DNA from: Escherichia virus TH41
Sequence record: MT446412.1
Reading direction: 5' to 3' (one strand)
Length of the DNA: 64,000 nucleotides
Part shown: piece after piece, positions 1 to 64,000 of the stretch
Layout of the letters: each line of letters opens with the position of its first letter
Position numbering within the stretch: position 1 is the first letter of the stretch
Program-made: the position numbers and the translations under genes
The notes under the pieces: generated by a model
The model's input: only the letters and a program-made list of their open reading frames with translations
Told to the model about the DNA's origin: nothing
Databases searched by the model: none

Positions 1-86
1 TGAGTATAAGAAAGCAAATTAGGACGGGCGACCTGGTTGGCCGCCGTTAATGTTGATTCGTGAATTAGTGCGTTAATCTTTTGCAT

Positions 87-1367
87 TTACGCCTCATAAA
101 TGATTGGCGGAAGTTTAACACCGAGCAGATAAGACATATTGCTCTGACCGGCCATTAAATCCATATTGGTTGCATCGATAATACGAGCTTCTTTATCGTC
201 TTTAGCAACGGTGTACGGGTTAGCTGAAAGTGCATAACGAACCATCAGAGAGATAGCCGGTTGCAAACTGTCAGGGTCCACAATGACCTTAAACGCGCCC
301 ACGTGTTCTTCATCATCTAAGTCCAGGCCTTCGGTATAAGGAGCATAGAAGATTGAGCCTACGACTTCATTTCCGCCATAATTTTCTTTAACGCCAACGG
401 TTACATAATCTAATGGACTGTTAACATCACAGAATACAGGAAGACCATTAATCAAATAACCGTATGCTGTTTCAGGAAGCCATTGTTCATCTTCAGGTTT
501 ATGCTTCAGCCAACCAGAACCGGCCAGCATAGCAGCAACACGGCTAGAGGCAACAACAAAGGTACCGGAATAAGATGTAGTTTTCTGAATCTCGGAGTTC
601 ATTTCGCAAACCAGTTCGTACAGTTTACGTGCGCCTTCTGGAGCTGCATCATATGTTAAATCGATGACGCCATTGTCAGAAACCCCAGTTACTTTATAAC
701 GCTTGGAAACGGTAATAAGAGACTGAAGAACATCTTTGTTAATTTCATCTGCCATAATAGTGGCAAGCAAGTCTTCCAGGAAAGCAGGAGCATTAAACCC
801 ATTTGCTTCCATATCCTGAGCAAGCTCAACAGTTAATGCAGTTTTCAATTTACGTGTTTTAACCGGAGCATTCCATTTGTTAACCTGGAATACGGCATTG
901 CTAATTTCAACATCACCGGCTTCAAATTTCTCGGTGTGCGCCGCATCAGGAACCAAACGAATGGTTAATGCAATAAGACCTTCTTGCAGAACATCGGATA
1001 ATACAGTTTCGGTAGTCGATGCAAACGGATTATCAACCAGAGCTTTATAAACGGTATTCTGAAATTTAATGTATCCGCCTTTAGCTACGGCCTGAGTTGG
1101 AGTTGTAAATTCCGGAATTGTTTCACGGTCTTTTGAACCAACTTCACCACCGTAAACGGCACCGGTTTGGAAACTGAATTCATTATCAGGAGTAAGATAT
1201 TTAACACCGTACAGAGCCGCAACTGGCTGGTTCGTACGTTGTTCAGCGATAATATCGCGGTAAATCAATTTGGTTGTAGCGCGGGTCAAAGCAACAAGAT
1301 TCGGGCGGCCCAATGAGTTGCTGGTAGTAGTAGTTGACTCGCGCAGTAATTTGTTAATCTTTGCCAT
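87..1367 (-). CDS. 24: Head vertex protein gp24
   Basis: 426-aa ORF; N-terminus MAKINKLLRESTTT... and C-terminal region closely resemble T4 gp24 as I recall it; gp23 paralogue; synteny next to 23. Confidence 0.85.
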   Translation of the reverse strand: MAKINKLLRESTTTTSNSLGRPNLVALTRATTKLIYRDIIAEQRTNQPVAALYGVKYLTPDNEFSFQTGAVYGGEVGSKDRETIPEFTTPTQAVAKGGYIKFQNTVYKALVDNPFASTTETVLSDVLQEGLIALTIRLVPDAAHTEKFEAGDVEISNAVFQVNKWNAPVKTRKLKTALTVELAQDMEANGFNAPAFLEDLLATIMADEINKDVLQSLITVSKRYKVTGVSDNGVIDLTYDAAPEGARKLYELVCEMNSEIQKTTSYSGTFVVASSRVAAMLAGSGWLKHKPEDEQWLPETAYGYLINGLPVFCDVNSPLDYVTVGVKENYGGNEVVGSIFYAPYTEGLDLDDEEHVGAFKVIVDPDSLQPAISLMVRYALSANPYTVAKDDKEARIIDATNMDLMAGQSNMSYLLGVKLPPIIYEA

Positions 1368-1393
1368 TTGCGCTTTCCTTTTGTGATATACTT

Positions 1394-1401
1394 TATTTAT
1401 A
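1394..1401 (-). promoter_or_regulatory. T4-type late promoter box TATAAATA upstream of gene 24
   Basis: Exact TATAAATA on minus strand about 27 bp upstream of the gene 24 start codon. Confidence 0.5.
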
Positions 1402-1407
1402 AAAGTT

Positions 1408-1437
1408 GTTTACAACCAGATTAAGATAAGACATAAT
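1408..1437 (+). promoter_or_regulatory. Early-type promoter (GTTTAC -35, cATAAT -10) for ORF 1479
   Basis: GTTTAC at 1408-1413, 18-bp spacer, CATAAT at 1432-1437, followed by conserved leader tccatactgagttaac also found before other plus-strand genes. Confidence 0.45.
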
Positions 1438-1478
1438 GATTCCATACTGAGTTAACAAACAAAACCCTGGGGTCCAAA

Positions 1479-1760
1479 ATGAACAAAGCAACTTTCCTTC
1501 TGAACACCTTTAAAAATCTGGAAATTGAAGTTATTGCATTGGTCAACAAATACCCGAATGGTGTTAATGGTAATGCTCTGAACAAACTAGTTAAAAAATA
1601 TGAAAACTTAGCATATGACACTGATTTCTGGTGGAATGGTAATTATTCTACTCACACTAAAGATAAAAATGGTAACTGGTTGAAACTTCAAGAAAACAAT
1701 GTTAACTTCAGAGACCTCATCAAGCGCCGGGTAGAAGTTCATTTAAATGGTATGGTATGA
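1479..1760 (+). CDS. Hypothetical small protein (93 aa) on opposite strand between late genes 24 and 23
   Basis: ATG start, own promoter-like sequence upstream and terminator downstream; no recognisable motif. Confidence 0.5.
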   Translation: MNKATFLLNTFKNLEIEVIALVNKYPNGVNGNALNKLVKKYENLAYDTDFWWNGNYSTHTKDKNGNWLKLQENNVNFRDLIKRRVEVHLNGMV

Positions 1761-1770
1761 AAACAAGAAA

Positions 1771-1792
1771 GGGACCTCAAGGGTCCCTTTTT
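1771..1792. terminator. Bidirectional rho-independent terminator
   Basis: gggacc-tcaag-ggtccc hairpin flanked by A-run upstream and T-run downstream; sits after ORF 1479 (plus) and after gene 23 (minus). Confidence 0.6.
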
Positions 1793-1810
1793 ATTTAACT
1801 TAATCTAGGA

Positions 1811-3370
1811 TTAAATTCCTTTAACATATACGCGGCGGAAGTAACCGTTCAAGCCGAGGCTATTAACGATGTCCGGCATACCATTCTGAATGCGCTTGGT
1901 CGGAGCCTGAGCAGCAGGGTCAGCAAACGGGTTGATACCGATACCGTAACGGGTTTTGAAGCCCATAACCGGCTGGAAGTTTTTCGGGTCAGAGCCACGC
2001 AGCGGGGTCAGTGCAACATATGGTGCGTAGTAGATACCAGCATCCATTTCGTTAGCGCCTTTGTAACCGATGGTGAAGTAATCTGCACGAGCATACTGGT
2101 CGATATAGACACGGTATTTGCCACCCAGAACACCAGCGAACACAGCTTTAGTGGTGTCAACGTTGAAACCTTTACCCAGACCCTGAGCAGCATAACTTAC
2201 AGAAGTATCAACAGCAGCCAGTACGTTAACTACGTTACGGGAAGCGATGATGAAGTTACCTGCACCACGACCGGTCTGACGAGCGATTTCAGCGGCTTCT
2301 TTATCAATCTGGAACAGTAAAGCTTTGAAGCTTTCACCAGCCCAACGAGCACCACGGATATCAATCGGGTCCTGGAAGTCAAACACACCAGCTTTAGCGC
2401 CAACGGTGTTGGTCATACCAGATTTACCAACCTGTGCGGAGTAGTTAATCCAATCGATAACTTCGCGGTTGATTTCCAGCATAATTTCGGTAGCCAGAAT
2501 ACCACTCAATTCGGCATCAGCATCCATACCGTGAACAGCGCGCAGGTCCTGTGCCAGTTCGATGGAGTAGCTTGCTTTCAGCTGACGGGATTTAGCTTCG
2601 ATAACTTGTTTGTCGATGCGGAAGCCCATTTCGTTCCACGGGTTATCAGAGGAACCGTTAAAACCTTCTTGCAGTTCGGCGATGGAGGTAGCCATACCTT
2701 CAGCCAGTTCAGCCAGCTGACCAGCTTCAACCAGAGCGGTAACAGCAGCGTCAAGTTTAGCAGCGTCAGTAGCAGCAGCATCAACAGTTACAGCTTCAAC
2801 AGCCTGGAAGTGTGCAGAACCAGTTGCTTCGAAGAAGTGAGAATAAATTTTACCAACTTCCAGAACTTTGCTTGCAGCCAGTGCTTCAAAAGTCTGAGCA
2901 GCGCCCTGACCAGAGAACATAGCGTTCGGAGCATACATCGGGTGGAAAGCTTCTTTAGCACCAGCAGCGACAGGGTCTTTACCGTAAACTGCACGCAGGG
3001 CAAATACCTGGCCAGTCGGGTTGTTCAGAGGCTGTACGCCACAAATATCAAACGCAATCAGATGCGGGATAGCACGACGAACCATACCCATAACTGCCGG
3101 CCCAATCTGAGTTACTGCACCAGAGGTCTGGCCAGCGGCGATATTGGTAGCATCATAACCATGGTCACCACCGATTTCAGCTTCGGTCAGGAAAGAACCA
3201 AATGCTTCGGAGATTTTTTCATCACGGTATTCAGGAGCGGTCAGGATATCTTGTTCCTGGTTTTCAAAGATTTTAGCGATGATAGCTTGTTTAGAAGCAC
3301 CAACGATTTCAGGAAGAGCTTCGTTTTCCAGCAGAGCGGACCATTTTTGAACTAATGCATTCTTTTTCAT
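1811..3370 (-). CDS. 23: Major capsid protein gp23
   Basis: 519-aa ORF; long stretches identical to T4 gp23 as recalled (e.g. GSFLTEAEIGGDHGY, AELSGILATEIMLEINREV, C-terminal YFRRVYVKGI). Confidence 0.95.
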   Translation of the reverse strand: MKKNALVQKWSALLENEALPEIVGASKQAIIAKIFENQEQDILTAPEYRDEKISEAFGSFLTEAEIGGDHGYDATNIAAGQTSGAVTQIGPAVMGMVRRAIPHLIAFDICGVQPLNNPTGQVFALRAVYGKDPVAAGAKEAFHPMYAPNAMFSGQGAAQTFEALAASKVLEVGKIYSHFFEATGSAHFQAVEAVTVDAAATDAAKLDAAVTALVEAGQLAELAEGMATSIAELQEGFNGSSDNPWNEMGFRIDKQVIEAKSRQLKASYSIELAQDLRAVHGMDADAELSGILATEIMLEINREVIDWINYSAQVGKSGMTNTVGAKAGVFDFQDPIDIRGARWAGESFKALLFQIDKEAAEIARQTGRGAGNFIIASRNVVNVLAAVDTSVSYAAQGLGKGFNVDTTKAVFAGVLGGKYRVYIDQYARADYFTIGYKGANEMDAGIYYAPYVALTPLRGSDPKNFQPVMGFKTRYGIGINPFADPAAQAPTKRIQNGMPDIVNSLGLNGYFRRVYVKGI

Positions 3371-3391
3371 GTGTTGTATAACCTTATTAAA

Positions 3392-4210
3392 TTAAGAAAT
3401 TCGTGATGCTGCGAGAGCAGACAAGTCCGCGAAGGACAGGGTAGGCTTGGCGCCTTTTTCTTCAACTGCTTCTGAAATGTAATTCAGTGCCGCAGCATCG
3501 TCTACATTTTTATTTATAGCGGCTTCGGTGATTGGTTTGTTGGTGGGTTCTACCTGACCTTTAACCATTTCAACGATAGCGCCAATTTTGGTACCGAATG
3601 CATCAGAGTATTCCATGCCTTCTACCAGAGAACCAACTTTTTCTTTTTGGGATTCAGTCAGGTCTTTAGTTGCTTCAGTCAACGCAACTTCACGTTGGAC
3701 ATAATTGATATAAGCATCACGCTTAGAAACTTCTTCGAACAGGCTAGCGGTTTCTTCTTTCTGTTCAGCCAGTTCTTCCTGCATTTCTGCGACAACATCG
3801 ACAGATTCTTCCGGAACAACAACGTTGTGCTCAACGAACAGTTCTTTCATGCCGGTGAACATGGATTCGAACAGGTCAGCTTTAATGCCACGGTCGACAG
3901 CCAGTTTATTTTCAGCAAGCCATTCTTTAGCAACGTGGTCCAGGAATTTAGCTGCAGATTCTTTCAGTTTTTTCTCTGCTTTTTCGTCGGATTCTTCTTT
4001 ATTCTTTTCGACTTCTTCTTCAGCTTTTTCAGCGATGGCGTGAATGTGAGATTCTGCCAGTTTGATGGCGTGTTGCTTGACGGTAGCTTCGAATACAGTG
4101 CCGAAGGTAGCTTTCGCTTCCGGGGACAAATTAACTGATTCGAAAATACTATCGAGAGCAACGGAAGCATCGATATTCTGAGCTTCAGAAATGAGTTGTT
4201 CTTTAAGCAT
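3392..4210 (-). CDS. 22: Prohead core scaffold protein gp22
   Basis: 272-aa acidic, Glu/Lys-rich ORF; N-terminus MLKEQLISEAQNIDASVALDSIFESVN resembles T4 gp22; synteny. Confidence 0.85.
   Translation of the reverse strand: MLKEQLISEAQNIDASVALDSIFESVNLSPEAKATFGTVFEATVKQHAIKLAESHIHAIAEKAEEEVEKNKEESDEKAEKKLKESAAKFLDHVAKEWLAENKLAVDRGIKADLFESMFTGMKELFVEHNVVVPEESVDVVAEMQEELAEQKEETASLFEEVSKRDAYINYVQREVALTEATKDLTESQKEKVGSLVEGMEYSDAFGTKIGAIVEMVKGQVEPTNKPITEAAINKNVDDAAALNYISEAVEEKGAKPTLSFADLSALAASRIS
3511..3518 (-). promoter_or_regulatory. Late promoter box TATAAATA upstream of gene 23 (inside 3' end of gene 22)
   Basis: Exact TATAAATA on minus strand about 140 bp upstream of the gene 23 ATG. Confidence 0.4.
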
Positions 4211-4239
4211 TTTGTAGTCCTGTTGTTAAGATATACATT

Positions 4240-4247
4240 TATTTATA
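4240..4247 (-). promoter_or_regulatory. Late promoter box TATAAATA upstream of gene 22
   Basis: Exact TATAAATA on minus strand 30 bp upstream of the gene 22 ATG. Confidence 0.5.
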
Positions 4248-4881
4248 ACGTCTTTAAAGCCTCTGCGAGAGCCATAAAGGCGTCATCGGCACTGGTATCG
4301 GCAACAGCCGTTTGTGATTCTGTAATCTGCTTTGGTTTGACCCAAGCGTCCGGAGCACTTGGCCCCCATACTGCGTCTACTCCAACCGTCAATTTAAAAC
4401 CTTCATTAACGATGCTATAACCTTTTGCTGATTTAGTCAGGGAACCGAGTCCACGACTAGATACGCCAGGAATCCAACCTGCTCTTATATTCGCAGCAAG
4501 TTTATCACCTGGACCATGGTCGCCTTCGATAATACGCGCGCGGCCATATACATCATTCCCTTTCCACCACATTTCCTCGATAATAATTGCTGCCTGCATA
4601 GGGTCAACGTTTGCGCGAGGTGGATGGTTTAATTCTCCAAGAGACTGCTTGGTTTCAACCTGTTCGGCGATATAGTCCGCAACGGCTTTTTCCAAAATAT
4701 GTTTAGGATAAAGTCGTTTATTACGGTTAACAACTTCAGCTTGTAGGAAAATACCTTCAATATAAAGTCCTGGCTTTAAACCGCTGCTGGAACCATCATG
4801 AGATTCCAACATCGGTACACCATCTTTAATTTCGCCCGGTTGACCCCAGTGTTCGATTAGTAACTCTGGTTTCTGTTCCAT
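4243..4881 (-). CDS. 21: Prohead protease gp21
   Basis: 212-aa ORF, same length as T4 gp21 as recalled; synteny between 68 and 22; 1-nt overlap with gene 68 stop. Confidence 0.85.
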   Translation of the reverse strand: MEQKPELLIEHWGQPGEIKDGVPMLESHDGSSSGLKPGLYIEGIFLQAEVVNRNKRLYPKHILEKAVADYIAEQVETKQSLGELNHPPRANVDPMQAAIIIEEMWWKGNDVYGRARIIEGDHGPGDKLAANIRAGWIPGVSSRGLGSLTKSAKGYSIVNEGFKLTVGVDAVWGPSAPDAWVKPKQITESQTAVADTSADDAFMALAEALKTL

Positions 4882-5309
4882 TAATCAAGTCCGAATGCTT
4901 TACGCTTAGCTCGAGCTTTTTTGCGCTTGCGCTCTGCTCTGATTTGCGTAGATGGGTTTGCTCTTTTCGTTTTAGTAGCCAGACGGGCAATTTGACGACG
5001 TTTAGCTTTAGAAAGACCAGTTGTTTGGAAAGCATTACGCTTACGAGTAGCTAGGTCTTTTGTGCGGGTTAACTCACCGCGAGACGATACATGTTTAACG
5101 ATAAATTCGTTAAGCTGAACACCTTCATTCAGAGCGCCGATAACCGTTGCTTTTTCGTATTCACCGGCTGCAAACATGTTTTCTACAATAATATTTATAT
5201 CGTCTTTTTCTAAGGCTTCAGATAATGAATCAAATTGTCCCTGAGCTTCTTCGGAAACACTTTCGATGTTTTCAAGAGTTAATTCGTAATCATCAGGGAT
5301 AATAAACAT
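4881..5309 (-). CDS. 68: Prohead core protein gp68
   Basis: 142-aa ORF with basic Lys/Arg-rich C-terminus; position between 67 and 21. Confidence 0.7.
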
Positions 5310-5560
5310 TATTCATCGTCCTCATCATCGTCGTCGCCTTCGTCAGCGTCATCAGATTCTTTTTTGTCTTTCTTTTCTGCTTTACCGTCGTCCTTGTCTT
5401 CATCTTCTTTAGGCTCTTCGCCTTCAATCATGATGGAACGTGCAATTTCAATCTTACGTTCTTCAATCAAACTACCGCATACTGGGCCAATGTTTTCAGC
5501 AAAATATTTGCGAACGGCTACGAGGTCGTTTGATTTAATGGCTTCAAATAAATCATCCAT
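5309..5560 (-). CDS. 67: Prohead core protein gp67
   Basis: 83-aa ORF with strongly acidic C-terminal tail ([11 protein letters not shown]); position between 20 and 68. Confidence 0.7.
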
Positions 5561-7134
5561 TAGAAATCCTCTTCTTCTTCTTCAGGGTTTTGGAAACGAG
5601 CCTCTTTGGACTCCAATTCAATTTGCTTAGCTTCTTGATTAATTTCTTCATCAGACATCTGGAGGAAATCCTTCATCGCCGTTTGATGCGAAATATATTT
5701 ACCGATAAACGGTTCAGCCATCGTTAGCATATTGATTCTGCGTTCCATGATTTCTGCATCTTTCATTTCGGTGAAATAGCTATCACGGTTGAACGTAACT
5801 TTAATATTATTTAGTTCCTTTTCCCATTCCTCTTCTGAAATAATTTTTTTCAGGATAAGGTTGGTTTTAAGCGGGTCGAGGAAAACTTCTTCAAATTTAT
5901 TCTGTAGCTGTCGAATCCATTTAGAGAAATTCAATTCATCGCGAGTAATTGTCGCGCCCGCATCAAACATAACGCCACTGTTTTGGTCATTAGGGATACG
6001 AGATAATGGAATTCGGAGAGCCTGATATAGGTTGTTCTTAAACCAGCGAACATCGTCCATATCCGACATGCCTTGTGCACCCGGGAGTGTATCAACTTCG
6101 GTGACTGCTTTACCATCACGACGTTGCAACCAATAGTCTTCTGTCATTGACATGTTGTGCTGTTGGTTTTTGATTTTACCCGTAGTTGCATCATATACGA
6201 CACGGTTTTTCATCGTGTTCATAATATGTTGCATGTGTGCTGCTGCTTTACGAGACGGCATATTCCCGGTATCGATATAAAAGACTCGGCGGTCTGGGGC
6301 ACGAGTTATACGATAAATGACTAAAGCATCTTCTAATAGTTTTAATTGGTTTGCAGGTTTAATTGCTCGTTGCAAGTATCCGATGATATTCTTGCCACAG
6401 CAATCAAGTAATCCAGAATGCGCATATACAATCGCCGCACGAGGAATTTTTATTTTAGTACCTGCTTCATATATACGACCATCGGCACAATAACTTTCAT
6501 GACCAGTATCGTATACAAAATATTCTCTGTAACCGTCGACAATTTTTGTACCGTTTTCCATGCGTGTAACGATTTCACGGATGAACTGGATTTGTCTTGG
6601 GTCAAGGCGACGAAGTTCTTGAACACCATCTTTAAGTTTTGATGGGTTGATAATTTTGTGGAAGAAAATTCGAGAATCCACATACCAACGTTTAAAATGG
6701 TCAGAACCTTTACGCTCGAAATTAAGGAGGTTATTGACTTCCAAAAATTCTTCGAGGATTCGGTCTTTAATTTTCTGACTAAATTCGGTAGCATCAAGGT
6801 TAAGAGCTACAACATCTTTACCGTCTTCAAAAACGATAGCATCAGACACAATTTCTTGCACTGCGTTATCAACTTCATAATTATTTAGTAAGTTGCGGTA
6901 GGTGTCAATTAATTCCCTGGTATTTTTTACTTCAGGTTCATTGCTCCCGAACATCTGTTGCATCAATGCATTATACGGGACGTTTTGTTCTTGTGACTCA
7001 ATTTCACGAGCCCCATCATCAAACTTCGGCCCGGTCATTGACTCTAAATTATTTTTTTCTTGTTGCTTATATTCTTGTTCATCTTCTTTAGCCCAAGGCT
7101 TAAGAAAATTTAGTATTGTGTTAAAACCTGCCAT
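5560..7134 (-). CDS. 20: Portal vertex protein gp20
   Basis: 524-aa ORF, same length as T4 gp20 as recalled; synteny. Confidence 0.9.
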
Positions 7135-7157
7135 TAGAGTCTCCGAAGTTTGGGAAA

Positions 7158-7190
7158 TGAGGCCGAAGCCTCATAATAACTTTATTTATA
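7158..7190 (-). promoter_or_regulatory. Hairpin plus late promoter box TATAAATA upstream of gene 20
   Basis: tgaggc-cgaa-gcctca hairpin (7158-7173) and exact TATAAATA on minus strand (7183-7190). Confidence 0.45.
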
Positions 7191-7191
7191 C

Positions 7192-7683
7192 TTATTCCCA
7201 CCAGTCAATTGCGAACGTTGCTTCGAACGTTTCAATTTCGTTATTACTGTCCCAATCCATCTGGACTTCCCCAACGTTGGTTGGCCACATGCCGGTAATA
7301 ACAACTTCTTTCGTAACAGTTTTGCCATCACGATGGAACTGGCGGACAGTAGCAGTTTTCTTATAATCAGCAGGAGCTGCACCGGTAATTTCGTTAGTCA
7401 TACCGTGACACAGATTTTGCCAATCAACAATTGCTTGACGAACTTTATGAGCATCGTCGTTATAAATCGTAATAGTCCAGTCATCAAATGTACGGTCACC
7501 CGCTACGTTGATTTTACGGTTCATGTAACCGACCGGAACTTTTTCTACAATGCCTGCTGGCATCGGGGCTGCTTTACAATGGAAAGCAAAGTTTTTACCC
7601 AGGAATGGGATTTCGACTTCGAACAGGTTAGGGCGAGCAAAGTCGCCGGATTCGAAAGCGCGTGTGATATCGGTCAACTCCAT
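7192..7683 (-). CDS. 19: Tail tube protein gp19
   Basis: Start placed at internal ATG (MELTDITRAFESGDFARPNLFEVEI...), giving 163 aa like T4 gp19; the longer track ORF start at 7734 lies inside the late promoter box. Confidence 0.85.
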   Translation of the reverse strand: MELTDITRAFESGDFARPNLFEVEIPFLGKNFAFHCKAAPMPAGIVEKVPVGYMNRKINVAGDRTFDDWTITIYNDDAHKVRQAIVDWQNLCHGMTNEITGAAPADYKKTATVRQFHRDGKTVTKEVVITGMWPTNVGEVQMDWDSNNEIETFEATFAIDWWE

Positions 7684-7735
7684 TAAGGAATCCTCTTTAT
7701 AGACACAGGTCGCGCGAACGCGTCCCTGATGCATG

Positions 7736-7743
7736 TATTTATA
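7736..7743 (-). promoter_or_regulatory. Late promoter box TATAAATA upstream of gene 19
   Basis: Exact TATAAATA on minus strand about 53 bp upstream of the preferred gene 19 ATG. Confidence 0.5.
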
Positions 7744-7822
7744 CTAGGTAATATGATTCATCATCTCAAGATAATGGCTTCCCAGAATCAACCACAGGAG
7801 TCCGTAGAACCGATTATGCTTT

Positions 7823-7830
7823 TATTTATA
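7823..7830 (-). promoter_or_regulatory. Second late promoter box TATAAATA in the 18-19 intergenic region
   Basis: Exact TATAAATA on minus strand. Confidence 0.35.
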
Positions 7831-7883
7831 ACACTGTATAATGGTTCTACGGTTTCTAACTGATTAATTCTAAGCGATGATAA

Positions 7884-9863
7884 TTATTGTGGTCCAATCA
7901 GCTCATCGAAATTAGCACCGGTGCTTGTTGCTACGAAATTAAGCGTGATGTAGTTGATGCTGCGCGCAGGTTTGAAATAAATGCTAGCAACAAACTCATT
8001 TCGGTCTATGACCGACGGGGTGTTGTTAGTAGTATCACAAACCACACGACCTTCATAAATGCCACCGAGCGCACGAATACCATCCAAGTATTGAGAAGTT
8101 TCCATACGGAATGATGCACGAGTGAAGTTATCGTTAAGCTCAAACAGTTTATATTTGGATGCGTCACCGATATTTTTCTTCAGCATATTCGTAAGACGGC
8201 GAACGTTGATATGGTCCATCGGAGATGGAACTTTAGTTGCAGTCTTATCACCATACAGAACAAAACCATCACCACCTGCGAAACCAACAACCGGGTTGAT
8301 AGCTTCCTGATACATGCGGTCACGTTGGGTCTGACGTGGTTCAACAGCCAATTTCAGAACGTTCAGAATCTGGCCACGGTTATAACCTGCCGGAGACATC
8401 CAAGGCTGAGAAACATCATCAGTACGAGCACACAGTCCAGCCATGTCAGCTGCCAGAGGAACCCAACGGTTAACGTCGTTATATTTATCATACTGATATT
8501 TATAGTTGCCATCAATCGCTGCATAAGTCGTGCTGATATTCATATTATCAGTATCAAATGCACCAGCACCTGTACGCCAGTCAATCAGGTTATCCACTGC
8601 ACGGGTCAGAGGAACGTTAACCAACAGACCTTTCGGCGGGGAAATGAATGCCAAGCAATCCTGACGTTCGTCAGCAATAGAAACCACGTGCTTCTGAACA
8701 GTGGAAGCGGTCGCATCACCTTCACCAGCACAAGCACCAGCGATAAGCAGGTTGATATGCAGAGCTTCACGGTCAGCGAACAGGTCCCAACCTTGCATCA
8801 AATCACCAGCGGTAATCTTATCGTTTGCAGAAATACCACCAGACAGATTGATGATACCACTGAAGCCTACAGGCCAGTTGCGAGATGTTGCATAGATGTA
8901 GTTGGAAGTACCTTTTGCAAAGTAGTCATCCAGGTAAATGTTATTACCATAAACATCTTTTTCGCCCTGCTTAGTAGACAAAACAACGTTTTCGACGATT
9001 GCACCATCGCGGCGAACGATAATTGCATATTGGTTTTCGGTCTGAGGACCATAGTTAAACACTGCACGAGCTATAGAAGCGCGGGAACCACCACCGGGGA
9101 AAATATCCAGATTTGCAGTTGCGCCTTTTTCAAATTCAGCTTTGGATACGATTTCAACTTCAAGAGTCGAACCAATTTCACCAGGATAAAGAGCAACAAC
9201 ACCCGGCATTGCATATTTTGCCAATGATGCCTGGAATTCCAGAGAAGTAATTGCTTCTTCACTGTTTTCTGCTTCAGTCAACAGAATGCCAGAATCGGTA
9301 ACAATTTTCCCGACAGTGATGGTACCAGATACACCGGAAGAAGTGGTCGTAACTTCTGCAGTCCATGCACTGCCCAAATTAGGATACTGATTAATAGTTT
9401 TAGCAAATGCAATAATCTTATTGGTAGGAATAAAGATTGCCAGAATTTTACCATCAACATCGACCTTGGTCACACGGCCAGCCGGTTCAACAACAGTCTG
9501 GTTGTGTTTAACTTGAATAACATCACCGACAGCATAGTTTGTACCAGCAGTTACGATGGTAGTTTCAATATTGCCAGCAATAGGGGATGCGTTTTTAGCT
9601 TCGTCACGGTTAACAACACGTACAGTACGGAGGTCGTTACCATATTGCAGGAAGTTCATCCCACTCATAAAGTAATCTGCTGTTTCATTATTCGGACCAC
9701 CAAACAAATCAACAAGTTCAACTTCGTTTGTAATCTGAGTTACCTGGAAAGCTGGGCCCCACTGGAATTTACCAACCAGCGCCGCACGACCCGTCGCGTT
9801 ACGAACAACAGTGCTTTGGACCGTTGTTTCTTTGAGCTCAATGCCCGGAGATAATAAAGCCAT
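7884..9863 (-). CDS. 18: Contractile tail sheath protein gp18
   Basis: 659-aa ORF, same length as T4 gp18 as recalled; N-terminus MALLSPGIELKETTVQS; synteny. Confidence 0.9.
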   Translation of the reverse strand: MALLSPGIELKETTVQSTVVRNATGRAALVGKFQWGPAFQVTQITNEVELVDLFGGPNNETADYFMSGMNFLQYGNDLRTVRVVNRDEAKNASPIAGNIETTIVTAGTNYAVGDVIQVKHNQTVVEPAGRVTKVDVDGKILAIFIPTNKIIAFAKTINQYPNLGSAWTAEVTTTSSGVSGTITVGKIVTDSGILLTEAENSEEAITSLEFQASLAKYAMPGVVALYPGEIGSTLEVEIVSKAEFEKGATANLDIFPGGGSRASIARAVFNYGPQTENQYAIIVRRDGAIVENVVLSTKQGEKDVYGNNIYLDDYFAKGTSNYIYATSRNWPVGFSGIINLSGGISANDKITAGDLMQGWDLFADREALHINLLIAGACAGEGDATASTVQKHVVSIADERQDCLAFISPPKGLLVNVPLTRAVDNLIDWRTGAGAFDTDNMNISTTYAAIDGNYKYQYDKYNDVNRWVPLAADMAGLCARTDDVSQPWMSPAGYNRGQILNVLKLAVEPRQTQRDRMYQEAINPVVGFAGGDGFVLYGDKTATKVPSPMDHINVRRLTNMLKKNIGDASKYKLFELNDNFTRASFRMETSQYLDGIRALGGIYEGRVVCDTTNNTPSVIDRNEFVASIYFKPARSINYITLNFVATSTGANFDELIGPQ

Positions 9864-9892
9864 TTTGAGTCCTCTAATAGTTTGCTTTACTT

Positions 9893-12199
<2,307 letters not shown>

Positions 12200-12203
<4 letters not shown>

Positions 12204-13075
12204 AATGGTACCCTATTTTTTCGCGGTGCTGGTGGTGTTGGGTCAACCGGTACAGGAATATCCTGCGAGTAGGTTTGAACAGATTCACCTTGCCAGTCTT
12301 CTTGGTCGACGTCTCGTGGAACGGCTTCCGAGTCAACAGATTCGAAATTACCTTCCGGTGCAAGCTCTCTGGAATTCGCAAAGAAGTCAAGATAGATAGT
12401 ACGGATTTCCCCGGCTACTTCCTTGACCGGTGGATATAACCAACCGTTGACTTCGAACATAATGGACCATTCGAGTCTACGACGAGTCATTGCATCACCT
12501 TCAATTTGCTCATCCATAGCAATGGACTGGAGCACGATTCTTATATCACGTTCGAACGTAATTTCATTCGTATAAAGTTCAGTGATGGTTGTATTAAAAT
12601 GTGGCTGGAAGTAAGGCATGATTTGTTCGATAATCTGGAACATATCATCTTGATGCCTTGTATATATTCCAAGCTCGAAAATCATTTTGACCGGTACAGG
12701 AGAATATTGTGATATCTGCTTGCGAGGGTCGTTATTAGCAAATCGCGCCTGTGTGTGATTCTGGAGAGCCGTTTTATATTGCCCGTTATACATCAAGTCA
12801 ACCATATGCAGGTTCATACGGGGCAATACGGTCTCGATTTTAGCCTTCTGAGCAGCACGTTCTTGTGGTGACATGTCAGGAGTCGGTGTATTCTGAATAG
12901 CGGTCCATTTTCCAAGCTGCATCATGAATTTTTCTTTTGAAGCATAAGAAATAGGGACCTTAATATATTTAAGTCCAGTGTCTTCTCTGGTTCTGGCCAC
13001 TTGTACATGGGAAAATAAATCGCCCATTAAAACGATATAGCGACGCAGAGACGAATTATAAAAATGCCCAAACAA
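12200..13075 (-). CDS. 15: Tail sheath stabilizer / tail completion protein gp15
   Basis: N-terminus (M)[20 protein letters not shown] resembles T4 gp15; first codon is TTG preceded by GGAGG at 5-nt spacing. Confidence 0.8.
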
Positions 13076-13118
13076 AGTAACCTCCAGGCGCCCAATTCGG
13101 GCGCATTAATAAATGTAT

Positions 13119-13904
13119 TTATTCATCAAAGAAACTATCGTCAAAGCTATCCTGTTTTGCCTTCGGAGGAGCCTCAAGTCCACGGCCATTCTGCACAAAA
13201 TATGGTTTAACATATTCAGCTGCTTCTGCGTTAATCTCATCAGATTCTGCATAAGGGATATCGCTGATATCTGTAAGGCCATCGATATTGTGGATTGGTT
13301 GTAAATCGAGCTCGCTGAATTCTGAAATATTAATACCTTCATTCCGTTGCAATTCAGGTTTAAGTTCTTCCCCGGAGTAAATGTATTTGCTCGCGGTGAT
13401 TTTACGAATGGCGTTTTGACCTACCTGATAGAATGGGTCGTAAGGTTGCACCCATGTAATTTCGAACAGGCTGTTATCAAGAGGGAAATAAATCAAATCC
13501 CCTGCAATAGGTTCGGTTCCGTTGCATTGATGTTTAAACAGATTAGGGTTAATCGATATTGTGATTTCGTCGTTCACAGTCATACCGAATTTACTAAAGA
13601 TAGAACCATCACCCTGATAAGCGTCAAACGTATCCAGATAACCTGCAAATTTCCATGCTTTATCAAATTTACTCTGGAGGTCTTCACCGAATAACAAATC
13701 CGGTTTAACGAATTGTCTTGGGATATAATAGAGAGACATTCCGCGCATCTGAATACTTTCGGCAACAATAGCATCAGCTAAAGTCTGGGTATTTTCATGA
13801 TGCATAAAGTTTACATAAGGGTTCAATATCTCTGTAGCATTAGTATTGTCATACCCGGTCCCGTCTTCGAGCCGGGCGAATAATCTTGAGTCATAAGTAG
13901 CCAT
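13119..13904 (-). CDS. 14: Neck protein gp14
   Basis: 261-aa ORF; synteny between 13 and 15. Confidence 0.8.
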
Positions 13905-14842
13905 TAGCCCACCAATATAGGAGTCGGTGCATCCAGCAGGTCAAGTTCTTCGCGAAGACGTTCTTTTTCCATACGAGCTTCTTCGATTAAACGAACACCA
14001 TCAACTGTGACGCCACCTGGCATCATCATTCCCTGGTGTTTAGCCAATACGTTGCCGTTAACTTCCTTAACGAGCGCCGTGGCATAGTCTTTCACCCAAC
14101 GGTTGTTGTATGCACCATCTTGAAGTCCAAGGTCCTCGCCAGCTCTCATACCGCTTATTCTGCGCGCTGGGTTATCCCACTGTGCACCAGCATTCCACGG
14201 ATTATCACAATCTGCCGAAGCAAAACCATAGCCAGCTGTATTGCCTACCATTGAATCCACACCGTTATATGATTTGGTATAAACTTCAATTACAATCACA
14301 TCTCCCTGACGGAAGTTGCCCATAATTTTAAGTTGTTCAGTATCGTCATTATACCAGTAATCTGGCAGCGGAACCATCAGGTCTTGCATCATTGAACGGT
14401 ATTGCATAAGCTGTGTAAAATAACCAAGGTCTGCACCAAAAGCATTTGGGCCAAAGCTGTTACATGAGCTACCCATTCCACCGTTAATACCAGCCAGCCC
14501 CAGAACGAAATCTGTGAACCACGGATATGTAGCTTGACCATCCATCGAAGTTAATGAACCGACATTAGTACGAATAATCTGCGTTACTGCAAAAATATTA
14601 CGTCCTTTTAAATCGAAAACGCCATCGCGGAATTTCTGCTGTGAAACTTCATCATGGCCAATATAAAAAGCCTGATAACCTTTGTTATAACCATTATAGT
14701 GATATTCGCCATATAATTCTAATGCGCGCTGGATGCAATCATAAACCTGTTCGGTCGTAACTTCGATATTCGTGATTGGAGCACCAAGACGACGAAGGAT
14801 TGCATCTTTTAATTGTTTCGGGTTGTATGATTCAGTTGCCAT
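13904..14842 (-). CDS. 13: Neck protein gp13
   Basis: 312-aa ORF; synteny between wac and 14. Confidence 0.8.
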
Positions 14843-14860
14843 ATGTTTTCCTCTTTACTG

Positions 14861-14868
14861 TATTTATA
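14861..14868 (-). promoter_or_regulatory. Late promoter box TATAAATA upstream of gene 13
   Basis: Exact TATAAATA on minus strand 19 bp upstream of the gene 13 ATG; GAGGAA SD in between. Confidence 0.5.
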
Positions 14869-14874
14869 CGAAAA

Positions 14875-14892
14875 AAGGGCCGAAGCCCTTTT
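14875..14892 (-). terminator. Rho-independent terminator after wac
   Basis: aagggc-cgaa-gccctt hairpin immediately after the wac stop, followed by T-run on the minus strand. Confidence 0.6.
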
Positions 14893-14893
14893 A

Positions 14894-16525
14894 TTATGGT
14901 GCTGGATTTAATGTCACGAATGTTGACAAAAGAACCCATGCATTATCAACTAGAACATACGGGAGACCATCGGCCACAGGAGCGACAGGAGGCCTTTTGG
15001 CGAGCTCTGTTTCTAAGGCTGATACTTTACCTTCTAAAGTAGTTATCTTCTCCTCGGCCTCATCCAGGCGACCAGGGAGCGGAGTTACTGTACCTTCAAG
15101 GGTTGTCACACGAGTGGTTAATGGTGCAATTTTTGCAGTATCAAGTTTAATTGCATCAATCTCGGTTTCAGCATCGATAATTTCAGCCCAGGTTCCTTGC
15201 TTGCGACCATATAACTTATTGTCCAATGGTGCATCGTTCAGCTTGGACGCCATCAGCATATCCAAGTTAATTACAACCGGAAGAACACCACGTTCAGCCA
15301 CAGTAGCACCGTTAGGGTTTGTACCATTCATCTGGCTAGTTAAAGTCAAAATAGAACCTTTCATTCCAGTGCTATTTGTACCAATTTCAGCTTGTACATC
15401 CTGGAGACCTGATGCAGTTTCGTTAGCCAGCGTAGTGGTTGCATTCAACTTATACGTGATAGTGTTTGGCTCTGGAGATTGCTCTGTACCGATTCTCTGA
15501 GAAAGCCATGCAGTGGTACCACGCAAACCGGAACTTGAATCCTGGCCAACAACAACCTGTAATCCATTGACATCCGCTCGTAAAGCACTGATTCGGCCAT
15601 TAATTGTCAATGGCTCCAGCGCTGTTCCAATATCGGTTTCAACCTTCGCGAGTCTTGGTCTGATATTCGCAATATCTGTTTCATTGACTGAAACACGCCC
15701 ACCAAGATTTTCAACGCGGGTTGTAATTGCAATCCCTGTACCAAAACCAATAGCTTCTTGAATGTTGGCAATATCTTCGTCAATTTCGACTGCTTTATTA
15801 TCAAGAGTATTCAGTCGAACAAATACAGCCGGTTTACCTATTGCTAAAGTAGACTCACCTAATTCTTCGCGAATTTTAATTACTTTTACGTTAAGAGAAC
15901 CGACATCAGAATCATGGTAATTGTCCTCAAGAGTCTTAATACGAACTCCATGAGCAACAATAGCCGAACTGTTATCGATGATGCGGCGTTTCATGCCTTT
16001 TGATGGATTGCCAATAACCTGAAGACCATTTATATCTTGGTCAACATACTGGCCTAATTCATTTTTAATCCATACAAGGTCATTACGAACTGTGCGATAA
16101 TATGAATCGGTTAACGGGTCATAAGCGCCAACATCTTCTTTTAACGTTTTAAGGCCTTCGGATGTTTCGCTTGACAGTAATTCGGTATTAAATTGACGTT
16201 CATCAAGGTCAAGAATATCCGTACGGTTTTTTTCAATTTGTTTAACAACTTCTGTGTTAGTTGTTATATCCAAAGCTTCCTGGATATTATTGACGTTATC
16301 AATAATTTCGTTGATTTTTTCTTTAGATGTATTTGAGTTGTCGTCGAGTGTATCTACGTTTATTTGAACGCCGACCGCAGCGGCGTTCAAATTACCATCA
16401 TGACCATATTTGGTACTGGCCGCAGTCATACAATCGCCGTTTTGTATCCAACGAATTCTCTGTTGACCTTCGTCTGGAATACCGATGCTATACGGCAGTT
16501 CTTTGAGACTGAGTTTATTAATCAT
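14894..16525 (-). CDS. wac: Fibritin (whisker antigen control)
   Basis: Start placed at internal ATG (MINKLSLKELPYSIGIPDEGQQRIRWIQNG, T4 fibritin-like N-terminus); C-terminal foldon-like YVLVDNAWVLLSTFV; 543 aa. Confidence 0.8.
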   Translation of the reverse strand: MINKLSLKELPYSIGIPDEGQQRIRWIQNGDCMTAASTKYGHDGNLNAAAVGVQINVDTLDDNSNTSKEKINEIIDNVNNIQEALDITTNTEVVKQIEKNRTDILDLDERQFNTELLSSETSEGLKTLKEDVGAYDPLTDSYYRTVRNDLVWIKNELGQYVDQDINGLQVIGNPSKGMKRRIIDNSSAIVAHGVRIKTLEDNYHDSDVGSLNVKVIKIREELGESTLAIGKPAVFVRLNTLDNKAVEIDEDIANIQEAIGFGTGIAITTRVENLGGRVSVNETDIANIRPRLAKVETDIGTALEPLTINGRISALRADVNGLQVVVGQDSSSGLRGTTAWLSQRIGTEQSPEPNTITYKLNATTTLANETASGLQDVQAEIGTNSTGMKGSILTLTSQMNGTNPNGATVAERGVLPVVINLDMLMASKLNDAPLDNKLYGRKQGTWAEIIDAETEIDAIKLDTAKIAPLTTRVTTLEGTVTPLPGRLDEAEEKITTLEGKVSALETELAKRPPVAPVADGLPYVLVDNAWVLLSTFVTLNPAP

Positions 16526-16533
16526 TTTGGTCC

Positions 16534-18084
16534 TTAGTAATGAATTTTGATAATATAGTTTAAAGACATATTCCATGGGCGAGTTTCATAACCAATAAGA
16601 CCTTCGCGGTTTAATGTACCTAAAGCATCTCTGCCGCCACCGAGTTCAAATCCATCGTTAGTAAAATATGAAGCGTTATCCCAGTCTGCATATTTTCTTG
16701 TGCCCAGATAACCCTGATAAACTGATGCACCAAATGGAGCTTCGTTGCGTTGGTATTCACCCCAACCACCCGCGTGTTTATGATATGACATTTGCTGAGC
16801 TTGTACACCACCGACCCATGAACCATCACAACCAACACCCAAACGGTCTTTGCCATAACCATCTTGACCGCGGTTATTCAGAATATGTCCACCGGTACCA
16901 GCACCACGAACAAACAAACCACGCATATCAGGAATACCGACGTTGGTCCAATCGCCACCGAAACGAGTTCCAACAGTATTTCGATAGTCAGGGAATTGGT
17001 CACCATTAACGGTGCCACCATGACACATAATCCAACCAGGAGGAGCACTATCACCTGCAAACATCATCACGGTTCCGACAGGAACACGTTCAGAAGCATA
17101 ACGCTGTGTGGAAAGTAATTGGCCACCCATGTGAGCTGTATTGGAATCAAAATTGCCGGTGGAAATATAATCTAAAGAAAGACTTCCATTAATTCGTTGA
17201 CCGCCGCGAGTGTTGATTACATCAGCGTTCCAAGCCAGCGCCCCGGCCCCGTCACCCCCGGGAGCAACTCCTGCCTGAGTAGTTAATCTAACAACACCGC
17301 GAATATCGGTTGTAGCACCACGACCATTAAGAGTTGCTCCGGTTACCGCAACACCATCAGCACTGTTATTAATCTCTGACTGAGTACCAAGACGAATAAT
17401 CCCCGCGCGGTCTTGTGCTGCTGTACGAGCATTTAAACCAGCCGGAGAAATTGCTACACCATCACCCAAAGTTCCTGCTTGTACTTCAGCATTTGTAGCA
17501 ATTCGTACTAAACCGGAAACAGTTTGTGTGGCAGTTGAATAAGTCGGAAGAGCTGCAGTTGCCTTACCAATTGCCAGAGCAACTTTCAATGGAGACATAG
17601 CTGTTGTGTCGTCTGTACCAGCTAAAGCCGCATCCTCGGTACTAATACGAAGAACACCCAAATTATTTTCGGTACCGACACGAACAGTAAAAACATCATC
17701 AATTGTTGCTTTTAATGAAGATGGAACAATAGCCGCATCGGTTACTGTTCCGGCAATTGCTTCAGCATTGGTTGCATAACGGGTAATACCTACATAAGTT
17801 TCTGTGGCTTGCGTAGGGATGTCTAAACGAGCTTTTAAGGTCGCTGGAGTAACTGCAGAGTCTGGACTAATACCATCAATAACTTCTTGTGTGGTGGCTA
17901 GTCTGATGAGTCCTGCAGTCGTTTCGGAAGAGGCTGGGATATATCCATCTAACGCAATTTTATTAAGAGACCCTAAAGCCTCTTGTACGTTGGTAACAGT
18001 CGACGGGAAGGCTGTCCCCGTCGGGTCGAACGTTTTATATTCGGATTTATCGCTAATGTGTTTTAGCGTGTTAGTCGTTGTCAT
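16534..18084 (-). CDS. 12: Short tail fibre protein gp12
   Basis: 516-aa ORF; synteny between 11 and wac. Confidence 0.8.
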   Translation of the reverse strand: MTTTNTLKHISDKSEYKTFDPTGTAFPSTVTNVQEALGSLNKIALDGYIPASSETTAGLIRLATTQEVIDGISPDSAVTPATLKARLDIPTQATETYVGITRYATNAEAIAGTVTDAAIVPSSLKATIDDVFTVRVGTENNLGVLRISTEDAALAGTDDTTAMSPLKVALAIGKATAALPTYSTATQTVSGLVRIATNAEVQAGTLGDGVAISPAGLNARTAAQDRAGIIRLGTQSEINNSADGVAVTGATLNGRGATTDIRGVVRLTTQAGVAPGGDGAGALAWNADVINTRGGQRINGSLSLDYISTGNFDSNTAHMGGQLLSTQRYASERVPVGTVMMFAGDSAPPGWIMCHGGTVNGDQFPDYRNTVGTRFGGDWTNVGIPDMRGLFVRGAGTGGHILNNRGQDGYGKDRLGVGCDGSWVGGVQAQQMSYHKHAGGWGEYQRNEAPFGASVYQGYLGTRKYADWDNASYFTNDGFELGGGRDALGTLNREGLIGYETRPWNMSLNYIIKIHY

Positions 18085-18749
18085 TACGATACTCGCTTAT
18101 AATGGTAAAGTGAAATTGCGCCATTTGCTGTGCCACCTGATAATGTCTGGGTTGAAGTTCCAAGATATTCCCATGAACCATAACCACCGCGCGGTTGCTG
18201 TGTAATAGTCTGGCTAAGCGTACAACCATATTGAGTGAAAGGTACAAAATTATGGTTTTGGTAGTCGTTATATGTAATATTTAATATAGACTGGTCCACA
18301 CTATCAATTGCAGAGCTTGACACAATTAAACTATCAGCAACAGCCGTCAGCAAAGCATCGTTAACCTTGGAAGCAACCAATACAGCTGAATCCCCGACAA
18401 TAACCTCAACCGGAATACCAAAAATGAAAAACAAAACAGTATCACCGACCCCTGCACCAGAAATAGACCCGGTGAATTTAATTTTATCCGACTGGCTAAT
18501 TGCCGCGGGAGAAAGGTTATTCGTATTAGTAATTACACTGCCAACCGGAAGCTCATATCGAAACGCAATATCATCTATTGCGCTCTGAACTGTTGGATAA
18601 AAAATACCCTCAGTTGTTTGTGTTGCGGATGGGCCGCCGATTGCTCGTTGACCCATGACAGCCGTAATATTTTTTGATGTATTTTGAAATTCTAAGTGAC
18701 TAGCAAGGCGGGAAATTACTCCAGCCTTTTTATTCGTTAATGTTTTCAT
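18084..18749 (-). CDS. 11: Baseplate wedge protein gp11
   Basis: 221-aa ORF; synteny. Confidence 0.8.
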   Translation of the reverse strand: MKTLTNKKAGVISRLASHLEFQNTSKNITAVMGQRAIGGPSATQTTEGIFYPTVQSAIDDIAFRYELPVGSVITNTNNLSPAAISQSDKIKFTGSISGAGVGDTVLFFIFGIPVEVIVGDSAVLVASKVNDALLTAVADSLIVSSSAIDSVDQSILNITYNDYQNHNFVPFTQYGCTLSQTITQQPRGGYGSWEYLGTSTQTLSGGTANGAISLYHYKRVS

Positions 18750-20560
18750 TAAGCAATCCTTACCCAGCGATGAGCAATCAAATATGGAGGCATTGTATAA
18801 ACCGGTTGAGCTTGAGGGTCTTGCGCCTGATTAATGGTGGCTTTATCTTCTCTGTATTTGGTATAAGCTGGACCTTGTGCATCCGGGTCTACCTGACAAC
18901 CGCCAACAACAATCGGACCATTATCATCAACAACCAAAACTTTCTCGTCGGTTTCAAGTTTAGGTACGTTTATATCTTTAATATGAACTTCAACACTACC
19001 ACCTGTGCCACCCGCCGTCGCTTGTGGGTTACCACCAGAATCCAGGTCATTATTGTTTGTATGGAAGTTTGAGGCAGGGTCATCAGACCAGGCAACGATT
19101 ACACGTTCTTTCAAACGTTTCCATGAACCGAATCCCATATAAGTAACCGGGTTATTCGGGTTAACCGTATTTTCGTAAATTGTACCAACCGGATAGAATA
19201 ATTCAAAGATAGCACCAACAGAAGATGGAACAACTTCCTGAAGACCGACTGGTTCAACGTTTGGTGCAAACGGATTATCAAAATCTGTAATACGTACACG
19301 ACCAGTTAGGCTCAATGTATTTCCCTGAGAAACATAAAGAGTGTCAGTCTCATCACGGATTTCATCCATGGTCATAGTTGTGCCGATATCGTTATTGTAC
19401 CAAATGACCGACAGAATATCACCGTCTTCAAATTCACGATAAATGCTAATACCTTCGATGCGGTTGTCATCATCAAATTGCAGCAAATAATCCTGGGTCG
19501 ATTCAGACCAGCTACCACCATTTGCACTACATTCTGCAGCAGTAGAACCTTGTGCGCCTTCGCAATAAAATACTGGAGTTCCTGCAGTCCCGGCTTGGTG
19601 TTGTAAAATACTGTTAATGAATACCTGACATGCGTTTGGGTTAATTGGACTACCCGGAGAAATACCAAGTTCTTCAATTGTAAAGGTGTGTTTGGTTGTC
19701 AAATCCGTAACAATCAAAGAACCATTAATTGTTGTTTCTTTGGTCCTGTCTTGACTACGAACAAGTATATCACGACGATTATACGAACTACGCCATTGAG
19801 CAATACCATCATTAAATGTTCGGATGATAACAGTATCACCTTCAGCGCATGGCATTTTCAAACGGATACTTTTGCCGTCAAGCGCAACAATTTCACCAGG
19901 GTTTGCACCAGGGGAACCAAATTCAGCATTCACCGGGTCGAAAATATCATCTTTACCATAAAACAGGTCGTTACCACGATGTTTGACTTCTAAGTTCGAT
20001 ACGCTATACGGAATAGCACCAAACACATTGATAAAGTCAGTTTGTCCTTCGGTAGCAATAAACTGTTGGGATGCAACTGTAGCAACGTCGTTATTTGAAA
20101 TTTTATCGACTTGTTTATTATCGATATATTCCCAACGACCTGGTGAACAATATACAAGTTCAAGGTCAGCTAAGTTGCGTTTAATTTCTACTGGATTTGG
20201 TGAGCCTTTAATCGTATCCCCGACTGCAGGAACAATTGTCACCGGGTTGATTTGCCAAGTAGCAAACACGTCACGCAAGCGAATTACATAATTGTATTCT
20301 TGAGTTGTTCCTTTCGGGAGGACGACTCGAACTGCACCGGCTGATGTATCGATGGTATAGCTTCGACCCATAACAGCAGACAACTCGGTGCCTTCTTGTG
20401 TAGTCCAAGTTTTCCATGCACCAGCCGCATGAGGATTTTCACCGTCACCCAGCTGATAATAAAGGTCGTCAAAGTTATTGTTTATTTTTTGACCGCCGAG
20501 ACGAAGGTAATCACCAGTACCATCATCAACCATATTGCCAATTTTTAAATTCTGTTTCAT
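18749..20560 (-). CDS. 10: Baseplate wedge protein gp10
   Basis: 603-aa ORF; synteny. Confidence 0.8.
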   Translation of the reverse strand: MKQNLKIGNMVDDGTGDYLRLGGQKINNNFDDLYYQLGDGENPHAAGAWKTWTTQEGTELSAVMGRSYTIDTSAGAVRVVLPKGTTQEYNYVIRLRDVFATWQINPVTIVPAVGDTIKGSPNPVEIKRNLADLELVYCSPGRWEYIDNKQVDKISNNDVATVASQQFIATEGQTDFINVFGAIPYSVSNLEVKHRGNDLFYGKDDIFDPVNAEFGSPGANPGEIVALDGKSIRLKMPCAEGDTVIIRTFNDGIAQWRSSYNRRDILVRSQDRTKETTINGSLIVTDLTTKHTFTIEELGISPGSPINPNACQVFINSILQHQAGTAGTPVFYCEGAQGSTAAECSANGGSWSESTQDYLLQFDDDNRIEGISIYREFEDGDILSVIWYNNDIGTTMTMDEIRDETDTLYVSQGNTLSLTGRVRITDFDNPFAPNVEPVGLQEVVPSSVGAIFELFYPVGTIYENTVNPNNPVTYMGFGSWKRLKERVIVAWSDDPASNFHTNNNDLDSGGNPQATAGGTGGSVEVHIKDINVPKLETDEKVLVVDDNGPIVVGGCQVDPDAQGPAYTKYREDKATINQAQDPQAQPVYTMPPYLIAHRWVRIA

Positions 20561-21429
20561 TATACCGGTACTCCGATTGTTTGGGCGGAAATTACTTTAA
20601 TAGCGAGCTTCATGGCAGTGGGTGAGCTTATAGCCGCCTGAATGATATCCTGGTTATCAATTCTAAAATCGATGGCATATATCTCATCTTCTTCATTAGT
20701 TTGTCCACGTCTGATTACAGCGTATTCTGTGCTATATACCTTGCGGTCCTTAAGGTCGATGTAAAGTAATATTTCTGATGCTTTGTATTTAGTTTCGTCT
20801 GTTGAAATAGCCGTCAGCATCAATTTGATAGTTTTATAATCTGCACGGAAAGCAAGTGGAATATCACGAACAACCGAGCTCATATTGTATGTTTTGTCGA
20901 GCAATACAGATTGGTTGCCAAACATACTTTCAATTTTGTAGTCCCATGTCCCTACGCCGTTAGCATCGTCAATACACCACAATGTAATTTTTGTATAAGG
21001 CTGAGTAAATTTCATTTTGTTCGTTGCAGCAGTCAGGAATGAATCCGTGCCTTGTAGTTCAACTTCCAGAGGCAACGAGGTGGATAATGAACCATTGGAG
21101 TTAATAAAGATAACACCTTCGCCTGCTTTACCTTTTGCAATTCTTGCAGTGATAACACCTTCGGCAGTATTGACATCCCGCATAGAACCGAGAGCAACAG
21201 TTGAGTTCCATTCAATGATATTTGTGGCTTTTTGATAGTAGCCGGTCGCATGAAGTACCTGGGAGTTTTCTCCATTATTCACAGAGTACAGACGCTGGTC
21301 GCCGAATGTATTATACAAACTGTCTAAATCCACGTTCAGTTTACGACCGCCTTCATATAGAATATCACCGGTGCTGGCGTTACCAATCTCGCCGATGTCT
21401 ACTAATAATTTTGGGGTTTGATTAATCAT
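20560..21429 (-). CDS. 9: Baseplate wedge protein gp9 (long tail fibre socket)
   Basis: 289-aa ORF; synteny. Confidence 0.8.
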   Translation of the reverse strand: MINQTPKLLVDIGEIGNASTGDILYEGGRKLNVDLDSLYNTFGDQRLYSVNNGENSQVLHATGYYQKATNIIEWNSTVALGSMRDVNTAEGVITARIAKGKAGEGVIFINSNGSLSTSLPLEVELQGTDSFLTAATNKMKFTQPYTKITLWCIDDANGVGTWDYKIESMFGNQSVLLDKTYNMSSVVRDIPLAFRADYKTIKLMLTAISTDETKYKASEILLYIDLKDRKVYSTEYAVIRRGQTNEEDEIYAIDFRIDNQDIIQAAISSPTAMKLAIKVISAQTIGVPV

Positions 21430-21456
21430 AGGTAAGCCTCGTTATTGATATAGCTA

Positions 21457-21464
21457 TATTTATA
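21457..21464 (-). promoter_or_regulatory. Late promoter box TATAAATA upstream of gene 9
   Basis: Exact TATAAATA on minus strand about 28 bp upstream of the gene 9 ATG. Confidence 0.5.
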
Positions 21465-21474
21465 GAATAAAAAA

Positions 21475-21490
21475 GGGACCCGAAGGTCCC
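21475..21490 (-). terminator. Rho-independent terminator after gene 8
   Basis: gggacc-cgaa-ggtccc hairpin followed by T-run on the minus strand, immediately after the gene 8 stop. Confidence 0.6.
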
Positions 21491-21493
21491 TTG

Positions 21494-22498
21494 CTAGAAT
21501 TCAAAAATAATGTTAACTTCTTCTGTCTGGTCCATTGCACGAATAATCGGTGGGCGGTTTTCCATATAAATCATTTCCCCGGAATGACGGTCCAAATCAA
21601 TTGCATCGTAGTATTCTTTGATTGCTTTGATATTTGGGTCATTAGGATGTACTTTAACTTCAAGTGGGTTGGATATAATCGACAGCTGGCGGAAGCCTTT
21701 GTTCCCCGGGAGACTGAACTCTGGGAAATAAATGGAATCCATAAATGCTTTAAATCTGATTGTATATCCTTTGATTCTGTATATTAAACCGAAATCATCT
21801 TGTTGCCAGCTGATATTGTCTTTGTAGCCCCAACGTGATGGGTCTTCTTCGATTTCTTCAGGCCATGGAACAACAATATATTCGTTAGTACAACGGTTGA
21901 TGGATACATCAGGTGGAATCTCATACAAATATTCCCAGAGATAACCATCGCCCATATCGACTCGTCCTTCTGTATCACCAGTCCCAGCTGGAGCTCTCGT
22001 CGAGTTATATTCTGCAGTCCATTTACCACCGAGTTTTAAACACTCTTCTTTATTGATAATAGAATAAATGGAGCAAGTCCCAACATCAGGAACGTCTACA
22101 CAACGATAAACCATCCAACCTTTACCAACATCAGTTCGGTTATACGGAGCACTGTTAGCTACAACAATTTCCCCTACCTGGAAGTTAAGCGGATTGGGAT
22201 ATCTGATATCGCCCCAGTCTTTACGTGGGACAACACAATCAAGCATTGACTTATAAACTTTGACTGCACCCATCATATTTGTCCAAGTATCTTCAACACC
22301 TTGCGCTGTGTCAACCGGATAAGGAGGGGCGAACCCCGGGTCATTCTCATTCGAAGCCCAGGGTTCAGCGCGACCGAATGTTACATACATCGTATTCTGG
22401 TCGGGCTCGTTACCAATCATTTTATAAAAGTTATACATTTTTTCAGTTCGAAATTTCGAGGTAATTATCGAACGATAAACTACAGATGAATTATTCAT
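21494..22498 (-). CDS. 8: Baseplate wedge protein gp8
   Basis: 334-aa ORF, same length as T4 gp8 as recalled; synteny. Confidence 0.85.
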   Translation of the reverse strand: MNNSSVVYRSIITSKFRTEKMYNFYKMIGNEPDQNTMYVTFGRAEPWASNENDPGFAPPYPVDTAQGVEDTWTNMMGAVKVYKSMLDCVVPRKDWGDIRYPNPLNFQVGEIVVANSAPYNRTDVGKGWMVYRCVDVPDVGTCSIYSIINKEECLKLGGKWTAEYNSTRAPAGTGDTEGRVDMGDGYLWEYLYEIPPDVSINRCTNEYIVVPWPEEIEEDPSRWGYKDNISWQQDDFGLIYRIKGYTIRFKAFMDSIYFPEFSLPGNKGFRQLSIISNPLEVKVHPNDPNIKAIKEYYDAIDLDRHSGEMIYMENRPPIIRAMDQTEEVNIIFEF

Positions 22499-25400
22499 TT
22501 ACCTTTACCTGTGTTGGGTCTTTCGTGTCGCGTGGATTACCAATATCATCCTTAAGACGTTGATTAACCAAATTGCGCCAGTTAGCAAAAGTCACGGCGG
22601 ACTGGTCAAACAATGGACTGTATTTTTTACGACGTTCAGACGGGAGAGTCCCATGAAAATCTGAAAAATCGTTTTCGGCATCATAATCTGCCGGTAATGG
22701 GAACGGTAAACCTGCGTTAGGAGCAATATTATATACTGCTTCACCTGTAACAGGGTTATGCTCAATGTTTCCATCAGCTCCAATAACTGCAATACGGTCA
22801 CACCATTCTGACGGAATACCCGACGACCAACGATAGTTGTTCAGTTTATTGATAATGGTTTCTGTATGTTTTAATGACAGACCAGCATTAACAAACATTG
22901 TCAATAATGTAATTCCAACAAATCCAAATCCAACCGGATGAACAAATCGCAATACGTCATTACGATAACGAGATGTAGGGAGACTTGATTTAATGGTCAT
23001 TACATAGTAAGAACGATTTCGGTTGATATAATCGATGTTATTGCTAAGTAATTCTTTCCCGCGAACACCCTGAACAATCATGCCTTCAAAGGAAGTCCTT
23101 TCGGATTTAATTTCTTGCCCAACAATAAAGCGACCAAGCAAGTTATGAATCGTGATACGCCATCTCAATTTACCCTGTTTGTAGTCACGCTCCATATAGG
23201 TAACGTTACTGCGGCCAGTTGGTGTGTAAATTGTTTGTCCAACAATATCTTCGCTGATATTATCAGATTCGACGATTATGTCATACTCGGTTCCGTTCTT
23301 GGATTCAATATCGATTTCAACGTCTTCATTATATAACAATTTGAATAAAAACTTATAGGATGCTTCAGTCCCCTTGGTTGCCCAAAAATCAGACTGTCTT
23401 GCTTCAAAGAAACGAACTACTTCGTCACGCTTGGTCTTTGACAAATATATATTTCTTTTGTACATTTCACTCCAAAGGTATTCCCATGCATCTTCCTCGC
23501 GTGGGTACTGGTTGCGAATCAAGTTCAAAAGGTTGTTATAATATGTGCCAGAGCCATCACTGATAAACTGCAAATAATATTCACAGAATTTTTCGAAGTT
23601 GCTATCCTGGAGCAAATAACTATCCGGAACCATCTTTGTTAAAAGAGGACGCAAGTCCGGGTCTTTCTCTTGTTCATCATTATCCGGGGTCCATGGAATA
23701 TCATGTTCCTGGTTCTGTAATTCTGCAGTGAACATAACTTCTTTCGGTTTCCAGATTAATCTAACTTCATCACGCATACGATAGTCAAATTCAAAATAAC
23801 CAATAAGCTCACCAGTATTTTTATGTAACATAATACCCGAGGCATATTTTTTAAAGCCATTGAATTCGATGTTAGGAGAAGTAACTTTTACTTGACCTTT
23901 ATTCCAGTATTCGTGTACAATACGTTCAGGGGATGAACCACCAAAGGTATCGATAATCTTTTGATACAGCATGTCATTATATACAACCAGAGCTCTGTCT
24001 GATGTGGTAATCCAACAACGAGTATCATCACGGCGAGACCAGTTAAAGAACGGTTCAGCGTAATATGACATACGTCCAGGTTTAAACTCTTCCCAACCTG
24101 AATCTTTATTCGACCTAAAACTCATCATCAAATAATGCTTGTCATGTATCCATTGTTCATCATACACATATTTGACTGCTTCGTTAACTTCTTCAGGATA
24201 CTTAGCGGGGAGTTCGGTATCTGGCTCAATGGAATAACGGAAGTTACTTGAACTGATAAAAAGTTCAATTCCATCAGTTGACATGCTTGTGTAACCATGT
24301 TCAATACGGCGACGTTCATCCTCTGTATTACCAAAAACTCGTGTCCATGTATCGGTATCGGTATTTAATTTATAAACGCCCTTTGATAATGAATCGACAA
24401 CGTTTTCAGGCTTAGTCGGGTCTTGGCGTTCTTCCTTTACTTCACCCGTGATTAATGCAAACACTTCACCGTCAATTGAATCCATCTTGTAACAAACAGC
24501 TTTTGGGTTGCCGCTTATTGTGCTATATCCAGCTTCAAATAATTTTTCACCGAATGTTGGAGAGTTAGGGTCATTATCAATTGGAGCATCAGAGGATTTA
24601 GCTTTGTATACACGGTCGCGGCCAGCAACGTAAATCATGGAATCGGTCGTAGTAATTGCTTCGGCAATTGTTGAGATATATGCCGGGAGTCTTGCGTATG
24701 TGCCAAATATTTCAATATCAAATCCGAGATTGATATCCGAACCAATTTTTGCAAATGTTATATCCTGGGAACTGAATCGAACATCATCAGCAGACCATCT
24801 TATGTCACTTGATTTGCGACCGTAAAAAATTCGGTCATACCCGAGTACGTAAGTTGTCGTATCTGATTGATAATAAATTGTGCGCGATACCGGGTTACCG
24901 ATACGGTCATTAAACAATTTTACATAATACCAGTTCTGCCCTTTATCATTGGAGACTTTGACAGTTGTCTGGAATCGTTCAAACAAATACAGTACACCAC
25001 CGAGTTCAGCAATCATCGTACGATTAACATCGTTACACACTGGCTGAATACTGCCCTGAATTTCGTGATATTGGTCTTCTTTTAATACATAGTTTGAAAT
25101 TGAAGACAAATGAGAATAAGCAGGAGTAAAGCTAAAATCTTCGGACATCAACGATGCCATAATTGCATCATTATTAAAGTTGATATAGGCCTGGTTATTG
25201 TTTGTGAATTTTTCTTCGATGAATTTATTTGTTAATGTAAACTCACGCATGTGTTCAAATGTGTATGCGTTAGTTGCAAAGGTTTCAAATTCTTCGGTAT
25301 AAACCCAATCAGATTGTTCAAAACCCATTGCTGCAACAGCAACACGCATTTTGTAAAATGATACTGGACGAATAAAATCTTGTTCGAACCATTCATTGTC

Positions 25401-25589
25401 TGGAGTATAACCTAAATTCCTCCATAACAGATTTTCTTCTGGAATAGCAACACCATTTTCTTTTGTCGGAGCAATCTCAACAAAATAATAAAAGTTGGCG
25501 CCAACATTATCCCATTTTATGCTAACCTGGTTAGCAGATAGTTTATCAATCCGTAAGCTGGTTACATAAGGGGCTTTAACACTCATCAT
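22491..25589 (-). CDS. 7: Baseplate wedge protein gp7
   Basis: Start placed at internal ATG (MMSVKAPYV..) preceded by AAGGA, giving 1032 aa like T4 gp7; the upstream in-frame track extension runs through a hairpin. Confidence 0.85.
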   Translation of the reverse strand: MMSVKAPYVTSLRIDKLSANQVSIKWDNVGANFYYFVEIAPTKENGVAIPEENLLWRNLGYTPDNEWFEQDFIRPVSFYKMRVAVAAMGFEQSDWVYTEEFETFATNAYTFEHMREFTLTNKFIEEKFTNNNQAYINFNNDAIMASLMSEDFSFTPAYSHLSSISNYVLKEDQYHEIQGSIQPVCNDVNRTMIAELGGVLYLFERFQTTVKVSNDKGQNWYYVKLFNDRIGNPVSRTIYYQSDTTTYVLGYDRIFYGRKSSDIRWSADDVRFSSQDITFAKIGSDINLGFDIEIFGTYARLPAYISTIAEAITTTDSMIYVAGRDRVYKAKSSDAPIDNDPNSPTFGEKLFEAGYSTISGNPKAVCYKMDSIDGEVFALITGEVKEERQDPTKPENVVDSLSKGVYKLNTDTDTWTRVFGNTEDERRRIEHGYTSMSTDGIELFISSSNFRYSIEPDTELPAKYPEEVNEAVKYVYDEQWIHDKHYLMMSFRSNKDSGWEEFKPGRMSYYAEPFFNWSRRDDTRCWITTSDRALVVYNDMLYQKIIDTFGGSSPERIVHEYWNKGQVKVTSPNIEFNGFKKYASGIMLHKNTGELIGYFEFDYRMRDEVRLIWKPKEVMFTAELQNQEHDIPWTPDNDEQEKDPDLRPLLTKMVPDSYLLQDSNFEKFCEYYLQFISDGSGTYYNNLLNLIRNQYPREEDAWEYLWSEMYKRNIYLSKTKRDEVVRFFEARQSDFWATKGTEASYKFLFKLLYNEDVEIDIESKNGTEYDIIVESDNISEDIVGQTIYTPTGRSNVTYMERDYKQGKLRWRITIHNLLGRFIVGQEIKSERTSFEGMIVQGVRGKELLSNNIDYINRNRSYYVMTIKSSLPTSRYRNDVLRFVHPVGFGFVGITLLTMFVNAGLSLKHTETIINKLNNYRWSSGIPSEWCDRIAVIGADGNIEHNPVTGEAVYNIAPNAGLPFPLPADYDAENDFSDFHGTLPSERRKKYSPLFDQSAVTFANWRNLVNQRLKDDIGNPRDTKDPTQVKVNE

Positions 25590-25617
25590 GGTTTCCTTAA
25601 AAAGCCTCCGAAGAGGC

Positions 25618-27564
25618 TTATAGTGTAATTGGTTCAAGGTCAATCTTTGTATATTGCGGACGAAGGTCATTCTCAAATACAATCAGTGAACCATCTTGCG
25701 TGTATATATTATCTTGGTTAGGACTTGCATAAAGTTCGATTGATTGAACTTCAAAGCGCTCGGAGGTTAATCCAATCGCGGCGATATCCCAAAAAATATA
25801 ATCAGAGTAATAGTCAATTTCGCCAATTGCGTAATAAACTGTTTGGTCAGCCGGAGCTTCCATTTTATTAAAGTCATCTTGTAGGTAAGGCTGGATGTTT
25901 ACGTTTTCAATAACATCGCCTGGACGGAATGGACCAATTACCATTTTACCATCACCACGAGAATCTTTATCAGTTGCAACAATGCGAACGTTATAGGCTT
26001 CACCTGTGGTCGGAACAAATTCAAATTCACTTGATTCGACTGAACGGTTGCCATACTGGTTATAGTATTTAATGCCGGATTCTGGAGTCTTAAAGAAGTT
26101 CAGGACTTCACGCACCATCGAAATGGTTGCAGATGAACCAAGAATACTATGGTCAGTATTATCCACATACGTAAGCATTTTTGACTTAGCAAAACTTCTG
26201 TTAAAGATTTCAACTTCATCGATATAATAACGGTCAATCTGATTAATGATTTGTGCTTGCAACCATTGTTCAGATTCTTGTAATTTGTTCAGCGCATAAG
26301 ATACTTTGATATTATGTTTAAGGAACAAATAATCCGGAGAAATTACCGATGGTGTAATTGTTGATACGTTGAACTCACTAAGGTAGTTCTGGATGTCCTC
26401 ACGCTGCACTGCAGTGAGATACAAGCCCGATTTAGGCTTAACTGATATAAACGCATACCCAGGCTTATTTGCGTCTGTAAACGTCTGTACGGCTTGCACG
26501 ATTGAACCAAATCTTTCAGATACGAAGGTATCATAATCTGTTCCGGTGACAGCACGCATCTGCGCTTCACGTTTAACAACAGCCAGTTCACGGATACGTT
26601 CGATATCTTCTGGGTCACCCCCGCCATCGGCACCGACATAATCAGGGTCGTCATTGTAGTTTTCAGTAATTTTATCCACTGTGATATATGACAAAGTATC
26701 GGCATAACTGAAATCAACAGCACCGTTTGCATCTGCCCCTGAGGTACGAAGATATTCAATAACAATTGTCGAATCTTGCACCGGTTTGAGACCACCAATA
26801 TAGTTGGCTTCCATAACGCCGCCGGCTACAGATTTGGTGGATTCACCTTCACCGAAGAAAAATTCAGTATAGCCATCGATTGTTTCACGCATATAAAATA
26901 TGGTGGAAGTCGAACCAGCATGGACCATTGATTTGTTCGTCCAGTCAACCCACTCAACACCGTTCACATATAACTTAACTTCTTTGCGGTCGATATCCGG
27001 GTCGCGAATAAGAATAGGTTGTTTCGGGTCATATAAAAGTTCTGTACGAATAATACGGCCCTGGGCTAGAGATACAATCGGAAGGTATTGGTTGTTAATA
27101 TCTTTAACTGCAATAACGTTTTCCGTGGTAACAAAAACATAAGGGTCAGCTGATGTATCACGAGCATATGCCAGGAATTTAGTTCCTCGTGGGATTTCAA
27201 TATTCGATGGTTGCAGAGCATGAGAACATGTCAACATAACCGAAGTCTTTGCGGCCGAACGTGAAGATGGAAGATATCCATTATCCTGTGCTGCCTGAAC
27301 AACCGAAGACCTTAAGTTTGCAGTTCCGATAAATGATTCATAAACTGCTGTATTAGCAAACTGCTGCATATAAAGTGTATTATACGCAAGCATGTCAATC
27401 AGGATATTCATTCGCGAACCTACGAAATCATAATCCTTAAATTCATCCTGGCTTGATAACCAGTCGATGATATTCTTTTTAATTTCTTCAAACGTAGCTC
27501 CCACAAATACTTTTGGGATAGCGTTAACGGTTCTTGTTAATTGGTAATTCGTAGGAGTAGCCAT
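25618..27564 (-). CDS. 6: Baseplate wedge protein gp6
   Basis: 648-aa ORF; synteny between 5.4 and 7. Confidence 0.85.
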   Translation of the reverse strand: MATPTNYQLTRTVNAIPKVFVGATFEEIKKNIIDWLSSQDEFKDYDFVGSRMNILIDMLAYNTLYMQQFANTAVYESFIGTANLRSSVVQAAQDNGYLPSSRSAAKTSVMLTCSHALQPSNIEIPRGTKFLAYARDTSADPYVFVTTENVIAVKDINNQYLPIVSLAQGRIIRTELLYDPKQPILIRDPDIDRKEVKLYVNGVEWVDWTNKSMVHAGSTSTIFYMRETIDGYTEFFFGEGESTKSVAGGVMEANYIGGLKPVQDSTIVIEYLRTSGADANGAVDFSYADTLSYITVDKITENYNDDPDYVGADGGGDPEDIERIRELAVVKREAQMRAVTGTDYDTFVSERFGSIVQAVQTFTDANKPGYAFISVKPKSGLYLTAVQREDIQNYLSEFNVSTITPSVISPDYLFLKHNIKVSYALNKLQESEQWLQAQIINQIDRYYIDEVEIFNRSFAKSKMLTYVDNTDHSILGSSATISMVREVLNFFKTPESGIKYYNQYGNRSVESSEFEFVPTTGEAYNVRIVATDKDSRGDGKMVIGPFRPGDVIENVNIQPYLQDDFNKMEAPADQTVYYAIGEIDYYSDYIFWDIAAIGLTSERFEVQSIELYASPNQDNIYTQDGSLIVFENDLRPQYTKIDLEPITL

Positions 27565-27572
27565 TTTATTTC

Positions 27573-27866
27573 CTATTTTATAAAGACTTTTGATGAGGCT
27601 TGAGCCACAGTATCACCACATGAAATCGGGTCTGCCATTTGAACAGCTTTCTTACCGGTAACAAATACTTTTGATGTGCGCGGTTGTGTTACTCCACCGT
27701 GAGTTTCATATGGTTTTTTAATTTCGGTATGCTCGGTAATAGGGTCTCCGGCAACTAACACCGGAATTCCCCCGGTGAATACTTTACCTTGAGTTGCATT
27801 AATTACAGTCGGTGGCCATGCTTCGTGGCCTGCTGTAACACATTGATTGAAACTTAATCCAGCCAT
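27573..27866 (-). CDS. 5.4: PAAR-type baseplate spike tip protein gp5.4
   Basis: 97-aa ORF, same length as T4 gp5.4 as recalled; position between 5.1 and 6. Confidence 0.75.
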
Positions 27867-28387
27867 TAATCCCTCGCGTATACGTATGAACGCAATTTAT
27901 CTGCCCATCTTGACCAGTTACCAACGATAGTTTTTGTGTAAACTTTTGTCATTGTCTTTCTTACTGGAGCAGGAGGTGGGTCGGTCTCATTACCTGCACG
28001 GCTATTACTGCCGCCAGAGCTCCCTGTGTCTCCACCAGAGCTCTCTTCTTGAAAGTCATAGGTTAGGGTTACCGTGTATGAAAAGACCTTCTGGAGGCTC
28101 GCTGGGGCCCTCCAGAGATACAATTGAGTACTCTTATCGGTAGGAAGGTCTTCCCATGAACCGGCAGTTTTGAATTCATCATTAAGCCGATATTTAAGTG
28201 CATCATCTGCGAATCCGAACACGGATTCATAAACACCATAAAGATGATTACCCTCAACATTAACGCCAGGGGTGGCCTCATATTCAGTTATATTTATTTC
28301 GACTAATGTTTCGTTTGTTTCTAATTGAGCTGTAAACGTAACATCGATTGAGGCTCCTTCCATGGAGTCTCCTAGGTCAGTGCTCAT
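27866..28387 (-). CDS. 5.1: gp5.1-like protein (start uncertain)
   Basis: ORF between gene 5 and 5.4; start ambiguous (ATG candidates at 28387 and 28423, track start 28447 is TTG); Gly/Ser-rich C-terminal region. Confidence 0.5.
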
Positions 28388-28397
28388 TGGAAGTATA

Positions 28398-30140
28398 TTA
28401 GCCAATGTCAATCCTCGAACCATCAATAGTATATTGACCAGATGCAATAGAACTCATTGTTGACATTGTTTCGGACCAATTGCCAGCCACGGTCATATCA
28501 ACGTTTCCATTAACGGACCATTTGACATTACCATTTACCGTATAATCATGGTTACCTTCGACAAGAGTTTTTGCGTCACCTTTAACAGTTATTTCAGCAT
28601 TACCTTCGACCAGAATACTTACATTACCTTTGACGATAATTGTACCGTCACCTTCGATAGTTTTGGTTTCATTCCCACGAATATGAATGCTTTCGTTTCC
28701 ATCGGTCTGACGACGAACGTTAGCCATATTATAATAGGTTTCATCACCACCAACGTTGACTTTATTATTACCACCAACGTAAGTACTCGAATCGCCCTGG
28801 GTCATATAATAACCATCAGCTACTGTCTTCGAAGTCTTACGACCATCTGGTGCAACTTCCTCATAGGAACCGGTTGGATGAATCAGTCGATAACGTTCTT
28901 GTCCAGGGGTATTATCGAATTCCTGAATATGACCGCCTTCAGTTTGCATTGTCTGCACGTAAGGATATTCGCCCTTGTAACTTGATTCTGGCTCTTTAAA
29001 TAGAATCCTTGTATCTTCTGGGGTCCACGGGTCGGCTGGGTCAGAATTTGCAGGGGCTGCAAAGGTTTGAATCATCCTATATGAACGCCCTTTAAATGAC
29101 CTTTCTTTAGGGGCCATAATACCATATGATTCCATATTACCGGTAAGGATAATCATTGATACCCTTGATGCACGTCCTTTAGTTTGGTTAAACCATACTG
29201 AATTACGAGCTTCCTCAAATGCCTTTTTATAATCACCTACTAACATTGCGCTAAGCATACCACGGAATTTAGCCAATCCACCCAATCCCATTTGGAAAGC
29301 CATGTTTTCAAGAGCCATTTGTCTCGAACGGTTTTCTTTATTGTAAACTGGACCCACAACACTATGCCGGCCTATATCGTTTTGGACTTTTTTAAGGTCT
29401 TCTTGGAATAATTTAGAGGCCTCGTCCATTGATATTGCACCAGGGTTGCCTTTAACTTCACGGCCTATTTGATTAGATAATATTTTGTTTATTTGATTCA
29501 TATCTCTAATAGGTTGTGGCGTAATTAAGTGTCCTATACCTATAGTAGGATAACCTTCGGTGTCCCAATATACTTTCAAACGAAGACCTTCATCACGGTG
29601 AAGCATATTTTCAATTGTGAAATTAGGATTATCATCTGGCTTAACTTGACTCAAATCAAGGCCATCGGGGTTAATACCAAGGTCAAGGTTTGCATCCTGA
29701 ATTACGTTCGAAGTTGCATCGTAACCGACCTCACCGCCTCGGTTGAGCGCAGCAGCATCATTACCTACATAAAGTGGATATTGTCCTGTGGGGTCAGAGA
29801 AGCCTTCGTTGGGATTTGCTTTTTGTCTTGAGGCTGAACCATACGTACCAATAACAAGTCCGTTGAGTTTCCACTTGTCTAAAAAGTGACCATATACCTG
29901 AGTCCCTGGCACCATACCAGTCATTGCAGTTTGAATACCAGAAACTGATGCAGATGATGTTGGCATCAGTACAGACATCCATGGCAGGTCTTCAGTTCTG
30001 ATACCTTTTACAGGTCCTTGCGATTTCTCATATGGATGCATACCCCATACACGGACACGGACTCGACCTTGTTGAAGTGGGTCCATTCGGTCTTCGACAA
30101 CACCGACGAACCAACTTACATTATCTGACATATTAATCAT
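28398..30140 (-). CDS. 5: Baseplate hub / cell-puncturing protein with tail lysozyme domain gp5
   Basis: 580-aa ORF; lysozyme-like motif KVYWDTEGYPTIGIGHLI; C-terminal repeated beta-strand region (VEGN/VKGD repeats). Confidence 0.9.
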   Translation of the reverse strand: MINMSDNVSWFVGVVEDRMDPLQQGRVRVRVWGMHPYEKSQGPVKGIRTEDLPWMSVLMPTSSASVSGIQTAMTGMVPGTQVYGHFLDKWKLNGLVIGTYGSASRQKANPNEGFSDPTGQYPLYVGNDAAALNRGGEVGYDATSNVIQDANLDLGINPDGLDLSQVKPDDNPNFTIENMLHRDEGLRLKVYWDTEGYPTIGIGHLITPQPIRDMNQINKILSNQIGREVKGNPGAISMDEASKLFQEDLKKVQNDIGRHSVVGPVYNKENRSRQMALENMAFQMGLGGLAKFRGMLSAMLVGDYKKAFEEARNSVWFNQTKGRASRVSMIILTGNMESYGIMAPKERSFKGRSYRMIQTFAAPANSDPADPWTPEDTRILFKEPESSYKGEYPYVQTMQTEGGHIQEFDNTPGQERYRLIHPTGSYEEVAPDGRKTSKTVADGYYMTQGDSSTYVGGNNKVNVGGDETYYNMANVRRQTDGNESIHIRGNETKTIEGDGTIIVKGNVSILVEGNAEITVKGDAKTLVEGNHDYTVNGNVKWSVNGNVDMTVAGNWSETMSTMSSIASGQYTIDGSRIDIG

Positions 30141-30739
30141 AATGACTTCTCCATCTCACGGATTAATGCCGAAATAAATGATTCGATATCATTAGGGTCG
30201 ATTATCTTTATTTCTCGTTTATATTCATTTTTGCGAATAGCGTCTTCATAGATATCTACTGCAGCTAATGGACCTTCATATTGTGGGTACAATTTATTCT
30301 TATCACCTTTATCATACCAGGTGTACGGATTATCAGGATAAGAAACAAGATTCCAGAATTTTTCACCATCTTCATTTACATGATAAAGAACCTGATTACC
30401 ACCTATATTCGAATAGCGTTGAATTGATGCCTGATACGATGATTCTTGTGAACATATCCAACCATAATAAGGGTCATAGATATTATTAAGCATAAGGAGA
30501 ACCCAATAGAGTTGCGTGTTTCCATAGAGCTGGTATGCAAGTTCTTCAGGTCTCGGAGCTCCGGCGATGTAATGCGTTTTCGGTGTATAATTAACCGCAA
30601 CCTTATCAAAATAGGCACGATAGTTTCTGAAGATGTCAGTCATCGGGATGCTTAAGACGTCTTCTTTCGTTAATGATGCCGAGTTTTTTCTGATTGTTTT
30701 AGCATCATAATCAATTGGGTTAAAAAATGAAAAAAGCAT
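30137..30739 (-). CDS. 53: Baseplate wedge protein gp53
   Basis: Start placed at internal ATG (MLFSFFNPIDYDAK) with GGAGG SD; track start at 30769 is TTG. Confidence 0.75.
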   Translation of the reverse strand: MLFSFFNPIDYDAKTIRKNSASLTKEDVLSIPMTDIFRNYRAYFDKVAVNYTPKTHYIAGAPRPEELAYQLYGNTQLYWVLLMLNNIYDPYYGWICSQESSYQASIQRYSNIGGNQVLYHVNEDGEKFWNLVSYPDNPYTWYDKGDKNKLYPQYEGPLAAVDIYEDAIRKNEYKREIKIIDPNDIESFISALIREMEKSL

Positions 30740-30748
30740 AAAGCCTCC

Positions 30749-30759
30749 ATTTATAAATA
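30749..30759. promoter_or_regulatory. Overlapping divergent late promoter boxes for genes 53 and 4
   Basis: Plus strand TATAAATA at 30752-30759 (29 bp upstream of gene 4); minus strand TATAAATg at 30749-30756 followed by GGAGG and the gene 53 ATG. Confidence 0.45.
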
Positions 30760-30787
30760 AGTATATCAATATTTATTAGGAGGCTAT

Positions 30788-31237
30788 ATGGCATACTCCG
30801 GGAAATTTAAGCCCACCAATATAGAAAAATATAAGGGCGACTGGAAGAAAATACAATACCGGTCAAGTTGGGAGGCTTGGCTGATGAGATGGCTCGACAA
30901 CCATCCGAACGTTGTTCAATGGGGTTCTGAGACTGTGATTATTCCATACTTCTGCAACGCGGAAGGGAAAAAGCGCAGATATTATATGGATTTCTGGGTT
31001 AAGTTCGATACGGGGCAACAGTTCTTTTTCGAAGTTAAACCATTAAAAGAAACAAGACCCCCAACCAAACCGGCCAATAATACCACTGCGAGTAAAAAGA
31101 GATTTATTAATGAGATGTACACCTGGAGCGTTAACTCTGACAAATGGAAAGCTGCGCAAGCTACCGCGGATAAGATGGGTATAACGTTCAGGATAATCAC
31201 TGAAAACTCACTGAAAAAATTAGGATGGAAAGGATGA
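30788..31237 (+). CDS. 4: Head completion protein gp4
   Basis: 149-aa ORF; synteny (divergent from 53, followed by 2, 3, 1 as in T4). Confidence 0.8.
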
Positions 31238-32058
31238 GTATTTTTACATTTATCAATGAATCTGCAGATAAACCAGGTCCGAAACCCAGTAAATCAGAAC
31301 AACAATGGGTTGAAATAGGGGTTGAATTTTATACAGCAAAAGAAAAGGGAATGACCTCGAAGAAGTTTGCTGAAGAGAAAGGAATCAACTATTCGACCTT
31401 TACCAAAAGCATGTCGAGATATCATTCGAGAATTCAGACTGCTTATAAAGTATCCAAGCTCAAAAAGAAACCCGCCGGTAAACTTACGAAGGCTGAACGT
31501 CAGCTGATAATGGTGAATAGCTTTAGAAAGAGCATAAGAGATAAGATTGCTAACGAAGGCGCTGCAAGCAACACCAAATCTGCCAGATGGTTCGCTGAGA
31601 CAATTAAGAAATCAGTTCGTGGTCACGTAACGGCTAAACCTCAACCGGGTAAGATTTATGCTTATATCTATGATGCAAAGCATAAGGATACTCTTCCGTA
31701 TTGGGACAAATATCCGTTAATCATTTATCTTGGGCTAGGTAAGCACAATTTGATGTATGGTTTGAACTTGCACTATATTCCACCGAAGGCACGTCAAGAG
31801 TTCCTTGAGGAACTTCTTAAGCAATATGCTAATACTCCTACGATTACGAACAAGACTCATCTGAAGATTGATTGGTCAAAGGTGAAGGGATTTAAAGGGG
31901 CTGACCAGATGATTAAAGCATATATACCTGGCAATATAAAAGGTACTATTACTGAAATCAAGCCCAGCGACTGGGCAAACGTTGTTATGCTTCCGTTGCA
32001 ACAATTTATGTCGAAAGGCAAAAGATTCTCTTCCCAGAAAGTATGGAGAAATTCATAA
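31225..32058 (+). CDS. 2: DNA end protector protein gp2
   Basis: 277-aa basic ORF; synteny. Confidence 0.8.
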
Positions 32059-32143
32059 TCTATTATCGGTCAGTGTTATTGGTAAGGACAAAAGGTCTAG
32101 AACCATTATAACACTGATTGTTTTAAAGCAAACAAGGTGCACT

Positions 32144-32743
32144 ATGTCAGGTTTATATAATCAAACTAACACGACTAACTTTATATTAGAGGTGAGCGAT
32201 TCAAACCTCACACAGACCTTTAAACTCAACGTTCAAGACGTTACCCTCCCAGGAGTTCACATTCCTGTGACGGATGTTCCTGGCGGAACACAAGGTATAA
32301 ATCGCTCCAGTCTTCCTGGTAGTACAATAGAATTCGACCCGCTGATTGTTAACTTTCTGTGTGACAAAGACCTAAGAGCGTGGCTTGACATCTATAAATG
32401 GATGCTCTCGCTCAACAACTACATCACACACGAATCAAAAGCATGGCATCCGAAGGGTCGTCCCGAAGCGGTCACGCTTCATATCTTAGATAATAACAAG
32501 GACAAAATTGTCATGTCAATCCATTACTATGGTGCATGGCCGTCCGACCTGTCAGAGATTCAGTATTCATATAAAGAAGATTCTGACCCGGCTATCAATG
32601 CAACAGCAACTTTTAACTTTAAGTCTTTTGCTGTAGAAATTGATGGTATAATAATAGAAGGTAGACCACAGATTGATAGTAATGCAGCAATGCAACAGGA
32701 AATCAGGTCTAAGTCAATGCATCCATCTATGAGAAACGTATGA
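32144..32743 (+). CDS. 3: Tail completion / sheath stabilizer protein gp3 (by synteny)
   Basis: ORF between 2 and 1; start placed at ATG MSGLYNQ.. with AAGGTG SD. Confidence 0.6.
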   Translation: MSGLYNQTNTTNFILEVSDSNLTQTFKLNVQDVTLPGVHIPVTDVPGGTQGINRSSLPGSTIEFDPLIVNFLCDKDLRAWLDIYKWMLSLNNYITHESKAWHPKGRPEAVTLHILDNNKDKIVMSIHYYGAWPSDLSEIQYSYKEDSDPAINATATFNFKSFAVEIDGIIIEGRPQIDSNAAMQQEIRSKSMHPSMRNV

Positions 32744-33416
32744 AATTAATTGCGATTGTGGGTAAAAAACGCAGTGGTAAAGATACGACTGCTGATTATG
32801 TTATTAGTCAAAATGGAACAAAGTGGCAGCTTGCAGGTCCGATTAAAGAAGCGCTTTATAACGCGTGGATTCGTCAAGACCTGCCACACAATTTGACCCT
32901 GGAAAATTTTGATGGACAAGGTTACGACCGTGAAAAAACCTTAATAATGAACAACACCGAAGCTTATATTCTTCTGGTTGATGCTCTTGAATGGTTGAAA
33001 CAACAATACAATCTTGACCTTCCGAATCCGGATATGGTTCGTAAAATTATTGAATTTCACACACTAAATAATGTTGAGCCCTGGACAGTTAGACGTTTCA
33101 TGCAGACCCTTGGAACTGACATTGTTTGTACAGAGTTCGACAGCATGTTTTGGATTAAAACTTTTGCCTGCGACTATCTTGACAACCTCTATTCTGGATA
33201 TAAATATTACGTTGTCCCAGATGTTCGCCAAAAGAACGAACTTGATTCGCTTCGGGCGATGGGTGCTACAATAATCTTTGTAGAACGCGATGAAGCAAAT
33301 CATTCTACTGATACACACATTACGGAAGCTGGACTTCCACCACTAGCTAGTGACATTGTTATTAAAAACGATGGCACACTCGAAGAACTTTTTGATAAAA
33401 TTAATAAGGTAATATA

Positions 33417-33417
<1 letters not shown>
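32740..33417 (+). CDS. 1: Deoxynucleoside monophosphate kinase gp1
   Basis: P-loop IAIVGKKRSGKDT at N-terminus; synteny. Confidence 0.85.
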
Positions 33418-34107
<690 letters not shown>

Positions 34108-34108
<1 letters not shown>

Positions 34109-34138
34109 TGTACAAATGAGTGTAGGTGCAGTATTATG
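34108..34138 (+). promoter_or_regulatory. Early promoter / stem-loop cassette
   Basis: GTGTAC -35-like, TATTAT -10-like, inverted repeat gtgtagg...cctacac flanking the -10. Confidence 0.4.
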
Positions 34139-34168
34139 CTCCTACACCAACGAACAAACGGAGTTAAA

Positions 34169-34501
34169 ATGAACATCAAAACTTATAACGAGTTTTTAGC
34201 CGAATCCGCCATCAATGAGACCAAATCAATTGATGATAGTGAAGGCTCTCTGAAATTTGGTTTAACCAAAAACGCAGATGGTGTTTTCTTTCAGATTGGT
34301 AATGAACGTTTTCAAACGTCCAAATATTCCAAAGCTGCAGTTGAAGCTGTCCTAAAATCTGGTGGCAAGTGGAAAGGCAAAGAAGGTACTAAAGAAATTG
34401 GTATCGCTGTTGACGGTGGTATGGCTTATTTTAAAATTGGCGATGAACAATTTATTATGTCTGCTCGCGGACGTAAAGAACTGGCAAAACTTTATAAATA
34501 A
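34169..34501 (+). CDS. Internal-protein-like protein with capsid-targeting-sequence N-terminus
   Basis: Starts MNIKTYNEFLAES, matching T4 internal protein capsid targeting sequence with L-x-E cleavage motif; GGAG SD. Confidence 0.6.
   Translation: MNIKTYNEFLAESAINETKSIDDSEGSLKFGLTKNADGVFFQIGNERFQTSKYSKAAVEAVLKSGGKWKGKEGTKEIGIAVDGGMAYFKIGDEQFIMSARGRKELAKLYK
34493..34500 (+). promoter_or_regulatory. Late promoter box TATAAATA upstream of ip-like gene 34510
   Basis: Exact TATAAATA on plus strand overlapping the stop of the upstream gene. Confidence 0.45.
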
Positions 34502-34509
34502 GGTTTCTT

Positions 34510-34782
34510 ATGAAAACTTTCAATGAATTTTTCAACGAGTCACAACTGAATGAAGAAGTAAAAATTAGTAAAGCAGTCAAATCTATGATTGACAATATCA
34601 ATCACCTGTATAGCATTGACTTGACTGACCATATAACAATTGGTAACAAACGCAACTTTTTCGCGTTTGACATTTCAGAACTTGACCAGAACCAAATTAA
34701 TAACATTGAGCGTTTTGCCAATGACAAGGGTCTCCGTCATGAGACAGCTGGTTATAAAAAATATGCAATTTATCTAAAATAG
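34510..34782 (+). CDS. Internal-protein-like protein with CTS N-terminus
   Basis: Starts MKTFNEFFNES; late promoter box immediately upstream. Confidence 0.6.
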   Translation: MKTFNEFFNESQLNEEVKISKAVKSMIDNINHLYSIDLTDHITIGNKRNFFAFDISELDQNQINNIERFANDKGLRHETAGYKKYAIYLK

Positions 34783-34790
34783 GATTTCAA

Positions 34791-35090
34791 ATGCAAACTT
34801 TTCATGAATTTTTGGTAGAAAACAATTACCTGGCAGAAGCAAAAACCTGGCCTCTGGGTCTTCAGAAGAAAAACACCTACAAATGGGTTGACTTCAAAGG
34901 TAAAGGCGACGCTGAAGACTTTGACCAGCTGCGTAAAAATGGTTATACCTTCCTTGACTCTAACTATAACAAAATTACCTCTTTTAGTCAGAAGTCAAGC
35001 ATTGCCTTCATTGAAACTGGTAAGAACTCTCCTAAAGATATCACTGACGACTTCACCGCTTATGGTGTAATTCGTGGTTCAAAAATGTAA
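34791..35090 (+). CDS. Internal-protein-like protein with CTS N-terminus
   Basis: Starts MQTFHEFLVEN; paralogous to 48952-49215 (shared ...AEDF...RKNGY...IAF...DDI...F..YG.I.G.K). Confidence 0.6.
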   Translation: MQTFHEFLVENNYLAEAKTWPLGLQKKNTYKWVDFKGKGDAEDFDQLRKNGYTFLDSNYNKITSFSQKSSIAFIETGKNSPKDITDDFTAYGVIRGSKM

Positions 35091-35119
35091 TGTACACGAT
35101 GGGATAGTTGCAGTATAAT
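35091..35119 (+). promoter_or_regulatory. Early promoter / stem-loop cassette
   Basis: TGTACA -35-like, 17-bp spacer, TATAAT; gggat...atccc inverted repeat flanking -10; conserved leader atcccatcaactactggag. Confidence 0.45.
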
Positions 35120-35145
35120 TATCCCATCAACTACTGGAGCTACTA

Positions 35146-35424
35146 ATGAAAACTTATCAAGAATTTATTAACGAATCAATTAGTCACCCGGATATGCTGG
35201 AAGACCTGAAAGGACATCTGATGGTTAAGGCCAAACCGGTTGATGGTGGCGCATTTGAGTTGTTTCTTGTTAAAGGCGAAAACGGTCCTGATAACAAGAA
35301 AGTTTCAGCAATGATGTTGACTAAAGGTTACAAAGTCAGTTCTTCCTGGAATGCTCCATTCACTTACGCGGTAAGCCCTCGTGAACTGAAAAAAGTTAAA
35401 GCTGGACAATATACAAAAATTTAG
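35146..35424 (+). CDS. Internal-protein-like protein with CTS N-terminus
   Basis: Starts MKTYQEFINES. Confidence 0.65.
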   Translation: MKTYQEFINESISHPDMLEDLKGHLMVKAKPVDGGAFELFLVKGENGPDNKKVSAMMLTKGYKVSSSWNAPFTYAVSPRELKKVKAGQYTKI

Positions 35425-35478
35425 TGTACGTGATGGGATAACTGTAGTATGATTATCTCATCAACTACTGGAGACCAC

Positions 35479-35733
35479 ATGAAAACTTATCAAGAATTTA
35501 TTACTGAATCTGCAAATGCAAAAGTTGAGTTTGCTTATGTTGGTTCGCCGCGTGGCAGTTTTTCCAATGAGGAATTCCGTCGTTCACTGGACAATTTCAT
35601 GCAGTTAAGTGCTGAAGTATCGCATGATGGTCGTTATGACATCGTTACTATTAGCGGTTCTGAAGACCTTATCAAAAAGTGGCACAAGCAGAAAGATGTT
35701 GAGATGCGTTACTATCGTATCCCTAAAAAATAA
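35479..35733 (+). CDS. Internal-protein-like protein with CTS N-terminus
   Basis: Start placed at internal ATG giving MKTYQEFITES; promoter cassette upstream. Confidence 0.65.
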   Translation: MKTYQEFITESANAKVEFAYVGSPRGSFSNEEFRRSLDNFMQLSAEVSHDGRYDIVTISGSEDLIKKWHKQKDVEMRYYRIPKK

Positions 35734-35790
35734 GTGTACTTTTAAATGGGATAGTGTATGATTATCCCATCAACTACTGAGGAGAATAAA

Positions 35791-35976
35791 ATGAAACGTT
35801 GCGAATTAATTAGAAATGTTACTGCCCTTGTTGCTGTTACCACTTTTGGTTTTAGCATGTTTGCTGGCTTTATGTTGAATATGCTTTCAACTTCTGAGAA
35901 TATAATCTCTTTAGTAGTTGCATTTTTAATTGGTTCAATCTCTTTCGTTATGGATAAAATCTCTAAAGGTGAGTAA
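35791..35976 (+). CDS. Small hydrophobic (likely membrane) protein, 61 aa
   Basis: Two hydrophobic segments; GAGGAG SD; promoter cassette upstream. Confidence 0.5.
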   Translation: MKRCELIRNVTALVAVTTFGFSMFAGFMLNMLSTSENIISLVVAFLIGSISFVMDKISKGE

Positions 35977-35977
35977 A

Positions 35978-36367
35978 ATGTATAAAGTGTATGCGGATTA
36001 TCAGGCAAATCCATCTGAAAAACCAGATTGTCAAATTGGGTGGGCGCATGACACCCTGCTTGAAGCGGTAGACGAAGCTCAAAAATTAGGGTATAGTTAT
36101 GTAGATATTGTTCAACCAAATGGAACAGTTATTACACTTGAAGAATTCAAGAATATCAAAACAAACTTTTTGCTTTTTGCAGGTGATAGCTATTATCCTC
36201 GTGGCGGTTATGCTGACTTAATCGCAAAGGCTGCGACTGAAGATGAACTGCGTGATATCATTAAAGAAAACGAGAAGAAGCCTTGTTATGGTTCCAACCG
36301 TTTTGACTGGTGGCAGATTGTTAATGCCAATACGCATACTATTGTTGATGAAGGAACATGCGAATGA
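35978..36367 (+). CDS. Hypothetical protein (129 aa)
   Basis: ATG immediately after upstream stop; no recognisable motif. Confidence 0.5.
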   Translation: MYKVYADYQANPSEKPDCQIGWAHDTLLEAVDEAQKLGYSYVDIVQPNGTVITLEEFKNIKTNFLLFAGDSYYPRGGYADLIAKAATEDELRDIIKENEKKPCYGSNRFDWWQIVNANTHTIVDEGTCE

Positions 36368-36840
36368 ATATCAAATTTGGTCAGACCATCCCTAAAGGTT
36401 ATGTGATTGAAATTGAAACCTGGGAAAATGATGGTGACAACTATAAAACCCAAACGGTATTTGGCGTAGAAGAACAAGAAATCCAGCAGTACAAATATAT
36501 CCTGGAACTTTTCCATGGTTCGCATTGCAACAACCGCAACAAATGTGGTAATTCAGAATGGGATGTGGTTAAACACTTGGTTATCGCCCACATTGCATCT
36601 GGCGTAAAATCTGGCCAGTTGACTTATGAATTTTTGGATAAAGTTCTTGGTATCCAAGACTTAGAAGCCTTGCTGAATGATGATGAAGAAGCATACTATT
36701 TGAATGAAGCCCTTACTGAGCTCCTTGGTATGGCTTGCGAATATGATGGCGATTTCATGCGTGTAATTTCTTATGTTAAGCTATATATAATCGAAGAAGA
36801 AATCCGAATCCCATCTGTTAAAGGGCTTGATATGCTTTAA
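36364..36840 (+). CDS. Hypothetical protein (158 aa)
   Basis: ATGA overlap with upstream gene; GAAGGA SD; no recognisable motif. Confidence 0.5.
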   Translation: MNIKFGQTIPKGYVIEIETWENDGDNYKTQTVFGVEEQEIQQYKYILELFHGSHCNNRNKCGNSEWDVVKHLVIAHIASGVKSGQLTYEFLDKVLGIQDLEALLNDDEEAYYLNEALTELLGMACEYDGDFMRVISYVKLYIIEEEIRIPSVKGLDML

Positions 36841-36961
36841 CAAAAACGCGTTATTATTAATAAGTACCCTCTATTACCAAAGGTTCTTCCCTCAAAGAAC
36901 CTTTCATAATAGCATGTGCTATTAATCAAACTTACTTTACTTAATTTTACTTGAGGTGCTT

Positions 36962-37231
36962 ATGTTAGTATTAAAATTAGCTTTTTACGACCCTAAAACA
37001 AAGACAACCACTACCAAACGTTGCTCTATTTCGTATGAGTGTCAATTTGGTGAAATTCAGCATCCAACAGGCGAAACCTTTATGTCAATTGGTTGTTCAA
37101 CATTCAATAAAGTCAAATTAATCCCGTTGGTTAATACGGCGGCTTATCTGGTTGCTCCAGAAGAAATGACTTATCATACAATTCAGCATATGGTTAAAGA
37201 TGATAATGCTCCTGCTGGATTTGTAATTTAA
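36962..37231 (+). CDS. Hypothetical protein (89 aa)
   Basis: ORF ending 5 bp before the tRNA pair; start ATG preceded by GAGG. Confidence 0.4.
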   Translation: MLVLKLAFYDPKTKTTTTKRCSISYECQFGEIQHPTGETFMSIGCSTFNKVKLIPLVNTAAYLVAPEEMTYHTIQHMVKDDNAPAGFVI

Positions 37232-37236
37232 TTTTA

Positions 37237-37312
37237 GGCCCTGTAGCTCAATTGGTTAGAGCATCCGGCTCATAACTGGCAGGTTTCCGGTTCAAGTCCG
37301 GATGGGGCCACC
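37237..37312 (+). tRNA. tRNA with CAT anticodon (Met or Ile2-type)
   Basis: Hand-folded cloverleaf: 7-bp acceptor stem (two G-U pairs), D-arm GCTC/GAGC, anticodon loop CTCATAA, T-loop TTCAAGT, discriminator A. Confidence 0.75.
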
Positions 37313-37389
37313 CGGGGTGTAGCTCAATTGTATAGAGCAACGGTCTTCTAAACCGTAGGTTGTGGGTTAGAATCCCACCACCCCGACCA
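37313..37389 (+). tRNA. tRNA-Arg (anticodon TCT)
   Basis: Hand-folded cloverleaf: perfect 7-bp acceptor stem, anticodon stem ACGGT/ACCGT with loop CTTCTAA, T-arm GTGGG-TTAGAAT-CCCAC, encoded CCA. Confidence 0.85.
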
Positions 37390-37404
37390 ATTACTGAGGA
37401 TATT

Positions 37405-37644
37405 ATGGTTATTAGTGAATCATATGCAGTTATGGATATAACCAGCAACGAGCTGGTTTATAGCTTTGATGAGTTTGACGAAAATGATAAACAAGTCCCA
37501 TGGTTTGCATTAACTGCTCCACCTGAACATAATAAATATCTAAGTTTCCCGACTCGCAGACTAGCAACAAATTTTATGGAATTCAATGACCTTGATTCCA
37601 ATTATAAGGTTGTTAAAGTCAAATTAGCTATTACAATTGAATGA
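37405..37644 (+). CDS. Hypothetical protein (79 aa) just downstream of the tRNAs
   Basis: ATG after GAGGA SD at the 3' end of tRNA-Arg; acidic protein. Confidence 0.45.
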   Translation: MVISESYAVMDITSNELVYSFDEFDENDKQVPWFALTAPPEHNKYLSFPTRRLATNFMEFNDLDSNYKVVKVKLAITIE

Positions 37645-37649
37645 GAAGC

Positions 37650-37830
37650 CGGGTCGCTACCGGTAAGTCGTCGGGGCCTGTTCCCTGGGGTATTGTTCCT
37701 CCCACAGTTTTCTGTGTTCTGGTTCTTTACTATCACATCAGGCACGGCGCACCCTTTTACGGAGTTTTTCCAGAGCGGGCGGTGCGCCCGGTAGTATGAG
37801 AAATCCGAGCGGATGGTGCATCCGGTACTA
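37650..37830 (+). ncRNA. Candidate structured small RNA downstream of the tRNA pair
   Basis: About 180 bp with no plausible ORF, locally GC-rich, with stems GGCGCACC/GGTGCGCC (37746-37788) and CGGATG-gtg-CATCCG (37810-37824); resembles the placement of stable RNA species next to T4 tRNA genes. Confidence 0.3.
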
Positions 37831-37835
37831 TGGAA

Positions 37836-37843
37836 TATAAATA
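37836..37843 (+). promoter_or_regulatory. Late promoter box TATAAATA upstream of ORF 37875
   Basis: Exact TATAAATA on plus strand 32 bp upstream of the ATG. Confidence 0.45.
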
Positions 37844-37874
37844 TTAACAACAACCCTAATAATGGAAAAACAAA

Positions 37875-38258
37875 ATGCTTACATATGCAGAATTTTTAAA
37901 TCGCAATACCATCACCGAATCCGTACTGACTGAAGCTGGCAAATTTTCTTTAGTGGCTCCAGAAAAAGCCGGCGTTTCAATTGGTGACCGTGTTATGTTC
38001 AAGAAACCAGTTAATGGCGTTTCTTGGGGTATCGTAACTGGGTTTGGTATCAAAGCTAAAGATGTTAAAAACGCCGCCGCGCCAGGTGCTAAACTAGCCG
38101 GTTCCAAAGTTTCAACTTATATGGTTCGTCCTAAACAGTCTCCAGGTAATGGTGCCGCTGACTGGGTTGGTGCTCCAATCGAAATCGCTCGTGATAAATT
38201 CTTGAACATCACTGACCGTGCCAACGAACGCGCTGCAATGGCATTCGCTCGCGGATAA
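37875..38258 (+). CDS. Candidate internal protein with divergent CTS-like N-terminus
   Basis: Starts MLTYAEFLNRNTITES (..TY.EF.. plus I-T-E cleavage-type motif); late promoter box upstream; terminator downstream. Confidence 0.45.
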   Translation: MLTYAEFLNRNTITESVLTEAGKFSLVAPEKAGVSIGDRVMFKKPVNGVSWGIVTGFGIKAKDVKNAAAPGAKLAGSKVSTYMVRPKQSPGNGAADWVGAPIEIARDKFLNITDRANERAAMAFARG

Positions 38259-38295
38259 GAACACTTGCCTTGCAGGTGGAACCCCGACAAGGTAT

Positions 38296-38325
38296 AGCCC
38301 CTTCCGAAAGGTTGGGGCTTTTTTA
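38296..38325 (+). terminator. Rho-independent terminator
   Basis: gcccc...ggggc stem with GAAA-containing loop followed by TTTTTT. Confidence 0.6.
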
Positions 38326-38347
38326 TAAATCAACTAAAGAGAAACGT

Positions 38348-38902
38348 ATGAAACTGTTAAAATATTTGAGTTGGATTCTGTTAGTTCCGCTGGATTTTAT
38401 CTCCATGATTCTGGCCGTTATCCTGGCTCCATTTGTAGTTCCGTTCCATAATAAAAAGACTGGTAAACTTCCGTTCGGGTTTGATTGGATGATGACTTAT
38501 GATAATCCGATTGATGGTGACCGTGGTCATATCAAACGTTGGTCAAAAATCCGAAAATGGCCATTAGGTGTTTACTTCCAACGAGTAGCCTGGCTCTGGC
38601 GAAACAAAGCATACAATTTTGCTTACCACAAGCTCGGTCGTGATTGCAATTCAGAATTCCATTATAAAGGTAATCCTGATGTTGAATCTGGTTCCCCAGA
38701 TAAAGCTCATCATGGATGGCTCTTTATGTGGACGGACAATGCCTGGGGTGTTTTTGCTTCTGTTCCTTATCTTAAGGTCGGTGGAATCACCTTTTATCTG
38801 CGTGTTTATTGTGGCTGGAAGCTCAAGAGCCTTCTGTCCCGACCCATCCCTAAGGCTATGCTCGCCTTTCATATAAATCCGTTCCGCTTTTATAAGAACT
38901 AA
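38348..38902 (+). CDS. Membrane-anchored protein (184 aa)
   Basis: N-terminal hydrophobic segment LSWILLVPLDFISMILAVILAPFVV; start placed at ATG with AAAGAGAAA leader. Confidence 0.5.
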   Translation: MKLLKYLSWILLVPLDFISMILAVILAPFVVPFHNKKTGKLPFGFDWMMTYDNPIDGDRGHIKRWSKIRKWPLGVYFQRVAWLWRNKAYNFAYHKLGRDCNSEFHYKGNPDVESGSPDKAHHGWLFMWTDNAWGVFASVPYLKVGGITFYLRVYCGWKLKSLLSRPIPKAMLAFHINPFRFYKN

Positions 38903-38903
38903 C

Positions 38904-38925
38904 AGCCCGCATTGCGGGCTTTTTT
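38904..38925 (+). terminator. Rho-independent terminator
   Basis: agcccgc-att-gcgggct hairpin followed by TTTTTT. Confidence 0.65.
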
Positions 38926-38962
38926 ATACCCCGAATAAATTTGAAATTTTCTTCAAAAAGTA

Positions 38963-38992
38963 GTGTACATCCAAATTGTCTGGGTGCATAAT
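38963..38992 (+). promoter_or_regulatory. Early promoter cassette (GTGTAC -35-like / CATAAT -10)
   Basis: GTGTAC, 18-bp spacer, CATAAT, then conserved leader gattccatactgagttacac. Confidence 0.4.
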
Positions 38993-39043
38993 GATTCCAT
39001 ACTGAGTTACACACTGAATCAAACAAAACTTTGGAGAAATAAA

Positions 39044-39469
39044 ATGAACTTTCTGACCCTGACCTCTGCATTCTCTGTTACCCGCATCACTAACAAAATG
39101 GTTGCTGACGAAGTATGTGAAATCTGCATTCGTGAAGATGCACTTATCCATCTGACTTCAACCCAGATTGTTGCCATTGCCAAGTCCCTTAATTCTGAAC
39201 TGAAGGTAAACACCAAACAGTCAAAAGAATCTATCATTGAATTAATCCAAGCTGAAATGATTGAATTCCCAATTGAAGAAGTTAAAGAAGAAAAAATCCA
39301 GTCCAAATCTGGTAACGCTCGTGACATTTGCTTCCAGGCATTTGCAGAAATTGATATGAATGATAATGCAGCTCGTCGCGCTCTGATTGATGTTCTGGTT
39401 ACCACCCATGATATCAAAAAGACTGTTGTTCAGTCATATGCATCCAACTTCCGCAAAGCTCAAAAATAA
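39044..39469 (+). CDS. Hypothetical protein, paralogue A (141 aa)
   Basis: C-terminal region ...NAARRALIDVLV...VVQSYASNFRK shared with the 39553 ORF. Confidence 0.55.
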   Translation: MNFLTLTSAFSVTRITNKMVADEVCEICIREDALIHLTSTQIVAIAKSLNSELKVNTKQSKESIIELIQAEMIEFPIEEVKEEKIQSKSGNARDICFQAFAEIDMNDNAARRALIDVLVTTHDIKKTVVQSYASNFRKAQK

Positions 39470-39481
39470 TTGAGAAAAGTG

Positions 39482-39510
39482 TTTTACTTCCAGATGGGAT
39501 AGTGTATAAT
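39482..39510 (+). promoter_or_regulatory. Early promoter / stem-loop cassette
   Basis: TTTTAC -35-like, 17-bp spacer, TATAAT; gggatag...tatccca inverted repeat flanking -10. Confidence 0.45.
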
Positions 39511-39552
39511 TATCCCATACTGAGTTACCAAATAAACAAACGGGAAAATAAA

Positions 39553-39996
39553 ATGAAAACTTCAAAACTGGTTAAGTATGTTAAACTGGCATTAAACAAC
39601 TCTTCTGAAGCTGAAGCACAATCCGCAGCACGTATGTTCTTCAAACGTCTGACAGCTGAAGGTATTTCATTTAACCCGGCAGTATTTGGTATCACTCGTG
39701 GCGAAGCTGCTAAACTGGCAACTCTGGCAGGTAAAATTTTTAAAGGTCTGAATGATGGACAGGTTAAACCAGAAGTTAAACCTACTCCTAAAGCTGAACC
39801 AAAAGCTGAACGTAAGGCACCTAAACGCTCCGGTATGAGCAACAAAGATTTATGCTATGATATGTTCAAAACTGTTAATATGTCTAATGGTGCTGCTCGC
39901 AGAGCTGTTATTGATATGATTGTGCGTGAGTTTGGATTCAACAAAGCATCAGTTCAGTCTTATGCTTCCAACTTCCGCAAAGAATTTGAAATTTAA
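39553..39996 (+). CDS. Hypothetical protein, paralogue B (147 aa)
   Basis: C-terminal region ...NGAARRAVIDMIV...SVQSYASNFRK shared with the 39044 ORF; Lys/Pro-rich linker. Confidence 0.55.
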   Translation: MKTSKLVKYVKLALNNSSEAEAQSAARMFFKRLTAEGISFNPAVFGITRGEAAKLATLAGKIFKGLNDGQVKPEVKPTPKAEPKAERKAPKRSGMSNKDLCYDMFKTVNMSNGAARRAVIDMIVREFGFNKASVQSYASNFRKEFEI

Positions 39997-40002
39997 TTAA
40001 AA

Positions 40003-40036
40003 AGGGGGTATACAAGCCCCCTGCTTTAAGGCATAA
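40003..40036 (+). promoter_or_regulatory. Stem-loop plus early promoter-like element
   Basis: ggggg-tatacaag-ccccc hairpin followed by CATAAT and the tccatactgagttacac leader. Confidence 0.35.
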
Positions 40037-40078
40037 TGATTCCATACTGAGTTACACAATAAAACACTGGAGAATAAA

Positions 40079-40384
40079 ATGAAATTCATCATCAACCTGG
40101 CGCTTGTTGACTTTGATAAAACTGGTAATTTCGCATCTGCTGAAAATATGATTCGTAACACCAAGTTCAAAGTGCAAGTCCAACAGGCGGTAGCAAAAGA
40201 GTTCTTTACTGATAAATTAACTAACGTTGTTAATCACCTGAATGTGCAAGTTAAATTCACTCGTGAAGCGGAAACTACTGTTGCATTTGATTTTGACTGC
40301 CAATACCATGATGAATATGTTCGCCGCATCCTGGATATTGTGTCTGATGAACTTTATTATGGTGTGCAGGAAAACAAAATCTAA
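40079..40384 (+). CDS. Hypothetical protein (101 aa)
   Basis: ORF with GGAG SD; no recognisable motif. Confidence 0.5.
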   Translation: MKFIINLALVDFDKTGNFASAENMIRNTKFKVQVQQAVAKEFFTDKLTNVVNHLNVQVKFTREAETTVAFDFDCQYHDEYVRRILDIVSDELYYGVQENKI

Positions 40385-40456
40385 ATTAGTGCTTTAATGG
40401 GAACATGATAGTATGTTCCCTGGATAATAAAACTTTAACCATCTGAAGGAAATACC

Positions 40457-41050
40457 ATGAATACTTTAAAGAAACTTGTTGAATTCATCCGCTCCAAACT
40501 GGGTACTGCAATGGCACAAAACCTGTCTATTGAAGACCAGTATACTAAAGCTGCTTCTACCCTGATTGATAAGATTACTGAGCTCCAGACTGCCCATGTT
40601 AAGTCTGTTAATGAAGAAAAACGCATTCGCGAGTTAGCGAATGAAAAAGACCAGCTCGCTTCTTCTAAAGAACGCGAAATTCGTAAACTGATTGCTGATG
40701 GCGCAGATGTCCAGGTCCATGCTAAACTGGGTCTCCTTTATCGTCGCACTGCTAAACAACTTCGTAAGAAGGCAGATGATTATGTTGAAATGCGTAATGA
40801 AATTAAATTGAAAGTTAAAGAGCTGGATGATTCTCGTCAGGAACTAGCTGTTAAACTGGAATATATCCGCGAAACCCGTAAGGTGTCTGCGCTGGGTATT
40901 GCAACCGCAGATGATGTTGTTGAAATCGCTGCATTGACTAAGATTGATATTGAAGACACTCTGATGCGTGTTGAAACCTTCAAAGGTCCACAGGTTGGTG
41001 TGGATACCACATCCGCTGACATTGAAGAATATATCAATTCACTTAAGTAA
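40457..41050 (+). CDS. Hypothetical coiled-coil protein (197 aa)
   Basis: Heptad-like charged helical sequence throughout. Confidence 0.5.
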
Positions 41051-41057
41051 GATAAAA

Positions 41058-41074
41058 AGGGGGCTTTGCCCCCT
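41058..41074. other. GC stem-loop (agggggc-ttt-gccccct)
   Basis: Perfect 7-bp stem; T-run present only on the minus-strand side. Confidence 0.4.
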
Positions 41075-41094
41075 AATTGGGAGAGGAGAATATT

Positions 41095-41649
41095 ATGAGC
41101 TTATATACTGACCTTCTATCAAATGTAGACTGGTTTGGTGGTAGTGGTCTTGCCACTGAAACTAACACAGTTCTTTATAGAATCCGCGGTGACCTAGGTT
41201 ATTCCAATGATTTCTTAAGAAGAACAACAAGTCGCGGCGATACTACAAAATTGCCTTTTATTTTTGCTTTAGCTGAAGACCTTTCTTTTGCAGATGCCTT
41301 GGAAATTATTGATGTAAATCTGGGTATTCAACGAGTGGAATTCGGCGGGCTGAGTTATTCCGTGTATGCATTAAACGACCCAAGCGATTATAAACAACTT
41401 ATTGATGCGGATGATTATGACCATTTGGTATGTTATTTGATGTTGGAAAATGGTGACCACTTTGGAATGGTTGACCGCCGCCCAACTTATACTGATATTA
41501 AAAATTATGATAAAGATGAGCTTCTTGATTTGGCGGCTGAGTACACATTAGAGAGTCGTAAACGGAAACGTAAGCTTAATCGTTTTATTGCTGAATGTCG
41601 TGAATATGCTAAAGGGGTTCAAAATGCGAACGTTATATCTGCCAAGTAA
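41095..41649 (+). CDS. Hypothetical protein (184 aa) with C-terminal FIAECR motif
   Basis: GGAGAGGAG SD; C-terminal ...KLNRFIAECREYAKG shared with 41970 and 46317 ORFs. Confidence 0.5.
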   Translation: MSLYTDLLSNVDWFGGSGLATETNTVLYRIRGDLGYSNDFLRRTTSRGDTTKLPFIFALAEDLSFADALEIIDVNLGIQRVEFGGLSYSVYALNDPSDYKQLIDADDYDHLVCYLMLENGDHFGMVDRRPTYTDIKNYDKDELLDLAAEYTLESRKRKRKLNRFIAECREYAKGVQNANVISAK

Positions 41650-41983
41650 ACCAGAAAAATTTGTATACGCAGACAAGATTGATAAAGACCTTATGCCTCC
41701 ATTTGGAGCTTTGTCCATGTGCATCGTTGGGGTTATAATGATGGTGCTTTGTGGGGATATGAATATCATTAGTGTTGGAGTCGCCTGGTCACTAATAATT
41801 GCAGCACCTTTTATTACAGTCCTGAGCATGATATTGATAAATGTGTGGCATCAAAATCATATGAATAAAGGATATCGTGGGCGAGTTAAAGAGTGGGAAC
41901 AAAAATGCGTTTCCCTGCAAGAAGAGCACAAAATTAAATGTGCCGAAGAATTTATTAAGGAGGTTCGTAATGGAACGGCCTAG
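41624..41983 (+). CDS. Membrane protein (119 aa)
   Basis: Two hydrophobic segments; start placed at internal ATG MRTLYLPSK. Confidence 0.45.
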   Translation: MRTLYLPSKPEKFVYADKIDKDLMPPFGALSMCIVGVIMMVLCGDMNIISVGVAWSLIIAAPFITVLSMILINVWHQNHMNKGYRGRVKEWEQKCVSLQEEHKIKCAEEFIKEVRNGTA

Positions 41984-42323
41984 TCTTGCATCACATGTTT
42001 ATCAATTGGCTGAATATGATATTGGTGCCAATTTATTATTAGGGATTGTCACCGCCATGCTTGGTGGTTTGGTTGGTCTGGTAATGACCACGGTTATGGC
42101 TGCAATCGAGGGAGTCATGCCCATTGAGATGGGTTTCTTTATGATAATCGCTCCGGCTGTTGTGTCTTATTTTATCCCTGTTGTGTATGATATCTGTCAC
42201 ACAAATGCAGTGAATGCTCCTAGTCGGAAGAGATATGGTTCAGCAATGGCTGAGTATAATAAGTTCCTGAACAAAACAAAACGTAATGAACTTGAAACCT
42301 TTATTAAGGAATGTAAATCATGA
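41970..42323 (+). CDS. Membrane protein (117 aa) with C-terminal FIKECK motif
   Basis: Hydrophobic segments; C-terminus ...KRNELETFIKECKS. Confidence 0.5.
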   Translation: MERPSLASHVYQLAEYDIGANLLLGIVTAMLGGLVGLVMTTVMAAIEGVMPIEMGFFMIIAPAVVSYFIPVVYDICHTNAVNAPSRKRYGSAMAEYNKFLNKTKRNELETFIKECKS

Positions 42324-42610
42324 ATAAAATTGAAATTGCTATCCCCAAGTATTATGATGAGAAATCTGCAGAAAAAGCTATCTATTCTCTTCTAAATAAG
42401 ACCTCTGAAATTGAAAAACACTGTGAAGAAATCGCAGATGAATATGGTATCGAATTCAGCACTGGTGATTACGGCACCGGCCGTACATATCACCCAGTCG
42501 GTTATGAATGTTCCGAATGGTTCGCTCACCATATTGAAAACAACGGCGGACAAGTTGAAAACGGCATTGTTACTGTTGGTGCCTGGGTTTCCTCTTCTGA
42601 GGTGTGCTAA
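42320..42610 (+). CDS. Small protein, W-x-SS-x-x-C family member 1 (96 aa)
   Basis: C-terminus ...VGAWVSSSEVC; ATGA overlap with upstream gene. Confidence 0.55.
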   Translation: MNKIEIAIPKYYDEKSAEKAIYSLLNKTSEIEKHCEEIADEYGIEFSTGDYGTGRTYHPVGYECSEWFAHHIENNGGQVENGIVTVGAWVSSSEVC

Positions 42611-42611
42611 T

Positions 42612-42893
42612 ATGATGAATGATTACCGTAAAAATAAAGAACTGGCTAACGCAGTAAATGACATCCATAAAGCTATTCGTCGTGCTGAGGAAATTGCAAA
42701 CAAATATGAGACTCATTTTAATATATACCCTGCTCGCGGTATGGGCGGTGACTATTATTCTCCTGGCGCCCTGAAAGCTGACCTTGCTCATTGGGAAGAA
42801 CATGGTCATCCTGAATGGGCTATTGTTAATACTCATGACTATACAACTGACCTGGAAAAAGGCGGTTGGGTGTCCTCCTCTTCTGAATGTTAA
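42612..42893 (+). CDS. Small protein, W-x-SS-x-x-C family member 2 (93 aa)
   Basis: Start placed at ATG directly after previous stop; C-terminus ...GGWVSSSSEC. Confidence 0.55.
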   Translation: MMNDYRKNKELANAVNDIHKAIRRAEEIANKYETHFNIYPARGMGGDYYSPGALKADLAHWEEHGHPEWAIVNTHDYTTDLEKGGWVSSSSEC

Positions 42894-42902
42894 GGAACTA
42901 TT

Positions 42903-43100
42903 ATGTCTCGTGAACTAGATTGTGCAATCCGTACTGCCGCGGCAGCTATTGAAAACGTTATCCAGATTTGTAAAGAAGAGCGTGAAGAAGCTGATATCTA
43001 TATCGATGGTGTTCGTGACCTAGAACGACATATCACGCTTTATAATGGTTGTATTACTATTAGTGGTACCTCTTGGGTGTCCTCCTCTTACGAATGCTAA
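42903..43100 (+). CDS. Small protein, W-x-SS-x-x-C family member 3 (65 aa)
   Basis: C-terminus ...GTSWVSSSYEC; AAGGAA SD. Confidence 0.55.
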   Translation: MSRELDCAIRTAAAAIENVIQICKEEREEADIYIDGVRDLERHITLYNGCITISGTSWVSSSYEC

Positions 43101-43109
43101 GGAAATAAA

Positions 43110-43328
43110 ATGACTGCTAAAACTGTTAAAGAAATTGAAGACCAAATCCGTGCACTAATCTGTGAAGGTGAACAACTGGCCGATAAAACCGGCGAACACT
43201 TCCGTAGCGGTGGCGAAGAATATATTCCAGCTTCTAGTCCGGAATATAACGATTATGAATGGGTTCGTGACGAATATTGTATTCCAGAAGGTGAAGGTTT
43301 CTGGTTTAACTCCTCTATGTCTTGCTAA
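43110..43328 (+). CDS. Small protein, W-x-SS-x-x-C family member 4 (72 aa)
   Basis: C-terminus ...GFWFNSSMSC; AAGGAA SD. Confidence 0.5.
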   Translation: MTAKTVKEIEDQIRALICEGEQLADKTGEHFRSGGEEYIPASSPEYNDYEWVRDEYCIPEGEGFWFNSSMSC

Positions 43329-43337
43329 GGTGATAAA

Positions 43338-43571
43338 ATGACTACTGCTGTTGAACATGCTGAATTAGAAAAAGCTGCCCTTGAACTGGCTGCACTGTAT
43401 AAGAAAGTAAAAGATATGGCTTTTGCTCAAGATTTCGGTGTTGAGCTTGATGATTATGACGGCGAAGTCCGTCTTGAAGACTGGTTGAACAGTTCTTGTT
43501 ATGGTGAAGAAGCTGGTCGTACCTTCGTTGCTCGTGCCGATGGTAAAATCTGGTACCCAAGTTCATGTTAA
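43338..43571 (+). CDS. Small protein, W-x-SS-x-x-C family member 5 (77 aa)
   Basis: C-terminus ...KIWYPSSC; AAGGTG SD. Confidence 0.5.
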   Translation: MTTAVEHAELEKAALELAALYKKVKDMAFAQDFGVELDDYDGEVRLEDWLNSSCYGEEAGRTFVARADGKIWYPSSC

Positions 43572-43792
43572 AATTGAAAAAACGATACATTCGTAAAATA
43601 AATGGTCTTCGCGATTATGCCAAAGGTTGGCCATTAAATCTTATTATGGCTGATAGACATCCACGTTACAATACCGAGTTGACTTATTACAAAAAGTATG
43701 ATTCGTATTGTCGGTCTAAAGCGGGTCGTTTAGATGGTTCCTATGAAGAATATTTCGGTAAAAAACCTACTCGCATTTCGTTAGGAAAATAA
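43565..43792 (+). CDS. Hypothetical basic protein (75 aa)
   Basis: ORF overlapping the upstream stop; Lys/Arg/Tyr-rich. Confidence 0.4.
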   Translation: MLKLKKRYIRKINGLRDYAKGWPLNLIMADRHPRYNTELTYYKKYDSYCRSKAGRLDGSYEEYFGKKPTRISLGK

Positions 43793-43823
43793 TTTAATCA
43801 CAAGGATGTGATAGGAGGACTTT

Positions 43824-44153
43824 GTGCATAAAGATTCAGTATTCAAATATCTTTTGAAAACAGATAAAGAATTCTATATGAATGGGCAAGCTTTCTTGTT
43901 CGTTCGCGGTAAACGTGAGATGTTTTACAAATGCGACCTCTCAATGCATCATCATATGTATCATACCCACGGTGAGTTTATACTGGGGTTCTCTGGTGAC
44001 GAAACCAGACATATAGCTATGTACTACGACCATTTTAAGCTCAATGATTGCGGTGACAACGCTCTGGTCTGGAATCCATCTTGGCGTCGTTGGGATAAGG
44101 TAGACAACGATAAATTATTTTTAGAATATTGTAGAAGCAGTATACAAGTCTAA
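43824..44153 (+). CDS. Hypothetical His-rich protein (109 aa), apparent GTG start
   Basis: ATAGGAGGA SD 4 nt before GTG; HHHMYHTH motif. Confidence 0.4.
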   Translation: MHKDSVFKYLLKTDKEFYMNGQAFLFVRGKREMFYKCDLSMHHHMYHTHGEFILGFSGDETRHIAMYYDHFKLNDCGDNALVWNPSWRRWDKVDNDKLFLEYCRSSIQV

Positions 44154-44217
44154 AAAACTGTGTTACTATACTCCTATCAACTGATGACAATCACGTTATC
44201 AGAACAGGAGAATAAAA

Positions 44218-44418
44218 ATGTCTATCGCAAACGAATTAATCAAAGTTCTGAACGAAGCCAAAGTCAACCAACTGGAGGTTAATCTCCAGGAAGTTTCTGA
44301 TGGCATTAAAGTAACCATCAGTGGTGATTACGCAGGCGTCACAGAACGTGTTTGTGATTCTCTGGAAGAAGTAGTTTCCTGCATTAAAAGAGATATTTAC
44401 GCATACGGTATTATTTGA
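44218..44418 (+). CDS. Hypothetical protein (66 aa)
   Basis: AGGAG SD; promoter-like cassette upstream. Confidence 0.5.
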   Translation: MSIANELIKVLNEAKVNQLEVNLQEVSDGIKVTISGDYAGVTERVCDSLEEVVSCIKRDIYAYGII

Positions 44419-44428
44419 GGAAAATATT

Positions 44429-44596
44429 ATGTATAATGTTCTTATTGTTTTTGTCACTCACCCGCAAGGTGGAGTAAGACAGAATACTTCTCAAGTGGTT
44501 CAATTTTCTTCACTAGAGGCCGCCAATCTTGCTGCCTCACGAATTGAAGCGAAAAAATCTGAACTAGGTAAATATGAAGTAACTCGTCTTTATTAA
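44429..44596 (+). CDS. Hypothetical small protein (55 aa, below ORF-track cutoff)
   Basis: ATG after GAGGAAAA SD; fills an otherwise empty gap between genes. Confidence 0.35.
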   Translation: MYNVLIVFVTHPQGGVRQNTSQVVQFSSLEAANLAASRIEAKKSELGKYEVTRLY

Positions 44597-44611
44597 TCTG
44601 AGGAAAATATT

Positions 44612-45571
44612 ATGATGTTAGTTATTGGTTCTCGTGCATTGCATAACGCTGGTCTGATTGAAAGTCAGAAAATTGAAAATTCTGATTGGGACTTTATCGC
44701 TGACCAAGGTTCTTGGAACCACTTTAAAGCACGTATGTTCGGTGCTCATGTTCCTGTGGATAACCCTAACGTCCAAGCTTTTAAATGTATGTACAATGGC
44801 AAAGAAACCTATTTTGAAGCTTATATTGTCCGTGCCCTGACCAACGTACGAGAAATTACTGGTGAGCTTCAAGACGAAGATTTCACCTCAAGTTATCGTC
44901 TCCTGAAATATGCTGAAAATCATATTAAAAAAGATCGTCTTACAGGTTTTTACTGGGCAACTCCTGATATTTGTCTGGCAATTAAATTATCTCATCGTTA
45001 CCTGAAGAACAATCCATTCTTCCTGAAGACCATGAGTCATATTAATTACCTTCGCAATAAGGGTGTTGTTCTTAATGATGAACTGCAGAAAATCATGTTG
45101 CAGCGTCAGGCAGAAACACTGTCATACAGCCACCCTAAACTAGACGTGGGCAAGAAAACTTTCTTTAATGATACAATCTATACCCTTGACCATGACTCCA
45201 TCCACGAGGCTGTGGCGCTTGCTGATAAGCCTGCATATAAGTTCTATATGAAGGATGATTCAGAAGTCATGACCTCACGTGAAAAATTTGAAGCACTCCC
45301 TGATGTTATTAAACTGGCAGGGGTTTATGAAGAAGCATGTGTGCTTGCTCTGGAGCGTTCGCAGGTTCCAAATGAGTTCAATATCTCTCCATCCGTGAGC
45401 TTCCATATTGCGCTGGAAAAAGTCTGCACCTCCATTACTTCTGGATGGTTCCGTGAGTATGCCTGGGAACATTACCAGGAAGTGGTTAATATGTATAACA
45501 CTCTGGGGCGCGAAGACTATGTTAAACGCTTCAAGGCTAACCAACATTTAATTCGTCCTTTCACAAAATAA
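44612..45571 (+). CDS. Pol-beta-type nucleotidyltransferase-like protein (319 aa)
   Basis: N-terminal VIGSRALHNAG...ENSDWDFI resembles the GS-x(n)-SD-h-D-h nucleotidyltransferase motif. Confidence 0.45.
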   Translation: MMLVIGSRALHNAGLIESQKIENSDWDFIADQGSWNHFKARMFGAHVPVDNPNVQAFKCMYNGKETYFEAYIVRALTNVREITGELQDEDFTSSYRLLKYAENHIKKDRLTGFYWATPDICLAIKLSHRYLKNNPFFLKTMSHINYLRNKGVVLNDELQKIMLQRQAETLSYSHPKLDVGKKTFFNDTIYTLDHDSIHEAVALADKPAYKFYMKDDSEVMTSREKFEALPDVIKLAGVYEEACVLALERSQVPNEFNISPSVSFHIALEKVCTSITSGWFREYAWEHYQEVVNMYNTLGREDYVKRFKANQHLIRPFTK

Positions 45572-45573
45572 GT

Positions 45574-45610
45574 GTGTACATCCAAGTGGGACCATGACAC
45601 AATGGTCCCA
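45574..45610 (+). promoter_or_regulatory. Early promoter cassette with 10-bp perfect palindrome
   Basis: GTGTAC followed by gtgggaccat-gacaca-atggtcccac. Confidence 0.35.
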
Positions 45611-45630
45611 CAATCAATGAGGAAAATATT

Positions 45631-46317
45631 ATGAACAGTCCAAAAACTTTTAATTCTCAAGCTCGTGCAGTAGGCGGTTTCGCTGGTAAAATTTCTAATG
45701 ATAAAATCAAAAACGAAACTATGTTCTTCAACAGCTCATTGGCTTTCGCTTTTGACAATGGCGGTCCTATTACTCGCAGCTTTATCATGAACCTGCCGGA
45801 TGATTGGAACACTGACCAGGTTGTATTTGATTCTCGGGTTCATATGTTGATGCCTGGTTGGTATCCTGCTATCCCTGGGTATCACCATGATGATGTGCCA
45901 CGCCCGGATATTCCGGTTGGTCAACACTTTATTACTGCAGGGCAACCTGATTATGATAATCCTCGTTACCATTCTGAACATATTCTTGGTCTTGTTAACG
46001 CCGATGTGTGTCCTACTTATTTTGCAACCGGAACTGCGCAATTTAGTCAGATTCCTGAAGGCGAACTTATCTATCGCCAGTGGCATAAAGAAGTTCTGGA
46101 AAAAATTGAGTCCAATGAATTAACCAAGTGGGATGCTCCTGACCGCACGTTGCTCCAGTTTGATTGGCAGACATGGCATACAGGTTCTCGCGCAGTAAGT
46201 AATGGTTGGCGCTGGTTTGGTCGTGTGTCTCGTAATACCGACCGTGTTAAAAAGATTACAAATGAAATCCGCGTTAATGCTCAAGTATATCTGGAATTCC
46301 CTATGGAGGGCTGGTAA
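45631..46317 (+). CDS. Hypothetical protein (228 aa)
   Basis: GAGGAAAA SD; His/Asp-rich central region (GYHHDDVPRPD); no confident domain call. Confidence 0.5.
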   Translation: MNSPKTFNSQARAVGGFAGKISNDKIKNETMFFNSSLAFAFDNGGPITRSFIMNLPDDWNTDQVVFDSRVHMLMPGWYPAIPGYHHDDVPRPDIPVGQHFITAGQPDYDNPRYHSEHILGLVNADVCPTYFATGTAQFSQIPEGELIYRQWHKEVLEKIESNELTKWDAPDRTLLQFDWQTWHTGSRAVSNGWRWFGRVSRNTDRVKKITNEIRVNAQVYLEFPMEGW

Positions 46318-46904
46318 TGGCCCTTTATGAACCCGGTTGTATGGGTGTTGATGTAAACTTCATCCGCCGGGCAGAAAATGCAGGTATAATTGTATCAAGA
46401 GATGAATTTATGATTACCAAAAAATATTGGGCGAACCTTGATGATGGTGATGAAGGAATCAAGGTGGAAAATGTTGATTGGTCGCGATGCAATCGTCATG
46501 TGAAAGAGCTTTTAATTAAGGAATATAAAATGGGATACATCATTAACGGACATCAACCAGAACCACTCAAAGAACAGACACCCGACCCATTAATTTCTTA
46601 TAGCAAGAAATATGGATTTCGTACCTGGAGTGATGAATTTGATAAGTTAATTTGTTCCAGGTTTTATGCCTGGTCTGGAATCTTATTTTTACCATTCCTG
46701 TGGTTTTTCCTGACAGGTAAAAATGAAGCACCTGTAGCTGTAATGGGCGCGTGCTTTTCTACTGCTCTTGCTGGACTTATTGCATCATTTTTATGGACTA
46801 TGGTTATTGAAGTACCTTTTCGTATTTCTAAAGTTAAAAAGGTATATGACGATATCACTAAGAAAAATACATTGAACTCTTTTATTGAGGAATGCCGTAA
46901 ATGA
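46317..46904 (+). CDS. Membrane protein (195 aa) with C-terminal FIEECRK motif
   Basis: Hydrophobic segments in C-terminal half; C-terminus ...KKNTLNSFIEECRK. Confidence 0.5.
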   Translation: MALYEPGCMGVDVNFIRRAENAGIIVSRDEFMITKKYWANLDDGDEGIKVENVDWSRCNRHVKELLIKEYKMGYIINGHQPEPLKEQTPDPLISYSKKYGFRTWSDEFDKLICSRFYAWSGILFLPFLWFFLTGKNEAPVAVMGACFSTALAGLIASFLWTMVIEVPFRISKVKKVYDDITKKNTLNSFIEECRK

Positions 46905-47137
46905 GTATTGCAATTTATATTAAATCCGAGTCATGTGATTCTTATCTGTATTCCTATGACACTGGAACATCAGAAGAGAAAATAAAAGAAGATTTAGAAA
47001 CTGACTTGGATATGTTCCGACCAATTTCCGATTACATGATTCAAGTTTCTGATAGTGAAAGCCCTTCATTGGAAAATAGACTTGAATTTTTAATGAGCGA
47101 TATTTTTAACCAATCATGGAAACGAGACGATGAGTAG
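46901..47137 (+). CDS. Hypothetical acidic protein (78 aa)
   Basis: ATGA overlap with upstream gene. Confidence 0.45.
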   Translation: MSIAIYIKSESCDSYLYSYDTGTSEEKIKEDLETDLDMFRPISDYMIQVSDSESPSLENRLEFLMSDIFNQSWKRDDE

Positions 47138-47588
47138 GAAAAACAAGGTGAAAGAATTATCTGCTGGCATTATTTTCATGACTGAAGATAAAGAGTTATT
47201 CATGGGTCGTGTGACCGGTTCTCGTAAACCAGGTATGCCTGCACACAAATGGGACATCCCTAAGGGTCATGTTGAAGCTGGTGAATCCCCGATTGAAGCG
47301 GCTATTCGTGAAACCGAAGAAGAAACTGGGTTTACCCAATACGACCCGGCATTCTTAAAAGACCTCGGTGAGTTCCGTTATTCAGATAATAAAAACCTTC
47401 ACCTGTTTTTGTATACGGTTCCTGTCGAGCATGAACAATTCAGGCACAGTAAATGCTCTGCCTATCATACCTTCCCGGATGGCAGTTCGGTCCCAGAGTT
47501 CGATGCATTTGCTCTGATTAAACCGAGTCAATGGCAGTACGTGATGGGTAAATCGATGTACAAGGTAATGACTCAAATTTTCGGATAA
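47130..47588 (+). CDS. nudE: Nudix hydrolase NudE (e.1)
   Basis: Nudix box GHVEAGESPIEAAIRETEEETG; position immediately upstream of lysozyme e. Confidence 0.85.
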   Translation: MSRKNKVKELSAGIIFMTEDKELFMGRVTGSRKPGMPAHKWDIPKGHVEAGESPIEAAIRETEEETGFTQYDPAFLKDLGEFRYSDNKNLHLFLYTVPVEHEQFRHSKCSAYHTFPDGSSVPEFDAFALIKPSQWQYVMGKSMYKVMTQIFG

Positions 47589-47591
47589 TAA

Positions 47592-47613
47592 ATACCCCTA
47601 TATAAGGGGGTAT
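47592..47613 (+). promoter_or_regulatory. Hairpin sequestering the lysozyme e ribosome-binding site, with late-promoter-like box in 5' arm
   Basis: ATACCCC-tatataag-GGGGTAT hairpin ending 1 nt before the e ATG; aATAAATA (7/8 of TATAAATA) at 47587-47594 overlapping the 5' arm. Confidence 0.5.
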
Positions 47614-47614
47614 T

Positions 47615-48103
47615 ATGAATATATTCGAAATGTTACGCATAGATGAAGGTTGTAAGTTGGATTTGTATAAAGATACAGAAGGCTTTTGGACCATCGGTAT
47701 CGGGCAACTGATAACTAAGAACCCATCGAAAGATGTAGCTCGCGCTGAGCTCGACAAGCTTATGGGTCGTGTTTGTAATGGTCGCATAACCCAGCACGAA
47801 GCTGAAACATTGTTTAATCGTTCGGTCGAAAAAGCTAAAGCCGGAATCTTGAGACACCCTGTCTTAAAACCTGTTTATGATGTACTGGATGAAGTTCGTC
47901 GTTGTGCGCTCATTAATATGGTATTCCAGATGGGTGTTGCTGGTGTTGCTGGTTTTCCTAAGGGTATGCGATTGTTGAAGGCTAAATCATGGGAAGCCGC
48001 CGCTAAGGAACTGGCCGACTCGAGATGGTATAAAGTCCAGACTCCGAACCGGGCTAAACGAGTTATCGAAACTTTCCGCACCGGAACTTTTGACGCATAT
48101 TAG
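47615..48103 (+). CDS. e: Endolysin (T4 lysozyme e homologue)
   Basis: 162 aa; [12 protein letters not shown]...DTEG..TIGIG...[12 protein letters not shown]...[17 protein letters not shown] closely matches T4 lysozyme. Confidence 0.95.
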
Positions 48104-48131
48104 TGTACATCTCCAAATGGTAGGGTTATAA
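48103..48131 (+). promoter_or_regulatory. Early promoter cassette upstream of denV
   Basis: GTGTAC, spacer, TATAAT flanked by taggg...cccta inverted repeat; leader tatcaactacggag. Confidence 0.4.
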
Positions 48132-48158
48132 TGGCCCTATCAACTACGGAGAACAAAC

Positions 48159-48575
48159 ATGACTCGCATTAATTTAACTCTGGTATCTGAACTTGCTGAC
48201 CAACATCTTATGGCTGAATATCGTGAGCTTCCTCGCGTGTTTGGTGCAGTTCGCAAACATATACAAAATGGTAAAAAGGTTTCTGACTTTAAAATTCCAT
48301 CATCTTTTCTTTTAGGAACTGGTCATGTCACCTTCTTTTATGATAAACTTTTGTTCCTTAAAAACCGTCATCAAGAACTTATTGCGGAATGTTTAAAGCG
48401 AGGGTTTAACATAAAAGATATTTCTACCCAAGATTTAAATGATATTCCTGATGAATGGAAGAATGATTATCAACCATCAATCTGGTCAATTGAAATCAGT
48501 CAAGCCAGACTGAATGAGAAAATTTCTCAAAAGCCTACCTGGTACAAATACTATGGGAAAGCTGTGTACGCTTAA
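48159..48575 (+). CDS. denV: Endonuclease V (pyrimidine dimer DNA glycosylase)
   Basis: 138 aa; N-terminus [31 protein letters not shown] matches T4 endo V. Confidence 0.9.
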
Positions 48576-48593
48576 CTAAAAAGGTTGTATAAT
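48564..48593 (+). promoter_or_regulatory. Early promoter (GTGTAC -35-like, TGTATAAT extended -10)
   Basis: 18-bp spacer; overlaps the denV 3' end. Confidence 0.4.
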
Positions 48594-48623
48594 GATTTTA
48601 TCAACCAAACAATGGAATATAAA

Positions 48624-48938
48624 ATGAAAACTTATCAAGAATTTATTACTGAATCTACCCAAAAACGTGTTGAAGGCGGTTATGTCTGGATTGAACAGTT
48701 AACCCCACCAAGTGAAACAAGCACAGGTTCATGGAAAATTACTGTTGATGGTCCTGGCGGCAAACGCAAGACTATTAAAGAAATTAAAGGCTATTATGAT
48801 GAAGCTAAATCATGGGCGGGTAGTCATGTAATGCAGATTAAAATTGCAAATCCGGATAACGTTCATGCAGCAAAAGCATTCCGTCGTATTGGTAATAAAC
48901 TTTATGATGCGTTTTTGCGCGATTTCCCTAAAGCTTAA
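48624..48938 (+). CDS. Internal-protein-like protein with CTS N-terminus
   Basis: Start placed at internal ATG giving MKTYQEFITES. Confidence 0.65.
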   Translation: MKTYQEFITESTQKRVEGGYVWIEQLTPPSETSTGSWKITVDGPGGKRKTIKEIKGYYDEAKSWAGSHVMQIKIANPDNVHAAKAFRRIGNKLYDAFLRDFPKA

Positions 48939-48951
48939 TTAAAGAGACATT

Positions 48952-49215
48952 ATGAAAACGTATCAAGAATTTATTACTGAATCTGCCAAAGCTCCTGCTG
49001 GTTCCTTTAAAGTCCGCGCCTTCGCTGGCGATGCTGAAGACTTTGGCACCATGAAGCGCAATGGTTATTCTTTCTTTGGTGGCGATGGTAAAGAAATTGT
49101 CACATATGCAAAACGTCGCGAAATCGCATTCGTGGTTGCTGGTAAGAAAGTTGATGCTGACGATATTGAATGGGACTTTGAGACCTTTGGTATTGTTTCT
49201 GGCGGTAAAGCATAA
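48952..49215 (+). CDS. Internal-protein-like protein with CTS N-terminus
   Basis: Starts MKTYQEFITES; paralogue of 34791-35090. Confidence 0.65.
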   Translation: MKTYQEFITESAKAPAGSFKVRAFAGDAEDFGTMKRNGYSFFGGDGKEIVTYAKRREIAFVVAGKKVDADDIEWDFETFGIVSGGKA

Positions 49216-49217
49216 CT

Positions 49218-49246
49218 GTTTACTTTATGATGGGATAGTGTATAAT
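49218..49246 (+). promoter_or_regulatory. Early promoter / stem-loop cassette
   Basis: GTTTAC, 17-bp spacer, TATAAT; gggatag...tatccca inverted repeat; conserved leader. Confidence 0.45.
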
Positions 49247-49274
49247 TATCCCATCAACTACTGAGGAGAATAAA

Positions 49275-49472
49275 ATGTTAACTTATAAAGAATTTATGAA
49301 AGAAGTTAAAAAACTTAAAAAGACTTCTGGCGATGTTAAAATTGAAATCCATGGTCAAAACGTAAATGTGGTAGCGGATGGCCAGGCATTAGTTCTTTAT
49401 AGTGATAAAGACCAAGAATTTCGTGAAGCACAAAAGAAAAAATTTACCGTATGGCTTAAAAAAGCTGTTTAA
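49275..49472 (+). CDS. Internal-protein-like protein with divergent CTS
   Basis: Starts MLTYKEFMKEV; 65 aa. Confidence 0.5.
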   Translation: MLTYKEFMKEVKKLKKTSGDVKIEIHGQNVNVVADGQALVLYSDKDQEFREAQKKKFTVWLKKAV

Positions 49473-49480
49473 GGACCAAT

Positions 49481-49780
49481 ATGAAAACGTATCAAGAATT
49501 TATCACAGAAGCCAAAGCTCCTAAAGCATTTCAAATCGGAGTCCAGGGCAATTTAGACCAACAATATGTTGATGCTATTGTCGCAAGCCTCGGTAAACAA
49601 GGTGTACAAGTGGATTTGGTTGATTTTACTAAAGGTAATACTTTTAATATTGTCGCATCTAAAGGTTCTTTAGCTAAAGTTAAAAAGGCCTTTGGCGTAG
49701 CACAAGCATATGAAATTGACCATTCTGAATTAGAAAATAAAGGTCGCCAGAACACAATTAAAGGCTCTGGTTCTTTTTAA
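49481..49780 (+). CDS. Internal-protein-like protein with CTS N-terminus
   Basis: Starts MKTYQEFITEA. Confidence 0.65.
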   Translation: MKTYQEFITEAKAPKAFQIGVQGNLDQQYVDAIVASLGKQGVQVDLVDFTKGNTFNIVASKGSLAKVKKAFGVAQAYEIDHSELENKGRQNTIKGSGSF

Positions 49781-49941
49781 TAAAGGCAAACCGACCCTCT
49801 CCTCATGAACTTCGTGTCCTCTGAGTGATGGACCTTTCCCTACCTGTAATAAGGTCGAGCCCGAGTGCGGTAAGGGGTTTACATTCGGATACATGGACGA
49901 ATTAATGTGCCAAGGAATGGCCCCACAACTAAGAGACAACT

Positions 49942-50469
49942 ATGAAATTTTTAACTCCCATTTATCTAACTTTAATGCACGCCTTCGCTGAACGCGCCAT
50001 TGAACGCTTAGATTCAGACCAATACACCTGGTATGAACCCGCTTCAAGAATGCAAGAGTTTGGTACCCTTAGACTTGACGGTGGAAGACAAACAGGTAAA
50101 ACAAGTGCCATTGCGCAGTTCGCGGCGGATTGGGTTTCTAAAGGTAATGATGTGATTGTTATGTCGAGTTCTTCGCATCGCTCACGAGAAATCTGTAATA
50201 TAATAAAGCGGGTGTCTAAGGCACAACCACATCTTAATGTTGAACGACCTGGATTCGTTGTCTATGATACTGTACGCAGTTTCCTTGATGAAGATAATTT
50301 TCATAAGTACCGTGGATTGCGTTTTACGCGTCTTTTAATCATTATTGAAGAACCTATTCGCCTCCCTGCAATGGATAAGTTCTATGAAGCTTATCAGGTA
50401 ATGATGAATAAATTTATGTGTCAAGGTGATAAGCCTTTGCCACTGTTCTTTGTGATAGGAATGCAATGA
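49942..50469 (+). CDS. Small P-loop NTPase-like protein (175 aa)
   Basis: Walker A GGRQTGKTS and Walker B-like LLIIIEEP. Confidence 0.5.
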   Translation: MKFLTPIYLTLMHAFAERAIERLDSDQYTWYEPASRMQEFGTLRLDGGRQTGKTSAIAQFAADWVSKGNDVIVMSSSSHRSREICNIIKRVSKAQPHLNVERPGFVVYDTVRSFLDEDNFHKYRGLRFTRLLIIIEEPIRLPAMDKFYEAYQVMMNKFMCQGDKPLPLFFVIGMQ

Positions 50470-50765
50470 TGACCCATGAAGAGCTTTTTGACCAAATCTA
50501 TTTTATTCCAAAAGTTAGGTCTGAAGATTTCGTAAAGAATTTTGAAATCTTTAATAAAGCAAATTTCTTTGAGTATGTGTTTTTGTCTGGACCTTTTATT
50601 GGGTCCAGATTTCGTTGCACTGCTCCGAGTATTCGCTTGATGAAGTTGGTTCCTTACTTTACTCTGGAATTTATTTCTGGACCGTGTAAGGGTATTATCA
50701 CTCGTAGCCTCCTGACCTATGACCAGGATGTGCGATTAATTAGTGACTGGAAAAAATATGTCTAA
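50466..50765 (+). CDS. Hypothetical protein (99 aa)
   Basis: ATGA overlap with upstream gene. Confidence 0.45.
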   Translation: MMTHEELFDQIYFIPKVRSEDFVKNFEIFNKANFFEYVFLSGPFIGSRFRCTAPSIRLMKLVPYFTLEFISGPCKGIITRSLLTYDQDVRLISDWKKYV

Positions 50766-50972
50766 ATTGACAATTGAAGGCTCTGATGAAGCTCTGAAAA
50801 GATTTGTTGAATGGTTTAATGGACCAGGTGAACAAGACTTTCTGGAAGTCTGGGATGGCGGTCGGTGGAATGGTAAAGAAATGATTTACCCGACTACCTA
50901 TATCTCCGTGCAAGGTTGGACTGAAGGCCTTCGTTTGGTAGAATATGATATCGCAACTGGCGAGGAAGTGAA

Positions 50973-50976
<4 letters not shown>
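50758..50976 (+). CDS. Hypothetical protein (72 aa)
   Basis: Start placed at internal ATG MSKLTIEG; track start is GTG. Confidence 0.4.
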
Positions 50977-51555
<579 letters not shown>

Positions 51556-51556
<1 letters not shown>

Positions 51557-51590
51557 TGTACAAGCAGATTGAAATGAGTTATGATTATCC
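51556..51590 (+). promoter_or_regulatory. Early promoter cassette upstream of regB
   Basis: GTGTAC then tgattatcccatcaaacaaaaggag leader. Confidence 0.35.
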
Positions 51591-51612
51591 CATCAAACAA
51601 AAGGAGATAATC

Positions 51613-52071
51613 ATGACTACTATCGATTCAAGTGTTTACATTCGCCGCAATAAACTTCGTCGCATTTTTGAAACGGAGTTCCTCAAAATTAATAATGCTA
51701 TCAACAAGGCTTGTAAAGAAGCAGGCCTTGAGGCATTCTTCATTAAGTACAGTCCACATCTGTTGGACCGTGCAATCCAACGTGAAATTGATGAACAATA
51801 TGTTTTTGACTTGTTTGGAAAAATCACACCACATGTAAAAGAAATCGTTGAATTCTTGGAGATGAAACCGCTCCCGGAAGTTGAAGCACAAATTGACCCG
51901 AATATGAACTACCGTCCACTTCGTCTGGAAATTACAGACAAGAACCTGTGGTTAGGAATGACAGTTAACCCAGCTCTTCCTGGGAAGTCTCCGACCATGT
52001 GTTGTCGTATGGCGTTTGTTAACTCTAATCGTCTGGAAGGAAAAATTAGCACAAAAGTGATTTATATCTAA
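51613..52071 (+). CDS. regB: RegB endoribonuclease
   Basis: 152 aa; VYIRRNKLRR.FE.EF..IN...HLLDRAIQREIDE.YVF.LF...RPLRLEITD.NLWLG matches T4 RegB as recalled. Confidence 0.85.
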   Translation: MTTIDSSVYIRRNKLRRIFETEFLKINNAINKACKEAGLEAFFIKYSPHLLDRAIQREIDEQYVFDLFGKITPHVKEIVEFLEMKPLPEVEAQIDPNMNYRPLRLEITDKNLWLGMTVNPALPGKSPTMCCRMAFVNSNRLEGKISTKVIYI

Positions 52072-52081
52072 TGGGGAATTC

Positions 52082-52624
52082 ATGAAAAAAGTAATCGCCA
52101 CCTTACTATTGACAGTTAGTATGTCTGCCCATAGCGTAGAGCCTACTTTCAGTAATGAACAAATGGAAAACCTCCAATATGCTTATGCGTTTGGAGAACA
52201 GTTCCAGAAAAATGGTAAGTACAAAGAAAATCCGCACCAACATAATGGTTTGGGATATATCATGGCTGGTTTAACCTGGCAGGAGAGTTCTGCTGGGATT
52301 AATACTGGATTAAATAAAGATAAGCATCATGCATATGGTATATTCCAAAATTATCTTCCAACCGTGCGCGAACGTGTGAAACAGGTTGGGTGGACAATGA
52401 CAGATAAAGAAATAATCAAGATGATAAGCAAGAGAGAGAACAGTGCACGCTGGGCTTACATTGAGCTTTCATACTGGTTGAATATTCATAAGGGGGATAT
52501 AAGGAAAACACTATCATCATATAACGCAGGATGGAATGTGAAAGCTGGTAATACGTATGCTTCACAGGTCCTAGAAAAAGCTAACTACTTAAAATCACGA
52601 GGCCTATTAAAAACGGTGGATTAA
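52082..52624 (+). CDS. Secreted lytic-transglycosylase-like protein (180 aa)
   Basis: Signal-peptide-like N-terminus MKKVIATLLLTVSMSAHS; SLT-family-like motifs WQESS, AYGIFQ, SYNAGWN. Confidence 0.55.
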   Translation: MKKVIATLLLTVSMSAHSVEPTFSNEQMENLQYAYAFGEQFQKNGKYKENPHQHNGLGYIMAGLTWQESSAGINTGLNKDKHHAYGIFQNYLPTVRERVKQVGWTMTDKEIIKMISKRENSARWAYIELSYWLNIHKGDIRKTLSSYNAGWNVKAGNTYASQVLEKANYLKSRGLLKTVD

Positions 52625-52626
52625 AA

Positions 52627-52986
52627 ATGGTAAGAGTTATAACTTTAGCCATAGGGTTAGTATTCAGCATGGGAGGAATAGCTTCAGTACAGAGCGACGA
52701 CAACAACAGCATCATAGAATATGCAACGAGGACGGCTAAAGATTATTGCGCCGCAAGCAATGTGGATTGTATAATCCAGTTCAGCGCCAAGCTCACCGCG
52801 GCATATAAAGATGGTCAAAATGATGTTGAACATACACTTTTGAAAAAGAATGTATTATCCAACAAATATGAAAAGAAATTATTTGAAATGGATTGCATTC
52901 TGTCAAGTGCAAAATATAAGGCGGCCTGCACCAGTATGGTTGACAGGTTAGTGGATTCATATAATAGAGGATTGAACTCTAAATGA
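52627..52986 (+). CDS. Secreted / periplasmic hypothetical protein (119 aa)
   Basis: Signal-peptide-like N-terminus; four Cys in mature part. Confidence 0.45.
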   Translation: MVRVITLAIGLVFSMGGIASVQSDDNNSIIEYATRTAKDYCAASNVDCIIQFSAKLTAAYKDGQNDVEHTLLKKNVLSNKYEKKLFEMDCILSSAKYKAACTSMVDRLVDSYNRGLNSK

Positions 52987-53462
52987 TTACCCAGTATATT
53001 AAGGGCGATATCGTCGCCCTCTTTCTTCAAGGCAATATTATTGCACATGGTTGTAACTGCTTTCACACAATGGGTTCTGGTGTAGCTGGACAGTTGGCGA
53101 AGGCTTATCCAAAAGTTTTAGAAATAGATAAAACCACTACTGAATATGGTTCTCGTGATAAATTAGGCGATATGTCTATTGTTTTTAAACATAAGCCGAC
53201 AGGTTTTGGCATGTGCTATAACTTGTATACACAATACGAGCCAGGCCCTAATCTTGATTATGGCGCTTTAGTAAATTGTATGATAGAATTAAATCTACAA
53301 GCAGAAACCCTTTTGTTTAAACCGGTAATTTATATTCCACGTATTGGTTGTGGTATTGCAGGTGGAGATTGGGAAAAGGTTTCTAAATTAATCGACATGT
53401 TTACTCCTGATATTGATTTAATAGTGGTGGATTATGAAAGCACATTACCCACATCCGTTTGA
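52983..53462 (+). CDS. Macro-domain-like protein (159 aa)
   Basis: GDIVALFLQGNIIAHGCNCFHTMGSGVAGQL and IPRIGCGIAGGDW resemble the two conserved macro-domain glycine-rich motifs. Confidence 0.5.
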   Translation: MITQYIKGDIVALFLQGNIIAHGCNCFHTMGSGVAGQLAKAYPKVLEIDKTTTEYGSRDKLGDMSIVFKHKPTGFGMCYNLYTQYEPGPNLDYGALVNCMIELNLQAETLLFKPVIYIPRIGCGIAGGDWEKVSKLIDMFTPDIDLIVVDYESTLPTSV

Positions 53463-53646
53463 CCCTAAAAACAAAGCGGAAATTATTCGACGCTGGACCG
53501 AAACTCGAGTAACCAAATGTCCTATAAAAAGTCAACACAACACTGATAAATGGTATATCGGTGAATATGTTGAATATACTTTTATAGATAAAAATAAACG
53601 TAAACAGCACGTAGAAGAATATTGCCTAAAGGTACAATGGTTATGA
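53434..53646 (+). CDS. Hypothetical protein (70 aa)
   Basis: ORF overlapping the 3' end of the upstream gene; weakly supported. Confidence 0.35.
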   Translation: MKAHYPHPFDPKNKAEIIRRWTETRVTKCPIKSQHNTDKWYIGEYVEYTFIDKNKRKQHVEEYCLKVQWL

Positions 53647-53849
53647 GCCAAGCCCGAATTCTTAAAACGGCCAAATGTGAAAAATGTGAATGGCCGGTAA
53701 TCGCAGCTTTGTGCAACGATGAAATGAATTGCGAATACGATTACTGGTGGTACTGTTCTAATAAAGGATGTTCTAATCATAAGGGTGAAGGTTTTCATTC
53801 TGGTTATTGCGAACATCCTAAATTTGTGCGATATGGGGAACCGAAATGA
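53643..53849 (+). CDS. Cys-rich putative zinc-binding small protein (68 aa)
   Basis: CEKCEW...C..E.NC...C..KGC...C arrangement of eight Cys; ATGA overlap. Confidence 0.45.
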   Translation: MSQARILKTAKCEKCEWPVIAALCNDEMNCEYDYWWYCSNKGCSNHKGEGFHSGYCEHPKFVRYGEPK

Positions 53850-54031
53850 GTTTAAGCATTAGTCAGAAAAGTAGATTATTTGAGCTTATCCATGAGCTTT
53901 TGGATGAGCATACAGAAGCAAACGCCTTTTATGATGAATACGGCCCAATAGATGCCGAACATCAGGAAGAATTTGCCAATCGATTTGATGCGAAAGAAAA
54001 CGAATTAATAGCTTATGTGAATACGCTTTAA
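53846..54031 (+). CDS. Hypothetical acidic protein (61 aa)
   Basis: ATGA overlap with upstream gene. Confidence 0.4.
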   Translation: MSLSISQKSRLFELIHELLDEHTEANAFYDEYGPIDAEHQEEFANRFDAKENELIAYVNTL

Positions 54032-54040
54032 GAAGGTGAT

Positions 54041-54613
54041 ATGGCGAGTTTAATTTATCATTACGCAGCAATGAATGCAGGCAAAACAGCTTCATTGCTG
54101 ACTGCAGCTTATTCCTATAAAGAGCGTGGAATGAGTGTGCTTTTGCTAAAACCTGTTATTGATAATCGGGACTCGGAAGGCGAAATTAAATCACGCATCG
54201 GTATTAGCCAGGAAGCAAACCTGGTAACGGCCGACATGAACCTGTTTGAATTCTATAAATGGGCCGAGTCTCAAAAGGATATCCATTGTGTCCTGGTCGA
54301 TGAAGCTCAATTTTTGTTACCAGAGCAAATTGACCAGTTAGCTCAAGTGGTTGATAATTACAATATCCCCGTTATGTGTTACGGGTTAAGAACAGATTTT
54401 CGGGGTCAATTATTTCCCGGTTCGGCCAGACTTCTGGCTATTTCGGATAAACTGGTTGAATTAAAGGGCGTCTGTCATTGCGGCCGGAAAGCAACCATGA
54501 CCGCTCGAGTAATCGACGGTGCTGCTGTAAAGGACGGCGAGCAAGTATTGGTCGGTGGGAATGAATCGTACGTATCTTTGTGCAGAAAACATTGGCTCGA
54601 ATTAACAAGCTGA
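54041..54613 (+). CDS. tk: Thymidine kinase
   Basis: P-loop AAMNAGKT, VDEAQF, C-terminal zinc-ribbon Cys pairs (CHCGRKAT...C). Confidence 0.9.
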   Translation: MASLIYHYAAMNAGKTASLLTAAYSYKERGMSVLLLKPVIDNRDSEGEIKSRIGISQEANLVTADMNLFEFYKWAESQKDIHCVLVDEAQFLLPEQIDQLAQVVDNYNIPVMCYGLRTDFRGQLFPGSARLLAISDKLVELKGVCHCGRKATMTARVIDGAAVKDGEQVLVGGNESYVSLCRKHWLELTS

Positions 54614-54620
54614 GGTTCGC

Positions 54621-54896
54621 ATGGTATACAAGGTTTGGACGTATATCTCTATTTTGATATTCCTGGTTTTGGTTTTTGTTCCTATGCAACAGGACCAGGA
54701 AAGGTATGAGCGCGAAGTCGAAATCGTTGCAAGTACCTATCACTCGTTCAACAAAGAGTGCCCCAATAAAAACGGAATAAGCCTGCAACAAGCATACTAT
54801 TTGTCAACGGTCACCAGTCCAAAACAACGGGTCTGGGTTGAACGTAATTTTGCAGGTTTATTTTCAGAGTACTGCTTTAATTTTAAACGTCTATAA
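54621..54896 (+). CDS. Membrane-anchored hypothetical protein (91 aa; rI.1 position)
   Basis: N-terminal hydrophobic segment; between tk and rI. Confidence 0.5.
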   Translation: MVYKVWTYISILIFLVLVFVPMQQDQERYEREVEIVASTYHSFNKECPNKNGISLQQAYYLSTVTSPKQRVWVERNFAGLFSEYCFNFKRL

Positions 54897-54899
54897 ATA
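54892..54899 (+). promoter_or_regulatory. Late promoter box TATAAATA upstream of rI
   Basis: Exact TATAAATA on plus strand about 70 bp upstream of the rI ATG. Confidence 0.45.
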
Positions 54900-54968
54900 C
54901 AGTTACTAACTAGTATTCCGCTATGTTAAGGCTGCAAAGCGTAATCATGACCAACAATAGGAGTCCTT

Positions 54969-55262
54969 ATGGACCTTATTCGAGGACTTTCATTAAGTCT
55001 AATAATCCTGGGCTGTTTAGGTCCAAATCTGTCCTCTGCAACAGATGGGAAGTTTACCCAATATGCAGATAGTGCGATGAAGATTTATTCGCAATTCAAA
55101 GAACCAAGCGTGCACCAATCCGAACAGTTCTGGGCGTTTATCAAGACTGAATGGAACAACAAAAGCCAATGCGAAACTGAAATTACCTGCAAAAGCGATG
55201 GTAAAGCTGCGGCGAGAGAGTACGCTAAATTAATGAAGGTAAAATTGGAAGATGAAATTTGA
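54969..55262 (+). CDS. rI: Lysis inhibition regulator RI (antiholin)
   Basis: 97 aa, signal-anchor N-terminus; SEQFWAFIKTEW...C...C....A.EYAKLMKVKLEDE resembles T4 RI. Confidence 0.8.
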   Translation: MDLIRGLSLSLIILGCLGPNLSSATDGKFTQYADSAMKIYSQFKEPSVHQSEQFWAFIKTEWNNKSQCETEITCKSDGKAAAREYAKLMKVKLEDEI

Positions 55263-55635
55263 TGATTTCGTAACGGGTCGTGGGTCTGAGGTGGATTCAT
55301 ATATTGGGTGGTTGTTAGTCTCTTTGGCTTATTTTAAGTCCGCCCATCTTGAAACCAAAAGTTACGCCCGCCATAAAGCTTATGATTTCTACTTCACAGA
55401 AATCCAAGGTCCACTCGACCAGTTCAGTGAGCAATGGTTAGGTTACAGCGGGAAACAATACAAAGCTGCATTACCGTCCGCCTCGGACTTGCCGAAAGAT
55501 ACAATTTTGTTTTTAGATGAAATGATTAAAAGCTCGGAAAGAGTCTATAAAGTTGTACCCAAGGCTATTCAATCGACTCTGGACGATATCGTTGGAGTTT
55601 TCTTTCAGACTAAGTATCTGTTAACATTAGAGTAA
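55252..55635 (+). CDS. Hypothetical protein (127 aa)
   Basis: ORF overlapping the rI 3' end; followed by terminator. Confidence 0.45.
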   Translation: MKFDDFVTGRGSEVDSYIGWLLVSLAYFKSAHLETKSYARHKAYDFYFTEIQGPLDQFSEQWLGYSGKQYKAALPSASDLPKDTILFLDEMIKSSERVYKVVPKAIQSTLDDIVGVFFQTKYLLTLE

Positions 55636-55640
55636 TTCAA

Positions 55641-55668
55641 AAGGTCTGCCTTCGGGTGGACCTTTTTT
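55641..55668 (+). terminator. Rho-independent terminator
   Basis: aaggtc...gacctt hairpin followed by TTTTTT. Confidence 0.6.
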
Positions 55669-55678
55669 CATTTAGGGG

Positions 55679-55720
55679 TTTACATCACCATAAAAAGGGT
55701 GTACTATTATCCCATCAACT
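55679..55720 (+). promoter_or_regulatory. Early promoter cassette
   Basis: GTTTAC and GTGTAC elements followed by tattatcccatcaactactgaggag leader. Confidence 0.4.
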
Positions 55721-55735
55721 ACTGAGGAGAACACA

Positions 55736-55939
55736 ATGAGAATTAAAAATATCAAGATTGATGCAGTTAATACTGGTGATGAGGTTGTTATCTATCTTAA
55801 TGATTATGCAATCTTTATGGACAGTGCCACTGATGAAGAAGTGGTTGAACTCTTACAGAAAGCTCCATTTGAACTGTGTGAAGAAGATGCTACCCATCTT
55901 TCATCAGCAATTTTCTCATTATCATATGTGGTGGAATAA
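55736..55939 (+). CDS. Hypothetical protein (67 aa)
   Basis: GAGGAG SD. Confidence 0.45.
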   Translation: MRIKNIKIDAVNTGDEVVIYLNDYAIFMDSATDEEVVELLQKAPFELCEEDATHLSSAIFSLSYVVE

Positions 55940-56175
55940 TGAAACTTACAAATACCATGGTTTCATTGGAATATGAAACCAATAATCATATTCTTGAAAT
56001 TAAGATATTTGATGATGGAAGCATATTTGCTGATTACCGCGGATATAGAATCCGCCTGGAAAAGGATGAGCTCAAGGAACCATGGCTCCTTAAAGACACC
56101 TTAAAGGGCTGTGGGTGTAAACTGAAGACTACTCAAGTCCAAGAATTAATTTCTACCATCAAAAAATACTGGTGA
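55939..56175 (+). CDS. Hypothetical protein (78 aa)
   Basis: ATGA overlap with upstream gene. Confidence 0.45.
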   Translation: MKLTNTMVSLEYETNNHILEIKIFDDGSIFADYRGYRIRLEKDELKEPWLLKDTLKGCGCKLKTTQVQELISTIKKYW

Positions 56176-56179
56176 TATT

Positions 56180-56362
56180 ATGTTAACTACTGAACAGATT
56201 GAACAAATCCTTAAACTCGCATGGCATATTGAAAATGCTGCTAATGACCTGGCTGTTGAATATTGTGAAGGTTATTCATATTCTGGAATAGAGCAGTGCA
56301 AGCGTGATTTGGCTAACTCTAAAGCAGCATTGGTTGGGTATCTGAATGAGTTGAAAGAATAA
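56180..56362 (+). CDS. Hypothetical protein (60 aa)
   Basis: Short ORF tightly packed between neighbours. Confidence 0.4.
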   Translation: MLTTEQIEQILKLAWHIENAANDLAVEYCEGYSYSGIEQCKRDLANSKAALVGYLNELKE

Positions 56363-56619
56363 TGGCTGTTGGATTTGCAAAAGATGGTGCTGAACAGTTA
56401 GAGATGGAAGCGGTTGTCCAGGCCGCTATCACCCATGCGAGAGCACAAGTTGCAGTTGAAAGGGAGTCTGCTGAATTCTGTTTTGACTGCGACGAAAAAA
56501 TTCCTGAAGCGCGGAGACAAGCGATTAAAGGCGTGATATATTGTGTTGGTTGTCAATCAATGCATGATGAAATTTTTAAACGTGAGCCAAGAAACTGTTG
56601 GCATAGGAGCATGAGATGA
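56362..56619 (+). CDS. TraR/DksA-type C4 zinc-finger protein (85 aa)
   Basis: CFDC-x17-CVGC with IPEARRQA between the Cys pairs. Confidence 0.55.
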   Translation: MAVGFAKDGAEQLEMEAVVQAAITHARAQVAVERESAEFCFDCDEKIPEARRQAIKGVIYCVGCQSMHDEIFKREPRNCWHRSMR

Positions 56620-56710
56620 TTTACTATCTTGAACCTTGGGCTTGGTTAACAATGGCTGTAGGGCCTGTTTTAATTGGTTTATTCTTTTCATGGTTAGCGA
56701 GGAAACTGTA

Positions 56711-56926
56711 ATGTTATATGACCCAAGTGGTAATTCTGAAAATGGTGTGATTGTTCTGGAGCCTGAGCATCCAGTTGGTGACGTATACCGCCCAGTTGAA
56801 GTGTGCGAATGTAATTTTGTTAAAGGTAATACTGGTGGGATTTCCATTGAGCAAGATGATGATGTTATTTACCTGGATGCAAGCCAAGTAGAAGCGCTTT
56901 ATAGTATTTTAAAACATAACCGTTGA
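56711..56926 (+). CDS. Hypothetical protein (71 aa)
   Basis: Start placed at internal ATG MLYDPSG; a 31-codon hydrophobic mini-ORF (56617-56712) precedes it. Confidence 0.4.
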   Translation: MLYDPSGNSENGVIVLEPEHPVGDVYRPVEVCECNFVKGNTGGISIEQDDDVIYLDASQVEALYSILKHNR

Positions 56927-56936
56927 GGAACAGAAA

Positions 56937-57497
56937 ATGATTATTGAAACAACTGAATTGTTTGGCGAACTGACCGCTGAAGTAGTTAATAACGCAATTG
57001 AGCTTTGTCAAGAAGACGATAAAATCGTACTAACTATCCAAGATATCAAACCACTTTACGATTTAAAGGTTTTGGACAGACACGATTATCTTAATGGTCG
57101 TGCTAGTGCTTCTGTTGATATCAATGATGATATGTATGCCTATATCTATAAAAATGAAAACGGGTTTAATCTGGAAAATGGTATTGAATGTCTGAGCATC
57201 AGCGATTCTGATAAATTCTTTGATTGTATTTTCAAACTCTTCCAGGAAGAATGCAAGCCGGAAGTTGAATGGAAAGTCCCGGGCCAGGATGCGGTGATTC
57301 GTTCTAGTGAAACCTTTGAGGGTGACGAAGAAGAACTGAATTATGATACCGAATTAACCGTGTATCAACATCAGGGTCGTGATTTGCTATCCTTGACCCA
57401 GACCCACGACGGTTTTAATGAAGTGGTATTTACTAAAGACGAGCTAAAAGTTTTAGTCTCTTATCTGAACTCTGTTATCCCAACTATGAACTCTTAA
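56937..57497 (+). CDS. Hypothetical acidic protein (186 aa)
   Basis: ORF with AGGAA SD. Confidence 0.5.
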   Translation: MIIETTELFGELTAEVVNNAIELCQEDDKIVLTIQDIKPLYDLKVLDRHDYLNGRASASVDINDDMYAYIYKNENGFNLENGIECLSISDSDKFFDCIFKLFQEECKPEVEWKVPGQDAVIRSSETFEGDEEELNYDTELTVYQHQGRDLLSLTQTHDGFNEVVFTKDELKVLVSYLNSVIPTMNS

Positions 57498-57507
57498 GGA
57501 AAATATT

Positions 57508-57960
57508 ATGATTATCAATGCAAACTCTTGGCACGCTCGCTTCCATGACCGTTTTTATGACCGTCATTCTCGTCCACACTCATTGTGTGCTTACTTTTGG
57601 AAAATGGTTTGGGCTTGTTTTGTTTGTGCCATTTTTATCGGTAGTATGGTTTTTGGATTAACTGTCGCTGGGGCTGGTGTATTAGAGCATTTCTTTGTAT
57701 TAAGTACCCCGGTTGGTTTAGGTTTAGGGTTTATTTTAGGACTAGCTACACTGGCTCTTATTCTGGCGGTAGCATTTGGTTTAATGTATGGTCTAATGAA
57801 TTTATGGTCCTGGTATGATTTACGTAAAGAAGAAAAGGAATGGCAACGTATTCTAGCCAAACGTGAAGGAAAGGAAACTAAAGAAAACATCGTTATTCAA
57901 TACATTAAAGCTCGTAAATCTAAGATGTGTCCTGTAATCCACTTCGAGGACAAAAAATGA
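57508..57960 (+). CDS. Membrane protein (150 aa)
   Basis: Three hydrophobic segments, basic C-terminal tail. Confidence 0.5.
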   Translation: MIINANSWHARFHDRFYDRHSRPHSLCAYFWKMVWACFVCAIFIGSMVFGLTVAGAGVLEHFFVLSTPVGLGLGFILGLATLALILAVAFGLMYGLMNLWSWYDLRKEEKEWQRILAKREGKETKENIVIQYIKARKSKMCPVIHFEDKK

Positions 57961-58967
57961 GAACAGTTATGAAAGGCTACTTCGGTAGCCACCTTTATGG
58001 AACAAGTACTCCTGAATCTGATGTTGATTTTAAAGAAATCTTTGTTCCTCATCCGCGAGATATCCTGCTCGGAACCGCGATGAACCATACCAACCTGAAC
58101 ACGAATAATACGGCTACCAAAAATACAAAAGATGATGTTGACCATGAACTTTATAGTCTGAAATATTTCTTTAAACTGGCGGCCGAAGGCGAAACCGTTG
58201 CTCTGGACATGATTCACACGCCGGCTGACCTGGTTGTCAAATCCGATTTACCAGATGTATGGAAGTTTATCCAGGATAACCGTTCACGGTTCTATACAAC
58301 TAACATGAAAGCCTATTTGGGGTATGTCCGTAAGCAAGCTTCCAAATATGGTGTTAAAGGTTCACGATTGGCCGCTCTACGTGGTGCACTGACAATCATT
58401 AACCAGATTCCTGAACAGTGGGTCGACTATCAAGAAGATGGTTCGACTAAGCAACGTCGAACTAAGGTAGAAGATATCAAACACCGGCTTCCAGAGAATG
58501 AATTCTGCGAATGGGTATTTCATAACCACGAGAAAACAGGTCCTCAAACGTTCTATACTGTTCTTGGACGTAAGTACCAAACAACGTTATCAATTACAGA
58601 GCTCAAGCAATCTCTGAATAAACTCGATGCCGAATATGGTGAACGTGCTCGTAAGGCAGAAGCCAATGAAGGTATTGACTGGAAAGCTCTGAGCCATGCT
58701 TATCGTGCTGGATACCAGTTGAAGGAAATCTATCAAACTGGTGACCTGGTTTATCCGCTCAAAAACGCTTCTATTATTAAAGCAATCAAAGCTGGCGATA
58801 TGCCTTTCAAAGTAGTCCAAGGCCTGTTGGAAAATACTGTCGATGAAGTCGAAGTCCTGGCTATCCAGGCCCATAAGAACGGTATGCCTGAGAAGGTAGA
58901 CATGAAGTTCTGGGACAAGTTCGTTGAAGAGGTATACCTTGACAACCACAATTCCTATTATCGTTAA
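57957..58967 (+). CDS. Pol-beta-type nucleotidyltransferase-like protein (336 aa)
   Basis: Start placed at ATG overlapping upstream stop; N-terminal YFGSHLYGTSTPESDVDF matches the GS-x(n)-SD-h-D-h nucleotidyltransferase motif. Confidence 0.55.
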   Translation: MRTVMKGYFGSHLYGTSTPESDVDFKEIFVPHPRDILLGTAMNHTNLNTNNTATKNTKDDVDHELYSLKYFFKLAAEGETVALDMIHTPADLVVKSDLPDVWKFIQDNRSRFYTTNMKAYLGYVRKQASKYGVKGSRLAALRGALTIINQIPEQWVDYQEDGSTKQRRTKVEDIKHRLPENEFCEWVFHNHEKTGPQTFYTVLGRKYQTTLSITELKQSLNKLDAEYGERARKAEANEGIDWKALSHAYRAGYQLKEIYQTGDLVYPLKNASIIKAIKAGDMPFKVVQGLLENTVDEVEVLAIQAHKNGMPEKVDMKFWDKFVEEVYLDNHNSYYR

Positions 58968-58974
58968 ATTCTAA

Positions 58975-58997
58975 GGAACCCTTCGGGGTCCTTTTTT
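58975..58997 (+). terminator. Rho-independent terminator
   Basis: ggaaccc-ttcg-gggtcc hairpin followed by TTTTTT. Confidence 0.6.
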
Positions 58998-59010
58998 ATT
59001 TTAAAAAGTA

Positions 59011-59040
59011 GTGTACAACCAGATGGTCATGAGGCATAAT
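59011..59040 (+). promoter_or_regulatory. Early promoter cassette (GTGTAC / CATAAT)
   Basis: GTGTAC, 18-bp spacer, CATAAT, conserved leader gattccatactgagttaaca. Confidence 0.4.
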
Positions 59041-59081
59041 GATTCCATACTGAGTTAACAAATAAACAAACGGAGAATAAA

Positions 59082-59288
59082 ATGTTAGAATTAATCAAAG
59101 CTGCTGGTGAAAAAGGTCTGATGGTTAACACTCGTGACCCAGAACAACGTCAAGCATTTGGTGAGTTAAAAGCCAAAGGTCTGGTTAAAGCATCCCTTGG
59201 TATTGGTAATGCTTTGCGTGTGACTTTGACCCCTGCAGGTAAAGCAATGTTCTTCCCTAAACCATTACCAAAACGTCGTCGCAAGTGA
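59082..59288 (+). CDS. Hypothetical basic protein (68 aa)
   Basis: GGAG SD; C-terminal KRRRK. Confidence 0.45.
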   Translation: MLELIKAAGEKGLMVNTRDPEQRQAFGELKAKGLVKASLGIGNALRVTLTPAGKAMFFPKPLPKRRRK

Positions 59289-59294
59289 GGAATT

Positions 59295-59597
59295 ATGAAA
59301 AAGTATGAACTTGACATGATTGAGGCATGTCTGAAATCTGCTGACCATTTTAAGTTGAAAATGCACAAGTTAAGAGGAATGGTCAAAACTTCAGAAGAGA
59401 AGAAGCGATATGCTCTGAAGGAGAAATGTAAAGCTCTTATCATGATGGATAAGCTGCAAATGGTCGCCGCAGAAGCTCACAGGACACGTAAGGCTGAGGC
59501 CCTTGGTGTTTATATGGCAGAGCAGCTTCATCGTGCCCAGCAAGCCGTTAAGAGCGTCTGGTTCAGCGGTGAAAATACTGAAAGAACTTTTAATTAA
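59295..59597 (+). CDS. Hypothetical protein (100 aa)
   Basis: GAGGAA SD. Confidence 0.45.
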   Translation: MKKYELDMIEACLKSADHFKLKMHKLRGMVKTSEEKKRYALKEKCKALIMMDKLQMVAAEAHRTRKAEALGVYMAEQLHRAQQAVKSVWFSGENTERTFN

Positions 59598-59599
59598 AT

Positions 59600-59629
59600 G
59601 TGTACATAGTATGGGGATAGACGTATAAT
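59600..59629 (+). promoter_or_regulatory. Early promoter cassette (GTGTAC / TATAAT)
   Basis: GTGTAC, 18-bp spacer, TATAAT, leader ttcccatactgagttacc. Confidence 0.4.
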
Positions 59630-59665
59630 GTTCCCATACTGAGTTACCAAATACTGGAGAATAAA

Positions 59666-60190
59666 ATGGAAGCCAAATCAATCTTTAATCTGATTAATTA
59701 CAATAATGGTAATTTTAAATCAGAAGCACAAAGTAAGTTCTTTAATGATGTTGCTTGTGCAGGCGAGATTACAGTATCAGGTGGTCAGACTTATAAAAAC
59801 GCCTGGAACTGGATTGTGACTGTTGATTCAGTTGGTATTGTTGATGTGTATAAAAACACCAACAAAAACCGCTCTTTGTTCTGGTCAAGAGAGACTAATG
59901 CAGAATATCAAGCGGCAAGAGCAAAGAAAAATATGCCTACTGAATCTGATGTACAAAACATCAAATCAGATATCCAATATTATGATGGTCTGATTGCTGA
60001 ACAACAAGCAGTGCTTGATAAGTTCAATGAAATCAAAGCATGTAAAGAGATTCCTGAATTCATGCGGGAATCAGTTAATGAACAATACAATCTCACTTCA
60101 GAGCGTATTGAAACCTATACCAAACAAAGAGCAGAGCGCCAGGTACTCCTTCAGAAGTTTGAAGAGCGTTTAAAGACGGTTCTCGCATAA
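59666..60190 (+). CDS. Hypothetical protein (174 aa)
   Basis: GGAG SD. Confidence 0.5.
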   Translation: MEAKSIFNLINYNNGNFKSEAQSKFFNDVACAGEITVSGGQTYKNAWNWIVTVDSVGIVDVYKNTNKNRSLFWSRETNAEYQAARAKKNMPTESDVQNIKSDIQYYDGLIAEQQAVLDKFNEIKACKEIPEFMRESVNEQYNLTSERIETYTKQRAERQVLLQKFEERLKTVLA

Positions 60191-60253
60191 ACGCTTTATA
60201 CCAAGGATGGTATAATGGTTCTGACCTTTGATTAATCTATTGAGGAAATTATT

Positions 60254-61105
60254 ATGTCACAAGCAATTAATGAAATTCGTTCTGAAGTTAAAAACGCTGT
60301 TAAATTCACAGGACGTATTCCAAGCACTAAAGATGTGGTTTTAAATGTTCTGTATATGATGTGGAATAAGTTCAATGTTTGTACTAATTCTGCTGAATTC
60401 ACTAAAATCTTTGAAAAGACCAAAGGCCTTCTTACATTAGAAGACCGAGTCATGAAATCTCTTCATCGTTCGGGTATGTTGTCTCGCGCTAATGCCAAAA
60501 TTATTCTTAAAAAATATAACAAAGGTTACGACCTTTATGGTCGTGCGATTAGCACCATGACGTTTGATGAAGTGGTTAAAGACCTTTGGAAGAACCAACG
60601 CCGTTTGCTGGCGCTTGGTGCGCGTCTTGCGAGTGGTCAAGATAAACAAATGACCTTTAAAACCAATAATTCTTTAGATTATAAACTATTTAATGTTATT
60701 AAAGGTCAAAATGAAGGTGAATACAGTATTTCTTCTTTTAGTGGATGTCAATACGAAAACTGGAAATTCCATCTTCGTTTGGCGTTGTCTGTACTGGAAT
60801 GTCATGGTGTTCTTACCTTTTATGATGTTCAAACTGGAGGCGTCCAGCGTATTAAATTATGTCAAATTAAAGACCAAGTTGAAGTCGAGAGTCCTTCAGA
60901 ACAAGCTCCTAAAATGGAACCTGTTCCAGTGCGAAGCAATGAAAAATATTCAGAGCAAATTGAGCTTTTCACTAAACAGATTGAAGAACTTAACATCACC
61001 ATCCAGCAACAAGATGATGAAATTTTCCGCCTGACAGGATTGAACAGTGCAGCGAAAGCTGAACGTCAGAAACTGATGAACGTTATTGAATTACTTAAGG
61101 ATTAA
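60254..61105 (+). CDS. Hypothetical protein (283 aa)
   Basis: GAGGAA SD; extended -10-like TGGTATAAT upstream. Confidence 0.5.
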   Translation: MSQAINEIRSEVKNAVKFTGRIPSTKDVVLNVLYMMWNKFNVCTNSAEFTKIFEKTKGLLTLEDRVMKSLHRSGMLSRANAKIILKKYNKGYDLYGRAISTMTFDEVVKDLWKNQRRLLALGARLASGQDKQMTFKTNNSLDYKLFNVIKGQNEGEYSISSFSGCQYENWKFHLRLALSVLECHGVLTFYDVQTGGVQRIKLCQIKDQVEVESPSEQAPKMEPVPVRSNEKYSEQIELFTKQIEELNITIQQQDDEIFRLTGLNSAAKAERQKLMNVIELLKD

Positions 61106-61189
61106 TAATGGAATGGCTTGCTGTTCTTGGTTATGTAATTGCCGCCACAGGTATTCTGTGGCTTATATTCTCAAATATTGTAGGTTAAT

Positions 61190-61405
61190 ATGGAAATCGT
61201 AGGTTTTATTCTCCTTTACTTTGTGCTAGGATTCATGACGACCATTATCATTCATAAATCGGGTGATTGGAATCCAATCGAAATTGAATCAAGCTATGAC
61301 GCAGTATTCATTACACTAGTATGGCCTCTGCTTTGGTTTGTTTGGGCAATTATGATGGTGTTTTGGCCTATTGCTAAATTCTATGAAAAATTATTTGGAC
61401 TATGA
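61190..61405 (+). CDS. Small membrane protein (71 aa)
   Basis: Two hydrophobic segments. Confidence 0.45.
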   Translation: MEIVGFILLYFVLGFMTTIIIHKSGDWNPIEIESSYDAVFITLVWPLLWFVWAIMMVFWPIAKFYEKLFGL

Positions 61406-61406
61406 T

Positions 61407-62288
61407 ATGAAAATTAAAACACGTAAAGAATATTCTCGATTTGAACAGCGTGAAGGACGTGCAACCCGTCTTATCGCGATGAATTCTCTGGTTAACTTTG
61501 GCAAAATTAAATCAGGTTCTGCCACCCAGGGTTATGGCCAACGTATTGTAAGAATTAACTCTCTGAATGATTACTGCCGCCGCCCGGCGTTTTTGTTTGG
61601 TGCTACGGTTCGTAAGAGCATCAAGGAACTCCTGGCAGCTGGACTTCGTATTCGTAAAGCTCCGGTTAACATCAAGAACTATAATTTCAATTCCAGTAAC
61701 TTGATTATCAATATCAAGAATGATGGCGTGCAGATTAAGTTCAAGCCAACCACCAAGGGCGATGTTGCTCTTTGTGATACCTTTAAAGAGGTTATGGGTA
61801 TTGCACTGTTTTATATGCGTTATGCCGTTGAAGCATACACGTTTGAAGAAGATACAAATTATATCCATCAAACAGAAAAATTCCTTAAAACTATAGTCAT
61901 TGATATTAAATTAACTAAAGAATATCTTTTGTCTTATGCTCCTTATCAAGAGAAAAAGGAACCAGAAATGGCGGAACGTATCCCTACTGCATCATATGGT
62001 CCAGCATTTGCGGGTCAGTTTAAATCTTATGACCAGGCTAAAATTTCGCCACTGGACGTTAAAAACATGTACAAATGGAAAGTCCAACCATCCAGCTCTC
62101 TTGAAATCTTTAACCCACCAATGAAGCCTATTGAGAGCTATCATGCTGATGCTATCCAGGAATCAGTTAACCGCTTAAATGGTCTGATTGAAGATGAGAA
62201 AAAGGGTATCCAGGATGTCCTGAATCGCATCAAGAACATGGAAACGCAACGCAATAAATTGCAAGCTGCAATCAAAGCATTAAAATAA
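61407..62288 (+). CDS. Hypothetical protein (293 aa)
   Basis: Start placed at internal ATG MKIKTRKEY directly after upstream stop. Confidence 0.5.
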   Translation: MKIKTRKEYSRFEQREGRATRLIAMNSLVNFGKIKSGSATQGYGQRIVRINSLNDYCRRPAFLFGATVRKSIKELLAAGLRIRKAPVNIKNYNFNSSNLIINIKNDGVQIKFKPTTKGDVALCDTFKEVMGIALFYMRYAVEAYTFEEDTNYIHQTEKFLKTIVIDIKLTKEYLLSYAPYQEKKEPEMAERIPTASYGPAFAGQFKSYDQAKISPLDVKNMYKWKVQPSSSLEIFNPPMKPIESYHADAIQESVNRLNGLIEDEKKGIQDVLNRIKNMETQRNKLQAAIKALK

Positions 62289-62289
62289 T

Positions 62290-62319
62290 GTTTACTTCCA
62301 AGGATGGAGGGAGTATAAT
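62290..62319 (+). promoter_or_regulatory. Early promoter (GTTTAC -35, TATAAT -10)
   Basis: GTTTAC, 18-bp spacer, TATAAT; GAGGAG SD before the next gene. Confidence 0.5.
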
Positions 62320-62346
62320 GAATTCCTACTTTATGAGGAGAACACT

Positions 62347-63336
62347 ATGACACGTAACGAATATATCCAGGCCTTTAACGCAACTATCGACACAAAAGTA
62401 AAACCATTAATAGGCGAATTGGCTATCCTTTTAATTATCAATTATTGGTTAAATCAGATTGACTCGACGATTGTTGCATCTGGGCGCTTCAAGAAAGACA
62501 TTGCAACTATTGCGAGTCGTGCTGGTAACGATGATATCAAGAAAACTTTTAAAAGTTCCCGAGTCCTGGCATACCTGGTTAATAAAGACCTTCTTAATAA
62601 GTTTGGTGTTGAATCCAGGCGTGGTAAAGGTACAATTGGATATCATTGGTTTGGCGATGTTGAAAAATACTATCTTGATAAACAAGGCTATACTGCTTCT
62701 GAATTCGCAAATTGTTGGGCTCGTGAATTCAGAGATAACAAAATGTCTATCATCAAATCAGCGACAAAAATGATGGATGGTGATTACCGCACTATCTGCC
62801 ATTTGGCAGAGCACATGATAAATGTTAAAGAGTCTGGCGAAAACCAGGTAATTATTACAGTTAAGTATGAATTCTTTACGCCAGTGGCTACTCCAGAAAA
62901 TGTCAAAAAGTATCTTGATGCTGCGAGCGCGCTTACTTCACAGCTGCAGTGCGCCCTTAACTATATGCGCACTGTTGAAAAAATTAAAGTAGACCCTATC
63001 ACCAGTACTCATGGTTGGAAAGGTTGGAAAATTGTGGCGACATTGCGTGAAGTTAAATGTGCAAAACAACCAACTGTTGCAGAAATTTATAAAAAGAAAA
63101 GTGAGGAAATTATGAATGCACCACAAGAAACCACCCTTGAAGACCTGATTGATAATCTGAATAATGAGCCAGTGGAACAAAAAGCGCCTGAAATTGTTGC
63201 TCTGGAAATGGCGTATAATAAAGCTCTTGCTGTTAATAAAAAGGCAACTGAAGACTATACCAAAGCCAAGCGACTTTGGGAAGAATCAACTAATCGTCTG
63301 GATAAACTGGAACAGGCTCTGGAGCTGCTGAAATGA
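62347..63336 (+). CDS. Hypothetical protein (329 aa)
   Basis: ORF with GAGGAG SD; helical C-terminus. Confidence 0.5.
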   Translation: MTRNEYIQAFNATIDTKVKPLIGELAILLIINYWLNQIDSTIVASGRFKKDIATIASRAGNDDIKKTFKSSRVLAYLVNKDLLNKFGVESRRGKGTIGYHWFGDVEKYYLDKQGYTASEFANCWAREFRDNKMSIIKSATKMMDGDYRTICHLAEHMINVKESGENQVIITVKYEFFTPVATPENVKKYLDAASALTSQLQCALNYMRTVEKIKVDPITSTHGWKGWKIVATLREVKCAKQPTVAEIYKKKSEEIMNAPQETTLEDLIDNLNNEPVEQKAPEIVALEMAYNKALAVNKKATEDYTKAKRLWEESTNRLDKLEQALELLK

Positions 63337-63650
63337 AACAACGTTTAGCTGAAGATATTGCTTCAGCATCTAATACAGGTTTATTGGAATTTATTAAAGA
63401 AGCCGACCTTGCTGAAGTTGAACTGAATGGTAAGATTCATGGCTGTGATGATTATAGCCAAGATATTCCTGATTGGAATGCTATTATTAAAATTGTCGAA
63501 CGTCGTGAAAAAGCTTCTAAGAACGTTCCGAACTGTCCTATGTGTGGAACCGAACAGGTCCAGTTGGTTCAATGGCGGCATAATCCGCTTCAATATAAAT
63601 GCAGACATTGTAAACACCGATTTGAGCGAGAAGAAAATGGCAAAGCGTAA
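63333..63650 (+). CDS. Zinc-ribbon protein (105 aa)
   Basis: CPMC-x19-CRHC. Confidence 0.5.
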
Positions 63651-63879
63651 AGAATATGTTGAGACCGCTGAAAGAGTGGTCCGTGAATTAACTCTGGCTT
63701 ATTATAAAGAACACGGTAAACTTCCGGATAGTTATTCAGTATTGAAATCTGCTTTAACTCGTTCATATAATAATATGCGTTCAGAAGTTTATGGTATTAT
63801 GGTCAAACATAAAGAACAAACCGGTCAATACCCCGATTATACTGAGACCTTCAAACAAGTATTAGGAATTAAGGAATAA
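63637..63879 (+). CDS. Hypothetical protein (80 aa)
   Basis: Start placed at internal ATG MAKRKEY overlapping upstream gene end. Confidence 0.4.
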
Positions 63880-63880
63880 T

Positions 63881-64000
63881 ATGTTTAAAGTATATGGTTA
63901 CGATTCATCTATCCATCGCTGTGTTTTCTGTGATAATGCAAAACGTTTACTTGACGTTAAAAAACAACCTTACGAATTCATTAACGTTATGCCTGAAAAA
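63881..64000 (+). CDS. nrdC: Glutaredoxin/thioredoxin NrdC (5' part, truncated by window end)
   Basis: MFKVYGYDSSIHRCVFCDNAKRLL closely resembles the T4 NrdC N-terminus, including the C-x-x-C active site. Confidence 0.75.
   Translation, partial: MFKVYGYDSSIHRCVFCDNAKRLLDVKKQPYEFINVMPEK

Follow-up and report, generated by a model that had tools for sequence, protein, structure and literature searches.

The window analysed here, the whole stretch of 64,000 nt of Escherichia virus TH41 DNA (sequence record MT446412.1), carries the lysozyme gene e between nudE and denV, all three of them co-directional on the + strand and arranged in the order nudE-e-denV that is also annotated in Shigella phage SP18 and Escherichia phage VR7. 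By sequence similarity, the window is assigned to Gaprivervirus, i.e. to the SP18/VR7-like relatives of T4 (Tevenvirinae, Straboviridae), the region around the e leader being 95.6% identical to SP18 and 93% identical to VR7. The e protein is 100% identical to that of SP18 and 67% identical over 162 aa to that of T4, with E11, D20 and T26 kept, and sequence comparison identifies the gene as a true orthologue of T4 e. The genes upstream of e are likewise co-directional, tightly packed and overlapping, and the gap between nudE and e measures 26 nt, into which a late-promoter-type box, a hairpin and the Shine-Dalgarno sequence are packed before the AUG is reached. The features of the locus are as follows.

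47130-47588, + strand: nudE, an e.1-type Nudix hydrolase gene (open reading frame; Pfam NUDIX, E = 2.6e-16; called nudE in the SP18 and VR7 annotation)
47587-47594, + strand: late-promoter-type box AATAAATA, with A at -13 instead of T, matching 7/8 positions of TATAAATA by sequence
47591-47599, + strand: 5' arm of the hairpin, AAUACCCCU, the anti-Shine-Dalgarno strand in the predicted folds, missing from the predicted late transcripts
47600-47605, + strand: hairpin loop AUAUAA, 6 nt, in the predicted fold; 47600 is the predicted late start (by the -13 to -6 rule)
47606-47614, + strand: 3' arm of the hairpin, GGGGGUAUU, by sequence and folds, ending directly at the AUG (47615)
47615-48103, + strand: gene e, T4-type lysozyme (endolysin) of 162 aa (Pfam Phage_lysozyme, PF00959, E = 1.3e-12)
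48159-48575, + strand: denV (Pfam Pyr_excise)

The junction between nudE and e reads ...ttcggaTAATAAATACCCCTATATAAGGGGGTATTATGaat... and encodes a stem of 9 bp, made up of eight Watson-Crick pairs and one G-U pair. The initial annotation had described a 7-bp stem, and its two strands are indeed found where it had put them (ATACCCC at 47592-47598 and GGGGTAT at 47607-47613), only that the pairs A47591-U47614 and U47599-G47606 extend the stem at both ends. The same annotation correctly put the Shine-Dalgarno sequence into the 3' arm, which indeed encloses the whole of it (GGGGG, 47606-47610), but it let the arm stop 1 nt before the start codon; with U47614 paired, the arm abuts the AUG. The 31-nt hairpin element alone has a predicted folding energy of -13.1 kcal/mol. 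The near-consensus late box overlapping the 5' arm, also proposed earlier, is present as AATAAATA, and its first two bases are at the same time the last two of the nudE stop codon TAA (47586-47588). The late start predicted from this box, 47600, is the first base of the loop and lies 6 nt past the last base of the box.

What difference would such a start make to the accessibility of the ribosome-binding site? In a 160-nt read-through RNA from the window, opening the segment from the Shine-Dalgarno sequence to the AUG is predicted to cost about 14.7-14.8 kcal/mol, and in RNAs starting at 47599-47601 the predicted cost is 2.4-2.5 kcal/mol. The values predicted for T4 are similar, namely about 15.2-15.3 kcal/mol for the read-through RNA and 4.6 or 1.9 kcal/mol for late RNAs from its first or second box, respectively. 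Across the 22 distinct leaders of a first set of relatives, the corresponding ranges are 12.0-18.7 kcal/mol for the read-through RNA and 1.4-8.2 kcal/mol for an RNA starting 6 nt after the box. In these 22 leaders the predicted start strips the Shine-Dalgarno region (-12 to -4) of 5-7 of its 6-9 predicted partners, and in the window a start at 47600 strips it of all six. Among 104 crude gene calls in the window, none has a more stable local hairpin at its ribosome-binding site than e, which ranks third for the energy needed to open that site (14.8 kcal/mol; median 4.5).

General statistics for the hairpin and the box provide only moderate evidence. Across the 64 kb of the window, a search for perfect stems of 8 bp or more yields 26 records, corresponding to about 18 distinct hairpins, and shuffled sequence yields about 10 records; with this roughly 2.5-fold excess the stem alone is not decisive, and the z-score of the 91-nt fold that contains the hairpin is no better than -2.07. 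As a string, AATAAATA shows no enrichment (5 copies in the window versus 7.6 expected); the box is therefore not significant by itself, and box statistics were dropped as an argument. The perfect consensus TATAAATA, by comparison, is enriched, with 17 copies found versus 5 expected. The case for function is built on position and conservation, not on box or stem statistics.

As to position, no sequence other than AATAAATA comes within one mismatch of TATAAATA on the + strand over the 2.1 kb upstream of e. The AATAAATA box lies 20 nt from the ATG, and most other intergenic late boxes in the window lie 9-31 nt from theirs; 11 of these 14 other boxes are perfect TATAAATA. Late boxes of T4 span -13 to -6; the T at -13 is poorly conserved in T4-like phages, where A and T are both common (PMC1524935). 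Out of 50 listed late sites of T4, 32 match the consensus perfectly and nine carry A at -13, which is the commonest natural variant (PMC2988020). The bases that directly follow the box of the window, CCCCT, are G+C-rich, whereas the sequence after the box is usually A+T-rich in T4 late promoters (PMC2988020), and the promoter may therefore be weak. The identity of the -13 base tends, in the leader sequences compared, to follow the stop codon of the upstream gene: a box that overlaps a TAA stop codon has A there (as in the window, SP18, VR7 and others), one that overlaps a TGA has G (PEi20-like phages and leaders L028-L030), and T is found where the stop codon sits further upstream (T4, JS98-like phages and leader L007). 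Leaders L009, L019 and L025 are exceptions, with A at -13 and no overlap with a stop codon.

Transcription entering e from upstream is also part of the picture. A scan of the + strand detected no terminator-like site between nudE and e. Sigma-70-like promoter matches upstream occur at chance level (21 found versus 23 expected), so that it is only from synteny with T4 that we infer early read-through into e. No regulatory feature is annotated at the site of the e leader in the GenBank entries for SP18 and VR7. The leader is matched by no Rfam family model either: in a scan of 47300-47900 with E values up to 10, the best hits scored 15-18 bits against gathering thresholds of 56-101 bits, with E = 3-9. 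When a covariance model of the leaders was run against the window, the e leader was the sole match, at 50.1 bits, and no second copy appeared, although the score is circular in that the window sequence is itself part of the model.

The arrangement just described bears a close resemblance to the leader of T4 gene e, as the initial annotation had proposed; that architecture is documented for T4 (PMC3014915, PMC2988022), and the T4 leader aligns with the element of the window. The T4 mechanism was demonstrated by McPheeters et al. (1986, Nucleic Acids Res 14:5813), whose work is summarised in PMC3014915. According to that review, the longer early transcripts that extend into e form an inhibitory structure that cuts lysozyme synthesis about 100-fold, whereas transcripts from late promoters immediately upstream, which do not contain the 5' part of the structure, are translated (PMC3014915). 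Closely related T4-type phages are predicted to have leaders of this kind, each with a late promoter where the 5' strand is encoded (Uzan and Miller 2010, PMC3014915, Fig. 5). The T4 leader sequence is TATAAATAccttcTATAAATActtaGGAGGtattATG, also given as tttaatttTATAAATAccttcTATAAATActtaGGAGGtattATG. In T4 as in the window, the leader belongs to the same gene, has nudE/e.1 as upstream neighbour and immediately precedes the AUG; AATAC from the late box (the first one in T4) opens the 5' arm, and the Shine-Dalgarno sequence plus UAUU makes up the 3' arm. The two differ in that T4 has two perfect TATAAATA boxes, one overlapping the 5' arm and one in the loop, whereas the window has a single box with A at -13, the loop box of T4 having decayed there to TATATAAG, with three mismatches. 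In the window a GGGGG Shine-Dalgarno sequence faces CCCC, whereas T4 has GGAGG with CUUCC-type pairing, and the loop has 6 nt in the window but 8-12 nt in T4. Between the two genes there are 26 nt in the window as opposed to 37 nt in T4, and it is as a consequence of this shorter gap that the nudE stop codon overlaps the box. Finally, the T4 leader is known from experiments, whereas that of the window is known from its sequence and predicted folds.

The same regulatory logic has been described for I-TevI/II/III, segB, mobE, soc and others (Edgell et al., PMC2988022). At T4 soc, gene 49, I-TevI/II/III and segB and at Aeh1 mobE, a late gene lies in an early or middle transcription unit, and its ribosome-binding site is hidden on long RNAs and freed by a late promoter in or beside the 5' arm (PMC2988022, PMC3014915). 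These leaders belong to genes and sequences unrelated to e; they are analogues rather than homologues of the e leader.

Relatives of the e locus were collected from IMG/VR, metagenomes and GenBank records, and the leaders counted comprise the 22 distinct ones of the first set plus a few variants from a pattern scan and a metagenome scan, about two dozen altogether. Wherever the e protein shares about 65% identity or more with the query, each distinct leader has an NATAAATA box and, after it, a hairpin in which the Shine-Dalgarno sequence is paired, and this series is shared by JS98-like, RB69-like, PEi20-like and other T4-type phages. The initial annotation had held that the logic persists despite substantial divergence of the protein; the persistence is borne out by every distinct leader, but the divergence is better called moderate, given the 67% identity between the window and T4. 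Lysozyme loci at or below 56% identity, outside Tevenvirinae, have neither box nor hairpin, and PMC3014915 likewise reports no apparent leader structure for Aeh1, 44RR, 25 and 31.

The sequence, length and register of the stem vary by clade. The stem is AAUACCUUC/GGAGGUAUU in T4 and AAUACCUCCU/AGGAGGUAUU in JS98-like phages, and RB69-like phages have a 12-bp version. In PEi20-like, PG7-like and Klebsiella-phage-like leaders it is CUCCUAUC/GAUAGGAG, the AUG-proximal GGUAUU having changed to GGUCCU and the stem having grown on the loop side (in DNA letters, CTCCTATC/GATAGGAG, where GGTATT became GGTCCT). Judging from these sequences, the stem can shift its register while still covering the Shine-Dalgarno sequence. 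The CCCC/GGGGG stem was found in the Gaprivervirus clade only, among the leaders recovered. The core ATAAATAC of the box, on the other hand, is invariant in 18 of 18 distinct aligned leaders, including those from clades in which it is unpaired. The combination of a stem that shifts its register with a ATAAATAC that is kept even when unpaired points to two separate constraints, one on the pairing of the Shine-Dalgarno sequence and the other on the promoter box.

Three alignments were made. In A1, a MAFFT alignment of all leaders, clades that are one C short in the 5' arm are mis-registered; A2 is a register-consistent subset of eight leaders, which was used for the pair counts; and A3, a covariance-model alignment, includes reverse-strand rows and was hence left out of these counts. 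In both A1 and A2, ATAAATAC, GG-GG-T and ATG do not vary among T4, the window and 16 further leaders. In A2, 92% of the cells are paired, versus 46-59% when the partners are slid. At the third position of the Shine-Dalgarno core, seven of the eight leaders have a U-A pair where the window has C-G, both sides having changed in a compensatory way, and two neighbouring stem pairs alternate between C-G and U-G. Covariation in the e leader thus appears real but thin, consisting, in these sequences, of one double-sided change in this clade together with the register shifts. A 103-nt block (47574-47676) is invariant in six Gapriverviruses, in which 20% of the surrounding sites vary; since denV contains similar invariant blocks, of 100 and 81 nt, this invariance at the genus level was not counted as specific evidence.

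Taken together, comparative, thermodynamic and literature evidence supports the interpretation of the element as a lock. It is most probably, with a likelihood that we put at roughly 0.8, the Gaprivervirus orthologue of the translational-control leader of T4 gene e, in which a late box would free a hidden ribosome-binding site. Transcripts started upstream would run through nudE into e and carry both arms of the 9-bp hairpin, which would bury the GGGGG and abut the AUG, keeping 30S subunits off so that no lysozyme is made early. After the onset of DNA replication, RNA polymerase modified by gp55, gp33 and gp45 would recognise the A(-13) box AATAAATA and initiate at about 47600, the first nucleotide of the loop; the resulting late mRNAs would be devoid of the anti-Shine-Dalgarno strand, their ribosome-binding site would be open, and lysozyme would be translated. 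The anatomy of the element, its predicted energetics, its conservation and the compensatory change are shown by the analysis; early read-through, an active late promoter at the box and a different translation of the two RNAs are what we infer for the window by analogy with the T4 experiments treated in reviews.

The predicted folds also contain a second, outer helix of 9 bp, the arms of which are listed here tentatively and with weak support.

47579-47587, + strand: 5' arm of the possible outer helix, UUUCGGAUA, in the last codons of nudE (predicted folds)
47622-47630, + strand: 3' arm of the possible outer helix, UAUUCGAAA, in codons 3-6 of e (predicted folds)

In the window, the duplex has a predicted energy of -9.4 kcal/mol, which is equalled with 11% of shuffled upstream segments, and it is thus not individually significant. 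When 13 clade representatives were compared, however, cognate upstream and downstream segments formed duplexes with a mean of -10.7 kcal/mol versus -8.6 kcal/mol for swapped ones (permutation p = 5e-5). The signal is strong only in some clades (represented by L025, L022, L031 and L007) and was absent from T4, JS98-like and RB69-like phages in this comparison of cognate with swapped duplexes. It is conceivable, though rather doubtful, that a two-tier lock operates in several clades of Tevenvirinae, and possibly here, with a second helix between the last codons of the upstream gene and codons 2-7 of e that would co-evolve with this upstream gene and be missing from late transcripts.

Could the hairpin occlude the ribosome-binding site without AATAAATA being the main late route, so that the read-through RNA is opened instead by translational coupling at the nudE stop codon or by RNA processing, or a late RNA starts elsewhere? 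Such a view would draw on the non-consensus form of the box, its lack of enrichment as a string and the G+C-rich segment behind it, and coupling in particular could appeal to the nudE stop codon, located only 3 nt before the 5' arm, and to the outer helix, which would join the 3' end of nudE to codons 3-6 of e. Nonetheless, given the established geometry of the ribosome, one that has the stop codon in its A site should open no more than some 2-3 pairs at the base of the stem, which would leave the pairs holding the Shine-Dalgarno sequence intact. Doubts about the box are also hard to reconcile with the invariance of ATAAATAC in 18 distinct leaders, even where it lies outside the stem; moreover, A at -13 is a common natural variant of late promoters (PMC2988020), and late promoters at this very position are the documented route in T4 (PMC3014915). 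We therefore regard a main route other than the box as unlikely.

Still less probable is a hairpin that serves mainly to terminate transcription or stabilise a 3' end, whether of the nudE operon (+ strand) or of an antisense transcript (- strand). The upper part of the stem is indeed rich in G+C, and its - strand version (CCCCTTATATAGGGG, then TATTTATTAT) passes a terminator-like scan; the + strand version, however, has no U-tract and fails the same scan, the regional count of such sites shows no excess (7 found versus 6.0 expected in shuffles), and the - strand owes its T-rich tail simply to the late box, whose complement it is. Furthermore, every open reading frame of at least 95 aa between 40 and 56 kb lies on the + strand and there is no - strand late box above 30777, so that a - strand terminator would have no obvious client. 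A Rho-independent terminator was accordingly rejected as a candidate, being uncalled on the + strand and serving no gene or late promoter on the - strand. A terminator would also leave unexplained why the 3' arm coincides with the Shine-Dalgarno sequence in all relatives. It is hardly credible that the complementarity is incidental, i.e. that the Shine-Dalgarno sequence and the C-rich segment are independent and the hairpin has no regulatory role, even if hairpins of at least 8 bp arise some 18 times in the window and the z-score of the fold is modest (-2.07). Pairing is kept in every distinct leader in spite of differing stem sequences and registers, with GGGGG met by CCCC in the window and GGAGG by CUCC or CUUC in relatives; the hairpin is the strongest local one at a ribosome-binding site among 104 genes; and the T4 structure lowers lysozyme synthesis by about 100-fold (PMC3014915).

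The mechanism and its conservation in T4-type phages are already published, and the window differs from what is known in small ways only. Its additions are modest, comprising the compensatory change from an A-U to a G-C pair in the Shine-Dalgarno core and the -13 base that is often A or G at an overlap with TAA or TGA, respectively; the leaders compared further suggest that a single late box suffices in most clades, and the possible outer helix is another addition. For annotation, the element marks the true start codon of e and a probable late start at about 47600. What the design explains is how the gene of a lysis enzyme could stay silent inside an early transcription unit until late in infection, so that the host would not be lysed prematurely, and the Gaprivervirus case mainly confirms that this design is under selection across the subfamily.

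The Shine-Dalgarno hairpin of the lysozyme gene e is surrounded by a predicted outer helix, which would pair the final codons of the gene upstream with e codons 2-7 (in the window, 47579-47587 with 47622-47630). Its sequence varies from clade to clade. An outer helix is also predicted at the homologous positions of eight other distinct e leaders from T4-type relatives (L003, L007, L014, L022, L025, L028, L031 and L034), and cognate duplexes outperform swapped pairs (permutation p = 5e-5, 13 clades). The helix of the window is individually not significant, and none is present in the e leaders of T4, JS98-like and RB69-like phages.

At the nucleotide level, there are zero substitutions among six Gapriverviruses over 103 nt (47574-47676), a block that spans the leader and e codons 1-20, synonymous sites included, while 20% of sites are variable in the surrounding nudE-e region in the same comparison. 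Similar invariant blocks occur in denV (48411-48491 and 48511-48610), and mosaic recombination, rather than RNA structure, may be the cause of the block at e. The base at -13, the first of the late box, tends to vary with the upstream stop codon in the window (47586-47594) and at the homologous sites of leaders L003-L034: it is A where the gene upstream ends in a TAA that overlaps the box, G where the overlapping stop codon is TGA, and T where the stop codon sits further 5', the exceptions being L009, L019 and L025, which have A without such overlap. The upstream gene itself is nudE in some clades only, as C-terminal sequences differ among clades. The Shine-Dalgarno sequence of e (47606-47610) reads GGGGG in the window versus GGAGG in T4 and therefore does not contain GGAG, the target motif of the T4 RegB endoribonuclease in early mRNAs.

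Downstream, denV directly follows e in the window (region 48104-49215), whereas in T4 the two are separated by ipIII and ipII, which encode internal proteins; the ip-like genes of the window's clade are located 3' of denV (ip10 and ip7 in VR7). Several small downstream ORFs (48624, 48952 and 49481) share the N-terminal peptide MKTYQEFITE, as expected of internal head proteins with one shared targeting sequence. A hairpin with a -10-like TATAAT in its loop (for example, TGATGGGATAgtgtataatTATCCCATCA) recurs at 35746-35770, 39494-39518, 49228-49256 and, upstream of denV, ~48119-48143, the last two overlapping sigma-70-like promoter matches; these hairpins presumably resemble the promoter-early stem-loop cassettes of T4-type phages.

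The logic of the e leader is matched between two divergent genes lying 48 nt apart (30737-30790), where a near-palindrome, GCCTCCAtttataaataagtatatcaatatttattAGGAGGC, fills the intervening region and carries a late box on each strand:

30137-30739, - strand, gp53-type baseplate wedge gene
30752-30759, + strand, late box TATAAATA, inside the near-palindrome
30777-30770, - strand, late box AATAAATA, inside the near-palindrome
30788-31237, + strand, gp4-type head closure gene

The Shine-Dalgarno sequences of the two genes are complementary to each other, and the region has a predicted fold of -18.1 kcal/mol (z = -3.45) and predicted opening energies of 16.1 and 14.2 kcal/mol. Any transcript that initiates outside the region and runs into it would have its ribosome-binding site sequestered.

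Follow-up and report, generated by a model that had tools for sequence, protein, structure and literature searches.

Introduction

Among phage proteins, the internal proteins are the first that the host encounters. The three of T4, Ip1, Ip2 and Ip3, which are mutually unrelated, each inhibit a distinct GmrSD-type type IV restriction enzyme, and the two loci that carry ip genes have been described as an anti-defence hotspot (PMC12373910). The passages on these genes in the literature present both loci as hypervariable and refer to at least ten Ip families (PMC12373910, citing Repoila 1994; PMC3012670), and ten ip genes that Silas et al. tried on new GmrSD systems gave no new inhibition (PMC12373910). 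The roles of the leader residues were established by experiment on IPIII, where Tyr4 and Phe7 serve targeting and Ile/Leu8 and Glu10 serve processing by the gp21 protease (PMC9026906 section 2.6). Promoter/terminator activity and mini-circles of PeSL (promoter-early stem-loop) elements were experimentally shown for RB49 and phi1 only (PMC2839356).

The present analysis concerns a 64,000-nucleotide stretch of Escherichia virus TH41 (record MT446412.1), hereafter the window. Positions 48624-49780 correspond to the Ip locus between e and vs.8, which is one of two Ip hotspots known in T-even phages. They very probably represent this locus in a Gaprivervirus-like T4-type phage as four independent cassettes (B1-B4, cluster B) that would encode CTS cargo by analogy with T4, in an array shaped by recombination. 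Cluster B is ordinary for its phage group, except that it contains one rare additional cassette and clear traces of recombination.

Organization of the locus between e and vs.8

The window is about 95% identical to the Gapriverviruses SP18 and VR7, in which these genes occupy the same position and carry the existing annotations Ip10, "internal head protein" and Ip7. The features of the locus, together with two head genes located elsewhere in the window, are the following.

47615..48103, + strand: e (lysozyme), left anchor; 98-100% amino acid identity to e of SP18/VR7 and 67% to T4 e
48104..48151, + strand: PeSL-like promoter and stem-loop directly 5' of denV; GTACAT, 17-nt spacer, TATAAT, then CCTATCAACTACGGAG
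48159..48575, + strand: denV (endonuclease V), ahead of the Ip cassettes; 99% identity to denV of SP18/VR7
48624..48938, + strand: B1, Ip10-family CTS gene, leader MKTYQEFITE|S; annotated here as lp10 in SP18 and ip10 in VR7
48952..49215, + strand: B2, CTS gene of the RB69 ORF125c family, A3 paralogue, start MKTYQEFITES; 'internal head protein' in RefSeq SP18/VR7
49219..49265, + strand: PeSL; TTTACT, 16-nt spacer, TATAAT, hairpin TGATGGGATA/TATCCCATCA, then Shine-Dalgarno GAGGAG
49275..49472, + strand: B3, rare 65-aa cassette with compressed leader MLTYKEFMKE; match in TH44, indel relative to SP18/VR7
49481..49780, + strand: B4, Ip7-family CTS gene, leader MKTYQEFITE|A; annotated here as ip7 in VR7; phrog_2667, E 2e-42
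49831..50469, + strand: vs.8, right anchor; tblastn with T4 vs.8, residues 3-219, E 5e-41
3392-4210, - strand: gp22 scaffold; Pfam T4_CASP, E 6e-91
4243-4881, - strand: gp21 prohead protease; Pfam Peptidase_S77, E 8e-102

The gene order is e, ipIII, ipII, denV, vs.8 in T4 and e, denV, B1-B4, vs.8 here, with a gap of only 55 nt and no ORF between e and denV. The initial annotation had stated that the CTS genes lie 3' of denV and that the e-denV interval is empty, unlike in T4, and the two gene orders bear this out. The layout is real but not peculiar to the window, being typical of Gaprivervirus, and RB69 likewise has CTS genes after denV. The gp21 protease and the gp22 scaffold, the machinery that a CTS needs, are both encoded within the window.

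The element directly upstream of denV (48104-48151) scored 10/12 in the promoter scan and contains the common CCYATCAACTWSKGAG motif. At the right end, the called ORF of vs.8 spans 49942-50469, while positions 49831-49941 are in frame with the N-terminus of T4 vs.8 and this N-terminal part is interrupted by a TAA at 49930. The GC-rich stretch 49781-49941, called intergenic, was also considered as an RNA, for which Rfam returned nothing and the folding z-score was +0.7; the RNA reading was dropped because tblastn identifies the region as the interrupted N-terminal part of vs.8.

The capsid-targeting leader and the coding status of the cassettes

The four plus-strand ORFs reported after denV were confirmed, with the starts MKTYQEFITES (twice), MLTYKEFMKEV and MKTYQEFITEA as claimed. 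In the six-frame translation of the window the leader motif M[KLQ]T[YF]xEF has 9 matches against 0.004-0.005 expected (more than 2000-fold enrichment), all of them on the + strand and each at an ORF start; a tenth gene beside these matches is A1, which starts MNIKTYNEF. The earlier count of nine CTS genes in the window is correct, and a candidate tenth lies at 37875-38258 (X, see below). B1, B2 and B4 keep Tyr4 and Phe7, the targeting residues, as well as Ile8 and Glu10, those of processing.

The ORFs are short and devoid of Pfam domains (in Pfam the ten CTS proteins yielded nothing beyond sub-threshold noise), as might be expected of chance or non-functional frames in a variable intergenic region. 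The probability of such an origin is practically nil given the enrichment of the leader motif, the homologues of B2 and B4 in 200-280 phage genomes and the substitution pattern. Compared with Gaprivervirus orthologues (1-10 per gene), most differences in the ORFs are synonymous and the crude dN/dS values of 0-0.24 fall in the same range as those of e and denV, which indicates real genes under purifying selection. Conservation together with the substitutions refutes the chance reading.

Cassettes B1, B2 and B4

Two alternative starts exist for B1, a TTG at 48585 (taken by the ORF lister) and an ATG at 48612. This gene matches phrog_3966 (E 3e-32), shows a crude dN/dS of 0-0.02 and would yield a mature protein of about 10.5 kDa with a pI of 9.7. 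B2 is present in 208 phage records and matches phrog_2667 ('internal head protein'); B1 and B2 are homologous to RB69 ORF124c and ORF125c (66% and 71%, respectively). With the leader removed, B4 is 45% identical to 'internal head protein 7' of T2 (E 3e-22). Ip7 (phage T2) and Ip10 (phage Pol) reportedly belong to the Ip4-Ip10 series, which later papers and annotations attribute to Repoila et al. 1994.

The PHROGs groupings (B1 with A1 in phrog_3966; B2 with A3 and B4 in phrog_2667) were considered as further cross-cluster paralogues and rejected. A1/B1 and B4/B2 are unrelated by BLASTP and hhalign (probability <1%) once the leaders are removed, so that these groupings are taken as leader-driven.

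Outside the leader, BLASTP detected no body similarity of B1-B4 to T4 IPII, IPIII or RB69 IpI. A sequence search of solved structures with B2 and B4 returned nothing meaningful, and the deep homologue search for B2 returned only 4 clusters, so that its alignment is shallow and the AlphaFold2 model (5 sequences, pLDDT 58) unusable. The AF2 models of B2 and B3 were either too weak or without a matching fold, and offered no functional lead.

PeSL elements and promoters

In the PeSL at 49219-49265 (promoter score 10/12) the -10 hexamer lies inside the hairpin, whose stem has 10 perfect pairs, and the promoter fits the T4/PST PeSL consensus TTTACW-N17-TAYWAT (PMC4122927). The arrangement GATGGGATA-N9-TATCCCATC occurs in 3 exact copies in the window against 0.01 expected, and positions 49230-49277 are 98% identical over 48 nt to 35746-35793. 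When the window and TH44 are compared with SP18 and VR20, this PeSL marks the 5' boundary of the B3 indel, the 3' boundary being the leader of B4.

The canonical late promoter TATAAATA is absent from the + strand between 37843 and 54892, a span that includes cluster B; ahead of e, at 47587, lies the nearest late-promoter candidate, AATAAATA. Capsid cargo would have to be expressed late, while proheads are being built, and the missing promoter was counted against the cargo reading of cluster B. Both A2 and X have TATAAATA.

The rare cassette B3

B3 is the one new item in the cluster. Among 50,697 phage records a single one, TH44, contains it, a search of 5.8e9 proteins gave only 2 clusters, and no named relative emerged from PHROGs, the phage records or that protein search. 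The gene is present in the window and in TH44, from which it differs by 6 synonymous and 2 non-synonymous changes, and absent from SP18, VR7 and VR20; its family occurs between e and denV in contigs L094-L096. The closest relative, P0002, has a perfect leader, MKTYNEFITE, and B3 is devoid of 12 residues that are present in P0002, ITE among them (missing segment ITEAESITNSYF). In what is left of the leader Tyr4, Phe7 and Glu10 are kept and position 8 is Met, not Ile/Leu. The CTS start that the initial annotation saw in MLTYKEFMKEV is consequently present but atypical, since the canonical I-T-E cleavage-site segment has been lost with respect to the nearest relative.

The AlphaFold2 model of B3 (pLDDT 74) has an alpha-beta3-alpha arrangement, with residues 4-18, leader included, in the N-terminal helix. 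A Foldseek search of the PDB with this model gave nothing at E <= 0.001, the best match being SRP9/14 (TM 0.46).

These properties leave some room for a different fate of B3, namely that it is not capsid cargo but an early cytoplasmic protein, made from a PeSL early promoter of its own, on which recombination has left the CTS-like start as a scar. The early-type promoter with a strong Shine-Dalgarno sequence, the loss of ITEAESITNSYF, the Met at position 8 and the placement of residues 4-18 in a helix of a folded domain all agree with this proposal, which is nevertheless considered rather unlikely. Tyr4 and Phe7, which matter for targeting, are retained along with Glu10, and in T4 even an uncleavable CTS directs its protein to the capsid (PMC9026906). 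Furthermore, B3 is located inside the Ip array, its nearest relative has a perfect leader, and A4 and A5 have PeSL promoters too, yet canonical leaders.

Cassette exchange among Gapriverviruses

Seven different contents of the interval were found among twelve Gapriverviruses. In these genomes an identical 62-nt post-denV region plus leader is followed by the body of B1, B2 or B4, and the exchange junction after denV falls within the leader-coding sequence (12 Gapriverviruses). RZ retains one cassette and the window four, VR26 has a B2/B4 hybrid as its second gene, ip7 of VR7 opens with the codons ATGTTAACTTAT of B3 joined to the leader of B4, and B3 itself is an insertion between the PeSL and the next leader. 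Exchange also reaches beyond the genus and beyond a single locus: the Ip7 family (B4) occupies the 57B locus in T2, RB69 and CC31, the A1 family occurs in the e-denV interval in other phages, and the Gapriverviruses CJ20, P896 and MN01 carry T4 ipII at 96% identity, although their e is just 67% identical to that of T4. Comparing both loci across relatives, the check proposed for cassette exchange, therefore did detect movement between loci.

The features, homologies, junctions and purifying selection are established from these sequences, whose comparison shows an array that evolves through homologous recombination between short repeats of two kinds. The first is the stretch of about 25-35 nt that encodes the leader (ATGAAAACNTATCAAGAATTTATYAC), at which bodies are swapped, deleted or inserted in frame; a crossover there leaves the expression signals upstream in place and the leader functional. 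The second is the PeSL promoter/stem-loop described above.

A bolder proposal, put forward tentatively and with more doubt than confidence, is that the leader acts as an in-frame portable recombination site and that B3 is its natural product, a leader fused onto a cargo helix with loss of I-x-E. If true, the two Ip loci would work as a cassette system that needs no recombinase, and any body arriving behind the leader would immediately be expressed and routed to the capsid. B3 would then be packaged uncleaved or cut at a non-canonical M-K-E, widening the rules of T4 capsid targeting and processing.

The cluster after 57B and the A3/B2 paralogy

The second Ip locus of the window, together with the additional candidate gene, comprises the following features.

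34169..35733, + strand: first Ip cluster, after 57B; A1 34169-34501, A2 34510-34782, A3 34791-35090, A4 35146-35424, A5 35479-35733
37875..38258, + strand: X, candidate tenth CTS-like gene from the motif scan; start MLTYAEFLNRNTITES, leader MLTYAEFLNRNTITE|S

The first cluster is 99% identical to and collinear with that of phage UPEC01 and contains PeSL-like hairpins at 35098-35138 and about 35430-35470. X begins 39 nt after the late-promoter motif (37836-37843) and has counterparts of 99-100% identity in just 15 phage records, each of them annotated as hypothetical; it has no PHROG match.

The initial annotation regarded the ORF at 48952 (B2) as a paralogue of that at 34791 (A3), and the pairwise alignment it called for upholds this. 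By BLASTP the full-length proteins are 33% identical (E 1e-16) and, with leaders removed, 38% identical over 61 residues (E 3e-14), A3/B2 being the sole pair of CTS proteins in the window with significant body similarity. This exclusiveness, and the PeSL repeats common to both loci (48 nt, 98% identity) that would permit transfer, could suggest a recent copy between loci within this lineage and an active cross-locus duplication. Such an event is very improbable and already contradicted, as identity reaches just 33-38% and, in the Salmonella Gelderlandviruses, A3 orthologues (75% identity) lie beside 57B and B2 orthologues (78%) at the e-vs.8 locus of the same genomes. Each copy keeps its own locus in Gaprivervirus and Gelderlandvirus, hence the duplication predates the split of the genera. 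The idea that cassettes were duplicated or shuffled between the two loci consequently stands for the Ip7/B4 and A1 families, whose movement is real, and not for A3/B2, an old duplication rather than a recent shuffle.

Proposed function

Packaging, cleavage, injection and anti-defence activity of B1-B4 are inferred from analogy with T4. Each cassette would encode a small protein of about 6-10 kDa after processing, three of them basic and one near neutral. The T4-type capsid-targeting leader would bind the gp22 scaffolding core while proheads assemble, after which gp21 would cleave behind Glu10 (I-T-E|S/A), and the mature protein would remain in the head to be injected with the DNA. Once injected, it would most likely block a specific host defence, as T4 Ip1-3 do. 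A literature search for virion proteomics of a Gaprivervirus and for injection data on B1-B4 found none.

As regards the defence targeted, an anti-GmrSD activity of B1-B4 would be pure analogy, because past the leader they do not resemble IPII, IPIII or IpI. This dissimilarity does not exclude GmrSD inhibition, since Ip1-3 are themselves mutually unrelated. The DNA modification of Gaprivervirus is itself unknown (PMC8056088), which was counted against the proposed function, as was the outcome of the tests by Silas et al.

The packaged proteins might instead serve mainly the virion, through neutralisation of DNA charge or core/head assembly, and not inhibit host defences. Mature B1, B3 and B4 are basic (pI 9.3-9.7), the IPs of T4 attach to DNA when salt is low, and mutants in IPIII assemble heads more slowly and form polyheads (PMC9026906 section 2.3), all of which would suit a virion role. 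This role is nonetheless improbable: the cassettes come and go freely between phages whose head genes are almost the same (one in RZ, four in the window), which argues against a structural requirement, mature B2 is not basic (pI 6.2), and all three T4 Ips have defined restriction-enzyme targets (PMC12373910). Inhibition of host defence by injected cargo thus continues to be the preferred function.

The nine or ten candidate internal proteins of the window are a useful pool for screening Ip genes against defence systems, and the twelve near-identical genomes with seven cassette combinations constitute a clean natural experiment on exchange sites. The locus is also useful for engineering capsid-delivered cargo.

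Comparison with known systems

No new kind of system is revealed by this locus. It shares with T4 IPI-IPIII the leader (MKTYQEFI-x-E in T4, MKTYQEFITE here), the same two loci (after 57B; e to vs.8), the small size of the proteins and the presence of genes for gp21 and gp22. It differs in that the bodies are without similarity to IPII, IPIII and IpI, and in that the cassettes lie after denV, not before, and number four versus two in T4. Ip7 is at the denV locus here, whereas T2, RB69 and CC31 have it at 57B, and RB69 has the order 125c then 124c, which differs from the order here.

With the PeSL cassettes of T4-type phages (Arbiol 2010 PMC2839356; Comeau 2014 PMC4122927) the locus has in common an early sigma-70-like promoter overlying a stem-loop, the stop-to-ATG placement, the concentration in hyperplastic regions and the bounding of indels between close relatives. 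In contrast to those elements, the stem sequence GATGGGATA/TATCCCATC is specific to the group here, and within the Ip array the in-gene leader-coding sequence is the more frequent crossover site.

Like anti-defence hotspots (anti-CRISPR loci) and integron-like arrays, the locus gathers many unrelated small genes in a fixed slot, with variable presence among close relatives. Unlike them it involves neither a dedicated recombinase nor an att site; exchange relies on general homologous recombination between short repeats, one of which is coding and would supply a functional targeting peptide.

Gene order and the leader ORFs

The window comes from a T4-type myovirus, and across nucleotides 47600-50000 it shares ~95% identity with two Gapriverviruses, Shigella phage SP18 and Escherichia phage VR7. 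The order on the plus strand is gene 1, 57A, 57B, five ORFs (34169-35733; cluster A, A1 to A5) opening with the capsid-targeting leader (CTS) of T4-type internal head proteins (Ip), two tRNA genes, nudE, e, denV, four further leader ORFs (cluster B, B1 to B4) and vs.8.

87-7134, opposite strand to the Ip clusters, head genes gp24, gp23, gp22, gp21 and gp20, including the prohead protease (Peptidase_S77) and scaffold protein
47615-48103, plus strand, e
48159-48575, plus strand, denV
48624-48938, plus strand, B1, starting MKTYQEFITES
48952-49215, plus strand, B2, starting MKTYQEFITES
49219-49265, plus strand, promoter-early stem-loop (PeSL) before B3, with an early-type promoter (TTTACT, 16 nt, TATAAT)
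49275-49472, plus strand, B3, starting MLTYKEFMKEV
49481-49780, plus strand, B4, starting MKTYQEFITEA

All four CTS-like ORFs that the initial annotation had placed after denV were recovered with the N-termini it had given. Six-frame translation of the window returned nine copies of M[KLQ]T[YF]xEF (chance expectation 0.004), all on the plus strand and at ORF starts. Differences between B1-B4 and their 1-10 Gaprivervirus orthologues are overwhelmingly synonymous, with a crude dN/dS of 0-0.24, equal to that of e and denV; all four are real genes. The initial annotation was also right that T4 carries ip genes between e and denV (e, ipIII, ipII, denV, vs.8), the corresponding gap in the window being 55 nt.

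Between its two Ip loci the window has no more than two tRNA genes, Met-CAT and Arg-TCT (37237-37389); T4 has eight in that position. In relatives, 57B (33653-34108), the gene that anchors cluster A, goes under the names of RNA ligase, cyclic-nucleotide phosphodiesterase and the anti-CBASS protein Acb1, so that cluster A directly adjoins another counter-defence gene. The GC-rich gap before vs.8 (49781-49941), called intergenic, is 91-99% conserved in Gapriverviruses. Its reading as an RNA was rejected, since the alignment with T4 vs.8 starts at 49831 with residue 3 of that protein, in the frame of the 49942 ORF, and is broken upstream of this ORF by a TAA at 49930.

Cassette content and junctions within the leader

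The e-to-vs.8 interval of the window was compared with that of 12 Gapriverviruses to look for cassette exchange among related genomes; contents vary, and the junctions fall in the leader.

Ip cassettes in the e-to-vs.8 interval (genome; between e and denV; after denV)
Window; none; B1 B2 B3 B4
SP18, VR7; none; B1 B2 B4
VR20, VR25; another Ip; B1 B2 B4
CJ20; T4-like ipII; B1 B2 B4
TH44; another Ip; B2 B3 B4
P896; T4-like ipII; B2 B4
ECML-359; none; B2 B4
VR26; none; B1, then B2/B4 hybrid
UPEC01; none; B1 B2
RZ; none; B4
MN01; T4-like ipII; B4

The 62 nt 3' of denV and the first ~23 nt of the next gene (ATGAAAACTTATCAAGAATTTAT) are identical in every compared genome, and the body behind them is B1, B2 or B4 depending on the genome, which places the junction inside the leader-coding sequence. 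The second Ip gene of VR26 (locus L009, ~4794) has the upstream region and first codons of B2 and the body of B4, the crossover lying within the shared leader and AKAP codons. The ip7 gene of VR7 opens with ATGTTAACTTAT, a start peculiar to B3, and continues into the B4 leader (MLTYQEFITE; locus L002, 3100-3180); it is preceded by a truncated stem-loop, a PeSL cut in half, and lacks a Shine-Dalgarno sequence. This start is the scar of a B3-type cassette that was lost. These junctions are footprints of homologous recombination between leader repeats, which within the window match exactly over 23-35 nt.

Movement between loci and genera

B2 had been proposed as a paralogue of A3 (34791-35090), with CTS genes duplicated or shuffled between the two loci. 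Pairwise alignment supports the paralogy (33% identity, E 1e-16; 38%, E 3e-14 with leaders removed); no other pair among the ten leader proteins, counting candidate X below, shows similarity once the leader is removed. In Salmonella Gelderlandviruses, A3 orthologues (75% identity) stand beside 57B, and the same genomes carry B2 orthologues (78%) at their e-vs.8 locus. The duplication thus stands as an old one, and movement is seen for relatives of Ip7 and A1; a recent A3/B2 shuffle is not supported. In T2, RB69 and CC31, Ip7 relatives occupy the 57B locus, whereas in the window they lie at the denV locus; three other phages have A1 relatives in the e-denV interval, and one metagenomic contig has IpIII 3' of denV.

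Three Gapriverviruses, CJ20 (L089), P896 (L090) and MN01 (L093), carry T4 ipII at 96% protein identity between e and denV, genes that themselves share no more than 67% and 77% identity with T4, a contrast that indicates a recent single-cassette exchange between genera. Cluster A is 99% identical to that of UPEC01, which lacks B3 and B4; the window is itself a mosaic.

PeSL elements and denV

In the PeSL before B3 the -10 hexamer lies within a perfect 10-bp hairpin, followed by a GAGGAG ribosome-binding site. Exact copies of the core occur at 35748, 39496 and 49232 (0.01 expected), the second within a copy at 39496-39516; degenerate copies lie 5' of A4, A5 and denV, and another at 55690-55726. 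The copy at 35746-35793 matches the one before B3 at 98% over 48 nt, yet the gene behind it (35788-35976, MKRCELIRNV...) encodes a small predicted membrane protein that has no leader, so that the same element serves Ip and non-Ip cassettes.

A PeSL-like promoter and hairpin (48104-48151), with a CCYATCAACTAC-GAG tail as in Ip cassettes, belongs to denV itself, which therefore also looks like a mobile cassette. This agrees with its variable position (in T4 it follows the Ips, in the window it precedes them and in RB69 it lies between them) and with its absence from Salmonella phage S16.

The rare cassette B3 and candidate X

Neither PHROG nor Pfam has a family for B3, which occurs in just one of 50,697 phage records (TH44, unannotated) and falls into two clusters among 5.8 billion proteins. 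Its nearest relative (P0002, 73% identical), located between e and denV, has a canonical leader, MKTYNEFITE, followed by AESITNSYFNKEAKKLKK. Relative to it B3 lacks 12 residues including the ITE site, so that MLTYKEF is joined directly to MKEVKKLKK; Tyr4, Phe7 and Glu10 are retained, with Met at position 8. In an AlphaFold model (pLDDT 74) of a predicted alpha-beta3-alpha fold, residues 4-18 belong to the opening helix; no significant structural neighbours were found.

In locus L032 (3437-3940), a 167-aa ORF between e and denV combines an Ip body of another family with a B3-like body, joined by the degenerate leader MNESFLNEA, as if two neighbouring cassettes had merged in a single reading frame.

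X (37875-38258, plus strand, 127 aa) begins MLTYAEFLNRNTITES and has Tyr4 and Phe7 without Glu10, its I-T-E site ending at residue 15. A perfect TATAAATA late-promoter motif lies 39 nt upstream (37836-37843). Just 15 phage records contain X (99-100% identity), each time labelled hypothetical; SP18 and VR7 lack it, and no PHROG matches it. X may be the tenth leader gene of the window, a candidate internal protein, so far unannotated, whose propeptide would be longer.

Relation to known internal protein loci

By analogy with T4, B1, B2 and B4, and possibly B3, would be packaged, cleaved by gp21, injected and active against host defence. In T4, every one of Ip1, Ip2 and Ip3 blocks its own GmrSD-type restriction enzyme (PMC12373910); outside the leader, none of the three resembles any cluster B protein. 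The restriction type that Gapriverviruses face would depend on their DNA modification (compare PMC8056088). A search for a canonical late promoter for cluster B found none.

Phrog_3966 joins A1 with B1, and phrog_2667 joins B4 with B2 and A3, though the bodies of A1 and B1, and of B4 and B2/A3, are unrelated. The common leader appears to cause this grouping, and annotation transfer inside either family is unreliable.

Recombination at the leader is not claimed here as new, because Repoila et al. reportedly suggested as early as 1994 that the ipI locus is shuffled at conserved motifs. What is added is a clear junction map that places recombination inside the leader-coding sequence, together with B3, a new cassette that is rare and has an atypical leader, and X as a possible tenth leader gene.

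The feature is of a known kind, already annotated in close relatives, and was correctly observed and interpreted in the initial annotation. SP18 and VR7 have the same genes in the same place; there B1 is annotated as Ip10, B2 as an internal head protein resembling RB69 ORF125c, and B4 as Ip7 or internal head protein. With its leader removed, B4 shares 45% identity with T2 "internal head protein 7". The leader retains the residues important in T4 IPIII, where experiments assigned Tyr4 and Phe7 to targeting and residues 8 and 10 to gp21 cleavage (PMC9026906, section 2.6). T-even internal proteins are a highly diverse set whose only common feature is the capsid-targeting sequence (PMC3012670), and T-even phages have two Ip loci and at least 10 Ip families (PMC12373910). 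Cluster B is therefore the Gaprivervirus version of the second Ip locus already known, and RB69 likewise carries B2 and B1 homologues directly 3' of denV.

Follow-up and report, generated by a model that had tools for sequence, protein, structure and literature searches.

Two short reading frames lie side by side between the genes regB and tk of Escherichia virus TH41, and both begin with what looks like an export signal. The first resembles lytic transglycosylases; the second is the orthologue of a T4 protein named "valyl-tRNA synthetase modifier". The locus raises the question of what two apparently exported proteins would do in an infected cell, and of how the predicted export of the second one can be reconciled with its name.

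The objects as such are already known, since they are orthologues of the named T4 genes vs.1 and vs and the similarity of Vs.1 to SLT (lytic transglycosylase) domains has been published (PMC1524935). The residual interest of the locus is twofold: (i) the conserved export signals of Vs make a long-standing functional label testable; and (ii) Vs.1-type proteins, predicted to be exported murein-cleaving enzymes made early in infection, are encoded by over 2000 sequenced phages. For the locus as a whole, the explanation which we consider likely is that of orthologues of vs.1 and vs encoding an exported accessory pair, with Vs.1 as its murein-cleaving member. Made early and dispensable, the two proteins would act in the cell envelope before lysis.

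The locus and its genes

The window, i.e., the whole stretch of 64,000 nucleotides that was analysed (sequence record MT446412.1), comes from a T4-type, SP18-like phage of the genus Gaprivervirus (approximately 97% nucleotide identity). The 1.9 kb around both reading frames are 97-98% identical to Escherichia phage P479, Shigella phage SP18 and their relatives. Both frames exist on the plus strand as the initial annotation had described them. The following features can be distinguished in the locus, all of them on the plus strand:

51613..52071 (+): regB endoribonuclease, context (Pfam REGB_T4, E 1.3e-71)
52082..52624 (+): vs.1 coding sequence, 180 aa, ATG/TAA; predicted exported murein-cleaving enzyme of SLT fold, orthologue of T4 Vs.1
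52622..52629 (+): vs.1 stop codon TAA, 2-nt spacer and vs start codon ATG, read from the sequence
52627..52986 (+): vs coding sequence, 119 aa, ATG/TGA; orthologue of T4 Vs, predicted exported four-helix protein with four Cys
52983..52986 (+): ATGA overlap of the vs stop and the tk.4 start, read from the sequence
52983..53462 (+): tk.4, macro-domain protein, context (Pfam Macro, E 6e-8)
54041..54613 (+): tk, thymidine kinase, context (Pfam TK, E 4e-58)
54969..55262 (+): rI, antiholin, context (Pfam Antiholin, E 2e-30)

The gene order is that of T4: regB, vs.1, vs, tk.4, tk, rI.1 and rI. The regB reading frame had been listed from a GTG at 51556, and the Pfam REGB_T4 match begins at residue 23 of that frame; the ATG at 51613 is the probable start. 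Downstream of the two frames lie genes for the macro-domain protein, a small zinc-binding protein, thymidine kinase, an rI.1-like membrane protein and the RI antiholin. These neighbours, identified through Pfam and phrog matches, bear out the earlier placement of the locus in the regB-tk interval with rI nearby. That rI is close by is normal for the gene order of T4.

Both reading frames are real genes. Homologues were found by tblastn in 2072 phage records for Vs.1 and in 797 for Vs. The frame at 52082-52624 is the orthologue of T4 vs.1: its product is 65% identical to T4 Vs.1, it matches phrog_600 over residues 1-178 (E 2e-67) and it lies between regB and vs. Between T4 Vs.1 (phrog_600) and its TH41 counterpart there is no substantive difference, as length, position, motifs and signal peptide are all shared. 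Likewise, the frame at 52627-52986 is the orthologue of T4 Vs, to which its product is 45% identical. It lies between vs.1 and tk.4 and matches phrog_1256, "valyl tRNA synthetase modifier" (E 1.3e-32). T4 Vs (phrog_1256, PF26829) and TH41 Vs have the same length and position and share an identical C-terminal block, SMVDRLVDSYNRGL. The initial annotation had given neither the orthology with T4 vs.1 and vs, nor the published SLT similarity, nor the valyl-tRNA synthetase name.

Other kinds of features were sought in the same interval. The opposite strand contained no reading frame with relatives, the Rfam search matched no RNA family, the NCBIfam and PADLOC searches returned no matches, and the promoter and terminator scan found sites no commoner than in shuffled sequence.

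Vs.1 as a predicted member of the SLT family

The first reading frame had been described as lytic-transglycosylase-like on account of three short motifs, all of which are present:

52277..52291 (+): WQESS motif, W66-Q-E68-S-S70; Glu68 (codon 52283-52285) is the predicted catalytic acid/base
52337..52348 (+): G-I-F-Q motif, G86-I-F-Q89, equivalent of GLMQ in family-1 lytic transglycosylases
52520..52531 (+): Y-N-A-G motif, Y147-N-A-G150, equivalent of AYNxG and aligned to GAYNAG of EtgA

In an alignment of 20 sequences which reaches down to 26% identity, residues E68, S69, G86, E128, W132, S146, Y147, G150 and Y159 are invariant, and Q89, N148 and A149 are conserved in at least 90%. Because the key residues are invariant at such a distance, the motifs are not a product of chance. 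Vs.1 has the motifs expected of a family-1 lytic transglycosylase: the ES pair, a GLMQ-type motif (G86-I-F-Q89), an AYNxG-type motif (S146-Y-N-A-G150) and a later Tyr (Y159).

Taken alone, Vs.1 scores 14.4 bits against Pfam SLT (PF01464; E 0.029), the gathering cut-off being 21.3 bits. Among its relatives, 29 of 30 match Pfam SLT with E<=0.01 (best 1.3e-7), and some carry a precomputed PF01464 match. When the PDB was searched with the single sequence or with a close-family profile, no solved lytic transglycosylase was matched; a broader profile reaches EtgA (8urn) at E 0.01 and the cod g-type lysozyme (3gxk) at E 0.68. In these alignments, Glu68 falls on the ES-motif Glu of both proteins, which is taken as catalytic, and SYNAG of Vs.1 on AYNAG of EtgA.

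The AlphaFold model of Vs.1 (pLDDT 85, pTM 0.79) has a goose-lysozyme-like helical fold, and Glu68 lies where helix 58-70 comes to its C-terminal end. The best Foldseek matches of this model are lytic transglycosylases and g-type lysozymes, with probabilities of up to 1.0 but with E values of about 0.05 and a TM score of 0.5. At the level of the family, the SLT assignment of Vs.1 is solid, and the frame is transglycosylase-like, as initially described.

This similarity has been noticed before. In six T4-like genomes, Nolan et al. (2006) found vs.1 to match SLT marginally but in a conserved manner, and they referred to PSI-BLAST results given before in the T4 genome review of 2003 (PMC1524935). 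UniRef and some GenBank records already name homologues "SLT domain-containing" or "lytic transglycosylase domain-containing". Full-text literature searches for vs.1 returned nothing beyond Nolan et al. (2006) and no experimental study of any family member.

With the family-1 lytic transglycosylases (Slt70, MltC, MltE, MltF and EtgA of type III secretion; GH23), Vs.1 shares approximately 13-19% identity. Unlike them, it is phage-encoded and predicted to be soluble, lacks a lipid anchor and accessory domains, and carries an additional helix at the N-terminus as well as a 40-residue insert (residues 25-57).

Predicted chemistry of Vs.1

Within a GH23/SLT fold, Glu68 would serve as the single acid/base which cuts the MurNAc-GlcNAc bond of the host murein. 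Two types of product are conceivable, i.e., a 1,6-anhydroMurNAc end or a hydrolysed one. Hydrolytic g-type lysozymes and EtgA possess a second carboxylate in the region that corresponds to Glu68-Gly86 of Vs.1. The Vs.1 alignments contain no conserved acidic residue at positions 69-85, between E68 and G86. Goose-type lysozyme and Vs.1 have a common fold and a common position of the catalytic Glu, but the conserved Asp residues of goose-type hydrolysis are absent from Vs.1. Since a conserved second acidic residue is missing, the 1,6-anhydroMurNAc product is likelier than the hydrolysed end, and a transglycosylase is, judging from these alignments, the better guess for the chemistry of Vs.1.

It follows from the same alignments that a hydrolytic muramidase of goose type, or else a catalytically dead murein binder, would be a quite unlikely description of Vs.1: the former is at variance with the lack of the conserved acidic residue of g-type lysozymes and EtgA, and the latter with the invariance of the catalytic Glu and of all the substrate-groove motifs.

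Predicted export signals of Vs.1 and Vs

Signal peptides had been proposed for both proteins, and the features of such peptides are indeed found in both. Calls of export were made with our own heuristic, based on the n-region, the h-region and the residues at -3/-1. The slash marks the putative cleavage site:

52082..52135 (+): Vs.1 signal peptide of Sec type (predicted), residues 1-18, MKKVIATLLLTVSMSAHS; cleavage putatively at AHS/V (heuristic)
52627..52686 (+): Vs signal peptide (predicted), residues 1-20, MVRVITLAIGLVFSMGGIAS; cleavage putatively at IAS/V (heuristic)

The N-terminus of Vs.1 reads MKK-VIATLLLTVSMSAHS/V, with 16 uncharged residues after MKK, and that of Vs reads MVR-VITLAIGLVFSMGGIAS/V. 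Both combine a positive n-region, a stretch of 16-20 uncharged residues and small residues at -3/-1, the features looked for in substrates of signal peptidase I, as far as a heuristic can tell. Among the ATG-initiated plus-strand reading frames of at least 60 aa in the window, Vs.1 and Vs rank with RI on signal features, and for T4 RI a cleavable signal peptide has been proven experimentally (PMC8385771).

The architecture is conserved in both families. All 30 Vs.1 relatives possess it, with a sequence that varies and a hydrophobic character that is kept. As for Vs, it is present in 26 of the 28 close relatives (positive n-region, 15-21 uncharged residues); the remaining two (P0107 and P0115) have their first residue within the hydrophobic segment and look as if the N-terminus had been cut short. 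All of the 27 divergent representatives of the Vs family (<85% identity) carry a signal peptide as well, and in the CC31-like members (Enterobacter phage CC31 and relatives) the signal ends in a lipobox, ALSGC/K (LSGC). T4 Vs itself begins with MTKILVLCIGLISFSASASA/DTS.

The Vs.1 precursor of 20.6 kDa would accordingly be exported through the Sec pathway and cleaved, giving a soluble periplasmic enzyme of approximately 18.7 kDa. The Vs precursor of 13.1 kDa, for its part, is predicted to be exported and to yield an 11-kDa four-helix bundle, probably with two disulfides.

Cysteines and predicted fold of Vs

Four cysteines of Vs are invariant in the close family and retained across the extended family:

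52747..52929 (+): span of the four invariant Cys codons of Vs, from close- and extended-family alignments
52747-52749 (+): C41
52768-52770 (+): C48
52894-52896 (+): C90
52927-52929 (+): C101

The AlphaFold model (pLDDT 77) is a four-helix bundle made of helices 24-40, 46-69, 74-90 and 95-116. In this model, the cysteines flank the H1-H2 and H3-H4 turns, from which two disulfide staples can reasonably be inferred; according to the model, then, mature Vs probably contains two disulfides. The fold search with the model gave generic helical matches only.

An HMM search of 1.84 billion representative sequences with the Vs profile recovered eight representatives, which define a phage-only family; all matches are short except for one repetitive protein of 3694 aa, apparently spurious. 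Among those 1.84 billion representatives the profile found no bacterial relatives, no leaderless homologue and no fusion to an SLT domain.

Expression and insertion phenotypes in T4

The frames had been regarded as early-region genes. This agrees with the T4 orthologues, both of which fall into the early-RNA/middle-protein class (PMC9697503 supplement). In transposon data for T4, vs and vs.1 were called non-essential (HIDEN-SEQ preprint supplement). Nevertheless, the mean insertion counts in LB are 26.6 for vs and 22.6 for vs.1, compared with 179-767 for regB, vs.3, tk.4 and tk.3, so that insertions in the pair are approximately 7- to 30-fold rarer than in its neighbours (HIDEN-SEQ preprint supplement). 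Insertions in vs.1 may also affect vs through polarity.

In minimal medium, vs has a log2 fold change of -2.19 (adjusted p 0), while the value for vs.1, -0.87, is not significant (adjusted p 0.155) (HIDEN-SEQ preprint supplement). The 2025 preprint identifies vs as the T4 gene most depleted in M9-glucose, confirms the effect with a knockout and interprets it through the valyl-tRNA synthetase (ValRS) label.

Vs.1 and lysis

A murein-cleaving enzyme with an export signal might also be an accessory lysis enzyme, i.e., a secreted, endolysin-like protein that helps to break the sacculus late in infection. Gene neighbourhoods in other phages give a hint of this: in Cronobacter phage LPCS28, the homologous gene runs into the start of an i-spanin/o-spanin pair, and in Shigella phage Sf17 the homologue, annotated as "putative lysin", lies approximately 1.2 kb upstream of the spanin pair. 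However, T4-type phages already have the gene e lysozyme as their endolysin, and the early/middle expression of T4 vs.1, together with its dispensability, speaks against a main role in lysis. Besides, the N-terminus of Vs.1 resembles a cleavable signal peptide and not the Gly/Ala-rich signal-anchor-release (SAR) domain. Such a lysis function is hence improbable for Vs.1.

Membership of the SAR endolysins was considered separately and rejected on heuristic grounds: the h-region of Vs.1 is rich in Leu, Ile and Val and is followed by AHS/V, and the corresponding segments of its relatives end in AFA, ASA or AYS. Superinfection exclusion and a modified timing of lysis, which the initial annotation had offered as examples of a role for the two proteins, are speculation.

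Do Vs.1 and Vs work together?

The association of both genes was followed in 70 viral loci with a vs.1 homologue. In 56 of them, a reading frame matching the Vs profile starts between -8 and +7 nt from the vs.1 stop; with the extended-family profile, a Vs-family frame is found within approximately 1.5 kb of vs.1 in 64 of the 70. The pair is present in phages of Escherichia, Enterobacter, Proteus, Acinetobacter and Serratia, and in the viral loci examined the Vs family occurs only where vs.1 does. The reverse is not the case: Vs.1 homologues are found without Vs in Aeromonas-25-like phages, Nanhuvirus, Mooglevirus and jumbo phages. RB43-like phages have both vs.1 and vs, separated by other genes.

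Adjacency or overlap of vs.1 and vs was considered as proof of coupling and set aside as weak, the cluster being tightly packed throughout. Indeed, regB adjoins vs.1 upstream as constantly as vs does downstream. Since tight packing and a conserved order are general in the T4 early cluster, the spacing of the two genes is weak evidence of a functional link. Co-evolution was assessed by a correlation of distances controlling for tk, regB and tk.4, and no signal specific to the pair appeared: the partial r was 0.12 for Vs.1 and Vs, compared with 0.55 for regB and vs.1.

One form that a partnership might take is suggested by T4 Spackle, an early protein that loses its export signal by cleavage, has a small helical fold with disulfide bonds and inhibits a periplasmic muramidase, the gp5 lysozyme (PMC7677548). 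By analogy, Vs could regulate Vs.1 in the periplasm, as an inhibitor or as a subunit that targets it, and restrain the enzyme until lysis. The analogy is functional only: Spackle targets the enzyme of the incoming phage, and it has no sequence relationship to Vs. Vs as a homologue of Spackle was tried and discarded (hhalign probability 0.4%).

Several observations are consistent with such a regulator: (i) Vs and Vs.1 share the predicted compartment and, in T4, the expression class; (ii) insertions are under-represented in both genes, unlike in their neighbours; (iii) in minimal medium, the loss of vs is worse than that of vs.1, as an inhibitor would predict; and (iv) the Vs family is confined to loci with vs.1. 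Against it stand the lack of homology with Spackle and of specific co-evolution, the absence of Vs.1-Vs fusion proteins among the 1.84 billion representatives, the Vs.1 homologues which do without Vs, and the close spacing that holds for the whole cluster, regB being as constant beside vs.1. Moreover, in LB the insertions in vs.1, which may have polar effects on vs, are no commoner than those in vs, and this would be unexpected if Vs did nothing but restrain Vs.1. A regulator of this kind is therefore doubtful, and cooperation between Vs.1 and Vs in general is somewhat improbable.

The valyl-tRNA synthetase label of Vs

Valyl-tRNA synthetase is a cytoplasmic enzyme. The label of T4 Vs requires a cytoplasmic protein too, whereas the whole family, T4 Vs included, carries export signals; judged by sequence prediction, Vs was not found to be cytoplasmic. 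The predicted export of Vs is consequently at odds with a cytoplasmic ValRS partner, a conflict that we report without claiming a mis-annotation. Full-text literature searches found no paper in which the Vs label and the signal peptide are brought together.

The label reportedly derives from classical T4 genetics and biochemistry: Marchin and Neidhardt are said to have described a tau peptide of approximately 10 kDa bound to ValRS, as well as vs phenotypes on valS hosts. On this basis, Vs would bind the host ValRS in the cytoplasm, its hydrophobic N-terminus would serve export in part or not at all, and its proximity to vs.1 would reflect nothing more than inherited gene order. The impairment of T4 vs insertions and of the knockout specifically in minimal medium is fitted equally well by a translation-related role. 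The missing co-evolution signal between Vs.1 and Vs, and the genes that separate them in RB43-like phages, also agree with a Vs that acts on ValRS.

Other evidence goes against a cytoplasmic Vs. The signal peptide is kept in every divergent member of the family and becomes a lipobox in the CC31-like members; with a positive n-region, the remainder of the protein is expected to cross the membrane; and the four cysteines are invariant. A leaderless form finds no counterpart either, given that no leaderless homologue exists among the 1.84 billion representatives and that the T4 Vs frame offers no Met codon between residues 1 and 100 at which it could start. As for size, T4 Vs has a precursor of 13.1 kDa and a mature form of 11.0 kDa, and the reported value of approximately 10 kDa for tau fits the processed, exported protein. 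Finally, T4 Vs produced at full length with a His tag is insoluble in the E. coli cytoplasm (PMC8076793). With all this taken into account, binding of ValRS by a cytoplasmic Vs is a real possibility, though short of an even chance.

That Vs is instead a periplasmic, disulfide-bonded envelope protein which works with, or regulates, an exported Vs.1 transglycosylase can be put forward only tentatively. If Vs were periplasmic, then (i) the link made between the T4 reading frame and the genetic vs locus would be mistaken; or (ii) the association with ValRS would be secondary, arising, for instance, after cell breakage or reflecting a second role. The minimal-medium phenotype and the gene name would then need another explanation. 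In any case, the label is approximately half a century old and has been copied into hundreds of genome records, for a family that bears hallmarks of export, lipoprotein variants included.

A remark in the T4T record touches on the same subject: gp40 is said there to have been once "misidentified as spackle gene", so that misidentifications of this kind have happened.

Variants of Vs.1 and Vs in other phages

In the Enterobacter phage CC31 group (comparison loci L033-L035, L037 and L052; about 3549-3875, coordinates after an L-number being positions within that locus), the N-terminus of the Vs-family protein reads MKKLFVLLVVFALSGC|K. Because it carries a lipoprotein box in place of the signal peptidase I site, this variant of Vs is predicted from its sequence to be lipid-anchored in the envelope. 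In RB43/KP15-like phages (L063-L070, about 2830-3560), it is the Vs.1 homologues that differ in form: they measure about 210-225 aa, are extended at the N-terminus and have two additional Cys on either side of the active-site loop (WIESRACEN ... YGCWQ). In these same loci, the Vs-family gene is not adjacent to the vs.1 homologue but lies 0.4-1.2 kb downstream of it.

Outside the Tevenvirinae, the neighbours of vs.1 homologues are lysis genes and pnk: (i) in Cronobacter phage LPCS28 (L002 2968-4150), an i-spanin/o-spanin pair is overlapped by the vs.1 homologue, and the polynucleotide kinase gene comes after this pair; and (ii) in Shigella phage Sf17 (L003 3001-5261), the order is rIIA-rIIB, the vs.1 homologue, and then pnk and the spanins.

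Transposon insertions and locus assignment in T4

In T4, vs.1 and vs carry roughly 7- to 30-fold fewer transposon insertions than the genes on either side, and this scarcity holds even for rich medium (HIDEN-SEQ preprint, supplementary file 7, Data S8). The low vs.1 and vs insertion counts are not discussed in that preprint. Regarding locus assignment, the T4T record states that gp40 (gene 40, L074 5036-5380) was "misidentified as spackle gene", a precedent for the wrong ORF being assigned to a T4 genetic locus.

Neighbouring genes in the window

Downstream of vs, and overlapping its stop codon (ATGA), lies the orthologue of T4 Tk.4, which a 2025 preprint calls AdfM, an anti-DarTG2 factor (10.1101/2025.11.20.689424). 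Between tk.4 and tk, where T4 has tk.3, tk.2 and tk.1, the window encodes a Cys-rich protein.

Products of tk.4 and of the tk.4-tk interval
52983-53462, Tk.4, macro-domain protein
53622-53849, Cys-rich 75-aa protein, Pfam "Phage zinc binding domain" (PF23895, E 2e-29)

A stretch of 3.2 kb (52082-55262) encodes four proteins whose N-termini bear signals for export or membrane insertion.

The four signal-bearing proteins
52082-52624, Vs.1
52627-52986, Vs
54621-54896, rI.1-like protein, N-terminus MVYKVWTYISILIFLVLVFVP...
54969-55262, RI

Elsewhere in the window (48952-49780), three successive small ORFs have near-identical N-termini (MKTYQEFITE at 48952 and 49481; MLTYKEFMKE at 49275), which appear similar to the sequence that targets the internal head proteins of T4 to the capsid. 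A related record carries internal head protein annotations around the equivalent region.

Follow-up and report, generated by a model that had tools for sequence, protein, structure and literature searches.

What a stand-alone macrodomain does in a T4-like phage, and whether its presence there is new, are the questions raised by a reading frame on the plus strand (52983..53462) of the stretch of Escherichia virus TH41 analyzed here (64,000 nucleotides of MT446412.1, hereafter the window). The frame is intact from its ATG to its TGA and encodes a protein of 159 amino acids, which a first-pass annotation made from the letters of the DNA had described as macro-domain-like. The answer turns on three points: the identity of the gene, the residues that it retains and lacks at the active site, and the published behavior of its counterpart in T4.

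Predicted fold and ligand-binding motifs

Both glycine-rich signatures on which the description as a macro-domain-like protein was founded are present in the frame and stand in the order given: residues 7–37 read KGDIVALFLQGNIIAHGCNCFHTMGSGVAGQ and residues 119–130 read PRIGCGIAGGDW. [quoted passage not shown] The AlphaFold2 model, for which an alignment of 52 sequences was used, reaches a mean pLDDT of 93.4 and a pTM of 0.88, and in Foldseek comparisons against the PDB it retrieves TARG1, BT1257, Poa1p and the DarG macrodomains with a probability of 1.00; the TM scores of 0.66–0.83 across these proteins and nsp3 Mac1 point to a predicted three-layer alpha/beta/alpha macro fold. Structure prediction, which the annotation had named as a check on itself, returned a macro fold rather than none, and the reading of the product as a macrodomain protein is fully supported by the profile matches, the matches to PDB sequences and the modeled fold. 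Asn25 and the two glycine-rich loops are the predicted ADP-ribose-binding motifs. When a profile of the family was compared with all six-frame ORF pieces of the window, this frame was the sole match, and a second macrodomain gene was not found among them.

Among the proteins of known structure, the best structural match is human TARG1/OARD1 (PDB 4j5r, E = 2e-10), while the best sequence match is Bacteroides BT1257 (2afc/2fg1, profile E = 1e-18), which has a glutamine in the motif NMIGQ and a loop, PRIGCGLAGG, of the type seen in the phage protein; BT1257 is itself without known function. The matches to Poa1p raise the alternative of a hydrolase acting on small molecules, i.e., a Poa1p-like ADP-ribose-1''-phosphate phosphatase or an O-acetyl-ADP-ribose deacetylase that clears NAD-derived metabolites during infection. 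Poa1p is recovered by fold (Foldseek E = 8e-9) as well as by sequence, the protein matches PHROG 335 (E = 8.7e-71), which bears the label 'phosphatase', some sources label relatives 'O-acetyl-ADP-ribose deacetylase', and TARG1 also deacylates O-acyl-ADP-ribose. However, the 'phosphatase' label stems from the old A1pp domain name and not from an assay, the sequence match to Poa1p falls mainly in the N-terminal half (mostly residues 4–78), no T4 pathway leading to Appr-1''-p is known to us, and a specific phenotype, concerning DarTG2, is on record for the T4 ortholog (see below). We regard a small-molecule hydrolase as decidedly unlikely.

Orthology with T4 tk.4

The 2.7 kb around the gene share 98.0–98.5% identity with Shigella phage SP18 and with Escherichia phages P479, P896 and 212, which belong to Gaprivervirus (Straboviridae, Tevenvirinae), and the window is that of a T4-like phage of this genus. 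In SP18 the corresponding protein, gp113, is annotated as 'tk.4' and is 98.7% identical to the product of the window ORF, and its gene is preceded by regB, vs.1 and vs and followed by tk.3, a small ORF, tk.2 and tk. The gene order regB–vs.1–vs–tk.4–tk.3–tk.2–tk is common to T4, SP18 and the window. Here the synteny is anchored upstream by vs, the valyl-tRNA synthetase modifier (52627..52986, +; sharing 99% identity with SP18 vs and 44% with the T4 locus), and downstream by tk.3 (53434..53646, +; 100% and 71%, respectively), with the thymidine kinase gene tk (54041..54613, +; again 100% and 71%) lying beyond it.

T4 Tk.4, a protein of 155 amino acids, aligns with the window protein over residues 1–155, i.e., 97% of the length, at 56% identity and with E = 1e-60. 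The two belong to the same PHROG, share the invariant motifs H-G-x-N, Y-T-Q and P-x-I-G-x-G, and have genes that both follow vs and precede tk.3, with tk farther downstream. The first-pass annotation was not aware of a macro domain at this position in T4 itself, but tk.4 is found there, and its T4 annotation reads 'contains A1pp phosphatase motif'. As T4 itself has a macrodomain gene at the same position, the main premise of novelty falls. Nolan et al. (2006; PMC1524935) list tk.4 among the conserved T4-like ORFs (five T4-like genomes and T4) and report matches of its orthologs to the A1pp (macro) domain, with a full alignment in four of six and a partial one in another of the six. The window ORF is an ortholog of tk.4, an already known gene that is annotated in near-identical genomes and has also been named adfM.

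The window allele is of the SP18/JS98 type. It differs from that of T4 in the phosphate-binding loop (PRIGCGIAGGDW here, PRIGAGIGKGNW in T4), in a C-terminus that is four residues longer, and in the extent to which its 3' end overlaps the start of tk.3 in a different frame, 29 nucleotides (53434–53462) as against 4 in the T4 counterpart; the last three residues have a pLDDT below 50 in the AlphaFold2 model. Unusual divergence from T4, such as would be the signature of an arms race, was considered and rejected: with regB at 57%, vs.1 at 65% and tk.2 at 49% identity to T4, the 56% of tk.4 falls within the 44–71% spanned by its neighbors.

A glutamine in place of the catalytic lysine

Comparison of the tk.4 family profile with M. 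tuberculosis DarG and TARG1 by hhalign (probabilities of 97.7% and 98.4%, respectively), together with MAFFT alignment, places Gln84 (codon CAA, 53232..53234, +) of the motif N-L-Y-T-Q exactly on the catalytic lysines, Lys80 of DarG (F-P-T-K) and Lys84 of TARG1 (L-I-T-K), and places Ala126 where TARG1 has Asp125; the DarG query was checked and is 100% identical to PDB 5m3i. Thus, the family is without the catalytic residues of both DarG and TARG1. The remainder of the site can be followed through the same alignments. The loop-1 motif H22-G23-C24-N25 (53046..53057, +) aligns with His24-Val25-Cys26-Asn27 of SCO6735, and its Asn25 is the equivalent of Asn22 of DarG. The first glycine-rich loop, G31-S-G-V-A-G36 (53073..53090, +), contains the invariant Gly33, and the second, phosphate-binding loop, P119-RIGCGIAGGD-W130 (53337..53372, +), is nearly identical to those of SCO6735 and BT1257 (PRIGCGLAGGTW and PRIGCGLAGGKW, respectively, against PRIGCGIAGGDW). 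Across 117 cluster representatives, which reach down to about 38% identity, position 84 is a glutamine in every case; His22, Gly23, Asn25 and Trp130 are likewise invariant, and Gly122 and Gly124 are each retained in 116. This conservation of His22, Gly23, Asn25, Gln84, Gly122, Gly124 and Trp130 argues for a conserved, not a decayed, active site.

The DarG of DarTG2 (M. tuberculosis and Thermus aquaticus; PDB 5m3i and 5m31) is of the same fold class as the tk.4 product (Foldseek TM 0.73–0.77), and the two presumably share a substrate, but identity is only 19–23% and glutamine replaces the catalytic Lys80. DarG is also the best NCBIfam match and the only PADLOC match for tk.4, with the macrodomain part of the models being covered: NF048014 is matched over positions 3–141 of 338 at 28.5 bits, far below the equivalog cut-off of 250, and the PADLOC model is matched over positions 4–144 of 329. 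No darT toxin gene lies beside tk.4 in the window, its immediate neighbors being vs and tk.3. Two direct identifications were considered and rejected—that of tk.4 as a DarG antitoxin, on account of the score below cut-off and the absence of Lys80, of a C-terminal domain and of an adjacent darT, and that of a TARG1/OARD1-type hydrolase, on account of the replacement of the Lys84/Asp125 dyad by Gln84 and Ala126.

A parallel is offered by SCO6735 (PDB 5e3b) of Streptomyces coelicolor, which is a stand-alone macrodomain like the tk.4 product and unlike the two-domain DarG, and which has a glutamine, Gln85, at the position of the DarG/TARG1 lysine. In the alignment, for which its sequence was taken from an alignment printout, His24, Val25, Asn27, Gln85, Gly126 and Gly128 of SCO6735 fall on His22, Gly23, Asn25, Gln84, Gly122 and Gly124 of the phage protein, so that all but Val25 have identical residues. 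The two are 26% identical overall, and SCO6735 differs in having a longer mobile loop and in being bacterial and chromosomal. To our knowledge, S. coelicolor has no cognate DarT. SCO6735 cleaves ADP-ribose from thymidine in DNA and gives protection against DarT; its Q85A and Q85E forms are inactive, N27S is nearly inactive and G128E is impaired, while Lys34 and Lys89 position the DNA backbone (PMC9411070). The glutamine at the position of the catalytic lysine, common to SCO6735 and the tk.4 family, makes an SCO6735-like mechanism likely, rather than a DarG-like one. Of the features that define the SCO6735 type, the phage protein has the glutamine, the loop-1 asparagine, the histidine and the glycine of the phosphate-binding loop and lacks the pair of DNA-positioning lysines: Lys34 is replaced by Ser32 (mostly alanine in the family, and also the position of DarG Lys29), and Lys89 aligns with Glu86/Gly88. 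Other basic residues of the tk.4 protein could substitute for them. By its aligned residues, the tk.4 lineage is of the glutamine (SCO6735) type, as against the lysine type of DarG and the AdfM of PhiKZ, a point that is only mildly new.

The absence of the DarG/TARG1 lysine also speaks for a protein that acts without hydrolysis, neutralizing DarT2 through attachment to the toxin itself or to the DNA that it has modified, or else sequestering ADP-ribose-derived immune signals. The dead Q85A form of SCO6735 still strongly inhibits DarT in vitro, by binding (PMC9411070), and protection by the tk.4 product could therefore be partly non-catalytic; furthermore, the phage proteins AdfA and AdfB are reported or proposed to interact directly with DarT. 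Set against this are the invariance in the tk.4 family of the equivalents of the SCO6735 catalysis residues His24, Asn27, Gln85 and Gly128 (the last in 116 of 117 representatives) and the lack of the C-terminal DarT-binding domain, the DarG model being matched only over the part stated above. The binding of signals is without support. A wholly non-catalytic blocker or binder is, in our estimation, distinctly improbable.

Probable counter-defense against DarTG2

The T4 ortholog offers an indication of what the protein acts upon. In a 2025 preprint (bioRxiv 10.1101/2025.11.20.689424), T4 tk.4 gives the single significant HIDEN-SEQ depletion on a host expressing DarTG2, a clean tk.4 knockout renders T4 sensitive to DarTG2, the protein is noted to resemble the macrodomain of M. 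tuberculosis DarG, and the gene is renamed adfM (anti-DarT factor Macrodomain). Its authors call the enzymatic removal of ADP-ribose from DNA by Tk.4 'likely', the published evidence for T4 being genetic, and do not take up the active-site residues or the missing catalytic lysine. Since the family has the glutamine of SCO6735 and not the catalytic lysine of DarG, a claim that Tk.4 works like DarG requires a biochemical test. T4 lacking both adfA and adfN keeps its resistance to DarTG2, adfN being gene 30.3, which encodes a NADAR specific for the guanosine adducts of DarT1 (PMC11825919). The persistence of resistance in that double mutant implies a further factor, with which the tk.4 result fits. 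The first-pass annotation had offered three roles for the protein, of which the reversal of ADP-ribosylation-based defenses is the one backed, for the T4 ortholog, by the knockout; the degradation of ADP-ribose-derived signals and the control of phage-encoded ADP-ribosyltransferases (Alt, ModA and ModB) found no support here.

We consider it fairly probable that the tk.4 protein is an orphan antitoxin-like eraser that reverses the thymidine ADP-ribosylation made by DarT2, as an ALC1-like macrodomain using glutamine/water chemistry of the SCO6735 type. In such a scheme, the product would be made before or during DNA replication, alongside those of vs, regB and tk; the DarT2 of the host would ADP-ribosylate thymidines of the single-stranded phage DNA and thereby block replication; and the tk.4 protein would bind the ADP-ribose and cleave the thymine–ribose bond, restoring normal DNA. 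Following the scheme for SCO6735, Gln84, held by Asn25, would position the distal ribose, and water would attack; the chemistry is probably not the lysine-based one of DarG and TARG1. The analysis shows the ORF and its macro fold, that the gene is orthologous to and syntenic with T4 tk.4, and which residues the family conserves; the same target and catalytic activity may be expected of the window ortholog by analogy with T4. Weighing against an eraser are the identity of only 56% between the window allele and T4 Tk.4, the lack of conservation of the DNA-positioning Lys34 and Lys89 at the aligned positions, and a spread of the family in phages that is wider than a single defense system might explain.

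The name AdfM has been given independently to gp104 of PhiKZ, which is DarG-like, with Asn23 and Lys78, and removes T-ADPr from oligonucleotides (Morgan et al., Cell Rep 2026, PMC13309987). Like Tk.4, gp104 is a stand-alone phage macrodomain that counters DarTG2, but it belongs to a separate lysine-type lineage, that of the chimalliviruses, and is imported into the phage nucleus and expressed late. Two unrelated phage macrodomain lineages are now both called AdfM—T4 Tk.4 with its glutamine and PhiKZ gp104 with its lysine—and neither was recovered here by the search for the other. As a discovery the window locus amounts to little, in that SP18 gp113 is annotated, the A1pp/macro assignment dates from the 2000s and the DarTG2 role of the T4 ortholog is published; its use is as an example, correctly read, of an orphan enzyme of antitoxin-like kind in a phage.

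Distribution and range of possible targets

Relatives of Tk.4 were found by tblastn in 2,756 of 50,697 phage records. These include T-even and other Straboviridae and, as far as record names and genome sizes indicate, rV5-like, FelixO1-like and Pakpunavirus-like phages, together with KVP40 and Acinetobacter and Aeromonas phages. The DarG-like lysine type, for which the T. aquaticus DarG macrodomain served as the tblastn query and as a proxy for the PhiKZ AdfM lineage, was found in 291 phage records, mostly of jumbo phages, along with some 77-kb Escherichia phage records. At the one locus of a bacterial Tk.4 relative that was examined (Pelagimonas, P0094), no DarT was found nearby, and the gene is an orphan among unrelated genes.

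The breadth of the family in phages is among the points in favor of an eraser of other ADP-ribosylations, on RNA or on protein, including marks that other toxins of the host or the phage enzymes Alt, ModA and ModB have placed. T4-like phages encode ADP-ribosyltransferases, and proteins are also among the substrates of the ALC1-like TARG1 and SCO6735. However, the products of Alt, ModA and ModB are arginine-linked ADP-ribose, and we know of no macrodomain that removes ADP-ribose in this linkage. In the passage that describes the T4 screens, tk.4 is named in no context other than DarTG2 (10.1101/2025.11.20.689424). CmdTAC, an mRNA ADP-ribosyltransferase system, is reported to be a robust defense against T-even phages (PMC11618068); as T4-like phages carry tk.4, Tk.4 is not an obvious counter to CmdTAC. 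An eraser dedicated to these other marks is highly improbable. Each of the rivals—small-molecule hydrolase, non-catalytic binder and eraser of other marks—has less support than the reversal of DarT2 modification.

A broader reading extends from that reversal: the Tk.4-type proteins might be mechanistically distinct, glutamine-based erasers of ADP-ribose from nucleic acids that are far commoner in virulent phages than the DarG-like ones and have a range that possibly reaches beyond DarT2. We hold this to be a speculative and rather unlikely proposition. Were it so, the range could include other base- or RNA-linked ADP-ribosylations or the non-catalytic blocking of toxins, and the set of toxins covered by the divergent SP18-type allele might differ from that of the T4 allele.

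Expression and local context

The description of tk.4 as an early phage gene agrees with its position and orientation in the prereplicative cluster, while the promoter scans provided no direct confirmation. A scan for sigma-70 promoters gave 12 sites against 13.2 expected from shuffled sequence, with no excess; a simple regular-expression search returned no MotA-box middle promoters; and the only early-like site, at 49219, is far upstream of tk.4. Its prereplicative expression can reasonably be inferred from the strand, the clustering with regB, vs and tk, and the overlaps between stop and start codons. A Shine-Dalgarno-like GAGGA (52967..52971, +) can be read 11 nucleotides 5' of the ATG, which shares an ATGA (52983–52986, +) with the stop codon of vs, an arrangement that may couple the translation of tk.4 to that of vs.

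Several further features of the region can be recorded. At 53002–53020 (+), 20 nucleotides inside the tk.4 coding sequence and over the codons for GDIVAL, AGGGCGATATCGTCGCCCT and the T-rich run after it resemble a terminator hairpin, which is probably a by-product of the coding sequence. Directly 5' of vs lies vs.1 (52082–52624, +), encoding a 180-aa protein with, by eye, a signal-like hydrophobic N-terminal segment; annotations of its relatives name an SLT lytic transglycosylase domain. Between tk.3 and tk.2 is a small cysteine-rich ORF (53643–53849, +; listed as an ORF from 53622) with the pattern CEKCEW...CNDEMNC...CSNKGC...C, possibly encoding a zinc-ribbon protein. It corresponds to SP18_gp111 and JS98_gp102, and tblastn found no counterpart at the T4 locus. 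The T4 tRNA cluster is larger than two genes, and in the window only two tRNA genes are present, Met(CAT) and Arg(TCT), which lie back to back at 37237–37389 (+).

Follow-up and report, generated by a model that had tools for sequence, protein, structure and literature searches.

What does the gene at 57957-58967 of the Escherichia virus TH41 window (the whole stretch of 64,000 nucleotides analysed here, record MT446412.1) encode, and on which molecule would its product act? The original prediction, made from the letters of the sequence, was that of a Pol-beta-superfamily nucleotidyltransferase (NTase) carrying a short N-terminal signature, with a membrane protein gene upstream and a strong terminator downstream. 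The gene and its borders are as follows.

57957-58967 (stop codon included), + strand: nrdC.11-type coding sequence for an RlaP-family nucleotidyltransferase of 336 aa (ORF, PF10127, PHROG 388)
57946-57960, + strand: ribosome-binding site GAGGA, ATG start and ATGA overlap, read from the sequence
57508-57960, + strand: gene for a hydrophobic 150-aa protein, in synteny with nrdC.11 in T4-like phages (homologs in 821 phage records)
58973-59003, + strand: terminator-like hairpin AAGGA-a-CCC / UUCG / GGG-UCCUU, then TTTTATTTT (sequence and fold)

The coordinates first given to the gene are right: the reading frame runs on the + strand from the ATG at 57957 to the TAA at 58965-58967, and homologs share that methionine. 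A GAGGA Shine-Dalgarno sequence (57946-57950) is located six bases 5' of the ATG, which overlaps the TGA stop of the upstream gene as ATGA (57957-57960), so that translation of the NTase gene may be coupled to that of its neighbour. A longer version produced by the ORF tool, starting at a GTG at 57927, was ruled out by homolog lengths and by the position of the ribosome-binding site; this start is unsupported because nearly all homologs are 332-336 aa long and begin with the same methionine (first residues MRTVMK). Downstream of the stop codon, the hairpin at 58973-58993 forms 8 bp around a UUCG loop, with a single bulged base in the stem; TTTTATTTT comes next. It is terminator-like by anatomy only. 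That much of the proposed strong terminator stands, but "strong" is an overstatement, because a consensus pattern scan for terminators did not report the hairpin (the bulge is probably the reason) and its folding energy (-10.4 kcal/mol) is unremarkable when compared with shuffled sequences (z = -1.2).

The TH41 gene is, on the strength of sequence comparison and of its assignment to the PHROG 388 group, an ortholog of T4 nrdC.11. A profile search matched PHROG 388 'nucleotidyltransferase' over residues 1-335 (E=1.3e-129), and a translated search retrieved the protein from 1522 phage records, with 81% amino acid identity over the full length to T2, RB14 and T4-type NrdC.11. The 3-kb region around the gene has 94% nucleotide identity to Escherichia phage vB_EcoM_VR20 (Straboviridae, Tevenvirinae, Gaprivervirus); hundreds of further T4-like phages match it less closely. 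In RefSeq, the VR20 ortholog is annotated as 'nucleotidyltransferase, similar to bacteriophage T4 NrdC.11', and the early-gene block of this phage is ordered tk, rI, mobD.x homologs, membrane protein, nrdC.11, nrdC.9, nrdC.8, nrdC.6 ... nrdC. Synteny extends to genes of VR20 and VR7 annotated as similar to T4 MobD.1, NrdC.11, NrdC.9 and NrdC.8, and T4 nrdC.11 occupies the same place in a tk - mobD.x - nrdC.11 - nrdC.9 - nrdC.8 ... nrdC block. The two arrangements differ in their immediate flanks: T4 has the mobD homing endonuclease gene 5' of nrdC.11, whereas this Gaprivervirus lineage has the gene of the 150-aa membrane protein, and the slot of T4 nrdC.10 is taken by a 68-aa ORF downstream (T4 gene order from PMC3468402). 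The gene had been assigned to a nucleotidyltransferase COG (COG3541) in 2006 (PMC1524935), and the exact protein sequence is already deposited in NCBI. Gene, fold class, family and functional prediction are thus already known from the T4 name, the Pfam family, the RefSeq annotation and the literature. Many database entries for this protein carry the label 'thioredoxin', which is wrong.

The membrane protein placed upstream by the original prediction is borne out by the strong hydrophobicity of the product of 57508-57960 and by its VR20 ortholog, annotated 'membrane protein'. Its homologs, found in 821 T4-like records, lie directly 5' of nrdC.11 in RB69, PhiZZ6, IME08 and others. This protein diverges much faster than the NTase, with ~30% identity where the latter retains ~68%. 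A role as functional partner, on the model of a Hailong-like NTase with its membrane effector, was considered and rejected because the pair is seen only in T4-like genomes that share this synteny and has no counterpart in bacteria, where no membrane-protein neighbour was found to recur among 80 loci of NrdC.11-type genes. The upstream protein is probably a syntenic neighbour and not a functional partner.

Family assignment comes from sequence profiles and from residue conservation, the latter read from an alignment of the TH41 protein with 140 relatives (141 sequences, 34-93% identity). Three conserved regions are referred to below.

57978-58031, + strand: Pol-beta NTase signature, residues 8-25, G10-S11 ... 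S21-D22-V-D24 (conservation in 141 relatives)
58134-58208, + strand: candidate third carboxylate D60/D62 (strand 61-67) and D84-M-x-H-x-P (at least 90% conserved; hhalign)
58677-58757, + strand: C-terminal helical motif D241-W-K243-A-x-S-H247-A-x-R250 ... P267 (conservation in 141 relatives)

The Pfam family PF10127 (RlaP, 'RNA repair pathway DNA polymerase beta family') was matched at 45.3 bits (E=1.1e-11; gathering cut-off 23), though only by residues 8-134, equivalent to model positions 25-142 of 249; 140 of 141 relatives match the same family. An exhaustive HMMER search against 1.84 billion cluster representatives returned 3134 relatives at E<=1e-3, with 815 at E<=1e-30; the matches of the best 150 of the 3134 nearly all span the full protein. 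Residues G10, S21, D22, D24, Y131, H247, R250 and P267 are invariant in the 141-sequence alignment, and S11, D60, D62, D84, K130, D241, W242, K243, K278 and G280 are at least 90% conserved. Read from this alignment, the conserved set corresponds to the Pol-beta signature (G-S, D-x-D and a third carboxylate) together with a second patch in the C-terminal half; the metal-binding residue of the D60/D62/D84 region can be proposed as a candidate. Residues 8-25 are YFGSHLYGTSTPESDVDF, identical to the original reading, and the G-S and S-D-x-D signature is no chance resemblance, given the PF10127 and PHROG 388 matches and the invariance of G10, S21, D22 and D24 down to 34% identity.

The predicted structure agrees with this assignment. 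AlphaFold2, run on the 141-sequence alignment, gave a model with a mean pLDDT of 94.5 and a pTM of 0.83, made of an alpha/beta NTase domain (1-~112), two helices (118-149), a beta-rich insert (~154-208) and a helical bundle (213-335). Structure prediction had been named as a check on the original claim, and the model indeed shows an NTase fold; together with sequence profiles and motif conservation, it backs the call of a Pol-beta-superfamily nucleotidyltransferase. The ~280 residues behind the signature, initially described as unassigned, belong to the conserved sequence of the family and have a confidently predicted fold; PHROG 388 covers the full length. Within them, one block is distinctive.

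58416-58580, + strand: beta-rich insert, residues ~154-208 (~55), five strands and one short helix (AlphaFold2 model)

Its pLDDT is mostly 95-97 and its sequence conservation is low. By sequence, neither the TH41 protein alone nor the 141-sequence profile retrieved anything from the PDB but unrelated proteins (best E 0.34-1.5).

The relation to the canonical RlaP proteins reaches significance in the NTase domain only. The RlaP family (PF10127), whose characterised members PfRlaP and PaRlaP come from Pseudomonas rtcB-rlaP-rtcA operons, shares with the TH41 protein the GS, DxD, D and [ED]-h-L-x-[SA]-P motifs and, going by the predicted model, the placing of a helical domain behind the NTase domain. 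Twelve short RlaP proteins of ~255-275 aa, which match PF10127 end to end (E=3e-51 for the example of locus L031), served as the comparison set. By BLAST, identity to canonical RlaP is 25% over 118 residues, within the NTase domain only, and hhalign aligned 82 columns at a probability of 95% (E=3e-8). The canonical GS...DSDYD corresponds to GS...SDxD in TH41, LD...D to DVD, and E-W-L-x-S-P to D-M-x-H-x-P; D60/D62 and D84 match the invariant canonical D73 and E95-W-L-x-S-P within one column. Significant alignment is restricted to the N-terminal ~120 residues. For the C-terminal half, the hhalign result is not significant (E=0.04, probability 1%), and the best path at that non-significant score places K243-x3-H247-A-x-R250...P267 on canonical K148-x3-Y152-A-x-R155...P170. 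Models of canonical-type viral RlaP-like proteins nevertheless align along the whole length of the AlphaFold2 model, with target-normalised TM-scores of 0.46-0.60. The TH41 protein is ~85 residues longer than the ~250-aa canonical RlaP, in which the beta insert is absent by length. The NrdC.11-type proteins can accordingly be read as a long, divergent RlaP subfamily with an added beta insert, in agreement with a published sequence-similarity network that assigns T4 NrdC.11 to the RlaP family and puts its type in cluster 5, separate from the characterised RlaPs of cluster 1a (PMC12776372). Canonical short RlaP was detected in 86 phage records, mostly of jumbo phages; since none of these is T4-like, T4-like phages carry only the long type.

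Bacterial and archaeal relatives of the long type provide a genomic context. In a scan that took one genome for each prokaryotic species, 156 loci with full-length NrdC.11-type proteins were detected, of which 80 were retrieved, with 34-51% identity, from Desulfobacterales, Nitrospirota, Alphaproteobacteria, some archaea and other groups; neighbouring ORFs were clustered and cluster representatives identified with Pfam. Within 6 kb of the gene, these 80 loci contain RtcB (9), the Pnkp kinase-phosphatase-ligase (7), Hen1 (4), Ro60/TROVE (4) and RtcA (2). A canonical RlaP paralog lies within the same distance in 15 loci, usually directly downstream and on the same strand. In the Nitrosospira locus (L031), Ro60, RtcB, RtcA, the NrdC.11-type gene, RlaP and Hen1 form one run, and Pnkp is encoded further downstream; the long and short types lie there in tandem at 8001-8972 and 8976-9743. 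Of the 49 loci whose flanks each extend for 3 kb or more, 19 have an RNA-repair neighbour (RtcB, Pnkp/Hen1, RtcA, Ro60 or short RlaP), and 12 encode a ligase (RtcB or Pnkp) no more than 6 kb away. When all 361 ORFs of at least 120 aa lying within 3 kb were scanned without bias against Pfam, the list was headed by RlaP (13), DEAD helicase domains (8), PNKP_ligase (6) and RtcB (4), each remaining family occurring in at most five ORFs. The association with RNA ligases, a defining property of RlaP, is therefore found in the NrdC.11 clade too and not only in the short enzymes. What is new here is that bacterial and archaeal orthologs of the long clade sit beside RNA-repair genes. The tandem occurrence of long and short types in bacteria implies that the two are not redundant, and their retention in tandem hints at a distinct specificity of the long type.

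The surroundings of the phage gene are of another kind. No RNA-repair gene was found near nrdC.11 in the phage, its neighbours being small early proteins, a DksA/TraR zinc-finger protein and a y05I-like protein. VR20 encodes rnlB, pseT and rnlA (Rnl2, Pnkp and Rnl1) elsewhere, tens of kilobases from nrdC.11.

As for the substrate, the description "unknown" holds for the phage protein but not for its family, since two bacterial members act on RNA 3'-OH ends (PMC12776372). The name RlaP and the predicted restoration of nucleotides on RNA ends before ligation go back to Burroughs and Aravind, as relayed in PMC7824862 and PMC12776372. Carruthers, Fatma and Huang (bioRxiv, Dec 2025, PMC12776372) characterised two Pseudomonas RlaPs whose genes lie between rtcB and rtcA, and described the crystal structure of PfRlaP. 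PfRlaP and PaRlaP add one or two NMPs to an RNA 3'-OH, with a preference for Mn2+, and do not act on DNA or protein; in vitro, the 3' end of the 5' half is preferred in a nicked-tRNA mimic, and RlaP partly restores aminoacylation of a tRNA short of one anticodon-loop nucleotide (PMC12776372). An incompatibility of this chemistry with RtcB was raised by the same study (PMC12776372). Addition to a 3'-OH would suit the 5'-phosphate ligases of T4 better than RtcB.

On this basis, the best reading of the TH41 protein is that it probably serves as an RNA 3'-end "filler", working between Pnkp healing and Rnl1/Rnl2 sealing at anticodon-loop tRNA breaks. The arguments for it are family membership, a conserved active site, the predicted fold and the association of the clade with RNA-repair operons; from them we infer the activity of the clade, its RNA substrate, co-operation with Pnkp and Rnl1 and a role in counter-defence. 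In such a pathway, a host anticodon nuclease would cut a tRNA and might also trim a nucleotide. Phage Pnkp would then clear the 2',3'-cyclic or 3' phosphate and phosphorylate the 5' end, leaving a 3'-OH and a 5'-P. NrdC.11 would put one or two NMPs from NTPs onto the 3'-OH, independently of a template and typically on a tRNA 5' half, with D22, D24 and D62 (or D60) as putative catalytic residues holding two metal ions. Rnl1 or Rnl2 would finally join the 3'-OH and 5'-P ends, which are the very ends that these ligases require. Refilling after base-excising anticodon nucleases of the RloC type would thereby prevent ligation from yielding a shortened, dead tRNA.

Several observations weigh against this filler role. 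The characterised enzymes belong to another cluster and are only ~25% identical, over the first ~120 residues; the PF10127 match is partial (25-142 of 249), C-terminal homology is non-significant, and the ~55-residue beta insert would set the protein apart. The phage gene stands apart from RNA-repair genes, and ~60% of the 49 well-flanked bacterial loci have no RNA-repair neighbour. T4 is viable after loss of the block nrdC.11-mobD.3, so nrdC.11 is dispensable under laboratory conditions (PMC9825161). Finally, untemplated addition could not by itself supply the correct modified wobble base.

A more specific version is tentative: the NrdC.11 type may form a functionally distinct long RlaP subfamily, defined by the beta insert and the DWKAxSHAxR helix, with a specificity of its own, for example recognition of a gapped anticodon loop and addition of a particular nucleotide. 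It would be paired with short RlaP in bacterial RtcB or Pnkp/Hen1 operons and act alone in T4-like phages, where it could be the missing third T4 tRNA-repair enzyme and the answer to RloC.

Among the alternatives, the one that survives best, although unlikely, is RNA 3'-end extension outside anticodon-loop repair, either to rebuild the tRNA 3'-CCA or to tail host or phage transcripts and so alter their stability. It would fit the behaviour of the characterised RlaPs in total E. coli RNA, where they label many species, including rRNA-sized RNA and full-length tRNA, with little NTP specificity (PMC12776372). The separation of the phage gene from ligase genes, the many bacterial orthologs (most of them) that stand alone and the tRNA genes that the phage itself carries point the same way. 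However, the conserved neighbours, where present, are healing and sealing enzymes (RtcB, Pnkp/Hen1, RtcA) and not CCA-adding or RNA-decay genes, and the preference of RlaP in the nicked-tRNA mimic is for the 3' end of the 5' half (PMC12776372); both speak against this alternative.

Nucleotidylation of a protein or small molecule is improbable; it would serve to disarm a toxin or metabolite of the host, much as MntA-type antitoxins AMPylate HEPN toxins or as aminoglycoside/lincosamide NTases act. The nearest solved structures (Foldseek against the PDB) are all nucleotidyltransferases, with weak scores, 7-13% identity and no match below E=1e-3, a likeness at the level of the fold. Kanamycin nucleotidyltransferase/ANT(4') and the NTase-like 3c18, at only 7-11% identity, lack a family-level sequence match to the TH41 protein, which differs from them in the conserved residues of its helical domain and whose gene has no antibiotic-resistance context. 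Membership in the MNT/MntA group is contradicted by scores under the cut-offs (NCBIfam MntA, 13.4 bits against 60; NTP_transf_2, 14.2 against 21), this sub-threshold MntA match being all that NCBIfam offers and no usable assignment. The HEPN superfamily is marked by an Rx4-6H motif, whereas the conserved helix of the NrdC.11 type carries H-x2-R. No HEPN toxin gene was found beside the NTase gene in the TH41 window or at the bacterial loci, and no toxin gene or defence-system partner of any kind was found to recur beside bacterial orthologs. In addition, bacterial RlaPs left E. coli proteins unlabelled (PMC12776372).

Still less probable is the synthesis of a free oligonucleotide or signalling nucleotide, as by Hailong HalB or the CD-NTases, with the product serving as a decoy or interfering with immune signalling. 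HalB is an oligodeoxyadenylate-synthesising NTase that pairs with a membrane effector in host defence, whereas the TH41 clade has no conserved partner of this sort; the likeness is one of fold (11-13% identity, TM-score 0.23-0.36, Foldseek E >0.02). The PADLOC defence-protein models (CD-NTase, HalB and others) gave no match at E up to 1, and the sequence family is that of RlaP, not of HalB or the CD-NTases. An inactive protein that merely retains the NTase fold, as a scaffold or for binding, would agree with the want of a reported activity for the clade and with the deletion of the gene from T4 (PMC9825161), but is hardly credible because phage, bacterial and archaeal relatives as low as 34% identity keep every catalytic residue invariant or nearly so.

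As a finding about the window, this analysis brings little that is new, since databases and the literature already contain the gene together with its fold class and family. Useful by-products are the tie of the clade to bacterial RNA-repair operons and the recognition of the mislabelled entries, and residual novelty lies in the unexplained beta insert and in the tandem long and short types of bacteria. The textbook example of a phage reversing RNA damage inflicted by its host is the repair, by T4 Pnkp and Rnl1, of tRNA cleaved by PrrC. RloC excises the wobble nucleotide, a lesion proposed to defeat this T4 repair (PMC2610378). If NrdC.11 refills the gap, the repair pathway would gain a third step, and an arms race that has been open since 2008 would become directly testable.

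In GenBank and UniRef, many of the entries that represent orthologs of the protein encoded at 57957-58967 (nrdC.11) carry the name "thioredoxin". Because nrdC is the T4 thioredoxin, this label probably arose from the gene name nrdC.11 and spread from there; neither the sequence nor the structure model of the NrdC.11-type protein supports a thioredoxin identity. Single ortholog entries bear different names that are likewise unrelated to the protein, among them "putative HNH homing endonuclease" and "ArsR family regulator". In the structure model, five strands are confidently predicted between the helices proximal to the nucleotidyltransferase domain and the C-terminal bundle (residues about 154-208), where sequence conservation is low. 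Canonical RlaP is too short to accommodate this beta-rich insert.

58416-58580, + strand: beta-rich insert of the NrdC.11 protein (predicted structure)

The early-gene block of nrdC.11 includes, just upstream, genes for a zinc-finger protein and a y05I-like protein, and the gene directly upstream encodes a hydrophobic protein, its stop codon overlapping the nrdC.11 start as ATGA.

56362-56619: DksA/TraR-type C4 zinc-finger protein, 85 aa (PF01258, E=6e-9)
56937-57497: y05I-like putative transcription factor, 186 aa (PF24449 plus PF24448)
57508-57960: hydrophobic protein, 150 aa

For the hydrophobic protein, 821 records of T4-like phages contain homologs, which retain their place beside nrdC.11 across genera at only about 30% identity, the match to T-even phages such as RB51 being limited to the first 67 residues. 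Downstream, the interval that separates the terminator-like hairpin from the next ORF (59082) contains several matches to sigma-70-like promoters (59012-59091), each agreeing at 9-10 of 12 positions. This suggests that one transcription unit finishes with nrdC.11 and a new unit begins after it; the number of promoter matches in the scanned region lies within shuffle expectation. Elsewhere in the window, two adjacent tRNA genes correspond to a pair annotated in the closest phage, VR20.

37237-37389, + strand: tRNA-Met (CAT) and tRNA-Arg (TCT)

In a translated search of phage records, OL964745.1 (Escherichia phage T4, 159,752 bp) matched only the C-terminal 39 residues of NrdC.11, and most of the gene therefore appears, from sequence, to have been deleted. 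Such a deletion fits the loss of nrdC.11-mobD.3 reported in genome-reduced T4 (PMC9825161).

Among the bacterial loci encoding NrdC.11-type proteins, three on metagenome-assembled "bacterial" contigs (L006, L010 and L023) have surroundings that resemble those in a phage or prophage more than a repair operon of a cell: the gene adjoins one for a protein of 507-516 aa that carries a uracil-DNA-glycosylase-superfamily domain, and a ResIII/SNF2-type helicase is also encoded beside it. In 15 bacterial loci, the long NrdC.11-type gene is accompanied by a paralog of the short, canonical RlaP type, whose complete copies encode about 255-275 aa and which mostly lies directly downstream, overlapping or abutting it. 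This pairing is found, for example, in L031 (3555-16626), L051, L056, L047, L082, L075, L014 and L012, the first of which shows a run of Ro60, RtcB, RtcA, long RlaP, short RlaP and Hen1, with Pnkp downstream. Neither RlaP type, long or short, looks redundant with the other, and the two may work as a pair.
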